Origin: an uncultured Bacteroidales bacterium
GTDB lineage: Bacteria > Bacteroidota > Bacteroidia > Bacteroidales > JAADJA01
Direction of reading: 5' to 3'
Assembly: GCA_963705185.1 (NCBI GenBank)
Contig: CAVPJF010000014.1
Span: 49,655-113,654 of the forward strand
DNA length: 64,000 bases
A model generated the notes under the pieces. That model ran no database searches and had not been told where the DNA came from. It was given only the letters and a program-made list of their open reading frames with translations. Both the position numbers and the translations under genes were made by a program. This document shows positions 1 through 64,000 of the stretch, in pieces. Each line of letters begins with the position of its first letter. Position 1 is the first letter of the stretch.

Positions 1-81
1 ATTTATCTTTACACCTTACAGGTTACTGATGAGGATGGAAACACCTCTGTGCAGCAACAGAAGCTGGTATTGATGAATTAA
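1..81 (+). CDS. 3' end of an upstream CDS (partial), possibly PKD/Ig-like domain protein
   Basis: Frame 1 is open from base 1 to TAA at 79-81 (IYLYTLQVTDEDGNTSVQQQKLVLMN*). The Y.Y.L.VTD..GN pattern resembles the last strands of a PKD-type domain. The fragment is too short to be sure. Confidence 0.3.
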   Translation: MYLYTLQVTDEDGNTSVQQQKLVLMN

Positions 82-93
82 TTTTCTTTATTT

Positions 94-1309
94 TTAATAC
101 TTCTTAAATACCAGCGTCACATTGTGCCCCCCGAATGCAAAAGAATTTGAAATTGCAGCATTGATAGGATGTATCCGTGATATATTGGGAACATAGTCCA
201 GGTCCAGTTCCGGATCGGGTTCATCGAGGTTAATAGTAGGAGGCAATTTGCCATGAATAATACTGAGAACAGTAAAGGCTCCTTCAATAACCCCGGCAGC
301 ACCCACCGTGTGACCGATCATCGATTTATTTGAAGAAACAGGAATCTGGTAAGCACGATTGCCAAAAACGGATTTAATGGCCATGGTTTCAAACTTGTCG
401 TTTAACGTGGTGGAAGTACCATGAGCATTGATATAACCAATCTCCGATTTATCGATCCCGGAATTTCTTATAGCGAGTTCCATGGTTTGTGCCATGCCTT
501 CTCCATCCTTTTTTGGTGCCATGATATTGTACCCTTCATTGGTGAAAGCATAACCGGCAAGCTCAGCCATAAACTTTTGCATTGCGCGCTTTCGCAAAAG
601 ATTCCGATTCCAGTATCATGATTCCGGCGCCTTCGCCAATAACGAATCCATCGCGGTTTTTCGAGAACGGTTTGCTGGCTTTTTCGGGCGGGTTATTTTC
701 AACTGACAGGGCGAACAGTTCATTAAATCCTGAAATCTCTTCGGGATTGATGATTGAGTCAGCACCACCGGCAATGACAACATCCGCCTGGCCATTTTTA
801 ATCATATCATAACCTAACCCGATAGCGTATCCCGATGATGCGCAAGCTGTAGAAACGGTGAAACTTGGCCCGGTTAAACCATACTCAATGGAAATCCATG
901 CCGACATGGCGTTGTTCATGCCTTTGATGATCCGGTTTTTAGCATCGGTATCTTTTTCCACACTTGAATTTCCTGTATTTACTACTCCCAGTATCACGGC
1001 TACCCTTGATCTATCCAGATTTTCAAAATTGATCCCACTTCTTATAATTGCCTCCTGAGCGCAAACATAGCACATACGGCTTACCCTTGTCATCTGACGG
1101 GCAAGCCGTTTCTTTATTTTACCTTCGGCATATTCTTCAAAACTGTCGGGAACCTGGGCGGCTATCTGTGTTTGCAGAACCGAAGGATCAAAAAGGGTAA
1201 TCCTTTTAACGCCGCTTTTTCCCAAAAGAAGGTTATCCCAGTTGCTCTGCAGATCAAGCCCCAGCGATGAAATTACATTCAGTCCCGTTATCAGAACACG
1301 GTTACCCAT
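94..1309 (-). pseudogene. beta-ketoacyl-ACP synthase, FabF/FabB-type elongating KS (one frameshift near 567-568 in this assembly)
   Basis: ORFs 563..1309 and 94..597 are the N- and C-halves of one KS. Motifs seen: nucleophile TACASS, and His motifs HGTST and GHTVGAAG. The junction ...NAKVY|AELAGY... is restored by removing one G from GG on the coding strand. Confidence 0.9.
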
Positions 1310-1514
1310 TTCTTTGTTTAATTTTATTTTGTTGGTTTATATTAACAACCAATGCGGGTGCAAAGTTGCAAAAAGACCGGTTAATGTTTCATTATTTTTT
1401 TGGTTTAAAACCAATTTCTTTGGCAAGATCGAAAGGGCTTTTATCCAAACCCATGTATTCCTTAACAAAATGTATCAGTTTCCTGCTTGGGTCAAAATGT
1501 GATTTGTCACAACT

Positions 1515-2471
1515 TCAAAAACAGGAGTCAGGTACCAGCAATAAATTTTTTTCAAAATTATTTCTTGTTGCGAGATTGTCTAAAGAATCCTTAAAGTTTA
1601 TATCAAGGGGAGGTTTTTGCTCCAAATAATTATAAAATCCCTTTCCTGTTTTTACGCCAAGGTGATTTCCCTCTTTTAATTTTTTCAAACCTTCGATCAA
1701 TGGCTGATAAAAATCAGCATCGGATTTGCCCAATGTATAATTGGTAACAGCAGTATGCATAACATCGATCCCTACCTGGTCAAAAAACTCAAATATTCCG
1801 ATTGGGAATAATTTTTCTTTTACCAGCAAGTCCAGTGTTTCAATCGGAATTTTATCTTCTTCATGAAGCTTGTAAACTCCGGCCTGCAAAGGCAGGAACA
1901 ACCGGTTAAATAAAAAATGATCGGGTTCAGGAAGAATCTTAAAAAATTTCCTTGTTGTCAAAAGAAATTCAGAGAGGAGGTCCACCACAGCTTGACTGGT
2001 TTCAGAAAGGATATTGACCTCCACCAGGTTTTTAATTTTGACCGGATAAAAAAAATGTAGACCAATAAAGCTGTTTATGCGTCGGTTGGATGGAACCATT
2101 GATGCAATTGGAATAGAGGAGGTATTGGATGAAAATATTGACTCTGGTTTAACAACAACATCAAGTTCTCTGAATAAAGCTGATTTAGTTTCGAAGTTTT
2201 CAGAAATGCTTTCAATAATCAGATCACAATCAGCAAGCGTGCTCAAATCGCTGGTAAATTGAATCTGTAAAAGCTTTTCATGATAGGCATCTTCATCCAA
2301 CCGGTTGTATTTAAGGGCTCTTTGCTGCTTTTTGATCCAGTCTTCACGGGCTTTCTCCAATTTCATTTGCGACTTAAACAACCATGTTAATTGGAATGGA
2401 AAATCCGAAAGGAAATAAAAAATATCGGTTCCCATTTTGCCCCCGCCGATAATACCAATTTTGTTTATCAT
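1515..2471 (-). CDS. 3-hydroxyacyl-CoA dehydrogenase family protein (NAD-binding)
   Basis: It has the N-terminal Rossmann motif IGIIGGGKMG and the C-terminal GVKTGKGFYNY typical of Hbd/FadB-type HADH. Its ATG overlaps the reconstructed stop of the upstream KAS III-like gene (ATGA at 2468-2471). The frame stays open for 41 codons beyond the TGA (see findings). Confidence 0.85.
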   Translation of the reverse strand: MINKIGIIGGGKMGTDIFYFLSDFPFQLTWLFKSQMKLEKAREDWIKKQQRALKYNRLDEDAYHEKLLQIQFTSDLSTLADCDLIIESISENFETKSALFRELDVVVKPESIFSSNTSSIPIASMVPSNRRINSFIGLHFFYPVKIKNLVEVNILSETSQAVVDLLSEFLLTTRKFFKILPEPDHFLFNRLFLPLQAGVYKLHEEDKIPIETLDLLVKEKLFPIGIFEFFDQVGIDVMHTAVTNYTLGKSDADFYQPLIEGLKKLKEGNHLGVKTGKGFYNYLEQKPPLDINFKDSLDNLATRNNFEKNLLLVPDSCF

Positions 2472-2583
2472 TTCTTCCCGCTGTCAGTGGAATGCCATTG
2501 AAGAGTAAATCCTGCCTGCATGAATTTGCTGACTTCAGTCACAAAGCTAAGGATCACATCATCCTTTTTCAATGTTTCTTCTT

Positions 2584-3612
2584 TCAGGATCGATCAAGGC
2601 AAACAAAGACCATTGGTGGTCCCAGATAACCCATGGTGCTCATTTTAGAGTATAGTTTGCTCTTCGGTATTCCAAGCGATTCACATTCTTCCATCACCAG
2701 TTCGGAAATATGTTTTGAAGGGAAATTAACCTGGAAAAACCTGACCTGCTCAACCGGGATCTGATATTGTTCTATCATTCTCTTCAGTCCTTTATAAAAT
2801 ACCGAGCCACCTTCTTCATTAAAGTGAAGCCTTAGTTGTTCGTTGAACATTTGAGCCAGGTGGTGGAATCCGGCATCAAATTCATCACGTGGATTCATCC
2901 AGTATGCCGGCCGGTTATTTAGCATGGCAGCAGGTTTTTTACCTCCGACTGATTCCATCATCACATTTTCAACAAACAACCCTTCCTTCATATCACGATT
3001 AGCTTCTAATACCAATGCTCCTGCCCCATCGCTCAGAAAATATCTCAGGAATGCCTCTTCCTTTTTAATCAAAGGCTGGTTGTAATATTCAGCCCTCAAT
3101 TCGGAGCTTGACATGCTTGAAGATATGACCAACGCTCTTTTATATCTTCCGAGCCGGAGCATATCATAAGCCGTCAGCAAAGCCTTATAAGCCGAAGTGC
3201 AGTTTGCATGAACAGATAACTCTCCGCATTTTTCAATGCCCAATGCTTCCTGAATCCTGACTGAAGCTGTCGGCATTTGGTCCTGATGAGCGCTCCCATA
3301 AACGATCAGATCAATATCTTTACTCTTTATTCCGGCGGACTCCAATGCGCATATGGCGGCCTTTACCGACATCGTAATGTTATCTTCCGTAAACTTTCGG
3401 GTAACAGGGTCGATGGCAAAATAATAGTTCTCCACCTCAAGCATCTCTTTCATCAGACCCTTCATTCGCTCCAGCCATTTCCGGATTTTCGCAGGAGCTT
3501 CAGTCAAAGCTCCCAGGTAATGATCAACTTCATCAATTGAAATTGGATTTCCCGGCAGGTAAGATCCTGTTCCTGCAATCCTGATTTTTATGCCTGTGTC
3601 AACTTCTTTCAT
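2584..3612 (-). CDS. thiolase-fold condensing enzyme, KAS III (FabH)-like / HMG-synthase-like
   Basis: The N-terminus IRIAGTGSYLPG and the Cys motif HANCTSAYKAL look FabH-like. The last ~38 aa (ILKEETLKKDDVILSFVTEVSKFMQAGFTLQWH...) continue in another frame to TGA at 2468-2470. This implies a 1-nt indel near 2585. Confidence 0.7.
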   Translation of the reverse strand: MKEVDTGIKIRIAGTGSYLPGNPISIDEVDHYLGALTEAPAKIRKWLERMKGLMKEMLEVENYYFAIDPVTRKFTEDNITMSVKAAICALESAGIKSKDIDLIVYGSAHQDQMPTASVRIQEALGIEKCGELSVHANCTSAYKALLTAYDMLRLGRYKRALVISSSMSSSELRAEYYNQPLIKKEEAFLRYFLSDGAGALVLEANRDMKEGLFVENVMMESVGGKKPAAMLNNRPAYWMNPRDEFDAGFHHLAQMFNEQLRLHFNEEGGSVFYKGLKRMIEQYQIPVEQVRFFQVNFPSKHISELVMEECESLGIPKSKLYSKMSTMGYLGPPMVFVCLDRS

Positions 3613-3619
3613 TTTAATT

Positions 3620-4318
3620 TCATTCGTTCGACCTTAAAGCTTTGTCAAGCTGGTGAAGATATTCATTCTTATTGTATTTCCGGTAGTTTACAGCAGCAAT
3701 TTCGATAAGCTTTTCAGCAGCAACGAGGAGTTGATCTTTTGGAAAAATCCTGTCAATAATACCCGTTTTTAAAGCTTCATCTGCACTCAAAGTCGTTCCT
3801 CTGAAGACCATTTCCATTGCTCTGGCTTTGGTAACATGCTCAAGAAGTAACTGAATTCCTCCTAATCCCGGCATCAAGCCATAAGTGGATTCGGGAAGGC
3901 CAAGCACAGCATTTCCGGTACACAACCTGAAATGACAAAATAAAGCAAGTTCACATGCCGATCCGATGCAAACTCCTTTTATAGCAGCTATTACCGGTAT
4001 TCTTAAATCATTAAAAAATTTCAGGCTGGTGAGGTTCCTCAGCATGAATTCTGGGTATTGAACAATTTTGCCATTATCGTTAATCTTTGATTTTTCGTTA
4101 ATCGAATCTGTCAGTTCATTTAAATCCGCTCCCGACGAAAAATGCCTTCCCTGTCCGTGGATGATAATGCCTTTTAAACCTTGAATTGTTTTAATCCTTT
4201 TAGTGAACTCATCAAGCTCACTGAAAAAATCCAATGTCATTGCATTGGCCGGAGGCTGGTTCAGGACCAGATAACCAATCCCATCCTCTATGCTCCATTT
4301 CAGTGTTTTGTATGACAT
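3620..4318 (-). CDS. enoyl-CoA hydratase/isomerase (crotonase) family protein
   Basis: It carries the crotonase signature HGQGRHFSSGADL and an oxyanion-hole region GVCIGSACELALFC. Confidence 0.85.
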   Translation of the reverse strand: MSYKTLKWSIEDGIGYLVLNQPPANAMTLDFFSELDEFTKRIKTIQGLKGIIIHGQGRHFSSGADLNELTDSINEKSKINDNGKIVQYPEFMLRNLTSLKFFNDLRIPVIAAIKGVCIGSACELALFCHFRLCTGNAVLGLPESTYGLMPGLGGIQLLLEHVTKARAMEMVFRGTTLSADEALKTGIIDRIFPKDQLLVAAEKLIEIAAVNYRKYNKNEYLHQLDKALRSNE

Positions 4319-4331
4319 GTGTATTTCCCCT

Positions 4332-5066
4332 TTATCTTTTCACTGAGTAATCATGGGCTAACTCACAAAACATCTCAACATCCTTAATCATGGCTTCTTT
4401 AGCCTCAAGGGATTCAGCATTGCGAAAGGAACGCATCAACATCTGAATCAGTTTCATTGGACGGTCTTTGATTAATCCATGCATAAATTGTTTCCCGTAA
4501 TCAAGGCAATCTTTTGAAGGGAGAACCTGATCAGCAATTTTTAGTTCCAGGGCTTTCCTTGCATTCAGAATATCGCCCGAAAACAGTATTTCCATTGCAG
4601 TCTTATGGCCGCAAATCTTTTGCAACCTCTTTACTCCTCCCAGTCCCGGGATCAGGTCATGGTTGATTTCAGGAAAAGCAAACATGCTTCTGCTGGTGCA
4701 AATCCTGATATCGCAGGCAAGAGCAAGCTCCAACCCGCCCCCAAAACAAACACCTGAAATGGCAGCAAGGACAGGGATTTCCAAATGGGCGATAAATTCC
4801 AGCAATTGATTTCCACGAATCATGCTTTGTTGCAATTCCTCAGGGTCGACCGATTGATTTATCAATGCTTTAATATCCGCCCCGGCTGAAAAATGTCGCC
4901 CAGTACCAGTTATGATCATCGCTTTTATGTCATCCGATAACCATTCCTTTAATTGCGGAATAGTGACAAACTCCGGGTTAATAAAATAATTCTCGGGTGG
5001 ATTGTCGATGCTGAGAATACCAAGATATCCATCCTTTTCCCATTTTATGGTTTTCGGTTCAGCCAT
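4332..5066 (-). CDS. enoyl-CoA hydratase/isomerase (crotonase) family protein
   Basis: Motifs GTGRHFSAGADI and GVCFGGGLELALACD are present. The likely start is MAEPK at 5066, which overlaps the thioesterase stop (ATGGCTGA). The ORF track extends to 5138. Confidence 0.85.
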   Translation of the reverse strand: MAEPKTIKWEKDGYLGILSIDNPPENYFINPEFVTIPQLKEWLSDDIKAMIITGTGRHFSAGADIKALINQSVDPEELQQSMIRGNQLLEFIAHLEIPVLAAISGVCFGGGLELALACDIRICTSRSMFAFPEINHDLIPGLGGVKRLQKICGHKTAMEILFSGDILNARKALELKIADQVLPSKDCLDYGKQFMHGLIKDRPMKLIQMLMRSFRNAESLEAKEAMIKDVEMFCELAHDYSVKR

Positions 5067-5463
5067 TTCCCTCCTGTTTATGTGCAATAAGATTAACCAT
5101 TTCATCCGGGATATCGAGGGGCTTTTTTTGCTCATCAAGGAGAATGGCTTTTATAACCGCCCTTGCAACCCGGGTATTTCCATTTTGGTTGAAAAGCTTC
5201 TGGTAAAAAACAAGGTAAGGGGCTTCCTTCTTCACTTTTGTCTGAATGATGACCTTATCGAAAAGCTTAATTTCACTGACGTACCTTACATCTACTTTAA
5301 TTACAACCAGTTTCTTCCCCTCCCGGACAAGCTGGTCAAGCAGTCCGGCTTCACGGATGATCTCCCACCTGGCCTGCTCCATGTAATTCAGGTAAACCGC
5401 ATGGTTCACATGACCATATGAATCCAGTTCATAACCCCTAACTGTTATTTGAAATTCAAACAT
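5059..5463 (-). CDS. acyl-CoA/acyl-ACP thioesterase, 4HBT/YbgC-type hotdog fold
   Basis: A 134-aa protein with the N-terminus VRGYELDSYGHVNHAVYLNYMEQAR typical of 4-hydroxybenzoyl-CoA-thioesterase-like hotdog proteins. Confidence 0.8.
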   Translation of the reverse strand: MFEFQITVRGYELDSYGHVNHAVYLNYMEQARWEIIREAGLLDQLVREGKKLVVIKVDVRYVSEIKLFDKVIIQTKVKKEAPYLVFYQKLFNQNGNTRVARAVIKAILLDEQKKPLDIPDEMVNLIAHKQEGNG

Positions 5464-5472
5464 TATTACGTT

Positions 5473-6892
5473 TTAATATTTCTTATTAATCTTTTTCCTT
5501 AGCCTTTCATTTTCAAGCTTCACAATTTGCTTCATCCTTCTTTGGGTTACAAATGTAAAAATGGTTTTATGAATGACATCATTGATTGTATTTCCTTTAT
5601 TTCCGGCAAACTTCCTTGCATAAAAAAAAGTCCTTCTCAGTATACTCAGCAAGCTGTATCCTTTTCTGGTTGTTTTGTCCAGTGCATCCATCACCTGTTC
5701 ATTGGTCATTGGTGATGCGGAACATTGGTAAGATTGGAGCTTACATCCTGTAACTTGTTTTCCCGCATTAAACGCTGATAAAGATCTGTTCCCATTAATG
5801 CATTCACAGGTGTAAACACCGGCATCAGGTTCATTTCTTTGCAAAATTCATACGTTCTGTAATAGGTATCCACATCATCATCCTCATAACCAATAGCGAA
5901 CCATGCAGAGATCAATATTCCCTGGTCCTGGATAAAGCGGATATTCTCCTTCATCCTGTGCAATAACATCCTCATCCTTTTGAATTCCCATCTTTGAAAA
6001 GCTTCCGCTTTTCTTCAGCACCTCTGCATTGATAGATTCCATGCCAATGGCTGTATAAACAAAACCGGCTTTGACAGCCTTCCGGATGACTTCCTTTCCC
6101 TTTTCATTCGAAGCAGCATCAAGATTGGCCTGCCCGGTCCAGTACCTGATCTTCTTTAGTTGTGCAATCTTATCATAGAGAGAAAGGTAATAATCATAGG
6201 TTGAAGGCCTGCCAAAAACCGTATCATCGATCAGGTAATAATAGCCTTTAAACGATTCAATTTCTTTGACAACATCTTCAACAGGTTTAAACCTGTAAGT
6301 CCTGCCGAATAATTTTGAAACCGAACAGAAATCACAGTTGATTGGGCATCCGCGGGCAGCAAACACCATGTCGAAGGTATATTTCCTTTTGAACAAATCT
6401 CTCCGTGGCAACCGGTATATCTTTCAGTTCGGGCAATTGATCAAGCTGAAAAACCGAATGACCTTTCGCATCAAAAACAACCGGTGAGCAAACATAAAAC
6501 TCCTTCAATTGATTTTTCTGAAAATCGCCGAGGATGACCGGCCAAAGTTTTTCCCCCTCTCCTATCGTAACAGCATCAGCATGTTTCAGGGCTTCAAAGG
6601 GATTGGATGAAACCTGCGGACCTCCCATGACCACTGTGATACCTTTTTCTCTGTAATGATCAGCAATCCTGAATGCTGCCTTTTCAGCGGAAACCCTTAC
6701 ACTGATACCCACCAGGTCTGCCGGCTCTTCGAAATCCAAATCATCCCTCAGCATATCGGTAAAGCTGTAATTATGCTCCGGAGCCACCGATGCCAGGATC
6801 GCCAGCGACAAAGGCATAAACGGATCCTTCTTCCGGAGGGGATCATGCTCATCGGCCGACAGTATCAGCTTAATATTCAAAATCCTGTTCAT
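5473..6892 (-). pseudogene. B12-binding-domain radical SAM enzyme (class B), broken by about three frameshifts
   Basis: Four consecutive minus-strand ORFs (6332..6892, 5884..6411, 5706..5975, 5473..5844) read as one protein. The N-terminal part is Rossmann-like/B12-like (ADLVGISV...GITVVMGGPQ). The CxxxCxxC cluster is ARGCPINCDFCS, followed by a TIM-barrel and a C-terminal part. Confidence 0.8.
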
Positions 6893-6934
6893 TCAGAGGG
6901 TAAAATTACACCAATTAACGTATTGAAATTTATC

Positions 6935-6942
6935 TATTTTTG
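6935..6942 (+). promoter_or_regulatory. possible Bacteroidota -7 promoter box (TAnnTTTG) for the ACP-AT operon
   Basis: TATTTTTG lies 41 nt upstream of the ACP ATG in the divergent spacer. I could not see a good -33 TTTG. Confidence 0.25.
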
Positions 6943-6982
6943 CAACTCAATTAACTGTTTCAACGAAGAATTGTTTTAAAGC

Positions 6983-7285
6983 ATGGTAAAAATAACAGAT
7001 CAGATAAAGCAGGAAGTACGGGAGATCGTTTATGATTTTTTTGCTGAAGAATGCGAGGTGGATAAGAGTGAACTCAATGACAATACCAATATAGTCCGCG
7101 ATATCGATGGTGATTCTTTAATGTTTCTGGAATTGATCGAAATTTTTAAAGGAAAATACAACCTCGATATTGAGTTAAAAACCATCGGCAAGTACAGTGT
7201 GAAGCATCCGGTGGAGACCATTGGTGAGCTGATCCGGATGCAGTTACTCATCATCGAAAAGGGAAATGAAATCCTGCTAGAATAA
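6983..7285 (+). CDS. acyl carrier protein (stand-alone, 100 aa)
   Basis: It has the phosphopantetheine-attachment motif DIDGDSLMFLELIE and ACP-like size and acidity. Confidence 0.8.
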   Translation: MVKITDQIKQEVREIVYDFFAEECEVDKSELNDNTNIVRDIDGDSLMFLELIEIFKGKYNLDIELKTIGKYSVKHPVETIGELIRMQLLIIEKGNEILLE

Positions 7286-7342
7286 TTGAGCAGCCTTTTT
7301 AATACTGATCCTTTTAATCCGAATTTCAAGCATAAGACATCT

Positions 7343-8251
7343 ATGGTAACAGGTTTTATTTTCCCTGCTTTTGTTTCGGAATATTCGGGTAACGAACCGG
7401 AAATCCTCAGGAGATATTCGGATGATTTTGATGTTTTGCTGAAAAAAGCCTCCACTCACCTCGGGATCGACCTCACCGCATTTGATATTCTTCATAATAG
7501 TTTTCAGGATCATGAATTGAACACCCAATTCATGAGCTATATTTTCAGTTGTGCGGTTTCCGATATTTTAAAAAGTAAACATGTTAAACCCGATTATATT
7601 TCAGGCTACAGCATGGGGCTTTATGCTGCATTATATTGCGGACAGGCTGTGACATTTACTGAAGGAATTGACCTGATCAGGAAAGCATTCGAACTGATAA
7701 AATCAACCACGGTGAAAATTGAAACCGGCATGGGTTCTATTGTTGGACTGTCGAAAGAAGACATTCTTAATCTTATTGCCAATAAAGATGGCCTGACTCT
7801 TGCAAACACCAATGGCACATATTCCTATATGATCTCAGGCATCAAACCGGAAATCAATGAAGTAATTAATCTTGCCAAACAGGAAGGCGCCTTGCATGCT
7901 GCCATGATGAATGTCACTTGCCCTTACCATACTTCCCTGCTGAATGAAGCTTCGGAAAAATTCAGGGATTACGTTTTGCAGCAAATCACCTTAAAAGATT
8001 CAACCTATAAAATTGTTTCAGGGATTGACCAGCGTATATTTTCAGCCAGGGAAGAAATCATCCGGGAATTATCCGCCAACATGAATACCGAAATCAACTG
8101 GCTGAAGACAATGGAAAAGATGCTGGAACTAAATGTCGGCAGGTTTGTGGAATGTGGCGCAGGAACCAGCCTGTATAAGATCGGGAAGTTTATTAAAGGC
8201 GATTTTAAGATTTACCCGGTTGGTTCATTGGATAGGTTTTTAAGGATGTAG
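7343..8251 (+). CDS. ACP S-malonyltransferase-like acyltransferase (FabD family)
   Basis: Motifs seen: FIFPAF... N-terminus, GxSxG nucleophile GYSMGLYAAL, Arg in LIRKAF, and His in VTCPYHTSLL. The ORF track opens at 7286 (TTG). ATG 7343 (MVTGFIFP) fits the family N-terminus better. Confidence 0.85.
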   Translation: MVTGFIFPAFVSEYSGNEPEILRRYSDDFDVLLKKASTHLGIDLTAFDILHNSFQDHELNTQFMSYIFSCAVSDILKSKHVKPDYISGYSMGLYAALYCGQAVTFTEGIDLIRKAFELIKSTTVKIETGMGSIVGLSKEDILNLIANKDGLTLANTNGTYSYMISGIKPEINEVINLAKQEGALHAAMMNVTCPYHTSLLNEASEKFRDYVLQQITLKDSTYKIVSGIDQRIFSAREEIIRELSANMNTEINWLKTMEKMLELNVGRFVECGAGTSLYKIGKFIKGDFKIYPVGSLDRFLRM

Positions 8252-8316
8252 CTGCTGGCATTTGGCTTTTAGCTGTTTGCTTGTTTTTTGTCACTTGTTT
8301 CATGTTTTACGTTTTC

Positions 8317-9656
8317 TCAAATAATATCCTCTCCTTTTTTTATCAGCCAAAGCTTCCCGACGTTTTCGTAAAACTTTTCAAGTGGTAAAGTAGTTTTCAG
8401 GACACTGTTAAAGAAATTGTACTTTGAAAGGTCATGGTCGATGATCTGATCTTTCATCTGCTTGATACAAATCGGTTCCCGGCATGGGAGTAAGGATGGT
8501 GTAACCTGCATAAGTAACCCTGTGTGAATTGGCATATTCGGCGAGGGCTTTGAAGTCATCCTCAGTATAATCATTGCGGAACAACATAATTGCCTCTGAG
8601 CAAAATGCCATTCTGATGAAAGATATCAATCGCTTTATGGATAGGTTAGCCAGGTGATTTTTTATTGTATTTTTTCAACTCATTGTCACGAAACGATTCA
8701 AACCCGCAGATGACGACCTTCAATCCCTGCCTGGCAAGCTTTTCAATGAGCCCGGGATGATCGACCGCAGTATCGGCACGGATATCCATGATGTATTCCT
8801 TTTGAATGCCTTCTTCCTTTATCCTGTCGAAAAGTGCATTGATAAAATCAATATTGACGATGGTATTGGCATCAGCAAACCGAACAATATCATAATCGAT
8901 CAGCTTCAGTTCTTCGATCACACTTTCGACTGTTCGCTGATGATAAAGCCCTTGATGCTCCTTCCAGATAGAACAGAATGTGCAGCGGTAAGGACAACCC
9001 AGCGAAGTGAATAAGTAGGTAGTTGGTGAGGGAGCATTACCGACTTTATAGGCTGTCCTCCATCGTTCAATGAGGCTGCGGTCGGGCATAAGGAAATTTT
9101 CATTGGTCGGATTCCACCGTCCCCTGAAAGGCCGGGTAGCTTTTAATCCCTGAGGTGAATTGATATAAATACCCAGGACATCATCAAAACCAAGGTTTTT
9201 TTCTTTCCTTAAAACAATTTCCCTGAAAGTATTGGCCGATTGCCCGGGGCATAAAATGTCGACCGAAGGATCGGTAAAATCTTCGGGGCAAAGGGTAGTG
9301 TGAAGCCCGCCGGCAACGGTAAGAATATCAGGATTGAACTTTTTTACGGTTTTAAATATCTCAATCGAAGCATCGAACTCGGAAGTGATGATGGTTACTC
9401 CTACAATATCAGGATTAACTTTGACAAGCCATTCGGTGATCATCTGATCCAGCGGAGGCGAGTCGGGGATAAGGTCGTATTCTCCTTTGGTATCAAAAAC
9501 CGTGACATCAAAATCTTTAACTGCGGCAGCAATGGTGAGCAAACCCAGCGGCGGGCCGATGAGCTTTTTGTGAATAAACCGCTTTGCCTCCTCCGGGGCT
9601 GACTGAAGGATCATGTTGTGCGGCGATCGCGGCGGATTGATGAGGAGGATTTTCAT
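8317..9656 (-). pseudogene. B12-binding-domain radical SAM enzyme (class B), about two frameshifts in the C-terminal third
   Basis: ORF 8646..9656 starts MKILLINPP... (B12-binding-like domain) and has the CxxxCxxC motif LGCPYRCTFCS. ORFs 8432..8629 and 8317..8574 continue the same protein in other frames. Confidence 0.85.
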
Positions 9657-9703
9657 TTAAAGTTTATTTTTGAAGGGGTAAAAATAGTGAGAATTTGGAA
9701 TAG

Positions 9704-9814
9704 TTGGCAGTCGGAAGGTGGCAGAGGGCACAATGAAAAACATAAAATAAAAAATGCGAAATGAAAAACAGGAGAAGTCGGCAGGGGCAGTCGGCAATTG
9801 GCAATCGGCAGATG
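9704..9814. repeat. word-type spacer repeats (GGCAGTCGGCA / GGCAATCGGCA variants)
   Basis: ttggcagtcggaaggtggcagagggca lies at 9704-9730. gaagtcggcaggggcagtcggcaattggcaatcggcagatgg lies at 9774-9814. Duplicated aatgaaaaaca words sit between them. Confidence 0.7.
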
Positions 9815-9989
9815 GACAACCATAGCCGATAGTTAATCCTCAATTGCTCCGTCTCCCCCGTCAACAAATAAATAAACAGTTGTGAATAAAATAATTAACT
9901 TTATCTGATGAAAATAACGATGCCGGAGGGTAGACTCTTCAACTACCCATACCCGCCGGGCCTTTACCTGCAATCATAAAAGAAAGACC

Positions 9990-10087
9990 GTGCAACGAAT
10001 AATGCATGTATTTGACGCAATATTTGCAACGATGATTTTAAAATGCGACGAATAAGATGTATATTTGCAGCAAAATGTGCAACGAAT
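9990..10087 (+). promoter_or_regulatory. iteron-like TGCAACGAAT repeats upstream of and overlapping the Fic gene start
   Basis: A perfect 11-mer gtgcaacgaat occurs at 9990-10000 and 10077-10087. Degenerate copies (tgacgcaat, tgcaacgat, tgcgacgaat, tgcagcaaa) lie between them. Confidence 0.3.
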
Positions 10088-11186
10088 GAAAGCATTTATA
10101 TATCAAATGGACAATTGGCCGAATTTTTCATGGAGAATTGATGAGTTTATTAACCTGTTAAGCGAAGTGAGAAATCTGCAAGGGCGACTTCTTGGGAGAA
10201 TGGAATCATTAGGGTTTGATTTAAGAAATGAAGCTGCGCTTGAAACATTGACCCTTGACGTATTAAAATCGACAGAAATTGAAGGAGAGATATTAAATCC
10301 AGAACAGGTTCGTTCTTCGATTGCAAGAAAATTGGGAATGGAAATAGCGGGTTCGGTAGAGTCGGATAGAAATGTCGATGGAATGGTTGAGATGATGATT
10401 GATGCTACGCATAATTGTTTCAAACCATTAACTGCAGCAAGGCTTTTTGACTGGCATGCCGCATTATTCCCAACAGGCAGAAGTGGAATGCATAAAATTA
10501 CAGTTGCAGATTGGAGAAAAGATACTGCTGGCCCAATGCAAGTCGTATCGGGAGCCATGGGTAAGGAAAAAGTTCATTTTCAAGCACCTGATTCATCTTT
10601 AGTTAAAACTGAAATGAACCGTTTCTTGGATTGGTTTAATAAAAAAGCAGACATTGATTTAGTTATAAAAGCTGCTGTAGCTCATTTATGGTTTGTAACA
10701 ATCCATCCATTTGACGATGGGAATGGTCGAATCACAAGAGCATTGACAGACCTGTTATTAGCGCAATCAGACAAAAGCACACAACGTTTTTATAGTATGT
10801 CTGCACAAATTAGACTTGAAAGGAAACAATACTATGAAATACTTGAGAAAACACAAATAGGCAACCTTGATATCACCGAATGGATTAATTGGTTTTTAAC
10901 TTGTTTGATTAATGCGCTTAAATCGACCGATACCGTTTTGAACCGGGTTTTATTTAAAGCTGATTTTTGGAATAAACATGCCAAAACCATAATCAACGAA
11001 AGACAGAAAAAGTTGTTAAACAAAATTCTGGATGGGTTTGACGGTAACCTAACATCCTCTAAATGGGCAAAAATTGCAAAATGCTCAAAGGATACAGCAA
11101 TTCGAGATATTAACGATTTAATAAGTAAAAACATATTACAAAAAGAAGAAGCAGGAGGAAGAAGTACAAATTATGAATTGAAATAA
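10086..11186 (+). CDS. Fic family protein (DUF4172-type N-terminus, Fic domain, C-terminal wHTH)
   Basis: The Fic active-site motif HPFDDGNGRITRAL is present and the N-terminus is MKAFIYQMDNWPNFSW. The ORF track opens 21 nt upstream at 10065. Confidence 0.9.
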   Translation: MKAFIYQMDNWPNFSWRIDEFINLLSEVRNLQGRLLGRMESLGFDLRNEAALETLTLDVLKSTEIEGEILNPEQVRSSIARKLGMEIAGSVESDRNVDGMVEMMIDATHNCFKPLTAARLFDWHAALFPTGRSGMHKITVADWRKDTAGPMQVVSGAMGKEKVHFQAPDSSLVKTEMNRFLDWFNKKADIDLVIKAAVAHLWFVTIHPFDDGNGRITRALTDLLLAQSDKSTQRFYSMSAQIRLERKQYYEILEKTQIGNLDITEWINWFLTCLINALKSTDTVLNRVLFKADFWNKHAKTIINERQKKLLNKILDGFDGNLTSSKWAKIAKCSKDTAIRDINDLISKNILQKEEAGGRSTNYELK

Positions 11187-11316
11187 ATGCCAGCAGGCAA
11201 TCGAGTAGGCTGCCCCACCAGCGTTAGCTGATGGGGAGAACCTCTCACACCATCCGCCTTTGGCGGTACGGTTCGCCCACTCATAAGTATTCTCGCTTTT
11301 AAAATTCGAAATTATT

Positions 11317-12186
11317 ATGATTTTGAAATCACAACTTACAGTTGGTGAACTAACTTTTGATCTGCGCACCGCTGGTGAAGAGTCTAATGAAACAGTAATT
11401 CTGTTGCATGGCTTTCCAGAGACCAGCCATATGTGGACACCTCTAATGAAGGACCTGGTAAAGGAAAGCTTTTACTGTATTGCCCCAAATCAACGTGGGT
11501 ACAGTAGAGGCGCAAAACCAAAAGGTAAAAAGAATTACACCATTGAGAAATTAGGTGCCGATATCATCCAAATCAGTAAGGTCTTGAGCAGAGGCAAGTT
11601 TCACCTTATCGGTCATGATTGGGGTGCTGCAATTGGTTGGTATTTATCTAATCAATATCCAGAATTGCTTCTTAGTTGGAGTGCCTTATCTGTCCCACAT
11701 ATACAAGCTTTTGGTGAGGCAATAGTCAGCAACCCCATACAAAAACGTATGAGTGCCTATATCGGACATTTCCAATTCCCATGGTTACCTGAGTTCAACA
11801 TAAAAAAGCACGATTATAAACTTCTTAAATGGTTTTGGAAGAACAGTAGTAAAGAGGAAGTAGATGATTACTTATCAGTTTTTCGGGAACGCGGAACTGT
11901 ATCTGCGGCTCTCAATTACTATAGGGGCAATTACCGAATGTTAAAAAGTGCTGGTAGAATTAGGATTCTGGGCAATGTTCATGTGCCTACTCTGTTTATA
12001 TGGGGTGAAGCCGATCCGGCTATTGGATCTTTTGGTGTTGAGCAGTGCCAGGATCATGTTAAGGGTGACTACAATTTAGTAAAAGTAAACGGAGGGCATT
12101 GGCTGGTTCAGACAAATTATGATGAGGTAGCCTCATCGGTAATTAACCATTTAAAGAAATATCGGAAAATTCTGATTTCAAAATAA
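11317..12186 (+). CDS. alpha/beta hydrolase (epoxide-hydrolase/haloalkane-dehalogenase-like)
   Basis: Motifs seen: HGFPETSHMW, nucleophile elbow GHDWGAAIG, and C-terminal GGHW. Confidence 0.85.
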   Translation: MILKSQLTVGELTFDLRTAGEESNETVILLHGFPETSHMWTPLMKDLVKESFYCIAPNQRGYSRGAKPKGKKNYTIEKLGADIIQISKVLSRGKFHLIGHDWGAAIGWYLSNQYPELLLSWSALSVPHIQAFGEAIVSNPIQKRMSAYIGHFQFPWLPEFNIKKHDYKLLKWFWKNSSKEEVDDYLSVFRERGTVSAALNYYRGNYRMLKSAGRIRILGNVHVPTLFIWGEADPAIGSFGVEQCQDHVKGDYNLVKVNGGHWLVQTNYDEVASSVINHLKKYRKILISK

Positions 12187-12458
12187 GGAGTTGGCTTGGG
12201 ATGATCGGGGACAAAAACGTGGACTTTAAATTTAACGGATGACAAAGTGAAAGAAAGACTTTCAATTTAAGGTTGAAACCCAACATCTGGCAACAAAGTG
12301 TATAAATCATGGCAAGGTTCAATATAAATTTGCAGTTTAGTTTTCAAAAAGAATTTGGTTACAAGGGACAGAGACGTGTAGGTCGGCCAAAGGCATTCGT
12401 TCCTCATTAGCCTTGTCATCCTAACCCTGCGACCACTCATACACATGACCGTTAACAA

Positions 12459-13016
12459 ATGAAAGCGTTAATTAAAAATAATATCGAAGGAAAAAGAGTT
12501 CTGATCCTCTTTATAATAACCAATATCATTTATGTTTTCATGCTGGCGGTTACCATACCCAAAGTGATGAGCTTTTCGAATGGGATGAAATTACCTGATA
12601 TGCTGCCGATGGGTTATGACACAGATTATGTAAACGCCTTGCTGAGTGCATTGGGAGAAGAGGGAAGAAATTTTTACCTCCTCCGTCAGATACCGGTAGA
12701 TATGGTGTATCCTTTGCTGTTTGGAGTGAGCTGGTGCCTGGTGCTTGCCTGGTTCCTGAATAAACTGGGAAAGCTGAACGGATCATTGTTTTATTTGTGC
12801 TTGCTTCCGCTCCTGGCCGGATTATTTGATTATCTCGAAAATATTGGAATGATAGTGATTCTGAATCGTTATCCTGACAATCCGGATTTCCTTACCCAGG
12901 CAACCAATGTGTTTACCATTCTGAAGAGCTTGTTGTCCACTTTTTATTTTATCACTCTTATCTTCGCAGTGGTGGCTTTTGTGATAAAAAAATACCAAAA
13001 AAGACCTGATCGATAA
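12459..13016 (+). CDS. integral membrane protein, unknown function
   Basis: A 185-aa ORF with several hydrophobic helices. I recognise no motif. Confidence 0.5.
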   Translation: MKALIKNNIEGKRVLILFIITNIIYVFMLAVTIPKVMSFSNGMKLPDMLPMGYDTDYVNALLSALGEEGRNFYLLRQIPVDMVYPLLFGVSWCLVLAWFLNKLGKLNGSLFYLCLLPLLAGLFDYLENIGMIVILNRYPDNPDFLTQATNVFTILKSLLSTFYFITLIFAVVAFVIKKYQKRPDR

Positions 13017-13165
13017 ACCCAAAAATAGCAGATTTTTTTAGCACCATACAGTCGCCCTGGAATCTCGGTCTTAATTGACATTTCGGAAACCAGGAATTTG
13101 ACATACAACTTTTTCAAACTTCGGTTAAAGTATGAAGGCTTGTTGATTAAAATTTCGAACGGCCA

Positions 13166-13196
13166 TTTGAATAAGAAAAAAACTCAAGTAATTTTG
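13166..13196 (+). promoter_or_regulatory. Bacteroidota-type promoter candidate (TTTG-N19-TAATTTTG)
   Basis: TTTG at 13166-13169 and TAATTTTG at 13189-13196 are separated by 19 nt, about 60 nt upstream of the 13258 ATG. This matches the known -33/-7 consensus TTTG / TAnnTTTG. Confidence 0.4.
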
Positions 13197-13257
13197 CCAC
13201 ATTCATCATTTCGTCGGTAAACAAAAAATAAATGATGGTGTTATTGCTTTCGCAAGT

Positions 13258-13734
13258 ATGAAAGAAAAAGATCTTTATATCGATTTTAAATCTCAGCAAT
13301 CGGTTTATTACGTTGAAAAAGACGATGAATCGTATGGCCCGGTATTGAGCGGCTCGCAGCTGGCAAAAAATTACCTGGATGATTTTTACGAAAAAAGACT
13401 GAAACAGGAGAAAGCCCTCCGTGAGCAATTGAAAAAAGGAGAGATCAGCCCTGTTTATTATTACCTGATCATGCAGGAATATGGCGAAGGTGATCTGGCA
13501 TCGAGAGCAGGAGTTTCGCTGAAAAAACTGAGGAAGCATTATAAAATGGAAAATTTCATAAAACTTAAGTTAACACAACTAAAGAAATACGCGGAAGCTT
13601 TTGATATCCCTTTGGTAAAAATGTTCAGCCTTATGCTCACCAAGCAGGAAAATACAGGAAAGTTTACCGTTGAATATTCGGAAACCGCCAATCCCTATTT
13701 TGTTGTAGCTAAAATTGAGGCAGTGAAGGAATGA
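13258..13734 (+). CDS. hypothetical protein with possible XRE-like helix-turn-helix
   Basis: The segment GDLASRAGVSLKKLRKHYK...LKKYAEAFDIPLVKMF looks like an HTH_XRE region. Its stop overlaps the next ATG (ATGA at 13731-13734). Confidence 0.45.
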   Translation: MKEKDLYIDFKSQQSVYYVEKDDESYGPVLSGSQLAKNYLDDFYEKRLKQEKALREQLKKGEISPVYYYLIMQEYGEGDLASRAGVSLKKLRKHYKMENFIKLKLTQLKKYAEAFDIPLVKMFSLMLTKQENTGKFTVEYSETANPYFVVAKIEAVKE

Positions 13735-14735
13735 AAGAGATCGATTTTAAACATAAGATGGCAGCGCACTGCGAAACGGGAACGGTAACTCGCCTTACTT
13801 AACCATGCGGACTGGAAATTACCGAACCGATGGTTTTTGGAATCTCGAGCGGGATATTTTTCGGGTACTTTGAATCATCAAATTTTTCGTTTCCCACTTT
13901 TATTGTCCGTAACAAACCAGGTTCGATACGCGATAACATTTCAAAAAGGCTGGGCGTTAAGTTTGAAACATTAAAATTCAAAGATCACGGCAAAGGCGAG
14001 CAAACGTTGAACGAACTTATCCGGAAAGATATACCTACCGCAGCACAGGTCGATTTTTATTACATGGATTACATGCCCGAATACCAGCGAGTGCATATAA
14101 ACGTCCATTTCATCAATGTGATCGGGATGAACGAAACCAGCTACCTCATCAGCGATAGTTATTATCCTAAAAAATCGGTACTGACAAAGCAGACGCTCAA
14201 TAAAGCAAGATTTGCCGGAGGTTTTATGGAGCCCAAAGGATTCCTTTTTTATCCTACTCGTATTCCGGAGGTTATTGATTATGAAAAAGCAATTATTAAA
14301 GGAATTAAAAAAGCATCCTACAATATGCTTAAACTGCCCGTTCCTTTCATCGGGATAAAGGGAATGCGGAAGTTTGGAAAAAAAGTAAAAGAATGGCCAA
14401 AAATTGCAAGGGATATTGATCATCTTTCACACGAAATCATGCGGATCAATATTTTGCTTGAAGATCAGGGTACCGGCGGCGGCGGATTCAGATACCTTTA
14501 TGCCACTTTCCTTCAGCAGGCGGCAGGAATGCTCAACGACAACCGTTTGAAAGACCTTTCGAAACAAATGATGGAAATTGGGGATAACTGGAGAAATATA
14601 TCTTACTTTGCTGCCAAAATCGGGAAGAACCGTGATCTCGGACCCGACAGACTCAATGAACTAAGTGAAATGATCTTAGCCCGTGCGGATGAAGAGCAAA
14701 AGTTTTTCGGCGAACTGGCAAAAGCGGTGAAATGA
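13731..14735 (+). pseudogene. BtrH-N-like (papain-fold, ACP-dependent acyltransferase/peptidase-like) protein with DUF4872-like C-terminus; in-frame TAA at 13800
   Basis: The sequence reads MKEIDFKHKMAAHCETGTVTRLT*PCGLEITEPMVFGISSGIFFGYF. The H-C-E-[ST]-G and EPM.FG..SG..F pattern is what I remember for the BtrH N-terminal domain. The ORF track only calls 13830..14735. Confidence 0.6.
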
Positions 14736-14750
14736 AAATTTATAACTGAC

Positions 14751-15029
14751 ATGCAAGAAGCACCTACACAGGAACTAAAGAAAGAAATAAAACTGCTGAT
14801 CCTGGAAACCCTTAATATCAAAAATACCAAGCCCGAAGACATTGACGATGCAACTCCAATCTTTTCAAAAGAAAGCGTTCTTGGATTGGATTCCATTGAC
14901 GGTATTGAACTGATCATGGCTATTCAGAAAAAATATGAAGTCAGGATTGGCGACCAGAACTTAGCCCGCAGTGTGCTTGAATCGGTCAACAGCATTGCCG
15001 AATTTGTAGCAAAAGAAAGAAAAGGCTAA
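14751..15029 (+). CDS. acyl carrier protein (stand-alone, 92 aa)
   Basis: It has the PP-attachment motif LGLDSIDGIELIMAIQKKY. Confidence 0.8.
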   Translation: MQEAPTQELKKEIKLLILETLNIKNTKPEDIDDATPIFSKESVLGLDSIDGIELIMAIQKKYEVRIGDQNLARSVLESVNSIAEFVAKERKG

Positions 15030-15088
15030 AGCTGGTTGATGAAGCACCTTTTCATTATCTTTACACTTCCTATATCGTTTGAAAGAAA

Positions 15089-16168
15089 ATGAAACATTCT
15101 TATATTCTGGCCGGGACTACTTCGGGAAAGCTATTAAAACTAGTATTCAGCAATGGAGTATCGCTCAACCCAAAAATATTTTTCCGTTTCTTATTCCTTC
15201 TGCAGAATGGTATTTGGGCATCTGTTTTTAAGCGACGGGAACGTTTGAAATTCAGCAAAGCTTTATCAAATACTCCGATTCCGGAGGATCCGGTTATCAT
15301 AATCGGACATTGGCGAACCGGAAGCACCTTGCTTCATCAGTTGATGAGCCTGGACAAAAACCTTGTGGCGCCTTCAGTTTTCCAGGTTTCACTGCCCGAT
15401 AGTTTTCTGGTTTCTGAAAAATATTACCGGCCTGTCATGTCGTCCATGATGAGCCCAACAAGACCGATGGATAATGTAAAACTCGGTTTCGACGAACCCC
15501 AGGAAGATGAGTATGCTTTGCTAAAACTTACTACAGACTCACCGCTTAAGCGAATTATTTTCCAGAAGCCGGATGTATATTTTCTGAAGCAATACAAGGA
15601 TTATATTCCTGAAAACATTGAAGAGTGGAAAGAGGCGATGAAACAGTTTTGCAGAAAGCTTCATTTTGCGACCGGTAAACGAATCATCTTAAAGAATCCC
15701 TTTCATTCCCTGCGGATTGAGCTCCTGAAGGAAACATTCCCCGATGCAAAATTCATTCATATTCACCGGCATCCTTATAAAGTGGTTCCGTCAACAATCA
15801 ATATGTGGAATATTGTCGCCCGGCAGAACCGTTTGAATGGCAAATGGAAAGAACCCCTGGTGGAGGAAGTTTCGGAAGTGCTGAACGACATGCTTAATAA
15901 AATCAGAGAAAGCCTGGTTCAAATGCCTGCCGGAACATGGAGCGAAGTGAGTTTTGAAACATTTGAAAAGGATCCGGTTGCTTCCCTTAAAATAATTTAT
16001 TCAGAAATTGGCCTGAAATTTACCAGTGAATTTGAAGCGAGTGTCGTCGAATACCTGTCAGGCTTAACTGGTTATAAAAAGAATGTATTTACCCTGAAGA
16101 ACGAAGATAAAGAACTGATCCAAAAAATAATGGCTGACCATTTTAATTACTATCATTACACTCATTAA
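15089..16168 (+). CDS. sulfotransferase family protein
   Basis: A PAPS 5'-phosphosulfate-binding-loop-like motif IIIGHWRTGSTLLHQLM is present. A downstream segment RIILKNPFHSLRIELL...IHIHRHP is typical of Sulfotransfer_3-type enzymes. Confidence 0.7.
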   Translation: MKHSYILAGTTSGKLLKLVFSNGVSLNPKIFFRFLFLLQNGIWASVFKRRERLKFSKALSNTPIPEDPVIIIGHWRTGSTLLHQLMSLDKNLVAPSVFQVSLPDSFLVSEKYYRPVMSSMMSPTRPMDNVKLGFDEPQEDEYALLKLTTDSPLKRIIFQKPDVYFLKQYKDYIPENIEEWKEAMKQFCRKLHFATGKRIILKNPFHSLRIELLKETFPDAKFIHIHRHPYKVVPSTINMWNIVARQNRLNGKWKEPLVEEVSEVLNDMLNKIRESLVQMPAGTWSEVSFETFEKDPVASLKIIYSEIGLKFTSEFEASVVEYLSGLTGYKKNVFTLKNEDKELIQKIMADHFNYYHYTH

Positions 16169-16185
16169 TAAAGCGCAGGAACACA

Positions 16186-17451
16186 ATGAAATTTCGTCTG
16201 ATCTATCCGAAATGGGATAAACTCGAAGGCCAAACCCAGTTCAACCTTCCACCCCATGGACCAGTGGTCTTTGCGGCTGCACTGCCAGATTATGTTGATG
16301 TTGAATTTATCGATGAGAATGTCCAGCCTTTCAGCTATGAAGATCCGGTTGATTTTGTAGGCATTTCGATGATGCTTACATCACAGATCATTCGCGGATG
16401 GGAAATAGCAGAAGAGTATAGAAAAAGGGGAATAAAAGTTATTTTCGGTGGTATATCGACCATGCTTCATGCTGAAGAAACTCTTGAACATGCCGATAGT
16501 ATTTTCCTTGGTGAAGCCGAAGGCAGAATGGAAGAGGTTTTTGAAGATTTTAAAAAAGGCCGGTTAAAAAAGGTTTACAATTACCTGCCTCATCCACCCG
16601 ATACAGCATTGATCGGGCCGGCCAGAAGAGATATACTGAACAGGGAATTGTATTATCACAAGGGAGTGCAAATGGTTGACCTTTTCCATGCATCGAGGGG
16701 ATGCAGGTTCAGTTGTTATCCATGCGCTGTTTCCTATTTGGGCGGACGTAAATTCAGGCCGAGGCCTTTCGATAGGGTGGCTGAAGAATTGGATCAAATG
16801 GAAAACAATCGGTTATTTGTAGTCGACAATTCTTTGGCACAGGATACGGAATGGGAAAAGGAATTATTCAGGACGATGATACCCTTTAAGAAAAAGTGGT
16901 GCAGCCATACCATTGAAGATAAGCCGGAGGTGCTCGACCTGGCTGCCCAGGCGGGAGCATGGTATGTATATCAGGCCATTTTTGATACTTCGGATTATAT
17001 CAAAGATCGCATCAGGCGATACCACGATCACGGAATTGCTGTGGAAGGAACTATTCTTTTGGGTATGGATAATCAAACCGAAGATGATATCCGGCGATTA
17101 ATTGATTTTTTACTGGAAATAAACCTTGATTTAGCGGAGTTCACTGTCATGACACCATTCCCGCATACCAAAGCATGGGATGATATGGTGAAAGAAAAAA
17201 GGATTTTCAATTTAAACTGGAATGATTACAATGCCGGTAAAGTCGTTTTTTATCCAAAGCACATGACCCCGGAAAAGTTGCAAAGCCTTTACCACTTTGC
17301 CTGGGATGAATTTTACCGTCATGAAAGTCAGGAGCAAAAGATGTTTAAGCTACTGATGAAGGTGATTGAAAAAGAAATGGTCGACGGAACTTATAGATCA
17401 CCCCGAAAGGACCTTGTTGAAAGGAGTTTTGGGAAAGTGATTTTAAGGTAA
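16186..17451 (+). CDS. B12-binding-domain radical SAM enzyme (class B), intact
   Basis: The N-terminal B12-like domain reads VDFVGISMM...GIKVIFGGI. The CxxxCxxC motif is ASRGCRFSCYPCAV. I see no SPASM-type Cys cluster. Confidence 0.85.
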   Translation: MKFRLIYPKWDKLEGQTQFNLPPHGPVVFAAALPDYVDVEFIDENVQPFSYEDPVDFVGISMMLTSQIIRGWEIAEEYRKRGIKVIFGGISTMLHAEETLEHADSIFLGEAEGRMEEVFEDFKKGRLKKVYNYLPHPPDTALIGPARRDILNRELYYHKGVQMVDLFHASRGCRFSCYPCAVSYLGGRKFRPRPFDRVAEELDQMENNRLFVVDNSLAQDTEWEKELFRTMIPFKKKWCSHTIEDKPEVLDLAAQAGAWYVYQAIFDTSDYIKDRIRRYHDHGIAVEGTILLGMDNQTEDDIRRLIDFLLEINLDLAEFTVMTPFPHTKAWDDMVKEKRIFNLNWNDYNAGKVVFYPKHMTPEKLQSLYHFAWDEFYRHESQEQKMFKLLMKVIEKEMVDGTYRSPRKDLVERSFGKVILR

Positions 17452-17813
17452 TGACTGCAGATTCTAAATATATTGATCAAATTTACCACTTTAAAGGAGC
17501 TTGGGATGTTCCTTCATTCTGTGGACTTAAAATCATAGTTCAAAAAGATAATACCATAGTAATTGTAACTGAACTCAATGACTCCAATCCCGGGAGCTCG
17601 GTCACCAGCCGGGTTGATAAGTTAGCCACAGAAATTATAGCAAAGTATGGAATAGAGCATGAAAAACTGATCTTTATTGAACACAGCCCGGATCGGAATT
17701 CGAATCTTGAGTTTTTAAAAGAGACTTTTGATATTGTTAACTTTGAGTGGGATGGGGAAAGATTTATTAATCCGTCATGGAAAAGGATAACCAAAGAGGA
17801 ACAGATTTTATGA
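17451..17813 (+). CDS. hypothetical protein (120 aa), translationally coupled to the radical SAM gene
   Basis: Its ATG shares a base with the preceding TAA (TAATG at 17449-17453). I recognise no motif. Confidence 0.5.
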   Translation: MTADSKYIDQIYHFKGAWDVPSFCGLKIIVQKDNTIVIVTELNDSNPGSSVTSRVDKLATEIIAKYGIEHEKLIFIEHSPDRNSNLEFLKETFDIVNFEWDGERFINPSWKRITKEEQIL

Positions 17814-17851
17814 TCAGTTAATTACTTATCATTATTTACTATTTTCGCTTA

Positions 17852-20227
17852 ATGCAATGTAGCATTCAAAATAGATTATATCTTTTTTTCCTGATGATAT
17901 TAACCCTGACCGGAGTAATTCATGGTCAATCAGGTTTTTTCCAGAATATCAAAGGCATTGTAGTTGATAAAAGCTCCCAGGTTCCTTTGGTTGGAGCAAA
18001 TGTAATCCTTTTGAATTCTGATCCACTTAATGGAACAGTCACCGATATTAACGGAAGCTTTGAGTTAAAAAATGTTCCTGTCGGACGTCAAAGCCTTAAA
18101 GTTAGTTTTATCGGCTATCAATCTATCGAACTCACCGAACTCATTGTATCGAGTGCAAAAGAACTTGTACTGAAAATCGAGCTTGAAGAAAACATTTATA
18201 CTACAGGAGAAGTAACCATTCTTGGCGAAGTTCGGAAAGATAAACCGTTGAACCAGATGGCACTGGTGAGTGCCCGTTCATTCACTATTGAAGAAACCAA
18301 CAAATATGCGGGCAGCTATGGCGATCCGGCACGGATGGCAGCTAATTATGCCGGGGTTTTATCTGCAAGAGACAACAGAAATGATATTGTGATCAGGGGT
18401 AATTCATCTATGGGGCTTCAATACCGGATGGATGGAATTGAGATTGCCAATCCCAATCATTTCGGAGCTTTGGGAACAACCGGAGGTCCGATAACAGTTA
18501 TTAATACCAATCTTCTTACAAATTCTGATTTCCTCACCGGAGCTTTTCCGGCAGAGTATGGTAATGCAATGGCCGGAATATTCGACCTGAAAATGCGCAC
18601 CGGGAATACTGAACGCAGGGAATACTGGGCTCAGATAGGTTTCAATGGACTGGAATTCGGTACAGAAGGTCCGGTTTCCCGGAAAAACGGGTCTTCCTAC
18701 CTGGCTGCTTACCGTTACTCATTTGTTGATATACTTGAAAAACTGGGAGTCAACCTGGATGAAACCGCAAAATACCAGGATCTGTCCTTTAAACTAAATT
18801 TCCCAACCAAAAAGGCAGGTACATTCAGTGTGATTGGTATAGGTGGAACCAGCAGAATTGACATACCCGATTCAGAATCTGACCAGGAAGACTGGACTTT
18901 TGACACCCACGGAGAGGATGTGAATACGGGTTCAGCCGTTGCAAGCTTGGGAGTTTCACATTTATATTTCATCAATGAAAATACACGGATAAAAACAGAC
19001 CTTTCATTTGTAGGCTCAGATGTTGATACCAGAATAGATACTTTCAGCCTTTCATCTCCGGAATTATTTAACTGGGGTGGCGAAAAGTCAACTGAATTAA
19101 AATATACACTTTCCTCTTCATTAAAGAAAAAACTAAACGCAAAGAACAACATCTCTTTCGGCGTAACAGGGGACTATTACAACGTGGATTATTCAGATAG
19201 TACTTATTATGATGGTTTTTATCATATGGATACGGATAGCAGGGATAATTTTGGACTTCTCAGAATTTATGGTCAATGGGAAAAAAGATACATTAACAAG
19301 CTTACCAGTTATTTAGGCTTGAATTATCAGTATTTTAGCTTGAATGCTTCATCAGCAATAGAACCGAGGGCCGGATTAATGTGGGAGATCAACCGGGTTC
19401 AGACCCTTAATTTTGGAATAGGCATGCACAGCCAGATGCAGCCCCGGATGATGTATTATGTGCAATCGCTAAATTCTGAAGGGAATTATGTTCTTTCGAA
19501 CCAGCAGCTTGATTTTTCGAAAAGCGTCCATCTTGTTTTGGGCTACAATTACCTGATTGCTGAAAATCTTAGGTTAAAAGCAGAATCATATTATCAGCAT
19601 TTATACAATATTCCTGTCTCCGAAAGTATTCCTCAATATTCCATCCTGAATGAAGGTACGCAATATTTTGTCGACCGGCAGGACAGCCTGATGAACAAGG
19701 GGACCGGCACAAATTATGGCCTCGAACTGACCCTGGAAAAATTCATGGCAAGGAATTATTATTTCCTTTTTACGGCCTCTCTTTTCCAATCAAAATATAA
19801 AGGTTATGATAATGTTGAAAGAAGCACTTCCTTCGATGGCAATTATATTCTGAATGGGGTGGCGGGTTACGAATTACCTATGGGAAAACGTAAAAACCTT
19901 GCTTTGATCTTAGGTTTGCGGCTAACCTGGGCAGGAGGCCTGCCTTACGTTCCTTATGATCAGCAGGCAACAGTTGAACAGGGTGAAGTTGTTTACGACT
20001 GGGACAAGGCTTACCAGGAAAAATATGACGACTATCTGAGAGGCAGCTTCAGGTTTGGGATACGGCGAAATGAAAAAGGTTTCAATATGCAGTTTTTTTT
20101 CGACCTTCAATATCGCGCCAATTATACTTATGTATATCTTTACCGTATTGATGTTACAACCGGTGAGATCGTTAAAACTTATAATATGGGATTTTATCCG
20201 TTGGGTGTCTGGAGAATTCAGTTTTGA
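17852..20227 (+). CDS. TonB-dependent receptor-like outer-membrane protein with CarboxypepD_reg domain
   Basis: A signal peptide is followed by IKGIVVDKSSQVPLVGANVILL...GSFELKNVPVGRQSLKVSFIGYQ (carboxypeptidase-regulatory-like). Then comes a plug-like region (NDIVIRGNS...MDGIEI), a long beta-barrel and a C-terminal aromatic residue (RIQF). Confidence 0.8.
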   Translation: MQCSIQNRLYLFFLMILTLTGVIHGQSGFFQNIKGIVVDKSSQVPLVGANVILLNSDPLNGTVTDINGSFELKNVPVGRQSLKVSFIGYQSIELTELIVSSAKELVLKIELEENIYTTGEVTILGEVRKDKPLNQMALVSARSFTIEETNKYAGSYGDPARMAANYAGVLSARDNRNDIVIRGNSSMGLQYRMDGIEIANPNHFGALGTTGGPITVINTNLLTNSDFLTGAFPAEYGNAMAGIFDLKMRTGNTERREYWAQIGFNGLEFGTEGPVSRKNGSSYLAAYRYSFVDILEKLGVNLDETAKYQDLSFKLNFPTKKAGTFSVIGIGGTSRIDIPDSESDQEDWTFDTHGEDVNTGSAVASLGVSHLYFINENTRIKTDLSFVGSDVDTRIDTFSLSSPELFNWGGEKSTELKYTLSSSLKKKLNAKNNISFGVTGDYYNVDYSDSTYYDGFYHMDTDSRDNFGLLRIYGQWEKRYINKLTSYLGLNYQYFSLNASSAIEPRAGLMWEINRVQTLNFGIGMHSQMQPRMMYYVQSLNSEGNYVLSNQQLDFSKSVHLVLGYNYLIAENLRLKAESYYQHLYNIPVSESIPQYSILNEGTQYFVDRQDSLMNKGTGTNYGLELTLEKFMARNYYFLFTASLFQSKYKGYDNVERSTSFDGNYILNGVAGYELPMGKRKNLALILGLRLTWAGGLPYVPYDQQATVEQGEVVYDWDKAYQEKYDDYLRGSFRFGIRRNEKGFNMQFFFDLQYRANYTYVYLYRIDVTTGEIVKTYNMGFYPLGVWRIQF

Positions 20228-20314
20228 TCTTTTTTAAAATCGAATAAGGTTATAATTTTACCGCCGAATCAAATTTAAGAAAACTGGATGTCTAAATATT
20301 AAACAAGTTAAAAA

Positions 20315-20932
20315 ATGAAAAAATCAAATCTTTTATTTTTCGTATTGCTGCTCGCATGTATTTATACTGCAAGAGCACAAAAGATCAAGCTGGAATCCGG
20401 AAAGCTCGATTTCTTAAAAGGAGTTACAGAATTAAAAGTTGAATACAACTACGAGGCCGTAAGCGTAGGAAAGTATAAAGTAGAACAGGACTATGTGACT
20501 CAAAAAAAAGCCGATTATAACGAAAAGGAGCCTGGAAGCGGAGATCGCTGGGAAACTGCATGGTTTGCAGACCGCTCAGAAAGATATGCTCCCCGGTTTG
20601 AAGAAGAAATGAATCTTCAGTTTGTCAAGAGAGAAGTTACATGCAAGGTAGGGCAGGATTTGGCAGGTACATACACGGTAATTTTAAAGACCACTTTTAT
20701 CGAACCCGGATTCAATGTGGGTGTCGCCCGTAAAAATGCGTATATCAATGCCGAAGCAATTTTTGTGGAATCGGCAAATCATGAAAATGTTCTTGCAACG
20801 ATCTCCATAGAAAATTCACCTGGCAGAGATGCTTTTGGTTATGACTTCGATACCGGACTAAGGATTCAGGAAGCCTACGCTAAAGCAGGGAAAGAGCTGG
20901 TTTACTTCATCTGGAAGAATTACTTGCAGTAG
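20315..20932 (+). CDS. secreted/lipoprotein-like hypothetical protein
   Basis: It has the signal peptide MKKSNLLFFVLLLACIYTARAQ. I recognise no domain. Confidence 0.5.
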   Translation: MKKSNLLFFVLLLACIYTARAQKIKLESGKLDFLKGVTELKVEYNYEAVSVGKYKVEQDYVTQKKADYNEKEPGSGDRWETAWFADRSERYAPRFEEEMNLQFVKREVTCKVGQDLAGTYTVILKTTFIEPGFNVGVARKNAYINAEAIFVESANHENVLATISIENSPGRDAFGYDFDTGLRIQEAYAKAGKELVYFIWKNYLQ

Positions 20933-21236
20933 ATACAAGCATTTGTGCAAGTGCAGACTGAATGGGTCGAACAATAAGGATGAAATAATAAAAAAACTAA
21001 TGCCGCCTGGAAAAATATATTAGTCCAATTTTCGCTTCGCTTGATTCGACTAAACATTTTAACTGCGGCATTAATCCTGCCCATCCGGTCAGGCGGGCAT
21101 TGCAACAATTCAAATGTCCTATGGACTAATTTGAATTGGCAATTGGTATAATATGTATTCTTAAAACTTAAAAAAGCAAATCAAGGTTTTAAAGAACATA
21201 CAACAGCTTAGATGAGCTGCTGTTACATAAAAATTT

Positions 21237-21767
21237 TTACTGGTTTTTAACCAAAACATATTGAACATACAAGCTATAAACTCCGGGTTCGGCATAGCTG
21301 TTAGTGCCATTTACTGTTACAAGGTCTTCTGCATTTACTGCATCGGCGTTGTAAGCATTATGGAAAATAGCCGGTAATCCGGGTAATAACCTGAAGTCAA
21401 TTCCATAGAAGTAATTACTGGTATAACCACCTGCTGTGAGGTAAGAGCCATTTGGCATAGTATCATCGCCCGATGCTGAAGTTCCGGAAAGGCCGGTAAC
21501 ATATTTATCAGCAAAAGTGGGCGACGTAAGAGTACCATTGTTTAAATTAATTTTTTTTACGCCATTGTAAACGGTAGAGGTCGTCACCGGCGTTGAATAA
21601 TCGATGCAGGTTGCAGTAATTCCTTTAATATGCTTTTCATCGTCATCATCAATTATAGGTGAATTAGACCTGGCATCAACGCTGTTTAATAGGCCCATGA
21701 AAAGAATAACTGCAAGGCATAAACAAGGAAAATGTAAAAACTCAGCATGTAAATTATCATTTTTCAT
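21237..21767 (-). CDS. secreted hypothetical protein
   Basis: A 176-aa ORF with a hydrophobic N-terminal segment and a Thr/Ser/Gly/Asn-rich beta-type composition. Confidence 0.45.
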   Translation of the reverse strand: MKNDNLHAEFLHFPCLCLAVILFMGLLNSVDARSNSPIIDDDDEKHIKGITATCIDYSTPVTTSTVYNGVKKINLNNGTLTSPTFADKYVTGLSGTSASGDDTMPNGSYLTAGGYTSNYFYGIDFRLLPGLPAIFHNAYNADAVNAEDLVTVNGTNSYAEPGVYSLYVQYVLVKNQ

Positions 21768-22052
21768 TTGTCCTTCTGTTCAAATTTTCCTATAATAGCG
21801 TTCGAGGTTGGGTATTTATACCAAAAAGTTTATAAAGGGTTTCAAATATTGTCCTAATTTTCAATATGTATGTATATTTTCAAGATATAAAACAGCTATC
21901 TAATTCTGGTATTTATCAGGGCTTTTTGTTTTTATTTAATTATTTCATTCAACAAATTCCAGCATCAGGTTTTTTTATACCTTAGCTGAAAAATCAGTTC
22001 ATTGTTAAATTATAATTACAGAAAATGAAAAAGTTATTTTTAGTTACGTTAA

Positions 22053-24131
22053 TTGCAAGTCTGGGTCTGCTTATTTGGTCATGCACAACCAGAGGTGAAT
22101 GTTGAAGAACAGAAACCACAGGCTCAGGAAATCATTGGGAAACCAGCGCTTCAGATCCAGTCGGATGTAATGACACCTGAAGTGTTATGGGCTTTCGGAC
22201 GTGTGAGTGGCCATGAAATATCGCCTGATGGGAAAACGGTTCTTTATGGAGTAACCTATTATTCTATCGAGCAGAACAAGGGCAACCGTGAATTGTACAC
22301 GGTGAGTGTTAACGGTGAAAATTTGAAGCAGATAACTACTTCAGCTAAAAGTGAGTTCAATGAAGTATGGCGTCCGGATGGAAAGAAAATCGGATTCCTC
22401 TCTTCCGAAAGCGGGTCGGTTCAGATTTGGGAAATGAACCCTGACGGAACCAACCGAACTCAAATTACAAATATTGAAGGAGGCATTACCGGGTTTAAAT
22501 ACTCACCCGATCAGACAAAGATTTTATACACTAAAGATCTTCCTTTAAAAAATAAATTTGAGGATTTATATAAGGGATTGCCACTTGCAACAGGCCGGAT
22601 TAATGACGACCTGATGTACCGGCATTGGGATCATTGGGTGGATACATACAGCCATGTGTTTTATGCCGATTACGACGGAGCGAAGTTAACCAACGATAAA
22701 GATATTTTGGAAGGCGAGCCATACTCTTCTCCTTTAGCTCCCTTTGGTGGGATTGAGCAAATCGACTGGAGTCGTGATGGTAAATTTATTGTTTATACAA
22801 GCAAAAAACTCCTCGGTAAAGCTGCCTCTCTTTCAACCAATTCTGACCTTTATCTTTATAGTTTAGAAACAAAGGAAACGAAGAATATTACTGATGGCAT
22901 GATGGGATTCGATCTTGCTCCGCTTTATTCACCCGATGGAAATTATATAGCATGGGAAAGCATGGAGCGGGATGGTTTTGAATCGGACAAAAACAGGCTA
23001 TATATTGTCGATACCAAAACCTGGGAAAAAACTTATGCTACCAAAGATTTTGATCAGAATGCGGGAACTCTGATTTGGTCAGCTGACAGCAAATCCATTT
23101 ACTTTACAAGTGACTGGCACGGAACTTTCCAGATTTACAATTACAATCTTGCAGATGGCAAAATAAACAAGCTGACCGATGGAATGCATGATTATACTTC
23201 TGTTGCTCCTGCAGGCGATGTATTGATTGCCCCGAAAGAGACCATGTCGTTCCCAACCGAATTATTCGCCATCAATTTGAGTGATGGTAAAGCGCAGCAA
23301 ATAACCTTTACAAATAAAGACCTGCTCGAAAAATTATCCATGGGAAAAGTGGAAGAGCGCTGGATGAAAACGCTGGATGGTCAGGATATGCTAACCATAG
23401 TGATTTATCCTCCTCATTTTGATCCGAATAAAAAATATCCGGCATTGCTTTATTGCAAAGGTGGACCTCAGGGACCTCTGAGCCAGGATTTTCATTACCG
23501 CTGGAATTATCAAATAATGGCTGCAAATGATTATATTATAGTGGCTCCAAACAGAAGAGGAGTTTCCGGTTTTGGGCAGGCATGGCAGGAACAGATCAGC
23601 GGCGACTACCATGGAAAGAGCATGGACGATTACTTTGTAGCCATCGATGAAATGGCAAAAGAACCTTTTGTGGATAAAGAAAGATTGGGTGCAATTGGTG
23701 CGAGTGCCGGTGGCTGGGCTGTTTACTATCTTGCCGGAAACCACAATGGACGGTTCAAAGCCTTTATAGCCCATGATGGAATTTTCAATGAGGAAGCACA
23801 ATACCTGGAAACAGAAGAGATGTGGTTCGAAAATTGGGATAAGGGCGGTGCATTCTGGGATAAAAACAATAAAATAGCACAACAAGTCTATGCTCACTCT
23901 CCCCATAAATTTGTGGATAAATGGGATACTCCTATTCTTGTAATTCATAGTGAACAGGACTACAGGGTGCTGTTTACACAAGGTATGACAGCTTTCAATG
24001 CTGCTGTATTAAAAGGTGTTCCGGCTGAGTTCCTTTATTTCCCTGATGAAAATCATTGGGTACTGAAACCACAGAACGGTATCCTTTGGCAACGGACATT
24101 CTTCAACTGGCTGGATAAGTGGTTGAAGTAA
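22053..24131 (+). CDS. S9 family serine peptidase (prolyl oligopeptidase/DPP-like) with N-terminal beta-propeller
   Basis: The catalytic region is GASAGGW (GxSxGG), with later Asp and His (PDENHWV), and the N-terminal part has TolB-like propeller repeats. A lipoprotein-type signal peptide (MKKLFLVTLIASLGLLIWSC) starts at ATG 22025 in another frame. This implies an indel near 22085-22095. Confidence 0.85.
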   Translation: MQVWVCLFGHAQPEVNVEEQKPQAQEIIGKPALQIQSDVMTPEVLWAFGRVSGHEISPDGKTVLYGVTYYSIEQNKGNRELYTVSVNGENLKQITTSAKSEFNEVWRPDGKKIGFLSSESGSVQIWEMNPDGTNRTQITNIEGGITGFKYSPDQTKILYTKDLPLKNKFEDLYKGLPLATGRINDDLMYRHWDHWVDTYSHVFYADYDGAKLTNDKDILEGEPYSSPLAPFGGIEQIDWSRDGKFIVYTSKKLLGKAASLSTNSDLYLYSLETKETKNITDGMMGFDLAPLYSPDGNYIAWESMERDGFESDKNRLYIVDTKTWEKTYATKDFDQNAGTLIWSADSKSIYFTSDWHGTFQIYNYNLADGKINKLTDGMHDYTSVAPAGDVLIAPKETMSFPTELFAINLSDGKAQQITFTNKDLLEKLSMGKVEERWMKTLDGQDMLTIVIYPPHFDPNKKYPALLYCKGGPQGPLSQDFHYRWNYQIMAANDYIIVAPNRRGVSGFGQAWQEQISGDYHGKSMDDYFVAIDEMAKEPFVDKERLGAIGASAGGWAVYYLAGNHNGRFKAFIAHDGIFNEEAQYLETEEMWFENWDKGGAFWDKNNKIAQQVYAHSPHKFVDKWDTPILVIHSEQDYRVLFTQGMTAFNAAVLKGVPAEFLYFPDENHWVLKPQNGILWQRTFFNWLDKWLK

Positions 24132-24135
24132 AGAA

Positions 24136-24190
24136 GTTCTGAGTTCTGAGTTCAGGAGTTTTGGGTTACCCGAAACACAGAACTCAGAAC
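24136..24190 (+). terminator. intergenic hairpin after the peptidase gene (13-bp perfect inverted repeat)
   Basis: gttctgagttctg (24136-24148) is the exact reverse complement of cagaactcagaac (24178-24190). No clear T-tract follows, so a terminator role is uncertain. Confidence 0.35.
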
Positions 24191-24201
24191 AATTTAAGGA
24201 T

Positions 24202-24606
24202 ATGAGAAACCAAATCACTGTTTACAAATGGTCAGCCCGGATAATTGGCGGACTCGGTCTGCTTTTCTTCGGATCATATTTCATTGGTGAAGGAATACCT
24301 GATTTAATCAAAGGAGGTGATGGCCATTTGCAATCCATGATGCTTCTGATGGGATTTGCTTTACTGGGTTACATTTTTGCCTGGTTTCGTGAAAAGGAAG
24401 GAGGATACGTATTAGTGTTCAGCGGAGTCGTCATGGGATTGACCATGTTCTATGACGGTGGCCTGAATGATATAAGCTTGATCCTTGTTTATTCACTTCC
24501 TTTTATAGTTTCCGGTTTGCTTTTTCTGTGGGCAGGAAAGAGTTCTGAAATTATGAAATCCAAATTGAACAACACAGTCGAAAGTAGCAGGGAATTAGAC
24601 CAGTAG
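24202..24606 (+). CDS. small integral membrane protein
   Basis: A 134-aa ORF with about four hydrophobic helices. Confidence 0.5.
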   Translation: MRNQITVYKWSARIIGGLGLLFFGSYFIGEGIPDLIKGGDGHLQSMMLLMGFALLGYIFAWFREKEGGYVLVFSGVVMGLTMFYDGGLNDISLILVYSLPFIVSGLLFLWAGKSSEIMKSKLNNTVESSRELDQ

Positions 24607-24649
24607 AGACTATGCAATAGTCTGTGGTAATAATAAGAGAAACAAGTTT

Positions 24650-25348
24650 ATGAAAGTATTTTGGAAATTTTTTGCACTCTTTCTTTTCCCAATTTTTGGA
24701 TATTCGCAAGACATTGAGATTAAATATATTGGAAATTGTGCGTACAGAATAAAACTTGACAGTGTCGAAATTTTTACTGATTTTCCATACAAATCGGGAG
24801 CTTACGGTTATTTGGAGTATGAACTGGATAGTGTGGATTTGAGTAAACCCAATCAGTATCTTTTATTTACCCATCAACATAAGGATCATTACTCTGGCAA
24901 ACTTGTAAGGAAATCTGGTTTAAAAAAAATTGCTCCATTAATATCTCAGAAGAAAAAAAATAAACTGATAAAGGAATTGTCAGACAAATATGGGATACAG
25001 ATCAAATCTTTTAAAACCAAACACCGATATTCGATAAAACATCGTTCTTTGGCAATTGAATGGAAAGGAAAGATTATATTTATTTTCGGGGATACAGAAA
25101 ATGATTTTCCCAATTATCTGAATTTAAATCAAATTGATCTGTTATTTATCACGGGTTGGCAGATTCCAAAACTCAAACAACAATACCAAAATTATAGATT
25201 CAAAAATGTCGTTCCATATCATTTGAGACCACAAGCATCTGGGAATATTGACTTGGTAACAAAATATTTAGATGAACATTTAAGTTTCTTGTCTCAAAAG
25301 CCGAATTATATTATTTTACAACAGTATAAGTGCCAAACAATAAATTAG
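24650..25348 (+). CDS. MBL-fold metallo-hydrolase (secreted)
   Basis: It has a signal peptide and the HxHxDH motif FTHQHKDHYSG. Confidence 0.7.
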   Translation: MKVFWKFFALFLFPIFGYSQDIEIKYIGNCAYRIKLDSVEIFTDFPYKSGAYGYLEYELDSVDLSKPNQYLLFTHQHKDHYSGKLVRKSGLKKIAPLISQKKKNKLIKELSDKYGIQIKSFKTKHRYSIKHRSLAIEWKGKIIFIFGDTENDFPNYLNLNQIDLLFITGWQIPKLKQQYQNYRFKNVVPYHLRPQASGNIDLVTKYLDEHLSFLSQKPNYIILQQYKCQTIN

Positions 25349-25482
25349 TGCCACTAGCAAGCCTGTAAAACCAATGCTGATAATGGTTTCCGCTTAGTGA
25401 AGGTTACGACAGTACATGGTTATACAGGCAAAATGTTCAAAATAGTATTCCTGTCAAGGAATATTTCACTGGCATAAATAAT

Positions 25483-26613
25483 TTATTGCTTAATAGCCTC
25501 CACAATTGAAAACGGCGAAACGGTTGGGATTACTTTCTTCATAGTGAAACCGGAATTCTTCAGGATTGTCTCAAATTCCTTTTGAGTTCGTTCCTTACCA
25601 CCATCCGTTCCGATAAGCATTTGAAGATCGAACATTTTGCCGTATGCCGGCTTATTGTTTTCCTCAATTACGGCTTCCATAATCAACAGTTTAGTTCCCC
25701 GTTCCATAGCCTTACCAATGTTTTCCAACAAGCTTATACAAACTTCATCATCAAAGGCATGTAAAATATTCTTCATTACATAAATATCACCTCCTGACGG
25801 AACAGCATTAAAGAAGTCACCTTCGACCGCATTTGCCCGATCACCCACTCCGAATTTTTTAAAGTTTTGACCTGCCGCTTTTACAACATGCGGCAAATCA
25901 AAGACAATTCCATTCAGCTGCTTATATTTTTTCAGAATCATGGAAAGCAAATAACCCTCTCCTCCACCGACGTCAACTATGAGTTTATTATTTTTAAAGG
26001 AATAAGCAGCCAGGAAAGCAGCCGATGATAAAGCCGAAGTATCTGTCATGGCTCTGTTGTACAATTCATTTATTTCCGGATTCTTTTCAAGATGACTGAA
26101 TGCATCCGTACCCAAAATTTCTCTGGCAGCGCTTTTACCGGTTGAAATACTATAGCCCAGATTGCCAATTATTTTCCAGTTGGTTTCGTTAACCTGATGC
26201 CGGATCATGTATTTCATTGAACCTGTACCCTCTGCAAGACCTTTTGATAAATTAGTATTAGAAAATACTCTGTCCTTCGATTCTTTAAAAATTCCTTCAC
26301 CTGCCAATGCCCGCATCAACCTGTAAAGGGCATTTGGGTTGGTATGTGTCGCTAAAGCTATTTCTTCAACTTTCATTGGTCCGGGAACCAGCATGTCTGC
26401 AATATTCAGGTCGCAGGCCACTCCTATTGCCTTGCTCATCCAGAAAGCCTGAGCTTTTTCGTAAACAACTACAGTAGATGGCATCAATCTGCTGTCGATC
26501 CTTTTTAGCCAGAGCCGTAACTTTTGAATGATACGGAAGAACCAAACCGGGGGTATGACAGGATCTTTGCTTTCAGTGTTCATCATTGTGAAGGTTTTTT
26601 TCTTTATTATCAA
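25483..26613 (-). CDS. class I SAM-dependent O-methyltransferase (family-2 type with dimerisation domain)
   Basis: The SAM motif I is LIVDVGGGEGY. The N-terminal winged-helix/dimerisation-like region and the length are typical of small-molecule OMTs. Confidence 0.8.
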   Translation of the reverse strand: MIIKKKTFTMMNTESKDPVIPPVWFFRIIQKLRLWLKRIDSRLMPSTVVVYEKAQAFWMSKAIGVACDLNIADMLVPGPMKVEEIALATHTNPNALYRLMRALAGEGIFKESKDRVFSNTNLSKGLAEGTGSMKYMIRHQVNETNWKIIGNLGYSISTGKSAAREILGTDAFSHLEKNPEINELYNRAMTDTSALSSAAFLAAYSFKNNKLIVDVGGGEGYLLSMILKKYKQLNGIVFDLPHVVKAAGQNFKKFGVGDRANAVEGDFFNAVPSGGDIYVMKNILHAFDDEVCISLLENIGKAMERGTKLLIMEAVIEENNKPAYGKMFDLQMLIGTDGGKERTQKEFETILKNSGFTMKKVIPTVSPFSIVEAIKQ

Positions 26614-26650
26614 AAGTAGTTATGATTTCTGAGTGATGAATTTTTAAGAA

Positions 26651-27412
26651 TTAATTGGACTCTTGTACAGCAAATTCAGTATTGATCAGCTCATCCAATG
26701 AAACAATGCTGAAACTTTTCTTCAGCGCAATCAGAAACTTTTCAAATGTTTCCGGAATTTGTTCGCCAGTGAAATCAATCCGGATGATGCTTCCATTTTG
26801 TATCCCGGTAACAGGTATGTCAGCGATTGAGTTATCTGAAATTTCAATCCTTTTACTCCATCCAATCACCCGGTAACCGATGACTTCAGCGGCTTTTCTT
26901 AAAGCTGGATTGGTGATCCCGAATGGTGGCCGGAAATAGAAAACTTCCCTTCCCGTAACCTGGAATATCAACTCTTCAGTTTTGTGCAATTCGGTAAGCA
27001 ACCTCCTGGCCGAATAAAAACCAAACTTGCCGGAGGCGGAATAAGAATGACTTCCAATGAGGTTCCCTTTATCAGCAAGTTTCGCAACCAATTCCGGCAA
27101 TTTTTCAACTACCTTTCCTGTAACAAAAAAAATAGCCTGAACTTTATGCTTGTCGAGTATTTCACCCAGGTGGTTCCATTTTGTATCAGGTTCTGCAAGG
27201 TTAAAACTGATAACGATATTATTGCTTTCCTTAGACCCTTTACAAATGGCTCTTAAGTATAGGTTTGCACACATAAAAAAAGAAGCTGTAAATGGTATAA
27301 GAAAATAAGCCGGGACAGCAATCCAGTAAAAAAGCGGACCAAAAATAGTAGTGTTGAATAATAGCCAAAGCGTTATAAAATAAAAGATGGTTATGTTGCG
27401 GATATTTAACAT
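26651..27412 (-). CDS. polysaccharide deacetylase (NodB homology) family protein, membrane anchored
   Basis: It has N-terminal TM helices and the NodB-like motifs IGSHSYS and YFRPPFG. Confidence 0.8.
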   Translation of the reverse strand: MLNIRNITIFYFITLWLLFNTTIFGPLFYWIAVPAYFLIPFTASFFMCANLYLRAICKGSKESNNIVISFNLAEPDTKWNHLGEILDKHKVQAIFFVTGKVVEKLPELVAKLADKGNLIGSHSYSASGKFGFYSARRLLTELHKTEELIFQVTGREVFYFRPPFGITNPALRKAAEVIGYRVIGWSKRIEISDNSIADIPVTGIQNGSIIRIDFTGEQIPETFEKFLIALKKSFSIVSLDELINTEFAVQESN

Positions 27413-28470
27413 GCCGAAAGAAGGATAAGAGAATGGTTTTTGTTCCTGTAATGGTTATAGATCAATATATTGCCAATGGATTTTGGAGATGTTTTAGTTA
27501 GATTGACAACGTCAGGAATATACTGCTGTTTAAGAATATTGGCTCCAAGCCAGAGTGCAAAAGCAGTAGCCGTATGGTATTCACCGCACAGGTGCTTGAA
27601 ATATGCAACCGGGGTATTTTGAAAAAAATGGTCGGTAACATTCTGATAAATTTCATCAAACGTTACATCTCCATTATATCCGGCAATTAAAAGATCGATT
27701 TCTGCTGTCGTCAGATCGTTTTTAGTCAGAAAAGAATTGATTTGGTTGTATACATGATTGTTTTCCTTCTGAAAATTAAATGTCACAATATCATGGATGC
27801 ATGCATAGCTGCTCATTCCCTTTTCCTTAGCGATCATAAAAAAAGTATTTCCCTCACCAGCAATGGTTCCGGGGGTTTCGTGGCTCAGCAATTCAAGGAT
27901 ATTTGGGATTTCATTTTTATAGTATTTCAGCCGGTTGTATAAAATCATTTGGTTAGCAGTCATTTCATCAAATCCACCGACAAGTACATTATTAATACCA
28001 GGTTCATTCAGAAGCGAAAGGCCATCCGATAAAGCATTCTCAAAAGAGATTCCCCGCTGGGTATAAGTCATATTATAGTTGGTGCATTGCAACATCAAAG
28101 CTATCTGTGCGCCAATGGTGTTATGAGTCGATTGAATAAAGGGTGTAGGAGGTAAAAGGCGCTCACCACTTTCATAAATTGATGCCAAAAATTTTTCAGT
28201 ATCTTCCAGGCAACCCATTCCGGTACCCGTAACGATGGCATCCGGCATCTGGACACCTGCATCGTCAAGGCAAATCTTTGCGGCTGACCAGCTCATCCGC
28301 ATGATCCGGCTCATCCGCCTCAACATTCTTAGATCGATAAGCTTTTCATAATCCGGTTCGATGCAGTTTAGTCTCTGGCCAGACTGGATTATAACCTCCT
28401 TCAGAAAACTTTTATTATCATAAGTCTTCTGAGGTGAAATATTCCCGGTTCCGGTTATATAGGCTTTCAT
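27406..28470 (-). CDS. beta-ketoacyl synthase-like protein lacking the nucleophile Cys (chain-length-factor-like partner)
   Basis: A KS-fold N-terminus (AYITGTGNISP) is present. At the position I align with the KS Cys the sequence reads ...NYNMTYTQRGISFENAL (no Cys, apparently Gln). I see no HGT/GH His motifs. It lies 4 nt downstream of a full KS. Confidence 0.7.
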   Translation of the reverse strand: MKAYITGTGNISPQKTYDNKSFLKEVIIQSGQRLNCIEPDYEKLIDLRMLRRMSRIMRMSWSAAKICLDDAGVQMPDAIVTGTGMGCLEDTEKFLASIYESGERLLPPTPFIQSTHNTIGAQIALMLQCTNYNMTYTQRGISFENALSDGLSLLNEPGINNVLVGGFDEMTANQMILYNRLKYYKNEIPNILELLSHETPGTIAGEGNTFFMIAKEKGMSSYACIHDIVTFNFQKENNHVYNQINSFLTKNDLTTAEIDLLIAGYNGDVTFDEIYQNVTDHFFQNTPVAYFKHLCGEYHTATAFALWLGANILKQQYIPDVVNLTKTSPKSIGNILIYNHYRNKNHSLILLSAC

Positions 28471-28474
28471 TCAA

Positions 28475-29662
28475 TCAAATTTTAGAAAATATCAGCGTAG
28501 TGTTGTTCCCGCCAAAACCAAAAGAATTAGACATCGCATGACAGATGGTTACATTTGTGACCGCAGTGGTGACCGGTTTTATATTCAATTCTTTCATTTG
28601 TGTTTTGAAATTCAGATTGGGTGGAACAAAACCTTTCTTAATCGCCATGATGCAAATCCCGGCTTCTACTGCTCCAGAAGCGCCCAGCAGGTGTCCGGTC
28701 ATGGGCTTGGTGGAACTGAAGCAGGGTACATGGGTCGAAAAGAGCTGTTGGATCGCCATTCCTTCTGCGAGGTCATTATTCTGAGTAGCTGTCCCATGAG
28801 CATTGATATAATCAATATCAGAGACTGACAGCCCGGCTATATCCAGAGCTGATTTCATGGCCAGGTAAGCGCCCCTTCCTTCGGGTGATAAAGCAGTTTG
28901 GTGAAACGCGTCATTAGCATTGCCATAGCCGCTTATCTCGCAGATAACTTCCTTTTTACCAACCACCTTTTCTGATTCGAGCAAGAGGAAACCAGCGCCT
29001 TCGCCGAGGTTCAGTCCATTCCTTTGATCATCAAACGGCTTACATGGCTCCGGGTCAACGATCATAAGGGTGTTAAAACCATTCAAAGTAAATTTTGATA
29101 ATGCATCCACTCCACCAGCCAATACCCTTTCTGCTTTTCCGCTTTTGATTAGTCGAACTCCAAGCATAATGGCATTAGCGGCCGAGGAACAAGCAGTATT
29201 AATGGTTGTAAAATTTCCTCCAATCCCAAGGAAACCGGCAATCCGTTCGGCACTATCACCACAATCATGTGATTCGATATAATCATTTTTCGAATCATTG
29301 TTGAGAAAATCAGGATAGTACTTTTCAGTTGAAACCATGCCGCCTACTGTGGTACCGGAAATCAATGATAATTCCTTTAAATCTTTTAAACCGGCAGAAG
29401 CTACCGCCTCTTTCGCGGCTATCAATCCCAGAAGAGTTGTCCGGGTATGCCCTTTTTTTAAAGCAATACCTGCCATTTCAGCTAGCTCCATATCTGTAAG
29501 CCTTACTTCTCCGGCAATCAGCCTGCCCTTATGATGGGTGTCTAAAATAGTGATGGGTCCAATGCCGGATTTACCTGTAAAAACAGACTCTTCCATCGCG
29601 CCGAAATTATTTCCAATGGACGAGATCATACCGCAACCGGTGACAAACACTCTTTCGGACAT
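28475..29662 (-). CDS. beta-ketoacyl-ACP synthase II-like KS
   Basis: Motifs TACSSAANAI (Cys), NAHGTATQNND and TGHLLGASG (His/His) are present. Confidence 0.9.
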   Translation of the reverse strand: MSERVFVTGCGMISSIGNNFGAMEESVFTGKSGIGPITILDTHHKGRLIAGEVRLTDMELAEMAGIALKKGHTRTTLLGLIAAKEAVASAGLKDLKELSLISGTTVGGMVSTEKYYPDFLNNDSKNDYIESHDCGDSAERIAGFLGIGGNFTTINTACSSAANAIMLGVRLIKSGKAERVLAGGVDALSKFTLNGFNTLMIVDPEPCKPFDDQRNGLNLGEGAGFLLLESEKVVGKKEVICEISGYGNANDAFHQTALSPEGRGAYLAMKSALDIAGLSVSDIDYINAHGTATQNNDLAEGMAIQQLFSTHVPCFSSTKPMTGHLLGASGAVEAGICIMAIKKGFVPPNLNFKTQMKELNIKPVTTAVTNVTICHAMSNSFGFGGNNTTLIFSKI

Positions 29663-29722
29663 TTATAAGTAATTTGTGTCGAATTTATAGAAAGTAGTAT
29701 TTCAGTCTGAATACTTGAACTC

Positions 29723-30793
29723 CTATACTTTTCTGCATTTTAACAGCGTATGACTAATACCGATGTTATCGAGATCCTCAGCAACTTCAAAACCGGACTC
29801 CTTAATTAATTTCAGCATATCTTCCGAGTGATACATCCTGCTGTTACCATTGGCCAGACAGGTGAAATAGAGCGATGTAGCATTAATGCAATAGGATGAA
29901 GCTTCATACTTCTGCCGGTCCCAGAAAAGTTCAAGGATATATACATACCCGTCATTTTGAAGGGCATCATAACATCTCTTTAAAATACTGACAATCTGTT
30001 CTTCGGAAAAGCAATCCAACAGCTGGCTCATCCAGATGGCATCGAATCCTTTGGGGAAAATAAGTGACTGATCAAGCAGATCCAATGAGCAGGTATGGAT
30101 TCTGTTCTCCATTCCTTTTGATTTGATATTTTCAATCGCTTTGTGCAATTGGCCGGGTAAATCCATGATCGTCACCTCAACTTCTTTTGAAAAATCGGTA
30201 CACTGAAGCGAGAACTTACCGGTATTGCCACCGATATCGAGAAGACGTTTAACTTTTTCTTTAAATATTACCGGCAGCACTTCCGGAAACGAAACATCAG
30301 AATAAAAATGGTCAAAATTGAACCAGCTTGCTTTTGCTTTTTCGGGTAATTGAGAGAGATTTGGATAAATGGTATTCCAGTTACCGAATTCTTTCAAACC
30401 TGCTGGTTTACCTGTATAAACAGCTTCCTCCAGATGGTACATGCCCTTGTAACACACATCGTGAACAAAATCTAAATTGGCGCGGGTAAGCTCATCCGAC
30501 AGGATAAAGAAGCCCGTTTTGGTAAGGAAATACTTTTCGTTTTTCAACTTAATCATTCCCATGCTCAATCCGGCATCAAGCAGAACCTTTACACCATAAA
30601 CGGATAAATTAAGCACTGATGAAATAGTTTCCGGAGATCCGCCAGCCTCCCGGGCATTCTTCAGGTAATCAAGGATACCGGTATTCCGAAGCAGCCTTGC
30701 CGCCTGAAACATCACCGGACCAAAAGCAATTTTCTGAGCTTCAAATTTGGCATCCACCGCCCTGCGTTTGTCAGAGCCGAAATCTTTTTTCAT
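29723..30793 (-). CDS. SAM-dependent methyltransferase (OMT-like)
   Basis: The SAM motif is RLLDIGGNTGKF, and the N-terminal dimerisation-like region resembles family-2 OMTs. Confidence 0.75.
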   Translation of the reverse strand: MKKDFGSDKRRAVDAKFEAQKIAFGPVMFQAARLLRNTGILDYLKNAREAGGSPETISSVLNLSVYGVKVLLDAGLSMGMIKLKNEKYFLTKTGFFILSDELTRANLDFVHDVCYKGMYHLEEAVYTGKPAGLKEFGNWNTIYPNLSQLPEKAKASWFNFDHFYSDVSFPEVLPVIFKEKVKRLLDIGGNTGKFSLQCTDFSKEVEVTIMDLPGQLHKAIENIKSKGMENRIHTCSLDLLDQSLIFPKGFDAIWMSQLLDCFSEEQIVSILKRCYDALQNDGYVYILELFWDRQKYEASSYCINATSLYFTCLANGNSRMYHSEDMLKLIKESGFEVAEDLDNIGISHTLLKCRKV

Positions 30794-30821
30794 TCAATAA
30801 CAATTATACAAATTAATACCG

Positions 30822-31487
30822 TTAACTTAATCCCCACTGGTCATCATTCAGGTCAACTATTTTGAGTTCCTTTTTGTCCCATTTTATCTTTAACATCAGG
30901 TAAGCAAAGCAGGTATCTTTTGAGATGTGTACAGTAGTTGTTCCGGAGGCTGATCCTCCAACACCTAAGTTTACCTCAAGCCCTTCAATGCCTGCTCCTA
31001 TCTTTACGCCATAGTTTCTATTAATCTCACTTGCTAATGTGGCATCGATCACGATGAATACCTGGTGCACAATCCTTGCATCCTTGCCCCAGCGACGCAA
31101 GTCCTGAAGATTTTCAGGCGAATTATTAGTTGCTTTCTTCAGTGCATTATTCGAAATACTGAATTTTGCGAGACTGAGTTCACCCATTCTTAGCTTTTTA
31201 AAGGTGGCATCACCATCCAATTTCACAGGTACTCCCTCTACAATTGCAGTGGCACCCAGATTTAAGTCCGTTTTTGTTGTTCGGTCAAAATCAATATCAA
31301 CCACTGTGGCCTGAATTACATCATCACTTGAAACAAGTATTCGGTCTTTTACTTCAAGGTAATTCTGCTTGGTAAGTGGTTTGCGGATTTCCCCAATACT
31401 GCCGATTTCTATATTTTCAGCATGTGCGCGGAAGTAGGCTACTCCTCCGAAAGTGAGATGATTTTCTTTTACAATTACGTTTGGCAT
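30822..31487 (-). CDS. hypothetical beta-rich protein (221 aa)
   Basis: A clean ORF at the head of the MT-KS-CLF operon. It has no signal peptide and no motif I recognise. Confidence 0.5.
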   Translation of the reverse strand: MPNVIVKENHLTFGGVAYFRAHAENIEIGSIGEIRKPLTKQNYLEVKDRILVSSDDVIQATVVDIDFDRTTKTDLNLGATAIVEGVPVKLDGDATFKKLRMGELSLAKFSISNNALKKATNNSPENLQDLRRWGKDARIVHQVFIVIDATLASEINRNYGVKIGAGIEGLEVNLGVGGSASGTTTVHISKDTCFAYLMLKIKWDKKELKIVDLNDDQWGLS

Positions 31488-31502
31488 TTTTTATTTCCTT
31501 TC

Positions 31503-31640
31503 TTAATTATATAATAGATTATTTAAAATCCCTTTGGGTAGCCGGTTATTTAAATATTCTTTGTGTGAATCGTCAAACAACTGCGCGCCACCATTTAAGG
31601 CAAATAATAAAAGTGAGAAAATAGTAAAAATGAATTTCAT
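31503..31640 (-). CDS. possible small secreted peptide (45 aa, below the ORF-track cutoff)
   Basis: My own translation is MKFIFTIFSLLLFALNGGAQLFDDSHKEYLNNRLPKGILNNLLYN*. It has a signal-peptide-like N-terminus and ends 16 nt upstream of the next gene on the same strand. Confidence 0.3.
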   Translation of the reverse strand: MKFIFTIFSLLLFALNGGAQLFDDSHKEYLNNRLPKGILNNLLYN

Positions 31641-32147
31641 TAATAAAGTTTAAGGCAAAGATAAAATTTTCAAATATTTAAATCAACAATAATTTTTTTG
31701 CAAAATAATTTCTTCTTCGATGATAAAATTTGTTTACTTAACGTTTACAACGTAAATTTATAGGAAAATATGTTAGGCAGTGATTACAAAGAGTATTTTA
31801 AATATTGTAAATCGTCAGCTTAAAAGTTTACCAGTTGTGAATTCCCAAAATTTAAATGGGTGCAAATCTCTTTTTTTATTATAACTTTGCTTAACAGGAG
31901 AAAATTACTAATCAGTGAATGCAAGTTATAAAATCCACTTCTGGTTGATAAGAATGAAAAAAATAAAGGAGTTATTCTATTTCACAATTTTTACCTGGTT
32001 GCTGATGTCATTCACTGCTACTATAGTCAATGCCCAAAATCCGTTAAATCAGGCTCTCCAAAACAAATCATCATTGAAAATTTTGATAGTGGTATAATTG
32101 ATCTGACATCTTATCCGTATGAAGATGAAGAACCTCTCGGCTGGGAA

Positions 32148-35100
32148 TTGAATTCAGCAATCACTTATGAAAATTCTCCCTGGTCGTTAAAAATATCAGG
32201 AAATACCTGGAAAGTGCAAAGCATTTCACCTATCGTTATCAATGCAGGTGATGTTTGGCAGGTCAATGCCTACATTGCTTCGAAAGCAGAAATCCAGGGA
32301 TTTGCCATCATGGATGCTGCAAATGTGCTGTTCTATTCTTTTGCGGGTTCAGAAATGGTGAACATAGAAGAATGGGTACCTGTGTACCAGGGATGTTTTC
32401 CTGAAGGCCAATGGAATGTTTATCAGCTTCCCGTTGCTGACGACTGGCTGGCTTTTTTTGGTTACCTGCCGGAAATTACAGGTTTGGTTTATATCAATGA
32501 TAAGGATGGGACATCGCAGGGCGTGGTTTATTTTGATAACATTATAAATATCAGCAGCGATTTACCTTATATTCCGGAGGTTTCGATTGATTTTACTGTA
32601 GGAGGAGTTTATACAGATGGAGGCGGTAACAAAGTTGCTGACGTTCAATTTACAAGTGAAGTGATTGACCCTGATAGTGAAATCCATGACTATTTCTGGA
32701 ATTTTGGAGATGATTCTACCAGCACAGAACAAGATCCGCTGCATACTTTTTTAGTTACAGATGATCATCCTTACAGGGTTTTACTCCGGGTTGTTGACCC
32801 TACTGACAGATGGGGACAGGCAAGTTGCAGCGTTGAAGTCGACCAGGGAAACAGCTCTTTTCCTGTAACCTTAAATTTTGTTGGTGATATCATGCTGGCC
32901 CGGAGATACGAAAATCCGGGCGGAATTATTCCCACCCTGGGTGTTGAAGCCATATTCGCTCCAACGAAACCGTTTCTTGGCGATGCCGCCGATATTACCA
33001 TTGCTAACCTTGAATGTCCGTTGACCACGTATTGGGAGCATCATCCGACGAAATCAATTTATTTTAAAGGCTCCCCTGCGAATGTAGCCGGTTTGACTTA
33101 TGCCGGAATAGATATCGTTACCCTTGCCAACAATCATATACTGGATTACATGTATGAAGGGATGCAGGAGACACAATCCGTTTTAGAAGAAAATGATATC
33201 CTTTATATGGGAGCCGGGGCAAATTCCTATGAAGCTTACCTGCCTGCTTTTTATTCAAAGTCGGGTGTGAATTTCGCATTCCTTGGAGCAAGCGATGTAA
33301 CCGGGCAATACAGCAATCAGCAGCCATACCTGAATGCCGGCTATAATAAACCCGGCTTTGGGAACCTTGAGCCCTATTATATTAAAAAGCAAATTGATGA
33401 GGTTAAGGATGTCTCTGATCTGGTGGTGATGGAATGGCATACCGGTATTGAATATTCAACGTACCCGGATAATTCGTGTGACACCTGCCCATTTTTTGCT
33501 GAGGATAATGAATCGGATGAAAATTATTTTCCATTGGCTTATGCACCTGATCCAAAGGACAGGACCACCACACATTTTGCCATCGACAATGGAGCAGATC
33601 TGGTTATTTGTCATCACCCTCACATGATGCAAGGTGTTGAACTCTATAATGGCAAGTTCATTGCTCATTCGTTGGGGAATTTTGCGTTTGATCAGGAATT
33701 CCCGGAAACTTATCCCTCTTTTATCCTGAATACGAAAGTTAATGAAACAGGATTTTATGAATTCACCCTTACCCCGGTTTACATTGATGACTATATTCCG
33801 CAAAGAGCTGAAGGAGGTTTGGGGTTGCATATACTGGATGATCTTGCCCAGCGATCAAAGGATCTGGATACATACCTGCAAATTGACAGGGACAGTGTCA
33901 TCGCAACGGTAATCATGGATACAACAAGTATGTTTACATCCTTTATGGAGATTTCTGTTGATCTGCCCATGGAAGAAGCCGGCAATAGCTGGACAACTCC
34001 TCCGCATCCCCTGGCAAGATGGGGAAGTATTTCATCTGTGGACAGCATAGTGCCAAACGGTACTTATGAATTCCGTCTGGGCAGGGAACTGATCTTTTTC
34101 GGTAACATGGAGGATGAAGGCTGTACCTTATGGAATCTCAACAGCGCCGATGAAAATTATTGCGATACCGCCGCATTTTCGGGTGAACGCTCCATTCAGC
34201 ACATAAGGACGGAAAGTTCAACTTCCAATATTGTAACAAATTTTGAGGAAAGAATAATTTGTCCTTCCTATAATATTAAATATTCACTCTGCGGTTATTT
34301 AAAAACTCAAAATGGTGCCGATGTCACCATCGAAATAAGATATCACGTGGACCGTACCGGGATTTTTCCACTCGGGACTGAAAATATCGGGGTGCAGGTA
34401 AACGGTGATAGCCCCTGGACTTTTTACCATCATGAACTTACTATCCCTTCAGGAACGAAGTTTTTCGACATTCGCCTGAGCAGTGGTATACCGAATTCGG
34501 GCACGGCTTATTCGTGGTTTGATAATGTGAGCCTTATTCGCTGGGATGGTTGGGCGGATTATGATGTTTCGCAATCCATACCGACACCGAATGATTATTA
34601 TTTCATCCAGGTTAAATCATCTGACATTTCCGAAGATATAACTTTAAATTATTCTGAGTCCAATCACGGATCAGCCCATACCATTGAGGCTGATTTGAAG
34701 GTCTTCCTTGAAGGCCCATTTAACGGCACAGATATGGAAACATCATTAAATCCTTCGATGTTGCCACTATCACAACCCTATAATTCAGCCCCATGGAATT
34801 ATGATGGAACAGAGTCGGTTGTTTCCATTCCAAACCCTGATGTTGTAGATTGGATCCTGGTAGAATTCCGCGATGCAACTGATGCAGCAAGTGCAATCGG
34901 TGCCTCCACCATAAAGCGACAGGCTGCATTCTTACTGCGTGACGGGTCGGTAGTTGGAACGGATGGAGTCACTCATATTCAGTTCAAAGGTGCCGTAACT
35001 GAGCAGCTTTTCGCTGTGGTGCTTCATCGAAATCATGTTGGCGTTATGTCAGCAAATCCTTTAACTGTAACGGAAGGAGTATATACTTACGATTTTACTT

Positions 35101-35354
35101 CTTCCATTGACCAGGTATATGGGGGTGGTGCCGGATATAAATCCATTGCACCAGGAATTTATGGAATGGCAGGCGGAGATGTTGATGCAAGCGGATCGGT
35201 GGATATGGCAGATAAAGTCCTGTGGGATTCAGGCAGCGGAGCGAATGGTTATTTACAATCCGATCTGAATCTTGATGGCCAGGTTAATAATCCGGATAAG
35301 AATGACATTTGGCTATTAAACACCAATACCAAATCATCGCAAGTGCCGGAGTAA
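32148..35354 (+). CDS. large secreted multidomain protein: PKD domain + CapA/PGA-type metallophosphatase domain + dockerin-like C-terminus
   Basis: The PKD-like segment is FWNFGDDSTSTEQDPLHTF...RVVD. CapA-like motifs are LNFVGDIMLARRY, NLECPLT, LANNHILDY, CHHPH and SLGNFAFDQ. The C-terminal segment GGDVDASGSVDMADK...SDLNLDGQVNNPDKNDIW is dockerin/EF-hand-like. A signal peptide (MKKIKELFYFTIFTWLLMSFTATIVNAQ) starts at 31954 in another frame, so there is an indel near 32060. Confidence 0.75.
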   Translation: MNSAITYENSPWSLKISGNTWKVQSISPIVINAGDVWQVNAYIASKAEIQGFAIMDAANVLFYSFAGSEMVNIEEWVPVYQGCFPEGQWNVYQLPVADDWLAFFGYLPEITGLVYINDKDGTSQGVVYFDNIINISSDLPYIPEVSIDFTVGGVYTDGGGNKVADVQFTSEVIDPDSEIHDYFWNFGDDSTSTEQDPLHTFLVTDDHPYRVLLRVVDPTDRWGQASCSVEVDQGNSSFPVTLNFVGDIMLARRYENPGGIIPTLGVEAIFAPTKPFLGDAADITIANLECPLTTYWEHHPTKSIYFKGSPANVAGLTYAGIDIVTLANNHILDYMYEGMQETQSVLEENDILYMGAGANSYEAYLPAFYSKSGVNFAFLGASDVTGQYSNQQPYLNAGYNKPGFGNLEPYYIKKQIDEVKDVSDLVVMEWHTGIEYSTYPDNSCDTCPFFAEDNESDENYFPLAYAPDPKDRTTTHFAIDNGADLVICHHPHMMQGVELYNGKFIAHSLGNFAFDQEFPETYPSFILNTKVNETGFYEFTLTPVYIDDYIPQRAEGGLGLHILDDLAQRSKDLDTYLQIDRDSVIATVIMDTTSMFTSFMEISVDLPMEEAGNSWTTPPHPLARWGSISSVDSIVPNGTYEFRLGRELIFFGNMEDEGCTLWNLNSADENYCDTAAFSGERSIQHIRTESSTSNIVTNFEERIICPSYNIKYSLCGYLKTQNGADVTIEIRYHVDRTGIFPLGTENIGVQVNGDSPWTFYHHELTIPSGTKFFDIRLSSGIPNSGTAYSWFDNVSLIRWDGWADYDVSQSIPTPNDYYFIQVKSSDISEDITLNYSESNHGSAHTIEADLKVFLEGPFNGTDMETSLNPSMLPLSQPYNSAPWNYDGTESVVSIPNPDVVDWILVEFRDATDAASAIGASTIKRQAAFLLRDGSVVGTDGVTHIQFKGAVTEQLFAVVLHRNHVGVMSANPLTVTEGVYTYDFTSSIDQVYGGGAGYKSIAPGIYGMAGGDVDASGSVDMADKVLWDSGSGANGYLQSDLNLDGQVNNPDKNDIWLLNTNTKSSQVPE

Positions 35355-35407
35355 AATAACTGATTGTCTTCTGGTAATCGTGAGCGCCAAAAGAGGCATA
35401 AAAACAG

Positions 35408-35452
35408 AAAAGTTCAATTTTTAACTCATTAATAGTTAAACAACTGAACTTT
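35408..35452 (+). terminator. nested hairpin between the large secreted-protein gene and tRNA-Pro
   Basis: aaagttca (35408-35415) pairs with tgaacttt (35445-35452). An inner ttaact/agttaa stem lies within, and T-rich sequence follows. Confidence 0.4.
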
Positions 35453-35467
35453 TAAGATTTATTTTTG

Positions 35468-35542
35468 TCGGGGTAGCAAGATTCGAACTTGCGACCTCCT
35501 GCTCCCAAAGCAGGCGCGATAACCGGACTACGCTATACCCCG
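35468..35542 (-). tRNA. tRNA-Pro (anticodon UGG)
   Basis: The reverse complement CGGGGTATAGCGTAGTCCGGTTATCGCGCCTGCTTTGGGAGCAGGAGGTCGCAAGTTCGAATCTTGCTACCCCGA folds as a cloverleaf. The acceptor is CGGGGTA/TACCCCG, the anticodon loop is TTTGGGA and the T-loop is TTCGAAT. No CCA is encoded. Confidence 0.9.
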
Positions 35543-35594
35543 TATCAAATTTTTATTTCAAAAAACAATTCAATCAGCCGTCTGCATTCCCGGC

Positions 35595-35671
35595 AACTGC
35601 GACCTTCCCGCCTAAGCGGGACGCGATAACCGGACGGAGTTTATCCCGCTAAAAGCGGGGCTATACCCCGG
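35595..35671 (-). other. degenerate tRNA-Pro-like remnant with hairpin substitutions
   Basis: It shares aact-gcgacct, cgcgataaccggac and ctataccccg with the tRNA-Pro 130 nt away. The anticodon arm is replaced by TCCCGC-CTAA-GCGGGA. A 25-nt insert (ggagtttatcccgctaaaagcgggg) is present and the T-arm/3' acceptor is missing. Confidence 0.45.
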
Positions 35672-35711
35672 ATATAAAATCCAATAAACAAAAAACAAAA
35701 TCCAAAACTTG

Positions 35712-35801
<90 letters not shown>

Positions 35802-36052
35802 TTTAAATTCTCTTTCTCCAGTTTAACACCCGCCTGCCGATGAACAAATCTCCCTGCCTGGTCTGAGGCAGAACACCTGCCTCTCCCCTTCTTTTTCTTT
35901 TTTCCAGCCATATCATCCGAAATATAATCTTACCTGCCGGTTTAAAAAAGAGGTGCAAAAATAAAGAATTAATTGAATGGACAAGTTATTTTAGCAATAA
36001 ATTACCTGCTCAATAAAGTGATTCATTAACTTTGCCATAAACTTACCGCAAG

Positions 36053-36730
36053 ATGGGCATTTCAGAAAATGTGAGTTTCATTAAAGAGCAAATACCCGGA
36101 TATATAAAATTAGTGGCGGTTTCAAAGACTAAAAGCGTTCAGGAAATTTATGAAGCATACCGGGCCGGTCAAACCGTTTTCGGGGAAAATAAAGTTCAGG
36201 AAATCACTGCTAAACAACCCCTGCTTCCAAAAGATTTGGAATGGCACTTCATTGGTCATTTACAAACAAATAAAGTAAAATACATTGCTCCCTTTGTTAA
36301 TATGATTCACAGCATCGACAGCTTAAAGCTTTTGAGTGAAGTAAACAAGCAAGCATTAAAGTGCGATAGAATCATTGATTGCCTTCTGCAATTTCATATT
36401 GCAACCGAAGAAACAAAATTCGGATTGAATTTTGAGGAAGCTTCACAACTTTTGAATTCCCCGGAATTTTCTTCATTACATAACATCAGAATTTGCGGAG
36501 TGATGGGAATGGCAACATTTACTGAGGATGAAGCACTGGTTCGAAAAGAGTTCAGGAATTTGAAATCCATTTTTGATCAATTAAAGAATATTTTTTTTCG
36601 CAATCAGGGATTCTTCAAAGAAATTTCAATGGGAATGTCGGATGATTATAAGATTGCAATTGAAGAGGGAAGCACGATTGTCAGGATTGGGAGTGCACTT
36701 TTCGGAGAAAGGAATAAGGCAGCGGATTAA
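36053..36730 (+). CDS. yggS: YggS family pyridoxal-phosphate homeostasis protein
   Basis: It has LVAVSKTK (PLP Lys) and WHFIGHLQTNKVKY, and the ~225 aa length is typical of YggS/PROSC. Confidence 0.85.
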   Translation: MGISENVSFIKEQIPGYIKLVAVSKTKSVQEIYEAYRAGQTVFGENKVQEITAKQPLLPKDLEWHFIGHLQTNKVKYIAPFVNMIHSIDSLKLLSEVNKQALKCDRIIDCLLQFHIATEETKFGLNFEEASQLLNSPEFSSLHNIRICGVMGMATFTEDEALVRKEFRNLKSIFDQLKNIFFRNQGFFKEISMGMSDDYKIAIEEGSTIVRIGSALFGERNKAAD

Positions 36731-36745
36731 CTATTCAAGTTCAAA

Positions 36746-38135
36746 TTATGGATTGGATCTAAGAACGGTTACCGATCCCGTATACGTTTTATCTTCATAA
36801 TATCCGTCACACTTAAGAATATAAAAATAAATCCCATCCTTTATATTACCTGCATCCCAGTCATTCATATAATTATCAGCTTCATAAACCTTTTGTCCAT
36901 AACGGTTAAAAATCACCAGCGTATTGCTAAGATAATACTTACTCAGGTCAATGGGTGTCTTCATCTCAATTAATACTTTTAAATGCCTCACCGCCAGTAT
37001 TATTTCCTCCTTCATCACCAGTGTCTTCAAATATTTCAAACAATTCATTAAATCCATCCCCATTAGGAGTGATAACAGCCGTAGCCTTCAATTTTACCGG
37101 CTCTACAATAATTTCAATGTGAACATTATTTGAATCTTCACAGCCGTAAAAAGTGCGATAATGAAAATAAACCTGGTAGGTACCGGTATTGGAATATGTA
37201 TAATCAGGTGCCGGATTGTCGTAAAGGAATATGCTGTCAGTTCCCAGAAAATCCCACCAAAAGCTACTCAAATAAAAAGTATCAGCAGCAGTGGAATCAT
37301 AGGAAACATTTTCATAAGTAAAATGGACAAAAGGTTTCTGGAGATAAACTTTATCTTTGGATCGGAGGTAAGTTCGATTTCAGGCAAAGAATACGCTTTA
37401 ACTTCAAAAGGATGATTTAATATACATCCAATAGAATCAGTAACGGTAAGCAATTTTGTCACCATTCGTTAGCTTCCAGGCTTTGGATGGATCACTGAAA
37501 AAGGGTTGTCCATCTGACCATTCATAATTATAAGGAGGAAAACCACCTGAAATATAAGCTTGCACCTGAGCAGCTGCCGAATCAGGGCAGCCCATCTTCA
37601 ACTGAATTAGAGAATCAGCAAAAATATTAGGTTCGACAATAATTTGAATACTGTCATAACAATAATTGAAATCTAATAGCGTGTCATAAATTCCGGCATA
37701 ATAAACCGTTGTATCTCTTGGAAATACGACTATGGAATCAGCAGTAATATTCATTGGCTGCCAAATAAAGTCATAGGCATCAGAACTTCCGTAAATAGTG
37801 ATGGTATCGCCGCAAATCAGCGAATTATTTGATTTAAGAATTTCAGCATCCACAATAACAACAAAAACTGAATCAGCAATAAAAAGAGTGTCTCCCTGAT
37901 TTACGTCAACCGTATAGGGTCCTGTAATGTTTACCCAAATAGCCTGAGTGGTATCACCGGTACTCCAGTCATAACTATCGAATCCAAAGCCGGCATCTAA
38001 CAAAAGGCTATCGACCTTACATGACCTGATTATATCAGGTAAGATATCCTGCGCTTGAATTTTTTTCTGAAATGGAATTACAGATAAAAGAAATAAAAGG
38101 CCTGTGAATGATTTTTTTAATGAAACCGGGAACAT
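36746..38135 (-). pseudogene. T9SS type-B (CHU_C, gliding-motility-associated C-terminal domain) secreted protein, several frameshifts
   Basis: Four minus-strand ORFs (37437..38264, 37268..37465, 36966..37271, 36746..37063) read through as one protein. It has the signal peptide MFPVSLKKSFTGLLFLLSVIPF, a PKD-like segment (FWWDF...YTYSNTGTYQV) and the C-terminal [10 protein letters not shown]...[10 protein letters not shown]...GIYFY hallmark of the type-B sorting domain. Confidence 0.75.
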
Positions 38136-38406
38136 TAATAATTGTGTTAAACTTTCAAAATTCGCTCTTCGAATCAAACCAAAATAACGTACAAAGATGA
38201 TTAAAATTTTAACAGCTGTTTCCAGTTGGATTAACTTTTTGGCTGAGACAAGACAAATTTTCATTAAAATTGATTCTATTATTTTCAGAATCAGGCCATT
38301 TATTCTTGATGAAGATAATAATTATGCCAATAATTCTTAAATCAGGCAGTCAGTTTTCCCCGGCAACAAATTTGAGGAGTCAAGATGAGGTTAAAACTTT
38401 AAAACA

Positions 38407-41001
38407 ATGAATTTAAATAATTTCACGATCAAATCGCAGGAGGCTGTTCAAAAGGCCCAGGAAATTGCAGAAGGGATGCAGCACCAGGTTATTGAGAATA
38501 CCCATATGCTAAAGGGGCTTATAACCATCGACGAAAATGTGATTCCGATTCTACTAAAGAAGCTTGATGTTAATCTCATTTTACTTACTAATGCTTTGGA
38601 TAAAATATTAGAATCGTTACCTAAAGTCGTGGGAGGTGAGCAGCATCTTTCGCGGGAAGCGAATACTGCGTTGCAGAAAGCAGGAAGTTACCTGAAAGAA
38701 TTCAATGATCAGTATATTTCTGTCGAGCACATCCTGCTTGGTATATTAAATGGAAACGATACCGCTGCAAAGCTTTTAAAGGATAATGGTATCAACGAAA
38801 AAAACCTTAAGACAGCAATCAAGCAATCAAGACAAGGATCCACTATTTCCAGCCAGACTGCTGAAGATACATACAATGCGCTAAACCGTTATGCCAGAAA
38901 CCTGAATGAGCTCGCACGGTCTGGCTCATTGGATCCTGTTATCGGCCGTGATGATGAGATCAGAAGGATACTTCAAATTCTTTCAAGGAGGACAAAAAAC
39001 AATCCCATCCTTATCGGTGAGCCCGGAGTTGGTAAAACAGCTATCGCCGAAGGGCTGGCAAACAGGATTATTAATGGCGATGTTCCGGAAAATCTGAAAT
39101 CAAAGCAGGTTTATTCACTTGACATGGGTGCTTTAATTGCTGGTGCAAAGTACAAAGGCGAATTTGAAGAACGGTTGAAAAGCGTGGTTAAAGAAGTGAT
39201 TGCTTCGGAAGGGGAAATTGTTTTATTTATTGATGAAATCCACACCCTTGTGGGAGCAGGGGCTTCTGAAGGGGCTATGGACGCTGCCAACATACTTAAA
39301 CCTGCACTTGCCAGAGGGGAACTAAGGGCCATTGGTGCAACAACATTAAAAGAGTACCAGAAATATTTTGAAAAAGATAAGGCACTCGAACGCCGTTTTC
39401 AGATTGTAATGGTGGATGAGCCGGATGTTGCCGATACCATTTCAATCCTTAGAGGGCTCAAAGAAAAGTATGAAACTTATCACCATGTCAGGATAAAGGA
39501 TGAAGCTATCATTGCTGCTGCTGAATTGTCACATCGCTATATTACCGACCGGTTTTTACCCGATAAAGCCATCGATTTAATTGATGAATCTGCTGCTAAA
39601 CTTCGTCTTGAAATAAACTCCTTACCTGAAAATTTGGAAATCCTTGAAAGGAAAATTAAACAGCTTGAGATCGAAAGGGAGGCAATCAGGCGGGAAAAGG
39701 ATGAAATAAAACTCAGCAATCTGAGTAAAGAAATTGCTAACCTGAGTGATGAACGAAATCATTTACATGCAAAATGGAAATCAGAAAAGGAAATAGCCGA
39801 ACAAATCCAGCAAAAGAAAAAGGAGATTGAAAGCCTGAAGCTTGAAGCGGAGCAAGCTGAACGAAACGGAGATTACGGTAAAGTCGCTGAAATCCGCTAT
39901 GGAAGCATTAAATCAAAAGAAGATGAAATTGAAAAGCTGCGAAGCAAGTTAACCGATATCCAGGCTGACTCACCCTTGATCAATGAAGAAATAGGATCGG
40001 AGGATATTGCTGAAATTGTTTCACGATGGACAGGTATACCGGTTAGTAAAATGTTGCAAAGTGAACGGGAAAAACTACTTCACCTTGAAGAAGAACTGCA
40101 TCATCGGGTGATTGGCCAGGATGAAGCAATTACAGCTGTTGCAGATGCCATCAGGCGGAGCCGGGCCGGATTGCAGGACGCTAAACGACCCATTGGATCT
40201 TTCATTTTCCTTGGCACAACAGGTGTCGGTAAAACCGAGCTTGCAAAAGCTTTAGCTGAATTTCTTTTTGATGATGAAAATTCAATGATTCGGATAGACA
40301 TGTCGGAATACCAGGAAAGACACTCCGTTTCGCGGTTGATTGGTGCACCTCCTGGTTATGTGGGTTATGATGAAAGCGGGCAACTTACTGAGGCTGTCAG
40401 GAGAAGACCCTATTCGGTTATTCTGCTGGATGAAATTGAAAAAGCGCATCCCGATGTGTTCAATATTTTGCTACAGGTATTAGACGACGGAAGATTGACT
40501 GATAACAAAGGTCGAACTGTCGACTTTAAAAATACCATCATTATCATGACCTCAAATATCGGGTCGCACATTATTCAGAATAATATGGAATCCATGACTG
40601 AGAAGAATAAAGATGCTGTTATGGAAAATACCCGGAATGAAGTATTTGCTTTACTGAAGACAGCCATTCGTCCTGAGTTTCTTAACAGGATAGATGAGAT
40701 CATTATGTTTAGTCCTTTAAGTGAAAAGGAGATCATAGAGATTGTCAGGTTACAGTTCAGCCTGATCCAAAAACTCCTTGCCAATAATCAAATCCAGCTA
40801 ACTGCAACAGACGAAGCCATTGCTCATATTGCCAAAGAGGGATACGATCCGCAATATGGCGCCCGCCCGGTAAAAAGAGTGATTCAAAAGAATTTGCTGA
40901 ATGAGCTTTCGAAAATGATTTTATCAGGCAAGGTCAATAAAGATTCTGAAATTTTATTGAAGTTAAAAAATAATAACCTGATCTTTTCCAATAAAGACTA
41001 A
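38407..41001 (+). CDS. clpB: ATP-dependent chaperone ClpB
   Basis: An 864-aa protein with two AAA+ modules (GEPGVGKT and GTTGVGKT Walker A), a long coiled-coil middle domain and a Clp N-domain. Confidence 0.97.
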
Positions 41002-41125
41002 AGTAGCTGTATAATTTGAAAATGGAGATGTAACCATTTAATGATATGTTAGGTATAATCACAAAAATAATTTTGAGAGATTATTGGTTGATTAAATTAA
41101 AACATATTCTTTAAAAGTTAGAACA

Positions 41126-41857
41126 ATGCTCCCTTTCAAAAAAATCAGTATACTTCTGATCGCGGCCGGCCTGGCTTGCATTAATGTCACCTTTGCCCAG
41201 TTTACCGGCGGTGGCCGGATTGGTGTGAACGCATCAAATTTAAAAGGCTCATCCGTCGAGAATAATTCCATGCTGGTGGGTTATAATATTGGTGGATTTG
41301 TGAACGCAGGTGGTGAGGAAATTTTAAAAGGCGATATTGCTGAAATCCTTTCACTGCAAGTGGAGCTAACTGTTGAAACCAAAGGAGCTACAATGGATTA
41401 TCCTACAATATTAGTCCCTGCTGATACCATAACGCCAAATGTCATTTCTTCAAAACTGAATTTGACCTACGTAACTGTTCCTATTCTGGTGAAGTTCAAT
41501 TTTGGTGAGAAGTCAGCTGTAAACTATTTTGTTGAGGCAGGATTCTATGGCGGCGGTTTGTTTGGAGTGACTGTTGACGGTGAAAAAAAGTATGACCATG
41601 ATCTGGATGCTGCAACTGACCGAAGGAATTTCCGGGATGATTTTGATGGTTTTGATTTAGGGGCGGTCTTTGGCGGAGGTGTAAGCATTCCATTTGGTGG
41701 CAGAAAAAGTCCCTGGCGTGCGTTTACTGATCTCAGATATAGTCTTGGATTAGCTTCTGTAGGTGAGAAGAGGGAAGGCACTCCTGACGTCTATACTGAA
41801 TACCTGAAAGACATTAAAAAACAGCGCTATTTCTTTGCTTTTTGGTGTATCCTATAA
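41126..41857 (+). CDS. outer-membrane beta-barrel (porin-family/OmpA-like barrel) protein
   Basis: It has a signal peptide and alternating Gly/aromatic beta-strand composition. Removing one A from the A6 run at 41816-41821 gives the canonical C-terminus ...DIKNSAISLLFGVSYKF* ending at 41864. Confidence 0.7.
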   Translation: MLPFKKISILLIAAGLACINVTFAQFTGGGRIGVNASNLKGSSVENNSMLVGYNIGGFVNAGGEEILKGDIAEILSLQVELTVETKGATMDYPTILVPADTITPNVISSKLNLTYVTVPILVKFNFGEKSAVNYFVEAGFYGGGLFGVTVDGEKKYDHDLDAATDRRNFRDDFDGFDLGAVFGGGVSIPFGGRKSPWRAFTDLRYSLGLASVGEKREGTPDVYTEYLKDIKKQRYFFAFWCIL

Positions 41858-41883
41858 ATTTTAGATGAAAATAATTTACAATG

Positions 41884-41918
41884 AAAGGCTGCCGGTTTCG
41901 ACAGCCTTTTTTATTTTT
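41884..41918 (+). terminator. Rho-independent terminator
   Basis: The stem aaaggctg (41884-41891) pairs with cagccttt (41902-41909). The loop is 10 nt and the hairpin is followed by ttttatttttg. Confidence 0.65.
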
Positions 41919-41935
41919 GTGGAAGTTTCAAAAAA

Positions 41936-42769
41936 ATGACAAATAACCTGCAAAATTCTGACCTGAAGGAAATTGCTCTCCAAATCAGGATAGATATTAT
42001 CCGTAGTCTCGCTGAAGCTGGATCTGGTCATCTCGGGGGTTCCCTAGGTCTTGCTGATGTATTTACCGCTTTGTATTTCCGGGCTCTGAATCATAATCCT
42101 GAAAATCCTGCATGGGAAGACAGGGACAGGCTGATCCTTTCCATCGGACATGTAGCTCCGGTTTTGTATACAACTTTAGCACACGCCGGTTATTTTCCGA
42201 AAGACGAACTTCTTACCCTGCGCAAATTTGGAAGCCGTTTGCAGGGCCATCCTGGGAAAGAGCATGGATTGCCCGGACTTGAGCTTTCTGCCGGTTCTTT
42301 GGGTCAGGGATTATCTGTTGCAGTCGGTTTTGCAATGGCAGCTAAACTGGATAAAAAATCCTGGAAAGTCTATTCTGTTCATGGAGACGGTGAATTGCAG
42401 GAAGGTTCAATCTGGGAGGCAGCCATGAGTGCCAGCCATTATAAACTTGATAATCTGATTGCCATCATCGACAGGAATGGCGTTCAAATAGACGGCAAGA
42501 CTTCAGAGGTTATGCAAATTGAGCCTTTGGCAGATAAATGGAAGGCTTTTGGATGGTGTGTTTTGGAATGCAATGGCCATGATTTTGAAGATTTAATCAA
42601 CACATTTAATAAAGCCCGGCAATCTATTAATAAACCCACAGTAATTATTGCTCATACAATTATGGGAAAAGGGATCAAAGAAATTGAAGGTGATTACAGA
42701 TGGCACGGAAAAGCTCCGACAAAGGAAGAAGCTTTAAGATTTATTGAGGAATTGAAGGGAAATACCTAG
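41936..42769 (+). CDS. transketolase, N-terminal (TPP-binding) subunit
   Basis: Motifs GSGHLGGSLG, SIGHVAPVLY and HGDGELQEGSIWEA are typical of split transketolases. Confidence 0.9.
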   Translation: MTNNLQNSDLKEIALQIRIDIIRSLAEAGSGHLGGSLGLADVFTALYFRALNHNPENPAWEDRDRLILSIGHVAPVLYTTLAHAGYFPKDELLTLRKFGSRLQGHPGKEHGLPGLELSAGSLGQGLSVAVGFAMAAKLDKKSWKVYSVHGDGELQEGSIWEAAMSASHYKLDNLIAIIDRNGVQIDGKTSEVMQIEPLADKWKAFGWCVLECNGHDFEDLINTFNKARQSINKPTVIIAHTIMGKGIKEIEGDYRWHGKAPTKEEALRFIEELKGNT

Positions 42770-42832
42770 ACAAAAATTGAAATAATTTGAAATAGGTTGA
42801 AATAGATAGAAAAAGATAGAAATAAATTAAAA

Positions 42833-43787
42833 TTGATTGAAACTTTTAGAAATAAGGGAAATAAAGCAACCAAAACCGGTTTTGGAGAGGGTGTTCTTGA
42901 AGCTGGCAAATTAAACCAAAATGTTGTTGGAATTGGCGCAGATATAACGGCTTCGGTTGGAATGAACTTCTTCGCTCAGGCATTTCCTGATCGGTTTTTT
43001 TCTCTTGGAATAGCTGAGCAAAATTGTGTTGGGGTGTGCTGCCGGTCTGGCTTTGGCAGGTAAAATTCCGGTCTTTTCCACCTATGGTGTTTTTGCTGCT
43101 TTACGCACAACAGATCAAATAAGGATTTCGGTATGTTATAATAATCTTCATGTGATTATTGGAGGGGCTCATGCAGGCATTTCAGTCGGACCGGATGGCG
43201 CTACCCACCAGGCACTTGAAGATATTGCCATCATGCGTGTTCTTCCAAATATGACAGTAATTTCACCTTGTGATGCAACGCAAACAAAACTTGCTGCTAT
43301 CAAAGCCATTACAGAATTGAACGGACCTGTTTACCTTCGGTTTGGAAGAGAGCCTGTTCCTGATTTTACAGCTTCAAACCAGGAATTTGAAATTGGAAAG
43401 GGACAATTATTAAAGGAAGGTAAGGATATTTCAATAATTGCAACGGGCCACATGGTTTGGGAAGCATTGCAGGCCGGATACCTATTGGAAAAAGAAGGAA
43501 TCAGTGCAAGGGTTATTAATATTCACACCATTAAACCGATAGATGAAGAAATTATCATAAAGGCTGCCAGGGAAACCAAAGCAATTATCACCGCCGAAGA
43601 GCACCAGATTATGGGCGGATTTGGAAGTGCGGTTGCAGAAGTGGTGGTAAAGCATTATCCGGTTCCGATGGATTTTGTTGGGATGAACGATTCCTTTGGT
43701 GAATCCGGCAAACCGGAAGAACTGATGATAAAGTATGGACTTATAAAAGACAATATCATTTACAAAGCAAAGAATCTTTTTGATTAA
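42833..43787 (+). pseudogene. transketolase, C-terminal (pyrimidine-binding) subunit, one frameshift
   Basis: ORFs 42833..43063 and 43026..43787 join as ...GIAEQNCVG|CAAGLALAGKIPVF... if one G is removed from the G4 run at 43031-43034. Confidence 0.85.
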
Positions 43788-43912
43788 CAAATCGTATTAA
43801 AAACTTAAGTTAATTGATTTATCAGTAAAGTAAAATAAGAAAAGGTAAAAAGCGAAATCAACCTTTAAATAAATGTTATTAAGCTTTACAAGGACAACAA
43901 AATGAAAAATAA

Positions 43913-44392
43913 TTGAAAAAGCACATTTTATCTGGTATCTTAACATTAATAATCCTGTCTTCAGGGGCTCAAAGTACAAAAACGGATTTCCGGCCTTATT
44001 ATTTAAAGAACAACCAGCACACTATCACCTATTCCCCGATTGCTTTTGTTGGGTACAAATACGCCTATTGTTTTAATCAATACTTAGGTTTTGGATTAGG
44101 CCTTTCGCTTGGTGCAAGAATGTCCGAAATACCTCATCATTCATTTGAAATGATAAAAATCAACCTATTTTATAGAATTCATCTGAATAATATTATTTAT
44201 TTTAATCTTGGCGCTTTTACACTTTGGAGAGTGAAGGTCAACCCTTTCGTGGATTCGAAGGAGAAATATTTTGCGGGTGGAATCATTTCAAATTGGGCCA
44301 GGGAATTCAACTTGGTTCTTTTGATGATCAAATGTCTGATTATGGGGGAGAAGAATTTATGTATACGATCAATTTACTTATCCTGCAATTAA
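43913..44392 (+). CDS. hypothetical secreted protein (possibly small beta-barrel; C-terminus may be frameshifted)
   Basis: It has the signal-like N-terminus MKKHILSGILTLIILSSGAQS with a TTG start. I recognise no motif. Confidence 0.35.
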   Translation: MKKHILSGILTLIILSSGAQSTKTDFRPYYLKNNQHTITYSPIAFVGYKYAYCFNQYLGFGLGLSLGARMSEIPHHSFEMIKINLFYRIHLNNIIYFNLGAFTLWRVKVNPFVDSKEKYFAGGIISNWAREFNLVLLMIKCLIMGEKNLCIRSIYLSCN

Positions 44393-44625
44393 ACCTTTAG
44401 AAATAAATAACCTTTATTAACATTAAATTAAAGTTGAACCGGAAACTAATATATATTTTTGCAGCAGAAAATAAAGATGAACCGTTCATCTTTTACAAAT
44501 GAAGCGGCAATGGCCAAGTTTAAAGCAGATTGTCGCGAACGGGGAAAACAGAAAGTTGACCTCAAAGTTGCTGGAGAATTCCGGCTTTTTTTATGCTCTA
44601 AAATCCACAAATAATTTTCACGAAA

Positions 44626-46956
44626 TTATTTCTTCATAGTAAACCGAATCTCAGCAGCGCCTGTTATTTCAGAATGTTTTATAATGGGCTTTTCTGATTT
44701 TCTACCATCAATGCTCAATTCCTTCACAAGTAAATTCTCAGAAGACTGGTTTTCGACTTTAATATTCAGGATTTTCCCGTTTCCAAGATCAATCTCAGCC
44801 GATTTAACCAAAGGACTTCCCAGCGCATATTCATCAGAACCTGGGCAAACAGGGTAAAATCCAAGCGCACTGAAAATATACCAGGCACTCATTTGTCCGC
44901 AATCGTCGTTGCCGCAGAGGCCATTGGGAGCATTGGCATACATGGTATTGCAGATCATCCGGACGCGTTCCTGTGTTTTTTCAGGATTGCCGGTCCAGTT
45001 ATAAAGATATGGAATATGATGCCCGGGTTCATTGCCATGAACATACAAACCAATGATTCCGTCACGGGTGATGTCTTCGTTGGCTTCGATGTGCTTATCT
45101 TCAAACTGAAGAGTAAAAAGCTGATCAAGCATTTTCGTAAATTTCTTTTTCCCGCCCATCATTTCAATCAGGGTATCAGGATCCTGTGGAATATAAAGCC
45201 CGTAATTCCAGGCATTGCCTTCGATGAAACCCTGACCATGCGTGTTCAGCGGATCAAATTCTTTTTTGAAAGTTCCATCTGAAAGTTTTGGCCGCATAAA
45301 ACCGGATTCAGGATCAAAAACATGGTTGTAATTTTTCGACCGGGTCATAAATTCAGTGTAAACCTTTTCATTCCCTGCTTTACGAGCAATCTGGGCAATG
45401 GCCCAGTCATCATAAGCATACTCGAGTGTTTTGCTAACTGAACTTCCATTTTTATCTTCAGGAACATAACCCAACTCCATGTAATATTTCAATCCGTCGA
45501 AAGGTTCGTAACTGGCAGTTTGAACACAAGCACTCAATGCCCGATTAATATCTCCTTTATAAATTCCTTTCTGAATGGCATCGGCAATAACCGAAACACT
45601 GTGATAGCCGATCATGCACCAGTTTTCATTGCTGTAATGCGACCAAACCGGAAGCATGGGATGAACACTCTGATCGTAATGGGCGAGCATAGAGCTAACC
45701 ATATCAGCATTTCTTTCAGCCTGAACCAGGTTAAAAAGCGGATGAAGCGCCCGAAAGGTATCCCATAAAGAAAAAACAGTATAGTTGGTAAATCCATCCG
45801 ATTGATGAATGTTTTGGTCTAATCCGCGATATTGTCCATCAACATCTTCATAAATGATCGGGCTGATAAATGCATGGTATAGTGCAGTGTAAAAAACTAC
45901 TTTTTCATCAGGAGTATTTGTTTCAACCTTTATTTTGGATAGCTCTCTGTTCCATTTCTCTTTGGCTTCCTTTCGGGTTTTACCAAAGTTCCAGTGGGGG
46001 ATTTCTACCTGCAGGTTCTTAATCGCACCTTCAGTACTCACTGCAGATAAAGCGAATTTGATCTTCAGCTGCTGATGCTCTTCGATGTCAAAATCAAAAT
46101 AAGCCCGAATCTTATGTCCTGCCATTTCCGGGAAGTTTTGCTCTTCATTGAATTTCCGGTAAAAACCACGATAAACGGACTGATCATACTTTTTATGACC
46201 ATAACTTTTAAATGGTTTGCTGAAAACCATCGCAAAATAGACAGTTCGTGTTCGCGCCCAGCCTGAAGTTTGGCGATAGCCGGTCACCAGCGTATCATTC
46301 TCAACCCGGATAAAAGTCCAGACATTCTTGTCATCGTAATTGTAAATACCATGGATCAGGTCGAGGATGATATGCGCATCATCTGTCTCAGCCATTGAAT
46401 ATTGATGAAATCCTACACGTTCCGTCGTTGTCATTTCTGCCAAAATAGTTCCGTCATCCAGCTTTACGCTGTAATATCCTGGTTCTGCGCGCTCGGTTTT
46501 CTTATTGTAAGTCGACCGGTATCCTTTTTCTGGTTGATCAGCCGTTCCTGGATTAAGCTGTAATGTACCAGTTGTCGGCATGATAAGAAAATCACCCAGG
46601 TCGGAGTGGCCTGTTCCGCTGAAATGTGTGTGACTAAAGCCAACTATTGTTGGATCATCATACTGATAACCTGCACAATATTCATAGACTTTTTTGTTGT
46701 AATGATCGCCGTCCCAATAACCAATTGTATCTGTATCCGGGCTTAACTGCACCATTCCAAAAGGTACAACCGCTCCGGGAAAAGTATGACCCATTTTTTG
46801 TGTGCCAATAAATGGGTTGACAAATTGGGTGTAATCTTCTGCTTTATCGTCTTGTCCGTTTGAATTCAAATATACCACCGATGAAAGAATGCTAAAACAA
46901 TATATCGTTTCATTGGCCTTTTGGATTTTTAAATATTTGATTTTGTTTCTATCCAC
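44626..46956 (-). CDS. GH92 family alpha-mannosidase
   Basis: Motifs FVNPFIGT...GHTFPGA..PFGMVQLSPDT and the ~770 aa length are characteristic of glycoside hydrolase family 92. Confidence 0.9.
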   Translation of the reverse strand: MDRNKIKYLKIQKANETIYCFSILSSVVYLNSNGQDDKAEDYTQFVNPFIGTQKMGHTFPGAVVPFGMVQLSPDTDTIGYWDGDHYNKKVYEYCAGYQYDDPTIVGFSHTHFSGTGHSDLGDFLIMPTTGTLQLNPGTADQPEKGYRSTYNKKTERAEPGYYSVKLDDGTILAEMTTTERVGFHQYSMAETDDAHIILDLIHGIYNYDDKNVWTFIRVENDTLVTGYRQTSGWARTRTVYFAMVFSKPFKSYGHKKYDQSVYRGFYRKFNEEQNFPEMAGHKIRAYFDFDIEEHQQLKIKFALSAVSTEGAIKNLQVEIPHWNFGKTRKEAKEKWNRELSKIKVETNTPDEKVVFYTALYHAFISPIIYEDVDGQYRGLDQNIHQSDGFTNYTVFSLWDTFRALHPLFNLVQAERNADMVSSMLAHYDQSVHPMLPVWSHYSNENWCMIGYHSVSVIADAIQKGIYKGDINRALSACVQTASYEPFDGLKYYMELGYVPEDKNGSSVSKTLEYAYDDWAIAQIARKAGNEKVYTEFMTRSKNYNHVFDPESGFMRPKLSDGTFKKEFDPLNTHGQGFIEGNAWNYGLYIPQDPDTLIEMMGGKKKFTKMLDQLFTLQFEDKHIEANEDITRDGIIGLYVHGNEPGHHIPYLYNWTGNPEKTQERVRMICNTMYANAPNGLCGNDDCGQMSAWYIFSALGFYPVCPGSDEYALGSPLVKSAEIDLGNGKILNIKVENQSSENLLVKELSIDGRKSEKPIIKHSEITGAAEIRFTMKK

Positions 46957-47372
46957 CCCATATTTGCATCTTCCTTCATATCAAAATCACGAATATAGGG
47001 CTTAATGTCAAGCAAGGGTGTGCCATCCAAAATATCCAGTCCGGACGTATAAATCCGGTTGCCTTCAATTTTTTTTATTTTGGCAATGGTTAACCCAATT
47101 GGGTTGATCCTGTTTGGAGAACGTGTGGCCCAGAGTCCAACTTCAATGCCATTGCCTCTTGGAGGAAAAACCCGCATTTTAGGTTCTCTTTTCGGCTTGT
47201 GAAAATGGAAAACAAGATAACAATAATTCAATTTGTCAAGAAGGTAAAGTCCATCAGTGTATTCAGGGTTCAATTCAACGCAGAATTCACCCTCAACATT
47301 TTCAAAGTCGGTATGAGGTGCATCATCCTTGTAAGGAGTATGGATGATACCGATAGGAAAAAGGTTTATCAT
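46929..47372 (-). CDS. trmO: tRNA (t6A37) methyltransferase TrmO (TsaA/YaeB family)
   Basis: Motifs IGIIHTPY, RSPNRINPIGL and LDGTPLLDIKPY are present. Confidence 0.85.
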   Translation of the reverse strand: MINLFPIGIIHTPYKDDAPHTDFENVEGEFCVELNPEYTDGLYLLDKLNYCYLVFHFHKPKREPKMRVFPPRGNGIEVGLWATRSPNRINPIGLTIAKIKKIEGNRIYTSGLDILDGTPLLDIKPYIRDFDMKEDANMGWIETKSNI

Positions 47373-48304
47373 TTAATTTGATCTTTGAGCCATGAATACC
47401 AGGCATCCATTCCTTCACCAGTTTTCACTGAAAGTTCGAAGAATTTTAAATGATGGTTGACCTGCATGGCATATTCCTTTGCTTTTTCAATACTAAAATC
47501 AACATAAGGAAGAAGATCTGTTTTATTGATAATGCAGACACTCGACGATTGAAACATGGTTGGATATTTCAAGGGTTTATCATCGCCTTCCGTTGTGCTG
47601 ATGATGACAACGCGCTCAGCTTCTCCCAAATCAAAAAGGGATGGGCAGACGAGATTACCAACGTTTTCGATAACCAATATTGAATTTTCGGCAACATTTA
47701 ATTCCTTAACAGCTTTATTTACCATGTCCGAATCGAGATGGCATCCGTTCCCTGTGTTGATCTGAACCACAGGAGCTCCGGCAGCGTGGATCCGGTTGGC
47801 ATCGTTCATGGTTTGCTGGTCGCCTTCAACTACAAAGAATTTGATTTCTTTCCCGAGGTCTTTGATGGTCTTTTCCAAAAGACTTGTCTTGCCTGATCCA
47901 GGAGAACTTACCAGATTAATCGCAAAAATATTTTTAGCCTCAAAAAATCCGCGATTTCGCTCAGCAAGCAGGTTATTCTTCGATAAAATGTCCTGCTCAA
48001 CCCGGATTTCCCTTCCATGCGAATGATGGTGATCGTCACTATGATGATCATGAGCATGACCTTCTTCATGATGATGGTGATCATGATCGTGGGTATGTGA
48101 ATGAGCGCTATGAATATGACTATGATCGTGATCGTGGGGATGAATATGCTTATGTTCATGAGCATGTGAATGTTTGGTTCCATCATGATCGTGCTCATGT
48201 TCGTGTTGATGAACATGTTCGTGATGATGTTCCTGAGAATTTTGTTCGCCGGGCTTCCTGATGGTTAATCCATCACCATGGCCGCAACCGCAAGTATCGC
48301 ACAT
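47369..48304 (-). CDS. hypB: hydrogenase nickel incorporation GTPase HypB with long His-rich N-terminal tract
   Basis: It has the N-terminal MCDTCGCG metal site, a ~75-aa His/Asp/Glu-rich stretch, the P-loop SSPGSGKT and a G-domain. Confidence 0.9.
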   Translation of the reverse strand: MCDTCGCGHGDGLTIRKPGEQNSQEHHHEHVHQHEHEHDHDGTKHSHAHEHKHIHPHDHDHSHIHSAHSHTHDHDHHHHEEGHAHDHHSDDHHHSHGREIRVEQDILSKNNLLAERNRGFFEAKNIFAINLVSSPGSGKTSLLEKTIKDLGKEIKFFVVEGDQQTMNDANRIHAAGAPVVQINTGNGCHLDSDMVNKAVKELNVAENSILVIENVGNLVCPSLFDLGEAERVVIISTTEGDDKPLKYPTMFQSSSVCIINKTDLLPYVDFSIEKAKEYAMQVNHHLKFFELSVKTGEGMDAWYSWLKDQIK

Positions 48305-48365
48305 ATAGATTTAAGATATTAGACGTTAGAAATAAGATGTTAGATTTTTATTGCAAAGATATTGT

Positions 48366-48707
48366 TTATTCAACTTTAAGAGATTTTACCCGGAGTTCTT
48401 TGCCCTGGAAAATATCTGAAAATGGATTGCTGCATTTCGGGCAGGGTGTAAAAAGGTCGGCTGTTTCAAATTCATGTCCGCAGGAAGAGCATCTGGCCAG
48501 GGCAGGAATTTCATGAATTATCCATTTTGCTTTTTCGAGCATGGTTCCAATTTTAGCAGATTCGATAGCAAAATCCAAAGCCTCCCTGACTACACCAGCC
48601 TGGGAGCCTATATCAAGCTCAATTTCATTGATCACAGAAGCATTTGCTTTTTTAGCATTTTCTTCTGCAATTTCGATGATGCTCATGACAATTGAAAGCT
48701 CATGCAT
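48366..48707 (-). CDS. hypA: hydrogenase maturation nickel metallochaperone HypA
   Basis: It has the MHELSI N-terminus and the zinc motifs CSSCG and CPKC. The start is taken at the internal Met of ORF 48366..48722. Confidence 0.85.
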   Translation of the reverse strand: MHELSIVMSIIEIAEENAKKANASVINEIELDIGSQAGVVREALDFAIESAKIGTMLEKAKWIIHEIPALARCSSCGHEFETADLFTPCPKCSNPFSDIFQGKELRVKSLKVE

Positions 48708-48711
48708 AGGA

Positions 48712-48761
48712 TTAAATTCCAAACTTATTAAATTCCAAAAACCAAAGGATTAAATTCCAAA
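48712..48761. repeat. three copies of TTAAATTCCAAA in the hypA / 4HB spacer
   Basis: Copies start at 48712, 48728 and 48750. Roughly complementary TTTGGATTTT words lie at 49203-49225 on the other side of the 4HB gene. Confidence 0.7.
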
Positions 48762-48795
48762 CTTTATAAACTCCAAAAGCCAATTAAAAGAGTTT

Positions 48796-49158
48796 TCATT
48801 TTCCAGATTTCTTGTTTACTATTGAGTTGAATATCATTTTCAACTCATTTGCCTCATTAACTTGTGAATCAAATTCTTTTTCCAGTGATGCATCATTCGT
48901 TGCCTTTAGAAGCTTTAGCCAAAAAGCACTTTCTTTTGCTTCCTTACGGCAAATTTTAAACCGAAAAATAGCATCCTTCGTTCCCAGATTTTCATTTGCT
49001 TCGATATAATTTGCGCCAACAGAACCGGATGATTTGATTACTTGCTTTGAGTACTCAATATTTGAAATTGTTTTTGGAAGTTTATTTACCAACCTGGCAA
49101 TTTCCAAAGCAAATAGAAAGGTTCTTTCTCCAAGGTCGTAAGGCTTTTCACTCATCAT
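48796..49158 (-). CDS. four-helix-bundle protein (23S rRNA intervening-sequence protein / Avd-like family)
   Basis: A 120-aa protein with the family signature SSGSVGANYIEANE...ICRKEAKESAFWLKLL. Confidence 0.8.
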   Translation of the reverse strand: MMSEKPYDLGERTFLFALEIARLVNKLPKTISNIEYSKQVIKSSGSVGANYIEANENLGTKDAIFRFKICRKEAKESAFWLKLLKATNDASLEKEFDSQVNEANELKMIFNSIVNKKSGK

Positions 49159-49223
49159 TTAAATTTTTACATTCTTCATTTTTGGTACTCCACAATTGGT
49201 ATTTGGATTTTTGATTTTGGATT

Positions 49224-50238
49224 TTAACATATTCTCGGCAATTGCTCCCCCGCCAGCATATCAATGATCCTTCTTCCGCCAATACCAGTCGTCAGCCAGG
49301 CTCTTCCATGATGATCATCAACAACTTCCCCGATAATTGCAGCATCTTTCCCTAATTCATTTTTCCTTAAAACTTTCAGAACCTGATCTGCATCCTCTTT
49401 TCCAACCACCATCACTACCTTGCCTTCATTTGCAACATAAAGCGGATCGAACCCAAGCAGCTCGCACATTCCCCTCACATTCTCGTTTACCGGTAAAGCA
49501 GCTTCATCTATTTCAATTCCAAATCGTTTGTTTTCTGAAAGCTCACACAGGACAGTTGCCAGTCCGCCACGTGTAGCATCGCGCATAAACCTCATTTGAT
49601 CAGTTACAGCAAGTGCCTGCTTTATCAGATGGTTCAGACAGGCACAATCCGACTGAATATTGGTTTTAAAACTGAGTTCCTCCCTTGCTGCCATTACAGC
49701 CATTCCATGATCAGCGATGGTTCCGTTGATGATGATTTTATCACCCGGCTTAATTTCCGAACCAGTTCCAATTGATAGATGCCTGGGTTCAATTTCTCCA
49801 ACACCTGTTGTATTGATGAACACCTTGTCGCATTTCCCGCGGTTGACAACTTTCGTATCACCTGTGACGATCATTACTCCAGCTTTTCTTGCTTCTTCTG
49901 CCATTGACTTCACAATTATTTCAAGGTCAGCAAAAGGCAAACCTTCTTCAATAATAAATGATGCGCTCAAATACAATGGTTTTGCTCCCGAAACGGCCAG
50001 ATCATTCACGGTTCCGGCCACAGCCAGTTTGCCAATATCACCCCCGGGAAAAAATATCGGATCAACGACAAAGGAATCGGTCGTAAAAGCAATCTGTCCG
50101 GTGGCAATATTTACGACAGCAGCATCGGTTTGCTGCTGTCAAGACATTATTTGAAAAATATTTTACAAACAAGTCTTTGATCAAATCGTGCGACAATTTG
50201 CCTCCGCTGCCATGACCAAGAAGTATTGTTTTACCCAT
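49224..50238 (-). pseudogene. hypE: hydrogenase expression/formation protein HypE, one frameshift near 50130
   Basis: The N-terminus MGKTILLGHGSGGKLSHDLI lies in ORF 50062..50259. The body and the C-terminal ...GEQLPRIC lie in ORF 49224..50021. Confidence 0.9.
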
Positions 50239-50240
50239 AA

Positions 50241-50280
50241 TTTTAGTCAATTTAGTCAATCCAAATTTTAGTCAATTTCC
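50241..50280. repeat. TTAGTCAAT word repeat, copy 1 (direct orientation)
   Basis: The sequence is ttttagtcaatttagtcaatccaaattttagtcaatttcc. The 21-mer tttagtcaatttagtcaatcc sits at 50242-50262. The repeat lies 2 nt upstream of the hypE start and 5 nt downstream of the hypD stop. Confidence 0.85.
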
Positions 50281-50285
50281 TATCC

Positions 50286-51369
50286 TTAATCCCTGTTGTA
50301 CCTGTAATAAGCATGACACGAACCTTCGTGCGAAACCATGCATGCACCCACCGGGTTTTCGGGTGTACAAGCTTTCGCAAAAAGCTTACAATCTTTCGGA
50401 TTTTTAATGCCTTTTAAAATCTCCCCGCAAATACAGCCTTTATCTTCCCTTGTTGGCTCTACCTCAACCGGAATCTGAACTTCAGCATCAAATTCAGCAT
50501 ATTTCTCTCTTATTTTTAAGCCGCTTTTCGGAAGAACACCCAAACCGCGCCACCAGTCATCACGAAGCTCGAAAACCTCTTCCAGCATTTGCTGTGCCTT
50601 GATATTCCCTTCAGGTTTAACAACACGTGTATAGGCAATTTCAACCTTCGGCTCATTTTTCTCAATCTGGTTGACCAGCATCAGGATGGCTTTAAGCAAA
50701 TCCACCGGTTCGAAACCACTTATAACGACTCCCAGTTTATATTTCTCAGGTATGTTTTTGTAAATGGAAATTCCGGTAATCGTACTCACATGACCCGGAG
50801 CAATGTAGCCATCCAGTTTTACGCCTTCATCAATCAAAGCTTCCATTGCCGGCGGCATAACCTTATGCGAACTGAACACAAAAAAATTCCTGAGTTCCTG
50901 CCTTCTGTGCATTGATGATGCCTGCAGCCGATCCAGGAGCTGTGGTTTCAAATCCGATACCCAGAAAAACTACCTTTTTATCTTTATTAGCATCTGCAAT
51001 CTTAAGTGCATCCAAAACCGAATAAACGATCCTGACATCAGCGCCATTGGCTTTTTCCTGGTCAAGTGTTGAAGTTGAACCCGGAACCCGGATCAAATCG
51101 CCATAAGTAGTGATGATCACATCCTCCAATCTTGCATAAGCAATCGCCTGGTCAATATACTTCCGGTCGGAAACACAGACAGGGCATCCCGGACCGGAGA
51201 TCAGTTTTATTGTTGGAGGAAGTAACGATGGTATCCCAAACTTCTGGATCGACATCGTATGCCCGCCACAAACTTCCATCAGGGAGATGGGTTTGGTGGA
51301 GGCTTTTTTGATCTGGTCAACCAATTTTTGAACAAGACCTTTGTCTCTATATTCATCAATATATTTCAT
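50286..51369 (-). pseudogene. hypD: hydrogenase formation protein HypD, one frameshift near 50900
   Basis: ORF 50863..51369 contains MKYIDEYRD...MEVCGGHT...GPGCPVCV. ORF 50286..50951 carries the C-terminal part with CxxHxH-type Cys/His residues. Confidence 0.9.
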
Positions 51370-51370
51370 G

Positions 51371-51411
51371 TTGATTGACTAGAATGTGGATTGACTAAAT
51401 TGACTAAAATG
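51371..51411. repeat. TTAGTCAAT word repeat, copy 2 (inverted orientation)
   Basis: ggattgactaaattgactaaa (51388-51408) is the exact reverse complement of the 21-mer at 50242-50262 and 51884-51904. Confidence 0.85.
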
Positions 51412-51424
51412 AGAAAAATAAACA

Positions 51425-51829
51425 TTATGTGCTGTTTTCATAAGATGTTTTACTGATTGAAGTAAATAATGCTAGAAATTCTTTTGCTTCCTTAAATTCC
51501 TCACTAATTTCTTGCGGTTTCAGCCATTCCATCAGTATTACAATTGTTAGCCAATATACAGTTTCACTTGATTCACTTTCGCAAATCTTAATCTTATTTC
51601 TGAAATCAGCCCGGCTTCTGGCTCTGTTTGCTTCCCTGTAGTTTGCACCAATTGATGTTCCTGCTTTGGCCAATTGGTTCCGCACAATTTTACCTTCAGG
51701 TGTATTTGGGAGTTTGGCTGAAAGTTTTATGATTTTTACAGCAAAATGAGTAGTTCTTTCTTCCAGTTTCCGGGCAAACTCCTTTGGATCAATCTTGTAT
51801 CTTTCATTATATTCTTCCACCAAATTCAT
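51425..51829 (-). CDS. four-helix-bundle protein (23S rRNA intervening-sequence protein / Avd-like family)
   Basis: A 134-aa protein with the signature AGTSIGANYREANRARSRADFRNKIKICESESSETVYWL. Confidence 0.8.
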   Translation of the reverse strand: MNLVEEYNERYKIDPKEFARKLEERTTHFAVKIIKLSAKLPNTPEGKIVRNQLAKAGTSIGANYREANRARSRADFRNKIKICESESSETVYWLTIVILMEWLKPQEISEEFKEAKEFLALFTSISKTSYENST

Positions 51830-51862
51830 TTCAATCTGTTTAAATCAATAATTTATTCAATT

Positions 51863-51904
51863 AAAATTTTAGTCAATCCAAACTTTAGTCAATTTAGTCA
51901 ATCC
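51863..51904. repeat. TTAGTCAAT word repeat, copy 3 (direct orientation)
   Basis: The sequence is aaaattttagtcaatccaaactttagtcaatttagtcaatcc. It abuts the hypC stop codon. Confidence 0.85.
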
Positions 51905-52168
51905 TCACACAATCCTCTCCCCCGTTTTCCTCTCCTCCTCATCCAGTTTTATATTCAGCTCCTCAAATTCCTCAAAAACCTTCAACGATTCCAAAGCTTC
52001 CTCTTCACTCATCTTCTGAATTGCAAAACCGGTATGCATCAAAATATAATCACCAATTTTTACATCATCCAGCATTTGCAGACTCGCGTTGTATTTGGTC
52101 CCCCCGACGGATACCAGCGCCATTTCTCCGTCAATTTGCTCAACTTTTGCAGGTATGCTTAAACACAT
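51905..52168 (-). CDS. hypC: hydrogenase assembly chaperone HypC/HupF family
   Basis: It has the N-terminal MCLSIPAKV with the conserved Cys2. Confidence 0.85.
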   Translation of the reverse strand: MCLSIPAKVEQIDGEMALVSVGGTKYNASLQMLDDVKIGDYILMHTGFAIQKMSEEEALESLKVFEEFEELNIKLDEEERKTGERIV

Positions 52169-52188
52169 TTCGATTTACGATTTTAGAT

Positions 52189-54477
52189 TTAAGAATTACG
52201 ATTTATTAGACCCAACTCCCTTCGCTTCGCCGCCACGGCCAACTGCCCCAGCGCAATTCCCCCGTCATTCGATGGAATTTTACACTGCGAAAATACTTCA
52301 AACTTTTCCCTTGCCAGAATTAATTCCAGCCGGCTAAGAATATATTTATTCTGAAAGGTTCCTCCGGACAAGGCTACCTTGTTCAGTCCTGTCTCTTTCC
52401 TGATCTGGCTGACCACCGCAAAAATCACATTGATTATCGTGTTGTGAAATTTTGCTGATATCTCTGACACATTTACTCCATCCTTTAAATCCTGAACAAT
52501 TTCCTGTATTGTTGGTTCAAAAGAAATCACTTCGCCAAAATCGAAAGGATATGCAATTTCAATTGTTCCCGAAGCGAAATTTTCAAGCCTCATGGGTGCT
52601 TCAGCATGAAATTTTGAAACAGGACAAACATTTGTTATTGCTGCCACTGCATCAAACAACCTTCCGGCGCTGGAGCTCAGCGGACAATTGATATTTTTAT
52701 CTATTGCCTGAACGATCAAATCAGCTTTGATTTTATCCAGGTTTTGGATAAACGGAATTTCAAGTTTCAGGAATTCCTTTCCATAAATTTTATACAAGTA
52801 CGAAACAGCTGTCCGCCAGGGTTCTTTGGTTACCGAATCACCACCCGGAAGCGGGATATATTCAAAATGGAATTTCCGTTCATAGCCCGCCAGGTCACAT
52901 ACAAAGAATTCCCCGCCCCAGATATTGCCGTCATCACCGTAACCCGTTCCATCCATGCTCACACCAATAACCTTTTCGTCAAGGTTATGCTCCGCCATGC
53001 ACGATGCAATATGTGCATGATGATGCTGGACTTCTACGATCGGGATTTTCAAATCCTTTGCAAACCTTGTGGATAAATAATCAGGGTGCAAATCACAGGC
53101 AACCAATTCTGGCCGGACCCGAAATAGCTTTTTAAACCGTTCAAACGACTCCGTATAAAATTCCAAAGTCTCCAGGTTTTTCAAATCACCGATGTGCTGG
53201 CTCAGGATAGCCTGATTTCCTTTTCCGATGCAAAAACAATTCACCAGTTCAGCCCCGGCAGCAAAAATCCCGTCAACATTCAGATTCAGGTTTACCGGTT
53301 CAGGGGAATATCCTCTTGAGCGACGGATCAACCGTTCTTTTTCATTTACACTGATAACCACCGAATCATCGGTACGATTATAAATCTCACGGTTATAAAC
53401 AATAACTGCATCAGCAATCCTGGTGAGTTTTTTTACAGCTTCATTGTTTTCAATAACAATCGGTTCGTCAGACAAATTACCGCTCGTAAGCACAATCGCC
53501 GGCATCTTCAGCTTTTCAAAAAGCAAATAATGAAAAGGCATGTATGGCAGCATGGCGCCGATGGTTCTGAACCCGACACTCACTCCAGAAGCCAGCTTTT
53601 TCTTTTCCTGTCGCAATCACAATCGGTCTCCGCCAGCTCTGAACCGACTTCTTCTCTTCAGGGTACAGATGAACATAACTCCTGCAAGGTTTCGACATTC
53701 CTGAACATCACCGCAAACGGCTTTCCTTCCCTCACTTTTCGTTCGCGCAGACGGTTCACCGCCTCTTCATTTTGTGCATCGCAGGCAATCTGGAAGCCAC
53801 CAATCCCCTTGATGGCAATAATTTTCCCGGCTTCAAGCAGCGAACAGGTTTCAGATAATATTTCAGGGAATGATTTCACCGATCTGTCTCCAATGATCAG
53901 CTCATATTCCGGTCCGCAAACCGAACAGGCAACCGGTTGCGCATGAAACCGCCGGTCCAGCACATCTTCATATTCTTTCCTGCAGGTATCGCACATTTTA
54001 AAAGGCTCCATCGTGGTCAGGTGCCGGTCGTAAGGCAAATCCTTAATGATCGAAAAGCGCGGGCCGCAATTCGTGCAATTGATAAATGGATAATCAATCC
54101 GGTGCGGTTGTAACTTTAAATCTTCAAGGCAGTCATTACAAACAGCTATATCAGGACTGATATCGGTAACCTGGTCCGAGGTGTTTTCACTTTTTACAAT
54201 CCTGAAATCAGAAAAGTCTTCTTTCGGAACTAGCTCTAAGAAAATTTCTGTTAATGGCAGAAGCTGGAGGAGCTTGTTCCCGGATGACTCTGATGAATGT
54301 TTCAACTGACTCGGGATTTCCCTCAATATGAATAATTACTCCGTCATTACGATTCTCTACCCATCCATTCAAATAATACTGATGGGCAAGACGATAAATA
54401 TATGGCCTGAATCCAACACCCTGGACCCTTCCATGTATGTGTATACGATTTGCAATATATTCCTTCCGTCCAACCAA
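52189..54477 (-). pseudogene. hypF: carbamoyltransferase HypF, about two frameshifts
   Basis: ORF 54208..54477 is the acylphosphatase domain (GRVQGVGFRPY). ORF 53658..54326 holds two CxxC-x18-CxxC zinc fingers and a YrdC-like domain. ORF 52189..53616 is the Kae1-like domain. Confidence 0.9.
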
Positions 54478-54715
54478 ATTTTATCAACTTGTTTTTCAGG
54501 TTTGTATTACCTGAATTGTTGCAAAAATATGTTTTGTTAATCAAATCCATATTTCTAATTTTTGCCCTGGCAACATATCTTCAGATATTTATTTTTTACC
54601 ATTTAATTGAACCGAAAGATATTTTCTTTACTTTTATTCGCTCAAAGTTGCTTAATGAATAGTTGATTTTTTTAAATATCTTTACTTTTTATTAACAAAT
54701 TAAAGGGAAGTTCCT

Positions 54716-55123
54716 ATGACAAAAACAGTTTCGCTGAGAGTAAAATGTCCCCATTGCGGAAATTCTTTTATGGATTCGGAAATAATGCTGCACGAAGCTC
54801 CCAGCATCAAGTTAAACATCGAAACCCCCTCTGATAGAGGAACGATAAGACTTTGTTCGATTTATGGATGCTATGATCATCTATGTGATTTTGATTTAAA
54901 AAAAGGTGAAATTGCGCGGGTATTCTGCCCAGCCTGTAACAAGGAATTAAAAAGCAATGACGAATGCGATGTAGCAAACTGCAACGCTCCCATGATTCCA
55001 TTCATACTCGAACTGGGTGGGAAGGTATTTATCTGTTCAAGGTACGGTTGCACCAATCACTTCGTTGCATTCGAGGACCTGGAAACCCAGCTTAGGAGGT
55101 TTTATCATGAATACGGGGAGTAA
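54716..55123 (+). CDS. Cys-rich protein with two tandem CPxC...CSxYGCxxH modules (putative double zinc ribbon)
   Basis: A 135-aa protein divergent from hypF. Module 1 is C11/C14...C47/C52/H55 and module 2 is C71/C74...C107/C112/H115. Confidence 0.5.
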   Translation: MTKTVSLRVKCPHCGNSFMDSEIMLHEAPSIKLNIETPSDRGTIRLCSIYGCYDHLCDFDLKKGEIARVFCPACNKELKSNDECDVANCNAPMIPFILELGGKVFICSRYGCTNHFVAFEDLETQLRRFYHEYGE

Positions 55124-55231
55124 TCGGGCTTGGGTTGCTATAAAGTTAATTTAAATTGGCAACTGAATTTTTCCAAAAAAAATAATTTCCGTTGAATTTA
55201 GTAATCTTTATTTTCTAAGGAAAACCTGAAA

Positions 55232-56329
55232 TTATTTACCCAGCCCAAAGAATTCAAGAAATTTATTGAAAAAGGCTGTATTTTCATAAACCCCGGCAAA
55301 TTTTTCTTCACCTGGTCCGTAAGCAAAAACAGGCACCATGGTTCCGGTATGCAGCCAGGTTAAAAATTGACCCTGAACTGTTTGATTAGATAAATTACCA
55401 TCGGTTAGCGAATAACCTCCGGTTTCATGGTCACCCGTAATAACGACAAGTGTGTTTCCATCAGCTTCTGCAAAATCCAATGCCCTTCCGACAGCCCTGT
55501 CAAAATCGAGCATTTCGGCCATCAGATAATCCTGGTCATTTTCTTCACCTGCCCAGTCGATCTGAGCGCCTTCAACCATTAAAAAAAATCCCTTTTTATT
55601 TTGGGAAAGACGGCTCACAGCAACGGTAACAGCATCAGGCAAAACATTTCCCCTTCCGTGGAGGTAAGATAAGGGGGCCCCTTCAGAAATCAATACAGCC
55701 GTTTTTTGATTTCCCGAAACAAAAGCAAGATTATCTTTAACCTGATAATCTCTTGCAACCAGAGAATCCAATAAATTTAATCCATCTGATCGTTGGCTAA
55801 AGTATTTCCAGCCGCCACCCAGAAAAAAATCCACACCCTTACTGACAAGTTCCAATGCTATTGCCTCATACTGATAACGGTCGGCCTGGTGGGCAAAAAA
55901 AGCTGCAGGCGTAGCATGCGTAATCTCTGAAGTAGTGATCAAACCAGTAGAAAGTTGATTCATTTCAGCAATTTCTACAATGTTGGTTAAAGGATTTCCT
56001 GCAGTATCAACACCAACAGAATAATAGTTGGTTTTTTTACCACATGCCATAGCAGTTGCTGCAGCTCCTGAATCGGTGACATATTTATCGGCAGCATGGG
56101 TGGATTGTATTCCAATGGAACGACAGCGAAGGATATTCAAGTTACCTCCGTTTACAGTTCGGGCACCGGTTATCTGGCTAAGGCCCATTCCATCCCCTAT
56201 CATCAATATAATATTTCTGCCTGTTGTTTGAGCAGTAGAATTAACCGGCTCCAGGTTTACTTTATCTTCATCCCCTGAACAGGAAAATAAAATTAAAACG
56301 ATGGGTATCAACCAAAGTAATTTATTCAT
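55232..56329 (-). CDS. alkaline phosphatase (PhoA family)
   Basis: It has a lipoprotein-like signal (LILFSC), MIGDGMG, and VTDSGAAATA containing the catalytic Ser. Confidence 0.85.
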   Translation of the reverse strand: MNKLLWLIPIVLILFSCSGDEDKVNLEPVNSTAQTTGRNIILMIGDGMGLSQITGARTVNGGNLNILRCRSIGIQSTHAADKYVTDSGAAATAMACGKKTNYYSVGVDTAGNPLTNIVEIAEMNQLSTGLITTSEITHATPAAFFAHQADRYQYEAIALELVSKGVDFFLGGGWKYFSQRSDGLNLLDSLVARDYQVKDNLAFVSGNQKTAVLISEGAPLSYLHGRGNVLPDAVTVAVSRLSQNKKGFFLMVEGAQIDWAGEENDQDYLMAEMLDFDRAVGRALDFAEADGNTLVVITGDHETGGYSLTDGNLSNQTVQGQFLTWLHTGTMVPVFAYGPGEEKFAGVYENTAFFNKFLEFFGLGK

Positions 56330-57769
56330 TCACACTGGAATTTTTAATGTTACTATTTTTCTATAAAACAAAACTAAAAACAAAAGAAACAACAACGAAG
56401 CCTCCACAATTGTTTGCCACATATTCAGATTAAAATAATTCCTTAGAACCCTATCGGCTCCCACCTGAATTAACAAAATCAATATTAAACTTATGGAAGT
56501 TTTTACCTGTTCGCGGTTTTTAAAGAAACTTAAAGAATCCTGCGCATAAAAATAGATCAGTAAAAATAAATAAGCTACAAGAGTAGTAAAGGCAGCCCAT
56601 TGATAACCATAAAGAGGAATGAAAATAAAATTTAAACTGATGTTCAGAACGCTGGCGATGATCACGCCAATGGCAATATTTTTAAGTTTATCAGCAAATT
56701 TAAACTTGACTTCAATAAACAGGAACAATCCATAAAGATACGCACTGATAAAAATAAATGGCATGATGGTGTATCCGCTCCTGAAATCTTCACCCAGAAG
56801 AATTACCGAAATTTCTTTTGAAAACAGACTTAACCATGTGATTAATGGAAGTCCCAACATCAGGAAAGCATACAGATATTGTGACAAAAGTATATCGGCA
56901 TTTGGAAAATTTATTTCCAGTTCTCTGTTCAGTTTCGGATTTATGGTGTTGAAATAAACAGTTACCAGTGCCACTACACTCAACTGGCAAATGCTGTAAA
57001 CCTGATTATAAATTCCAACGGAAGCCACATCGGCGAACATAGCAATAATATATCGGTCGCTTGAACTCACCAGCAGAAAACAGAAATTTGAAATTAAACC
57101 GACACTTCCGAAACGGAACAAAATGTGAAGGGTTGGTTTTGAAATTTTTTTAATGGACAGGACTATCCCTTCTTTATTCGTTAATAACAGGAAAATTAAG
57201 GCAAGAATATCTATTGCAATTGTACTGGTAAGTAACGAAGAAATCCTGAAGTGAAAGCTGAAAGCCATAATATAAAGCACCATAAAACTAACAACTGCTC
57301 TTAAGGAATGAATGATGTTATATTTCAGCGCTTTCCCCTCAAGCCGAGTCACAATCAGGTACAAACCGATCATTTCACGGATCAGGTACTGTATAAATGA
57401 TAACAGGATCAATTGCTTTACAACAGGATTCTCAGCCAGAAGAAACCAAACCACACTTAACACTAACAGCAATAAACTTGCTCCTGAAAAAACGAAAAAC
57501 AAGTTAGAATAAAGACTCTTCAAATCTTTCTTTTCTTTGTAGGCATTGTAATACCTCCACAAACATCCTGAAAGCCAGGAATACAGAAAAACTGAAATAT
57601 AGGAGAAGGTAATGGTGATTAATCCAAGGTAACCGTATTCCTCTGGTGTGAAATACCGGGTAAAAATAGGAGTCTTGATAAATCCGACACCCATAGGGAT
57701 GATGGTTCCAAGCAAATACCAGCTTAAATCTTTTATAAACCCGGAATTATTTAGCCTTGAATTTATCAT
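56330..57769 (-). CDS. oligosaccharide/polysaccharide flippase (Wzx-like, MOP superfamily)
   Basis: A 479-aa protein with about 12-14 hydrophobic helices, immediately downstream of a glycosyltransferase. Confidence 0.7.
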   Translation of the reverse strand: MINSRLNNSGFIKDLSWYLLGTIIPMGVGFIKTPIFTRYFTPEEYGYLGLITITFSYISVFLYSWLSGCLWRYYNAYKEKKDLKSLYSNLFFVFSGASLLLLVLSVVWFLLAENPVVKQLILLSFIQYLIREMIGLYLIVTRLEGKALKYNIIHSLRAVVSFMVLYIMAFSFHFRISSLLTSTIAIDILALIFLLLTNKEGIVLSIKKISKPTLHILFRFGSVGLISNFCFLLVSSSDRYIIAMFADVASVGIYNQVYSICQLSVVALVTVYFNTINPKLNRELEINFPNADILLSQYLYAFLMLGLPLITWLSLFSKEISVILLGEDFRSGYTIMPFIFISAYLYGLFLFIEVKFKFADKLKNIAIGVIIASVLNISLNFIFIPLYGYQWAAFTTLVAYLFLLIYFYAQDSLSFFKNREQVKTSISLILILLIQVGADRVLRNYFNLNMWQTIVEASLLFLLFLVLFYRKIVTLKIPV

Positions 57770-57776
57770 CCTTTAA

Positions 57777-58979
57777 TCAATTTTTATCGGCTAACAATTC
57801 ATGATAAATATTTAGTAATTTCTCCTCCATGAATTGCCATTTAAATTTTTCAGATGCCTTTAATCCATTCCTGCTCATTTCCTCATAAAGATTTTTATTT
57901 TTTAACAGAGAAGTCATTGCGCGGGCTATCTCCTCCTCGCTTTCGGGATTAACAGTCAAACCTGCCTTGTATTCATTAATGTAGCGGCTGATATGGCCGA
58001 AATTACTTCCGATGATCGGCAGCCCGAAATTCATGTATTCAAAAATCTTGATTTGCAGGATGATTTCGTGCGTTCGGATAGGAAGGAAAATTCCCAGTCC
58101 AAGTTTACTTTTGCGGTAGAACCCTGCTACTTCTTTATAGGGAATAGCATCCATTAGGGTAACATTTTCCTCAAGATGGTTCTTCTTAACAATATCAGAC
58201 ATTTCCAGCTTTAATTCCTGAGGAAAGAATGTACCGAGAAACAGCACCTTCAAATCCGGTTGTTCCTTTTTTGCCAAGATGACGGCTCCGAGAATCTTCA
58301 TTGCACCCCTTCGCTTTGTAATTCCTCCGCTATAAATTGCATCGTAATCTTTTTCTTCGATGGATAAAGGGATTTGAGAATTATCCAAATCAGTGTAATT
58401 ATAAATGATCTGGACTTTGTGGTCAGGTATAAACCTTCTGAATCTCGCCTGAACATTTTCCTCGGTGGCAATGATGAGATCATACTTCCGGGCATGGTTG
58501 TTCTCCCATTTCCTGATGTATTCAGCGTAACGGTTTTTTATCAATGTAGCCAATCCTTTTGTTTCATTGTAATCCAGAATGTTTTCCGGGTAAGGTTCGT
58601 GCACATCATAAACCAGCTTTGGTTTCCAGGGAAGCTTCTTTAATTTTAAACCCAGACGGTTTACTTTTAAATCGTGAATATGGTAAACATCTGCTTTAAC
58701 TGACCTTGCAATCCTGAACATATGTTTATAAAGCCCACCGGGAAGCAGCAAATTCAGCATGTAATTGATATACCTGTTTCCGGAAAAGGTTTTTCTTTTA
58801 ATCATTGTATAATGAATACCCTCCCCCGTTATTCCATTCTTTTCCCTGTCTGTTGCCAGGACATAATACACTTCATATCCGCTGCGACTGAGCGAAAGAG
58901 CTTCCTTCCAGTAAATCCGGTCGTCATAAAGTCCATGACTGTCGGCAAGCATACAAATTCGTTGAACTTTATTTTGCAT
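57777..58979 (-). CDS. glycosyltransferase family 4 (GT-B fold)
   Basis: The C-terminal segment EYMNFGLPIIGSNFG resembles the E-x7-E region of Glycos_transf_1 enzymes. Confidence 0.8.
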   Translation of the reverse strand: MQNKVQRICMLADSHGLYDDRIYWKEALSLSRSGYEVYYVLATDREKNGITGEGIHYTMIKRKTFSGNRYINYMLNLLLPGGLYKHMFRIARSVKADVYHIHDLKVNRLGLKLKKLPWKPKLVYDVHEPYPENILDYNETKGLATLIKNRYAEYIRKWENNHARKYDLIIATEENVQARFRRFIPDHKVQIIYNYTDLDNSQIPLSIEEKDYDAIYSGGITKRRGAMKILGAVILAKKEQPDLKVLFLGTFFPQELKLEMSDIVKKNHLEENVTLMDAIPYKEVAGFYRKSKLGLGIFLPIRTHEIILQIKIFEYMNFGLPIIGSNFGHISRYINEYKAGLTVNPESEEEIARAMTSLLKNKNLYEEMSRNGLKASEKFKWQFMEEKLLNIYHELLADKN

Positions 58980-59051
58980 CAGTTTTAAAAACTATAAATT
59001 TTCGCTTTGTGCAACCTTGTGCCTTCTTTGTGTACATTGTGGTTAGACAAA

Positions 59052-59573
59052 TCATCCTGCTTTAAACCTTTTTTCGATGATCTCCATTGCATTCTCCAAT
59101 CGTTTCTTACCAATTCCATTTATAATTTCAAATGGCAGATTCTGTTTTTTCAGCTCGTCCAAATATAGATCAAATAATTCTCTTCGTTTATCAGGATGCT
59201 CCCGGAGTGGATCAGGTTGCCAGGGCAGGTCGATATCTGTCAAAAGATAAAGATCATAATCCTGCTTTTTCAGCTGCTCATCTATCCAGGGATGATATTT
59301 TCCGTATTTTACTTCACACCAGATTTTCAAAACAATCATCTCCGTATCGGCAAAAAGAAAACGGTTCGCCATTTCCAGAATTTCCTCCTCCCCTTTTACC
59401 TGTCCTTTTGCAATAAGCAGGATATCCTCATAATTATACTCCCGGTTTAAGTTGTTAAGGTATTCTCTTGCATATTCCGGAACCCAAACAGTACGGTAAT
59501 GTTCAGCCAGGGCTTTGGCCAAATCCGACTTCCCGGTACTTTCGGGTCCCGTTATGGCAATACGTTTGAACAT
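59052..59573 (-). CDS. NadR-type ribosylnicotinamide kinase-like AAA ATPase
   Basis: It has the P-loop ITGPESTGKS and the segment VPEYAREY. It lies next to pnuC, as in known nadR-pnuC pairs. Confidence 0.75.
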   Translation of the reverse strand: MFKRIAITGPESTGKSDLAKALAEHYRTVWVPEYAREYLNNLNREYNYEDILLIAKGQVKGEEEILEMANRFLFADTEMIVLKIWCEVKYGKYHPWIDEQLKKQDYDLYLLTDIDLPWQPDPLREHPDKRRELFDLYLDELKKQNLPFEIINGIGKKRLENAMEIIEKRFKAG

Positions 59574-59733
59574 GAGATTAGCTTTTGATTAATTGAATTT
59601 TGCAAAGAGCGTGGGTTTGGAACTTGAAATTCGAAACTTGAACAATGTCACATCCCCTTCCCTCCCGCCAAGGCGGGAAAGGCTCTTCAAAGGGGGAATG
59701 AGAGCTGAAACATCCAACTTTGAACTTTGAACT

Positions 59734-60365
59734 TTAAACATTAAACTTTTTTTTAAGTGTTTTCCTCCACGAAATATACCCCATCATCGCCAGCACCAGG
59801 AAAATCATAAACTGGAATCCTGAAAAGGCAAGTCCTTTATAAATAAATAAAGGTATAGAAATCGCATCCCCTATGATCCACAATATCCAGTTCTCGATCT
59901 TCTTGCGCGCCATCATCCACATGCCAACAATAAAAACCGATGTGACAAAAGTATCAATATAAGGAACAAGGGTCGACCAGTATTCGATATCATCTTTCTT
60001 GAAGATTTTCAATAAGATTATGATCACTAACAGCGACCCCACAAACAATCCACCCGAAAAGAGCCAGTCACGCTTGCTGCATGCAGTGATGTGAAGCACC
60101 GGCTGGTTCTTTTTAACAGCCCAGCAGTACCATCCGTAAACACTCATGACAAAATAAAAAAGATTGATCCCGGCATCGGCATATAATTTCACTTCAAAGC
60201 AAATGAAAACATAAAGCACCACGCTGATGATGCCCATGGGATAAACCAGGATTTTTTCCTTGCTTTGCAAACCACACGCTGAGTATCCCGAAAACCACTG
60301 CAATAAATTCAGGCAGGGAAGTATTTAGCAGGTTATCCCAGAAAGGATTGAAAAATATTAAGCAT
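59734..60365 (-). pseudogene. pnuC: nicotinamide riboside transporter PnuC, frameshifted in an A6/T6 run (60252-60257)
   Basis: ORF 59734..60303 carries the PnuC core (YPMGIISVVLYVFICFE...WYCW...). The upstream frame reads ...LPEFIAVVFGILSVWFAKQGK. Removing one base from the homopolymer joins them as ...AKQGKILVYPMGII. The start position is uncertain. Confidence 0.7.
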
Positions 60366-60403
60366 GATCATCGGCTTTTGGCTTTTAGCTGTTGGCCATT
60401 GGC

Positions 60404-60437
60404 AAACCAGAAACAAGTCAACAAGCAACCAGCAACC
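60404..60437. repeat. GGTTGCTGG word repeat (inverted copy) just downstream of the YkoF-like gene
   Basis: The reverse complement ggttgctggttgcttgttgacttgtttctggttt matches 60723 onward (19 of the first 21 nt by eye). Confidence 0.7.
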
Positions 60438-60440
60438 ATG

Positions 60441-60683
60441 TCACTTAAGGTCTGCATTCACAATTTTCAAAATAAACACCGAATGCGGCAGCTCGAACGA
60501 TTTTTCGATTTCGGTGGTCAGGGCTTTCATCACAGCCTTGTATTCACCAAAAACCTGCGTGCTCATGCCGTTGGTAACGGCTTCGATGTCTTTATGTGCT
60601 TTCAGCCTTTTAATAAAATCGAGGATGGGCGTTACAAACTCAGGCCTGAGAGGGTAATAGCTTATTTCGACGGATGTTTTCAT
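60441..60683 (-). CDS. YkoF/MTH1187-like thiamine-binding family protein (small)
   Basis: MKTSVEISYYPL...NGMSTQVFGEY...VFILKI resembles the ~80-aa MTH1187/YkoF repeat as I remember it. The start is taken at the internal Met of ORF 60441..60707. Confidence 0.5.
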   Translation of the reverse strand: MKTSVEISYYPLRPEFVTPILDFIKRLKAHKDIEAVTNGMSTQVFGEYKAVMKALTTEIEKSFELPHSVFILKIVNADLK

Positions 60684-60720
60684 GTTGTGTGTTTTAATAA
60701 AGGGCAAAAATATTAAATAA
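60667..60720. repeat. 54-bp direct repeat, copy A (5' end and upstream region of the YkoF-like gene)
   Basis: It shares tcgacggatgttttcat and ataaagggcaaaaatattaaataa with 63532-63585. Confidence 0.8.
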
Positions 60721-60722
60721 AA

Positions 60723-60775
60723 GGTTGCTGGTTACTTGTTACAAGTTACTTGCTACCGGATACTTGTGGCTGGTT
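60723..60775. repeat. GGTTGCTGG word repeat (direct copy)
   Basis: The sequence is ggttgctggttacttgttacaagttacttgctaccggatacttgtggctggtt. Confidence 0.7.
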
Positions 60776-61264
60776 AAAAATTGTATTAAATATAAATTTA
60801 ATAATTCCTATTGTTTTTTTCATCCTTATTGCCTAAGTTTGATGCCAATTTTATTTTAAACCCAAATATAAAATTGACAAACATGTTATGAGTTCCTTAA
60901 CATTTAAAAATTCAGAATTATGAAAAATCTTATCGCTTCAATCAGCATTGATGCTGATTTTATCTTGTGCATCAGCACAATGGACATGGCAGAATCCGCT
61001 GCCACAAGGCAACACCTTACTTTCAGTTTTTTTTACCGGGGCTAATACTGGCTATGCAGTTGGTCACTTACGGAACAATTATTAAAAACTACTGATGGAG
61101 GAGAAACCTGGATCGACCAATCCCCCTCAACTTCAGAAACCATTATTTCAATCTTTTTTATCCATGACACTGTTGGGTATGCAACTGGTTACAATGGAAG
61201 TATACTTAAAACTATTGATGGTGGATACAATTGGATCAGTCTGTCCTCCGGGACCAATAATAGT

Positions 61265-63499
61265 TTGAATAGTCTGTTTTTTACGGATGCAAAAATTGGA
61301 ATTGTAGTGGGAGAAAATGGTGTTCGCAGAACAACTGATGGAGGAGTTAACTGGTCGGGTGTTTATTCGGGAGCTTCAAATTTAAACTCGGTGTATTTCC
61401 CTTCAGCTGATACAGGTTATTGTGTCGGTGATAATGGAAAAATAATCAATTCAACCGATGGAGGAAATAGTTGGCAAATTCTAACATCAAACACAATTTT
61501 AGATCTGTTTTCAGTACACTTTATTAATAATCAAACAGGTTTAGCTGCTGGTCAGAATGGTATCATTCTTAAAACTACAGATGGTGGAATGAATTGGACA
61601 AGTATGAGTTCTTTAACCAATGTTGATTTGTATTCTATTTGTTTTATAAATGAAACCAAAGGATTTGCAATTGGTGAAAATGGTGTAATTCTAAAAACAA
61701 TTAACAATGGAACGAATTGGGTTGGAGAAGTTTTCGATGAACCAATCGATTTATTTTCTCTGAATTTTCTTAATGAAGATATTGGATATATTGTTGGTAG
61801 TAATGGGTTGATGCTTTATACTATTGATGGAGGACTAACCTGGATTAAAAAATCTGCTGGATCGACTAATTACCTAGATGATATTTTTTTCCCTGAAGCA
61901 TCAATAGGTTACGCAGTCGGCCAAAATGGAACAATTTTAAAATCCAATAATAGCGGTTCTTCATGGTCGGTTAAGCAAAGTGGAACAACTAATGACCTGT
62001 ATTCAGTTTTCTTTGTTAATGCCAATATCGGTTTTGTCGTTGGTTATAATGGTTTAATCTTAAGAACCACTGATGGTGGAATAAATTGGACACAACTTAC
62101 AAGTGGAACAACTTTTAGGCTCTATTCAGTTTTTTTTAATGATCAAAATACAGGATATATTGTGGGTGATGGCGGAACACTTCTAAAAACTTCTGATGGC
62201 GGTGAATCGTGGACTACTCTGGAAAGTGGAACAAATTATCCACTTTATTCAATCTTTTTTGTCAACTATAATACTGGTTTTATGGGTGGCAGCAACAATA
62301 ATTATATGGCAATTTTCAAAACAATTGACGCTGGTATTACTTGGACCATTACCAGTACAATGTATTATAATATGTCTGCGTATTCTGTTTTTTTTACTGA
62401 CACGCTAACCGGCTTTGCAGTTGGTTCACAGGGTACAATTATCAAAACTTCTGATGGTGGAATAAATTGGACCAGTCAATTTTCTGGAACTACTAAGGGG
62501 TTGGGTTCAGTCTGTTTTATAAACGAAAATATAGGCTACTGTGCTGGCCACCAGGGCACAATAATCGAAACTACAGACGGGGGTTTAAACTGGACAAATC
62601 AAACAATAAGAACCAATGTACCGATTAGTAATGTTTTTTTTATTGATTCAAATATAGGATATGCATCAGGATCTGCTGGAACAATTTTAAAAACTACAAA
62701 TGGTGGTCTTACTTCTATGTTTAATTCAAATACAAAATTAGCTTGTGTGAATGAAACTATATTCTATAATGATATTTCCACAGGAGCAATAAATAGTTGG
62801 GAATGGGCTTTTGAAGGGGGCACACCGTCAACTTCCACCGAACAAAATCCTCAGGTATATTATCAAAATGCCGGAATTTATGATGTTTCACTTACAATTA
62901 CTGATGGCTTTGGGTCAGCTACCAAATTGCTTAACAATTATATTTCTATAGTTGGTCCTCCGCAAATCCCTGCAACGCCTGTGGGAGATCAAGATATAAC
63001 CACGAATTTACCAGATACCTCTTATTATACCACCACCGGATCAATCAACGCTGATATGTACGACTGGATAATCCAACCGGCTGAAGCCGGCTATATTTCA
63101 GGCAACGAAATGAATGCAACTGTAATTTGGACTCAAAACTGGGAAGGTACCGCGTACATTCAAGTCAGGGGTTATAATGAACCCTGCAGTTTTGGCGGGT
63201 TTTCCGACAGCCTGATGGTGAATTGTCATATTTCAGGAATAAACGATCCAGCCGATCTGTCCGCCATAACAATATACCCGAACCCAGCAAAAAATCAGAT
63301 TCTTATCGAAAATAAAATGGGATTTCAAAACGAAGTTACCATAAGTCTGTTCAATTTAACAAATGAACAAATCATTCAGCAGAAATTCCATCATCAAAAC
63401 CTGGCCTGTATGGATATAAGTGCAATTCCAAAAGGCATCTACCTTTTAAAAATTCAAACAAAGGAAGAAATGCAGGTCTTTAAATTAGTTGTTCAATAA
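61265..63499 (+). CDS. T9SS-secreted protein with ~12 BNR/Ycf48-like beta-propeller repeats, a PKD domain and a type-A C-terminal sorting domain
   Basis: A ~45-aa unit with the [ST]-[TS]-[DN]-G-G-x-[NS/TW]-W motif is repeated about 12 times. The PKD-like segment is WEWAFEGGTPSTSTEQNPQVYY...VSLTITD. The C-terminus IYPNPAKNQILIE...GIYLLKIQT...FKLVVQ is a Por_Secre_tail. The coding sequence probably starts at ATG ~60920 with a signal peptide, and several indels break the first 350 nt. Confidence 0.75.
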   Translation: MNSLFFTDAKIGIVVGENGVRRTTDGGVNWSGVYSGASNLNSVYFPSADTGYCVGDNGKIINSTDGGNSWQILTSNTILDLFSVHFINNQTGLAAGQNGIILKTTDGGMNWTSMSSLTNVDLYSICFINETKGFAIGENGVILKTINNGTNWVGEVFDEPIDLFSLNFLNEDIGYIVGSNGLMLYTIDGGLTWIKKSAGSTNYLDDIFFPEASIGYAVGQNGTILKSNNSGSSWSVKQSGTTNDLYSVFFVNANIGFVVGYNGLILRTTDGGINWTQLTSGTTFRLYSVFFNDQNTGYIVGDGGTLLKTSDGGESWTTLESGTNYPLYSIFFVNYNTGFMGGSNNNYMAIFKTIDAGITWTITSTMYYNMSAYSVFFTDTLTGFAVGSQGTIIKTSDGGINWTSQFSGTTKGLGSVCFINENIGYCAGHQGTIIETTDGGLNWTNQTIRTNVPISNVFFIDSNIGYASGSAGTILKTTNGGLTSMFNSNTKLACVNETIFYNDISTGAINSWEWAFEGGTPSTSTEQNPQVYYQNAGIYDVSLTITDGFGSATKLLNNYISIVGPPQIPATPVGDQDITTNLPDTSYYTTTGSINADMYDWIIQPAEAGYISGNEMNATVIWTQNWEGTAYIQVRGYNEPCSFGGFSDSLMVNCHISGINDPADLSAITIYPNPAKNQILIENKMGFQNEVTISLFNLTNEQIIQQKFHHQNLACMDISAIPKGIYLLKIQTKEEMQVFKLVVQ

Positions 63500-63531
63500 A
63501 CATCAACACATCTTCTTACTTATGGCTAATA

Positions 63532-63585
63532 TCGACGGATGTTTTCATTGCTAACTGTTTTATAAAGGGCAAAAATATTAAATAA
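63532..63585. repeat. 54-bp direct repeat, copy B (truncated duplicate of the YkoF-like 5' end)
   Basis: The minus strand reads ATG AAA ACA TCC GTC GAT ATT AGC CAT AAG TAA (MKTSVDISHK*), compared with MKTSVEISYYPL in copy A. Confidence 0.8.
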
Positions 63586-63726
63586 TACTGGAGCAGGAGG
63601 ATTTAACTACAAAGGTATCGAAGGAGGCACAATGGACGCAAAGAGTAAAATCCCTGGTGACCTTTGTGTAAAATCTTTGTGCCCCTTGTGGTTAATCTCA
63701 TTATCCCACAAAGGCGATTGTTGGAA

Positions 63727-63769
63727 GTTGCTGGTAGCTGGTCGCTGGTTGCTGGTTGCTGGTTATCGG
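63727..63769. repeat. GGTTGCTGG word repeat (third copy)
   Basis: The sequence is gttgctggtagctggtcgctggttgctggttgctggttatcgg. Confidence 0.7.
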
Positions 63770-63852
63770 TTAAATTTTTGTTAAATTATCCCAGGCATGT
63801 AAATAATTATCTATTATATTTGGCAGAAAATCCATTTTATGGATATATTACA

Positions 63853-64000
63853 ATGAAAAAATTATTACTTTTTGTATTTATTGCATTATCAATTAATGTC
63901 GTTGCACAAAACAAACAAAACGCATCCATCATGTCTCATCCAAAATTTACTTCAAGGGATGATGTTCGATTCAAGATTGAAACAGAAGATTGGAAATCAT
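63853..64000 (+). CDS. 5' end of a secreted protein CDS (partial)
   Basis: The translation is MKKLLLFVFIALSINVVAQNKQNASIMSHPKFTSRDDVRFKIETEDWKS. It has a signal peptide and the frame stays open to the window edge. Confidence 0.4.
   Translation, partial: MKKLLLFVFIALSINVVAQNKQNASIMSHPKFTSRDDVRFKIETEDWKS

What the first reader, a model, noticed from the sequence alone, without database searches (positions are those of the whole stretch)
50241..51904. A 21-nt sequence occurs three times (direct, inverted, direct), bracketing hypD and the 4HB gene, and could form IVS-like stems
tttagtcaatttagtcaatcc is present at 50242-50262 and 51884-51904. Its exact reverse complement is at 51388-51408. Each copy is embedded in a ~40-nt TTAGTCAAT word array that abuts a start or stop codon (hypE start, hypD start, hypC stop).

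In the minus-strand transcript the middle copy can pair with either outer copy. Pairing with 51884-51904 gives a perfect stem of at least 21 bp enclosing just the 4HB ORF (a ~475-nt loop). Pairing with 50242-50262 encloses hypD.

Established knowledge: rRNA intervening sequences that host this protein family are excised by RNase III at such long stems.

Inference: the repeats may act as an RNase III processing or insulation signal, as alternative mutually exclusive structures controlling hypD versus 4HB expression, or as the termini of a small mobile cassette.
Basis: partly seen in the sequence, partly recalled or inferred. Interest (0 to 1): 0.65.

Follow-up and report, generated by a model that had tools for sequence, protein, structure and literature searches.

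The report
Repeat-armed four-helix-bundle gene cassette
The three identical 21-base repeats are the two mirror-image ends of a small gene cassette wedged between two hydrogenase-maturation genes, plus one gene-less repeat array of the same word; that word accompanies this protein subfamily in at least five bacterial phyla, which links an orphan protein family to its own flanking repeats.

Summary
In detail: the exact 21-mer lies at 50242(+), 51388(-) and 51884(+), with none expected by chance. Each copy sits in a roughly 40-nt array of the 9-nt word TTGACTAAA that fills a gene spacer.

Arrays A (51860-51904) and B (51370-51424) are the inverted arms of a cassette. It carries a PF05635 ("23S rRNA intervening-sequence protein") gene and is inserted flush between the hypC stop and the hypD start. 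Ten congeners have the cassette at the same site; seven others have hypC and hypD 0-11 nt apart.

The protein is under purifying selection (dN/dS 0.04-0.15) although synonymous sites are saturated. Arm complementarity persists in 10 of 11 genomes.

In 52 loci of this protein subfamily from five phyla, the word TG(N)CTAAA lies sense upstream and antisense downstream. Other PF05635 loci lack it. A second subfamily, which includes the neighbouring cassette, has its own word.

Array C (50241-50285) is a gene-less array that is also present in the nearest congener. B-C pairing is computed to be stronger than A-B, but only this genome has all three arms, so a dedicated RNA switch is unlikely.

The parts
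51860..51904 (-). Arm A, the upstream (sense-word) array of the 4HB1 cassette. On the mRNA strand it reads GGATTGACTAAATTGACTAAAGTTTGGATTGACTAAAATTTT and begins directly after the hypC stop codon (51905-51907).
51425..51829 (-). 4HB1 gene, 134 aa, PF05635 (23S rRNA intervening-sequence protein, or four-helix-bundle family). It is the cargo of the cassette.
   Evidence: E 4.6e-17. PDB 2RLD, E 6.5e-19; dN/dS 0.04-0.15 among orthologues.
51370..51424 (-). Arm B, the downstream (antisense-word) array. On the mRNA strand it reads ...CAUUUUAGUCAAUUUAGUCAAUCCACAUUCUAGUCAAUCAAC and ends 3 nt before the hypD ATG (51367-51369). It is complementary to both A and C.
50241..50285 (-). Array C, a gene-less solo array of the same word in sense orientation. 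It fills the whole hypD-hypE spacer and is nearly identical in the nearest congener (L013), where arm B is of another word class.
51905..52168 (-). hypC, the host gene upstream of the insertion.
50286..51369 (-). hypD, the host gene downstream of the insertion. Here it is split by one extra base near 50894; it is an intact 359-361 aa in most congeners.
49224..50240 (-). hypE. It starts at the ATG at 50238-50240, directly after array C, and is split by one extra base near 50135.
48723..49223 (-). Second cassette of the same design between hypE and hypA: 4HB2 ORF at 48796-49158 with inverted arms of a different word (AAATCCAAA upstream, TTTGGAATTT downstream).
   Evidence: flank-complementarity rank 8 of 3442 genes..

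Best explanation
The three 21-mers belong to three arrays of the 9-nt word TTGACTAAA. Arrays A and B are the inverted arms of a self-contained cassette (sense-word array, short leader, 4HB gene, antisense-word array). The cassette was inserted exactly between the hypC stop and the hypD start. Array C is a gene-less array of the same word family in the next spacer.

Shown here:
- The cassette is gained, lost and replaced as one unit.
- Its protein is under strong purifying selection.
- Arm complementarity persists although silent sites are saturated.
- The word TG(N1-2)CT(A/T)(A/G)A, in fixed orientation relative to the ORF, accompanies this 4HB subfamily across at least five phyla. Another subfamily has another word.

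Inferred:
- In the polycistronic hyp transcript the arms pair and loop the insert out, as in 23S rRNA intervening sequences. The stem is then a probable RNase III substrate, which would limit damage to the host operon.
- Because the word sequence, and not just the pairing, is conserved with the protein, the encoded four-helix-bundle protein is the most likely reader of its own words. The purpose of that recognition (mobility, maintenance or processing) is unknown.
- The B-C pairing that encloses hypD is a by-product of a solo array of the same word lying nearby, not a dedicated regulator.
For: - The repeats are exact and non-random.
- Ten congeners have the 4HB gene at the same hypC|hypD site, always between inverted word arrays that run from the stop codon to the start codon. 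Seven other loci (six congeners and one genome of another family in the order) have hypC and hypD 0-11 nt apart.
- In the hypD tree the occupied loci form one 13-row group. One empty member, L022, is nested with 100/98 support; its 9-nt spacer AACTCACTC looks like one leftover word.
- The cassette is mosaic. Against L013, nucleotide identity is hypC 89%, 4HB 71% and hypD 83-87%. Against L019 it is about 78% throughout.
- Among orthologues, dN/dS is 0.04-0.15 with dS above 1.5.
- Arm duplexes are -28 to -88 kcal/mol, with z of -3.2 to -7.2 against shuffles, in 10 of 11 loci.
- In this genome, 5 of 9 called 4HB genes rank in the top 82 of 3442 genes for flank complementarity.
- In 30 other Bacteroidota genomes, 22 of 30 PF05635 loci exceed the 95th percentile of non-cognate flank pairs.
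- In 52 loci of the 4HB1 subfamily from Bacteroidota, Thermodesulfobacteriota, Planctomycetota, Calditrichota and Marinisomatota-labelled MAGs, there are 122 sense against 5 antisense words upstream, and 108 antisense against 19 sense words downstream. Twenty-eight diverse PF05635 loci have about none.
- The 4HB2 subfamily has its own word.
- The cassette alone folds with the A-B stem closing it, z = -3.6.
- Gene-less hairpins of the same word occur elsewhere in the genome, z = -7.2 and -4.0.
- The Coxiella intervening sequence has the same anatomy and is excised by RNase III (PMC4990558).
Against:
- No movement was observed directly. The presence/absence pattern fits one old insertion plus two losses and one replacement, so this copy may move very rarely.
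- No target-site duplication is visible.
- Inverted word arrays also bracket at least one non-4HB gene in this window (YkoF-like, 60404-60775). Many arrays are gene-less, so arrays are not strictly bound to 4HB genes.
- One orthologue (L024) has weak arm pairing, z = -1.8.
- Counts of word dimers in congeners track presence of the gene (p = 0.003), but a reversed control pattern differs too (p = 0.011). Two genomes have many arrays without the gene.
- Linked sequences diverge together, so word-protein co-inheritance alone does not prove recognition.
Confidence: 0.78

Rival explanations
1. Three-arm RNA switch. Arm B pairs alternatively with A (looping out the 4HB gene) or with C (looping out hypD), and this sets the relative expression of 4HB and hypD.
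For: Both pairings are strong: A-B is -35.3 and B-C is -42.7 kcal/mol. The full-length equilibrium fold uses B-C (34 pairs). A-B would form first during transcription and is the structure found when C is blocked; the difference between the two folds is 15.5 kcal/mol.
Against: Only this genome has all three arms among the 11 occupied orthologous loci. L013 has C but an arm B of another word class. L019 has A and B but a toxin-antitoxin pair in place of C. Other genomes have 11-36-nt hypD-hypE spacers with no word array. There is therefore no conservation and no covariation for B-C.
Confidence: 0.08
2. Generic intergenic low-complexity arrays made by replication slippage and unrelated to the 4HB gene. 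The inverted layout would then be chance.
For: Word arrays of many kinds litter the spacers of this genome. Some are solo, and some bracket non-4HB genes.
Against: The word is specific to the protein subfamily, has a fixed orientation relative to the ORF, and is kept across five phyla. 4HB genes are strongly enriched among genes with complementary flanks. Toxin-antitoxin inserts at the neighbouring junction have no such arrays.
Confidence: 0.04
3. Ordinary terminal inverted repeats of a non-autonomous transposon (MITE-like) that is moved by a transposase encoded elsewhere. The 4HB gene would be a passenger.
For: The arms are inverted, there are occupied and empty sites, and gene-less hairpins with the same word exist in the genome.
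Against: No target-site duplication is seen. The arms are tandem arrays with a variable number of units (2 to about 20), not fixed-length ends. The only gene that travels with the word across phyla is the 4HB gene, and it is under purifying selection.
Confidence: 0.08
4. DNA-level invertible or deletable segment. The 21-24-bp repeats would serve as recombination substrates that flip the 4HB gene or hypD, or delete both.
For: The repeats are exact, 21-24 bp long, and occur in both orientations.
Against: In all 11 orthologous loci the 4HB gene has the same orientation as the hyp genes. No inverted or A-C-deleted form is seen among congeners.
Confidence: 0.02

Closest known systems
ORF-bearing intervening sequences (IVS) of 23S rRNA (Coxiella burnetii helix 45, Leptospira, Brucella, Xanthomonas; PMC4990558)
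   Same: The cargo is a single PF05635/S23p four-helix-bundle gene. Terminal inverted repeats form a stem of more than 20 bp that encloses the ORF. Tandem short repeats lie in the arm next to the ORF; in Coxiella these are GACAGAT heptamers whose copy number differs between strains. Both are sporadically present or absent among relatives.
   Different: The host is a protein-coding operon spacer (hypC|hypD), not an rRNA helix. RNase III excision is shown for the rRNA elements and is untested here. In Coxiella the ORF is decaying and thought not to be expressed, whereas here it is under strong purifying selection. The arms here are made almost entirely of word arrays.
Avd, the accessory protein of diversity-generating retroelements
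   Same: Both are related to the S23p/PF05635 four-helix-bundle family. From my own knowledge rather than a test here, Avd forms a pentamer and acts as a nucleic-acid-binding partner.
   Different: There is no reverse transcriptase and there are no template/variable repeats in the locus (ORF list). The flanks are inverted word arrays, not a DGR layout.
MITEs, and the REP/RAYT systems of bacteria
   Same: Both have short inverted-repeat elements, some gene-less, scattered in intergenic spacers. Both suggest an autonomous/non-autonomous relationship between a gene-carrying copy and gene-less hairpins. A true RAYT with REP hairpins exists in this genome.
   Different: There is no transposase-like gene and no target-site duplication. 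The arms are tandem arrays of variable length, and the word differs by 4HB subfamily.

Membership tests
ORF-bearing 23S rRNA intervening sequence | Inserted in a 23S rRNA helix (helix 25 or 45) | tested here: not met
   The insert lies between the hypC stop and the hypD start. There is no Rfam or rRNA match in 48000-53000.
ORF-bearing 23S rRNA intervening sequence | Carries a PF05635 (S23p / IVS protein) ORF | tested here: met
   PF05635 at E 4.6e-17, 62.6 bits against a cut-off of 33.8. PDB 2RLD at E 6.5e-19.
ORF-bearing 23S rRNA intervening sequence | Terminal inverted repeats form a long stem enclosing the ORF | tested here: met
   A 21-nt exact repeat, extended to 23+3 bp, forms the closing stem in both the minimum-energy and centroid folds, z = -3.6. 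The same holds in 10 of 11 orthologues.
ORF-bearing 23S rRNA intervening sequence | Excised from the host transcript by RNase III | not testable with these tools
An RNase III gene is present in the genome.
Diversity-generating retroelement (Avd) | Adjacent reverse transcriptase and template/variable repeat pair | tested here: not met
   The ORFs at 47000-55000 are hyp genes, two 4HB genes and small spurious frames. None of the 7 ORFs scanned against Pfam is a reverse transcriptase, and nothing RT-sized lies between the hyp genes.
MITE / TIR transposon | Target-site duplication flanking the terminal inverted repeats | tested here: not met
   The occupied junctions read TGA|GGATTG...CAATCAAC|ATG. 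The empty sites read TAA|aa|ATG. No duplicated bases are present.
MITE / TIR transposon | Same terminal sequence in all copies within a genome | tested here: inconclusive
   Different 4HB loci in this genome have different words. Gene-less hairpins and solo arrays do share the TTGACTAAA word.
Word-array-armed 4HB cassette (working class, not a published family) | Subfamily-specific word: sense array upstream and antisense array downstream of the ORF | tested here: met
   Upstream there are 122 sense against 5 antisense words, and downstream 108 antisense against 19 sense, in 52 loci.
Word-array-armed 4HB cassette (working class, not a published family) | Present or absent as a unit at an otherwise conserved gene junction | tested here: met
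   Ten other occupied loci against seven empty ones with 0-11-nt spacers.

The most novel reading that the evidence does not exclude
PF05635 four-helix-bundle proteins may be sequence-specific readers of the short tandem words that flank their own genes. Gene plus arms would then form a minimal autonomous element. The gene-less hairpins and solo arrays of the same word (such as array C) would be its non-autonomous or relic copies. The classic 23S rRNA intervening sequences would be one niche of this much larger class that colonises operon spacers across phyla.
Probability: 0.3. Interest if true: 0.85.

Novelty: new variant of a known kind. Interest (0 to 1): 0.66.

Why it matters
The S23p / 23S-IVS protein family is very widespread: it was found in 92 of 121 sampled genomes of this phylum, often in 5-18 copies. 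More than 30 years after rRNA intervening sequences were found, it still has no known function.

This locus shows three things:
- The stem-plus-gene design is not confined to rRNA.
- The insert sits exactly at operon gene junctions and is gained, lost and swapped as a unit.
- The repeat word is tied to the protein subfamily across phyla.

The last point turns "unknown function" into a bench question: does each protein bind its own word array? It also offers an origin for many of the short tandem-repeat arrays that fill intergenic spacers in these genomes. My full-text searches found no description of this layout outside rRNA. That is absence in the held library, not proof of novelty.

Tried and rejected
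- Cognate versus non-cognate arm test among the hyp orthologues. It separates only two word classes (TTGACTAAA in L012 and L019 against the rest). Within the larger class the cognate arm is not the best partner, because all share the word. This is not base-by-base covariation.
- Exact-repeat and strict blastn scans for inverted repeats. They were too strict for imperfect word arrays. My first crude gene calls also missed the 4HB gene, so I replaced them with codon-scored calls and Smith-Waterman flank scores.
- Whether gene-less arrays track presence of the 4HB1 subfamily among congeners: inconclusive. The reversed control pattern differs too, and two genomes have many arrays without the gene.
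- Rfam: no match.
- Phage records: no relative. Plasmids: only distant relatives below 45% identity, mostly cyanobacterial, so no transfer vehicle was identified.
- Literature: two full-text searches found nothing on inverted word arrays around PF05635 genes in operons.
- Rejected readings: a dedicated three-arm switch (not conserved), chance low-complexity sequence (word specificity), and an invertible segment (constant orientation).

Full report
**Observation.**
The 21-mer TTTAGTCAATTTAGTCAATCC occurs exactly three times, at 50242-50262 (+), 51388-51408 (-) and 51884-51904 (+). None of 100 shuffles gave a match, even with up to 3 mismatches allowed. All eight copies of the 9-mer TTAGTCAAT in the window lie in these three places, against 0.8 expected.

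The genes run on the minus strand in this order: hypF, hypC (52168-51905), a PF05635 four-helix-bundle gene here called 4HB1 (51829-51425), hypD (51369-50286), hypE (50240-49224), a second PF05635 gene 4HB2 (49158-48796), hypA and hypB.

- Array A (51860-51904) begins directly after the hypC stop.
- Array B (51370-51424) ends 3 nt before the hypD ATG.
- Array C (50241-50285) fills the whole hypD-hypE spacer.

Apart from one large inverted duplication on another contig, the 24-nt (B/C) and 21-nt (A/B) matches are the longest exact inverted repeats 150-2500 nt apart in the 3.6-Mb assembly.

**The arrays are the arms of a cassette.**
I retrieved the hypD neighbourhood from relatives and annotated it. 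Ten genomes of the same genus carry an orthologue of 4HB1 at the same hypC|hypD junction. In every one, the spacers from the hypC stop to the 4HB start and from the 4HB stop to the hypD start are inverted word arrays.

Seven other loci (six congeners and one genome of another family in the order) have hypC and hypD overlapping or 2-11 nt apart. The whole 0.5-0.7-kb block (array, gene, inverted array) is therefore an insertion relative to an empty site. No target-site duplication is visible.

In a hypD tree the occupied loci fall in one 13-row group. One empty locus, L022, is nested with two occupied ones at 100/98 support. Its 9-nt spacer AACTCACTC looks like a leftover word of the neighbouring lineage's arm. 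This fits one old gain followed by losses.

The cassette is also mosaic. Against the nearest congener (L013), nucleotide identity is hypC 89% and hypD 83-87%, but 4HB1 only 71%. Against L019 everything is about 78%. At least one lineage therefore exchanged the cassette as a unit, and the arms changed word class together with the gene (TTGACTAAA in this genome and L019; AGTGNCTAAAGT-type words in the others).

**The gene and the pairing are both maintained.**
Orthologues of 4HB1 have dN/dS of 0.04-0.15 while dS exceeds 1.5. Two of the 11 copies are broken. At that divergence, unconstrained spacers would be randomised.

Even so, the arms of 10 of 11 loci form duplexes of -28 to -88 kcal/mol, with z of -3.2 to -7.2 against dinucleotide shuffles. 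The eleventh, L024, is weak (-12.3 kcal/mol, z = -1.8). The cassette of this window, folded alone, closes with the A-B stem in both the minimum-energy and centroid structures (z = -3.6).

**The design is general for the family.**
This genome has 12 PF05635 matches. Inspection shows inverted arrays of a different word at most of them: GTTCGAAGT, GGGGCATGG, AAGAAACAAG and AAATCCAAA.

- With codon-scored gene calls, 5 of the 9 called 4HB genes rank within the top 82 of 3442 genes for complementarity between their two flanks. 4HB1 ranks 4th and 4HB2 ranks 8th.
- In 30 PF05635 loci from 30 other genomes of the phylum, 22 exceed the 95th percentile of non-cognate flank pairs.

**The word belongs to the protein subfamily, not to the host.**
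This is the main new result. Close relatives of 4HB1 (57-70% identical) turned up in MAGs labelled Bacteroidales, Flavobacteriales, Desulfobacterales/Syntrophaceae, Pirellulales and other Planctomycetota, Calditrichota and Neomarinimicrobiota. Their flanks carry the same word family, for example AGTGCCTAAAGTGAACTAAAGT upstream and ACTTTAGGCACTTTAG downstream.

In 52 loci with an intact ORF, the motif TG(N1-2)CT(A/T)(A/G)A gave these counts:

| Flank | Sense | Antisense |
|---|---|---|
| Upstream | 122 | 5 |
| Downstream | 19 | 108 |

The 28 diverse PF05635 loci have essentially none. TTGACTAAA is thus the local one-base variant of GTGACTAAA, homogenised over all units of both arms.

A protein tree needs at least six changes of phylum label, which is consistent with transfer between phyla. 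MAG binning errors are a caveat for single records, but not for the many records per phylum.

A second subfamily confirms the principle. Relatives of 4HB2 (46-60% identical, 24 loci) carry (T/C)(T/C)CCAA(A/T) words at 0.54 per locus upstream and 0.96 downstream. The other two sets have 0.02-0.19. The 4HB1 word is absent from the 4HB2 loci. Orientation is less strict in this subfamily.

Pairing alone does not require a particular sequence, so something reads the word. The only gene that travels with it is the 4HB gene. That is an inference, not a demonstration, because linked sequences also diverge together.

**Array C and the three-arm question.**
C is a gene-less array in sense orientation. 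It is almost identical in L013, where arm B is of the other word class and cannot pair with it. L015 retains a degenerate first word. L019 has arms A and B of the TTGACTAAA class but a nucleotidyltransferase/HEPN-like pair in place of C. Several genomes have only 11-36 nt there.

| Pairing | Duplex energy | Pairs when it forms in the full fold |
|---|---|---|
| B-C | -42.7 kcal/mol | 34 |
| A-B | -35.3 kcal/mol | 23 |

The equilibrium fold of the 1751-nt transcript uses B-C. A-B appears only when C is blocked, with a difference of 15.5 kcal/mol between the two folds. During transcription A-B would form about 1.1 kb earlier.

Because the three-arm layout is unique to this genome among 11 occupied loci, I rate a dedicated switch as unlikely (about 8%). 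I read C as a solo or relic array of the same element family.

The same word forms gene-less hairpins at G000:C15:24536-24625 (z = -7.2) and C16:39390-39465 (z = -4.0). The loop of the first retains the sequences that adjoin the arms in the full cassette (TTGAATAA... and ...TCATTTTAGTCAAT), as expected of an internal deletion. Further arrays of the word lie at about six other spacers.

Counts of word dimers in congeners are higher where the subfamily gene is present (mean 8.2 against 2.8, p = 0.003). A reversed control pattern differs as well (p = 0.011), and two genomes have many arrays without the gene. This test is therefore inconclusive.

**How it probably works.**
- Shown: a discrete unit with a conserved protein, maintained arm pairing, a subfamily-specific oriented word, and flush insertion at gene junctions. 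The downstream neighbour is co-oriented in 45 of 52 loci by crude ORF calls.
- Inferred by analogy: the arms pair in the host transcript and are cut by RNase III, as shown for the Coxiella 23S intervening sequence. That element has a 28-bp terminal stem, tandem GACAGAT heptamers of variable number next to the S23p ORF, and RNase III excision in vitro (PMC4990558). An RNase III gene is present here.
- Speculative: the base of the stem brings the hypC stop and the hypD start together. Ribosomes ending hypC could then open the region before the hypD ATG and preserve coupling.
- Not explained: how the element moves, and what benefit, if any, the protein gives the host.

**Comparison with known systems.**
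The cassette shares with the rRNA intervening sequences the cargo family, the closing stem and the tandem repeats. It fails the defining feature of lying in 23S rRNA, so it works like an IVS but is not a member in the strict sense. It is not a DGR (no reverse transcriptase was seen in the locus) and not a classical MITE (no target-site duplication, variable array arms). I class it as a new variant of a known kind.

Two full-text searches found no description of this layout in operons.

Earlier notes of this scan report the same design in many genomes. I treated them as leads and re-tested the main claims here.

**Limits.**
- There are no expression data.
- The organism is an uncultured Bacteroidales MAG, 72% complete.
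- hypD, hypE and hypF carry single-base frame breaks that may be assembly errors.
- The ORF-based neighbour calls are crude.

Noticed in passing
window 50894 (hypD), about 50135 (hypE), and 53616-53658 (hypF pieces): hypD, hypE and hypF are each split into two frames. For hypD and hypE the cause is one extra base relative to the nearest congener, and neither lies in a long homopolymer. hypD is an intact 359-361 aa in most relatives. This is either decay of the hyp operon or assembly error in a 72%-complete MAG.
   Followed up: partly
window 48723-49223: A second cassette lies between hypE and hypA: 4HB2 with inverted AAATCCAAA / TTTGGAATTT arms. Its relatives across the phylum keep a CCAAA-type word. 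It is present in L013, L016 and L022 and absent in others.
   Followed up: partly
L014, L019, L023, L026, L028 (hypD|hypE junction); L017, L020, L025 (after hypE): In congeners the same hyp junctions hold other small inserts: two-gene pairs that look like toxin-antitoxin systems (nucleotidyltransferase/HEPN-like, RelE-like) and GIY-YIG-like genes. None has word-array flanks. I named these from the sequences by eye and did not scan them against Pfam.
   Followed up: no
G000:C15:24536-24625 and G000:C16:39390-39465: These are gene-less hairpins built from the same TTGACTAAA words (z = -7.2 and -4.0). Each lies within 150-550 nt of another 4HB gene. The loop of the C15 copy resembles the inner ends of the 4HB1 cassette, as if the ORF had been deleted.
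   Followed up: partly
G000:C20:96986-97041, C4:8270-8327, C32:92916-93011, C15:65019-65110: A small GC hairpin (CTCCCAAAGGGATGCCTTTGGCA and variants) recurs in or next to TTAGTCAAT-type word arrays; in three of the four places direct (not inverted) words lie on both sides of it. This is a different arrangement of the same word.
   Followed up: no
window 60404-60775 (G000:C14:110095-110361): A YkoF-like small gene, not PF05635, is bracketed by inverted GGTTGCTGG-type arrays. Its flank-complementarity score is 18, in the top 1% of genes. Array brackets are therefore not exclusive to 4HB genes.
   Followed up: partly
G000:C33:94025-94324 and G000:C1:37602-38225: A GIY-YIG-like gene sits inside a 25-nt imperfect inverted repeat and has the top flank score in the genome. 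An IS200/RAYT-like gene is flanked by REP-type hairpins (ACTCATCCGATGACTT...).
   Followed up: no
G000:C26:89856-92992 and G000:C34:126415-128356: Two further sets of inverted word arrays were found. On C26, GAAATTGGAAATT words occur at three sites 1.5-1.6 kb apart, including a gene-less hairpin. On C34, AGTAGTTAGTAGTGAGTA arms lie 1.9 kb apart. The motif TTCCCTATCTTTGAACC recurs beside several of these arrays.
   Followed up: no
G000:C1:46549-49174: This is a large, near-perfect inverted duplication with arms of up to 370 nt exact, within coding-like sequence. It is either an inverted gene pair or an assembly artefact.
   Followed up: no
window 51895-51915: The last codons of hypC (AGGATTGTG TGA) resemble the first word of arm A (GGATTGACT). 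The same is seen in L019. This may be chance, or a hint that the word variant was seeded by the target sequence.
   Followed up: no
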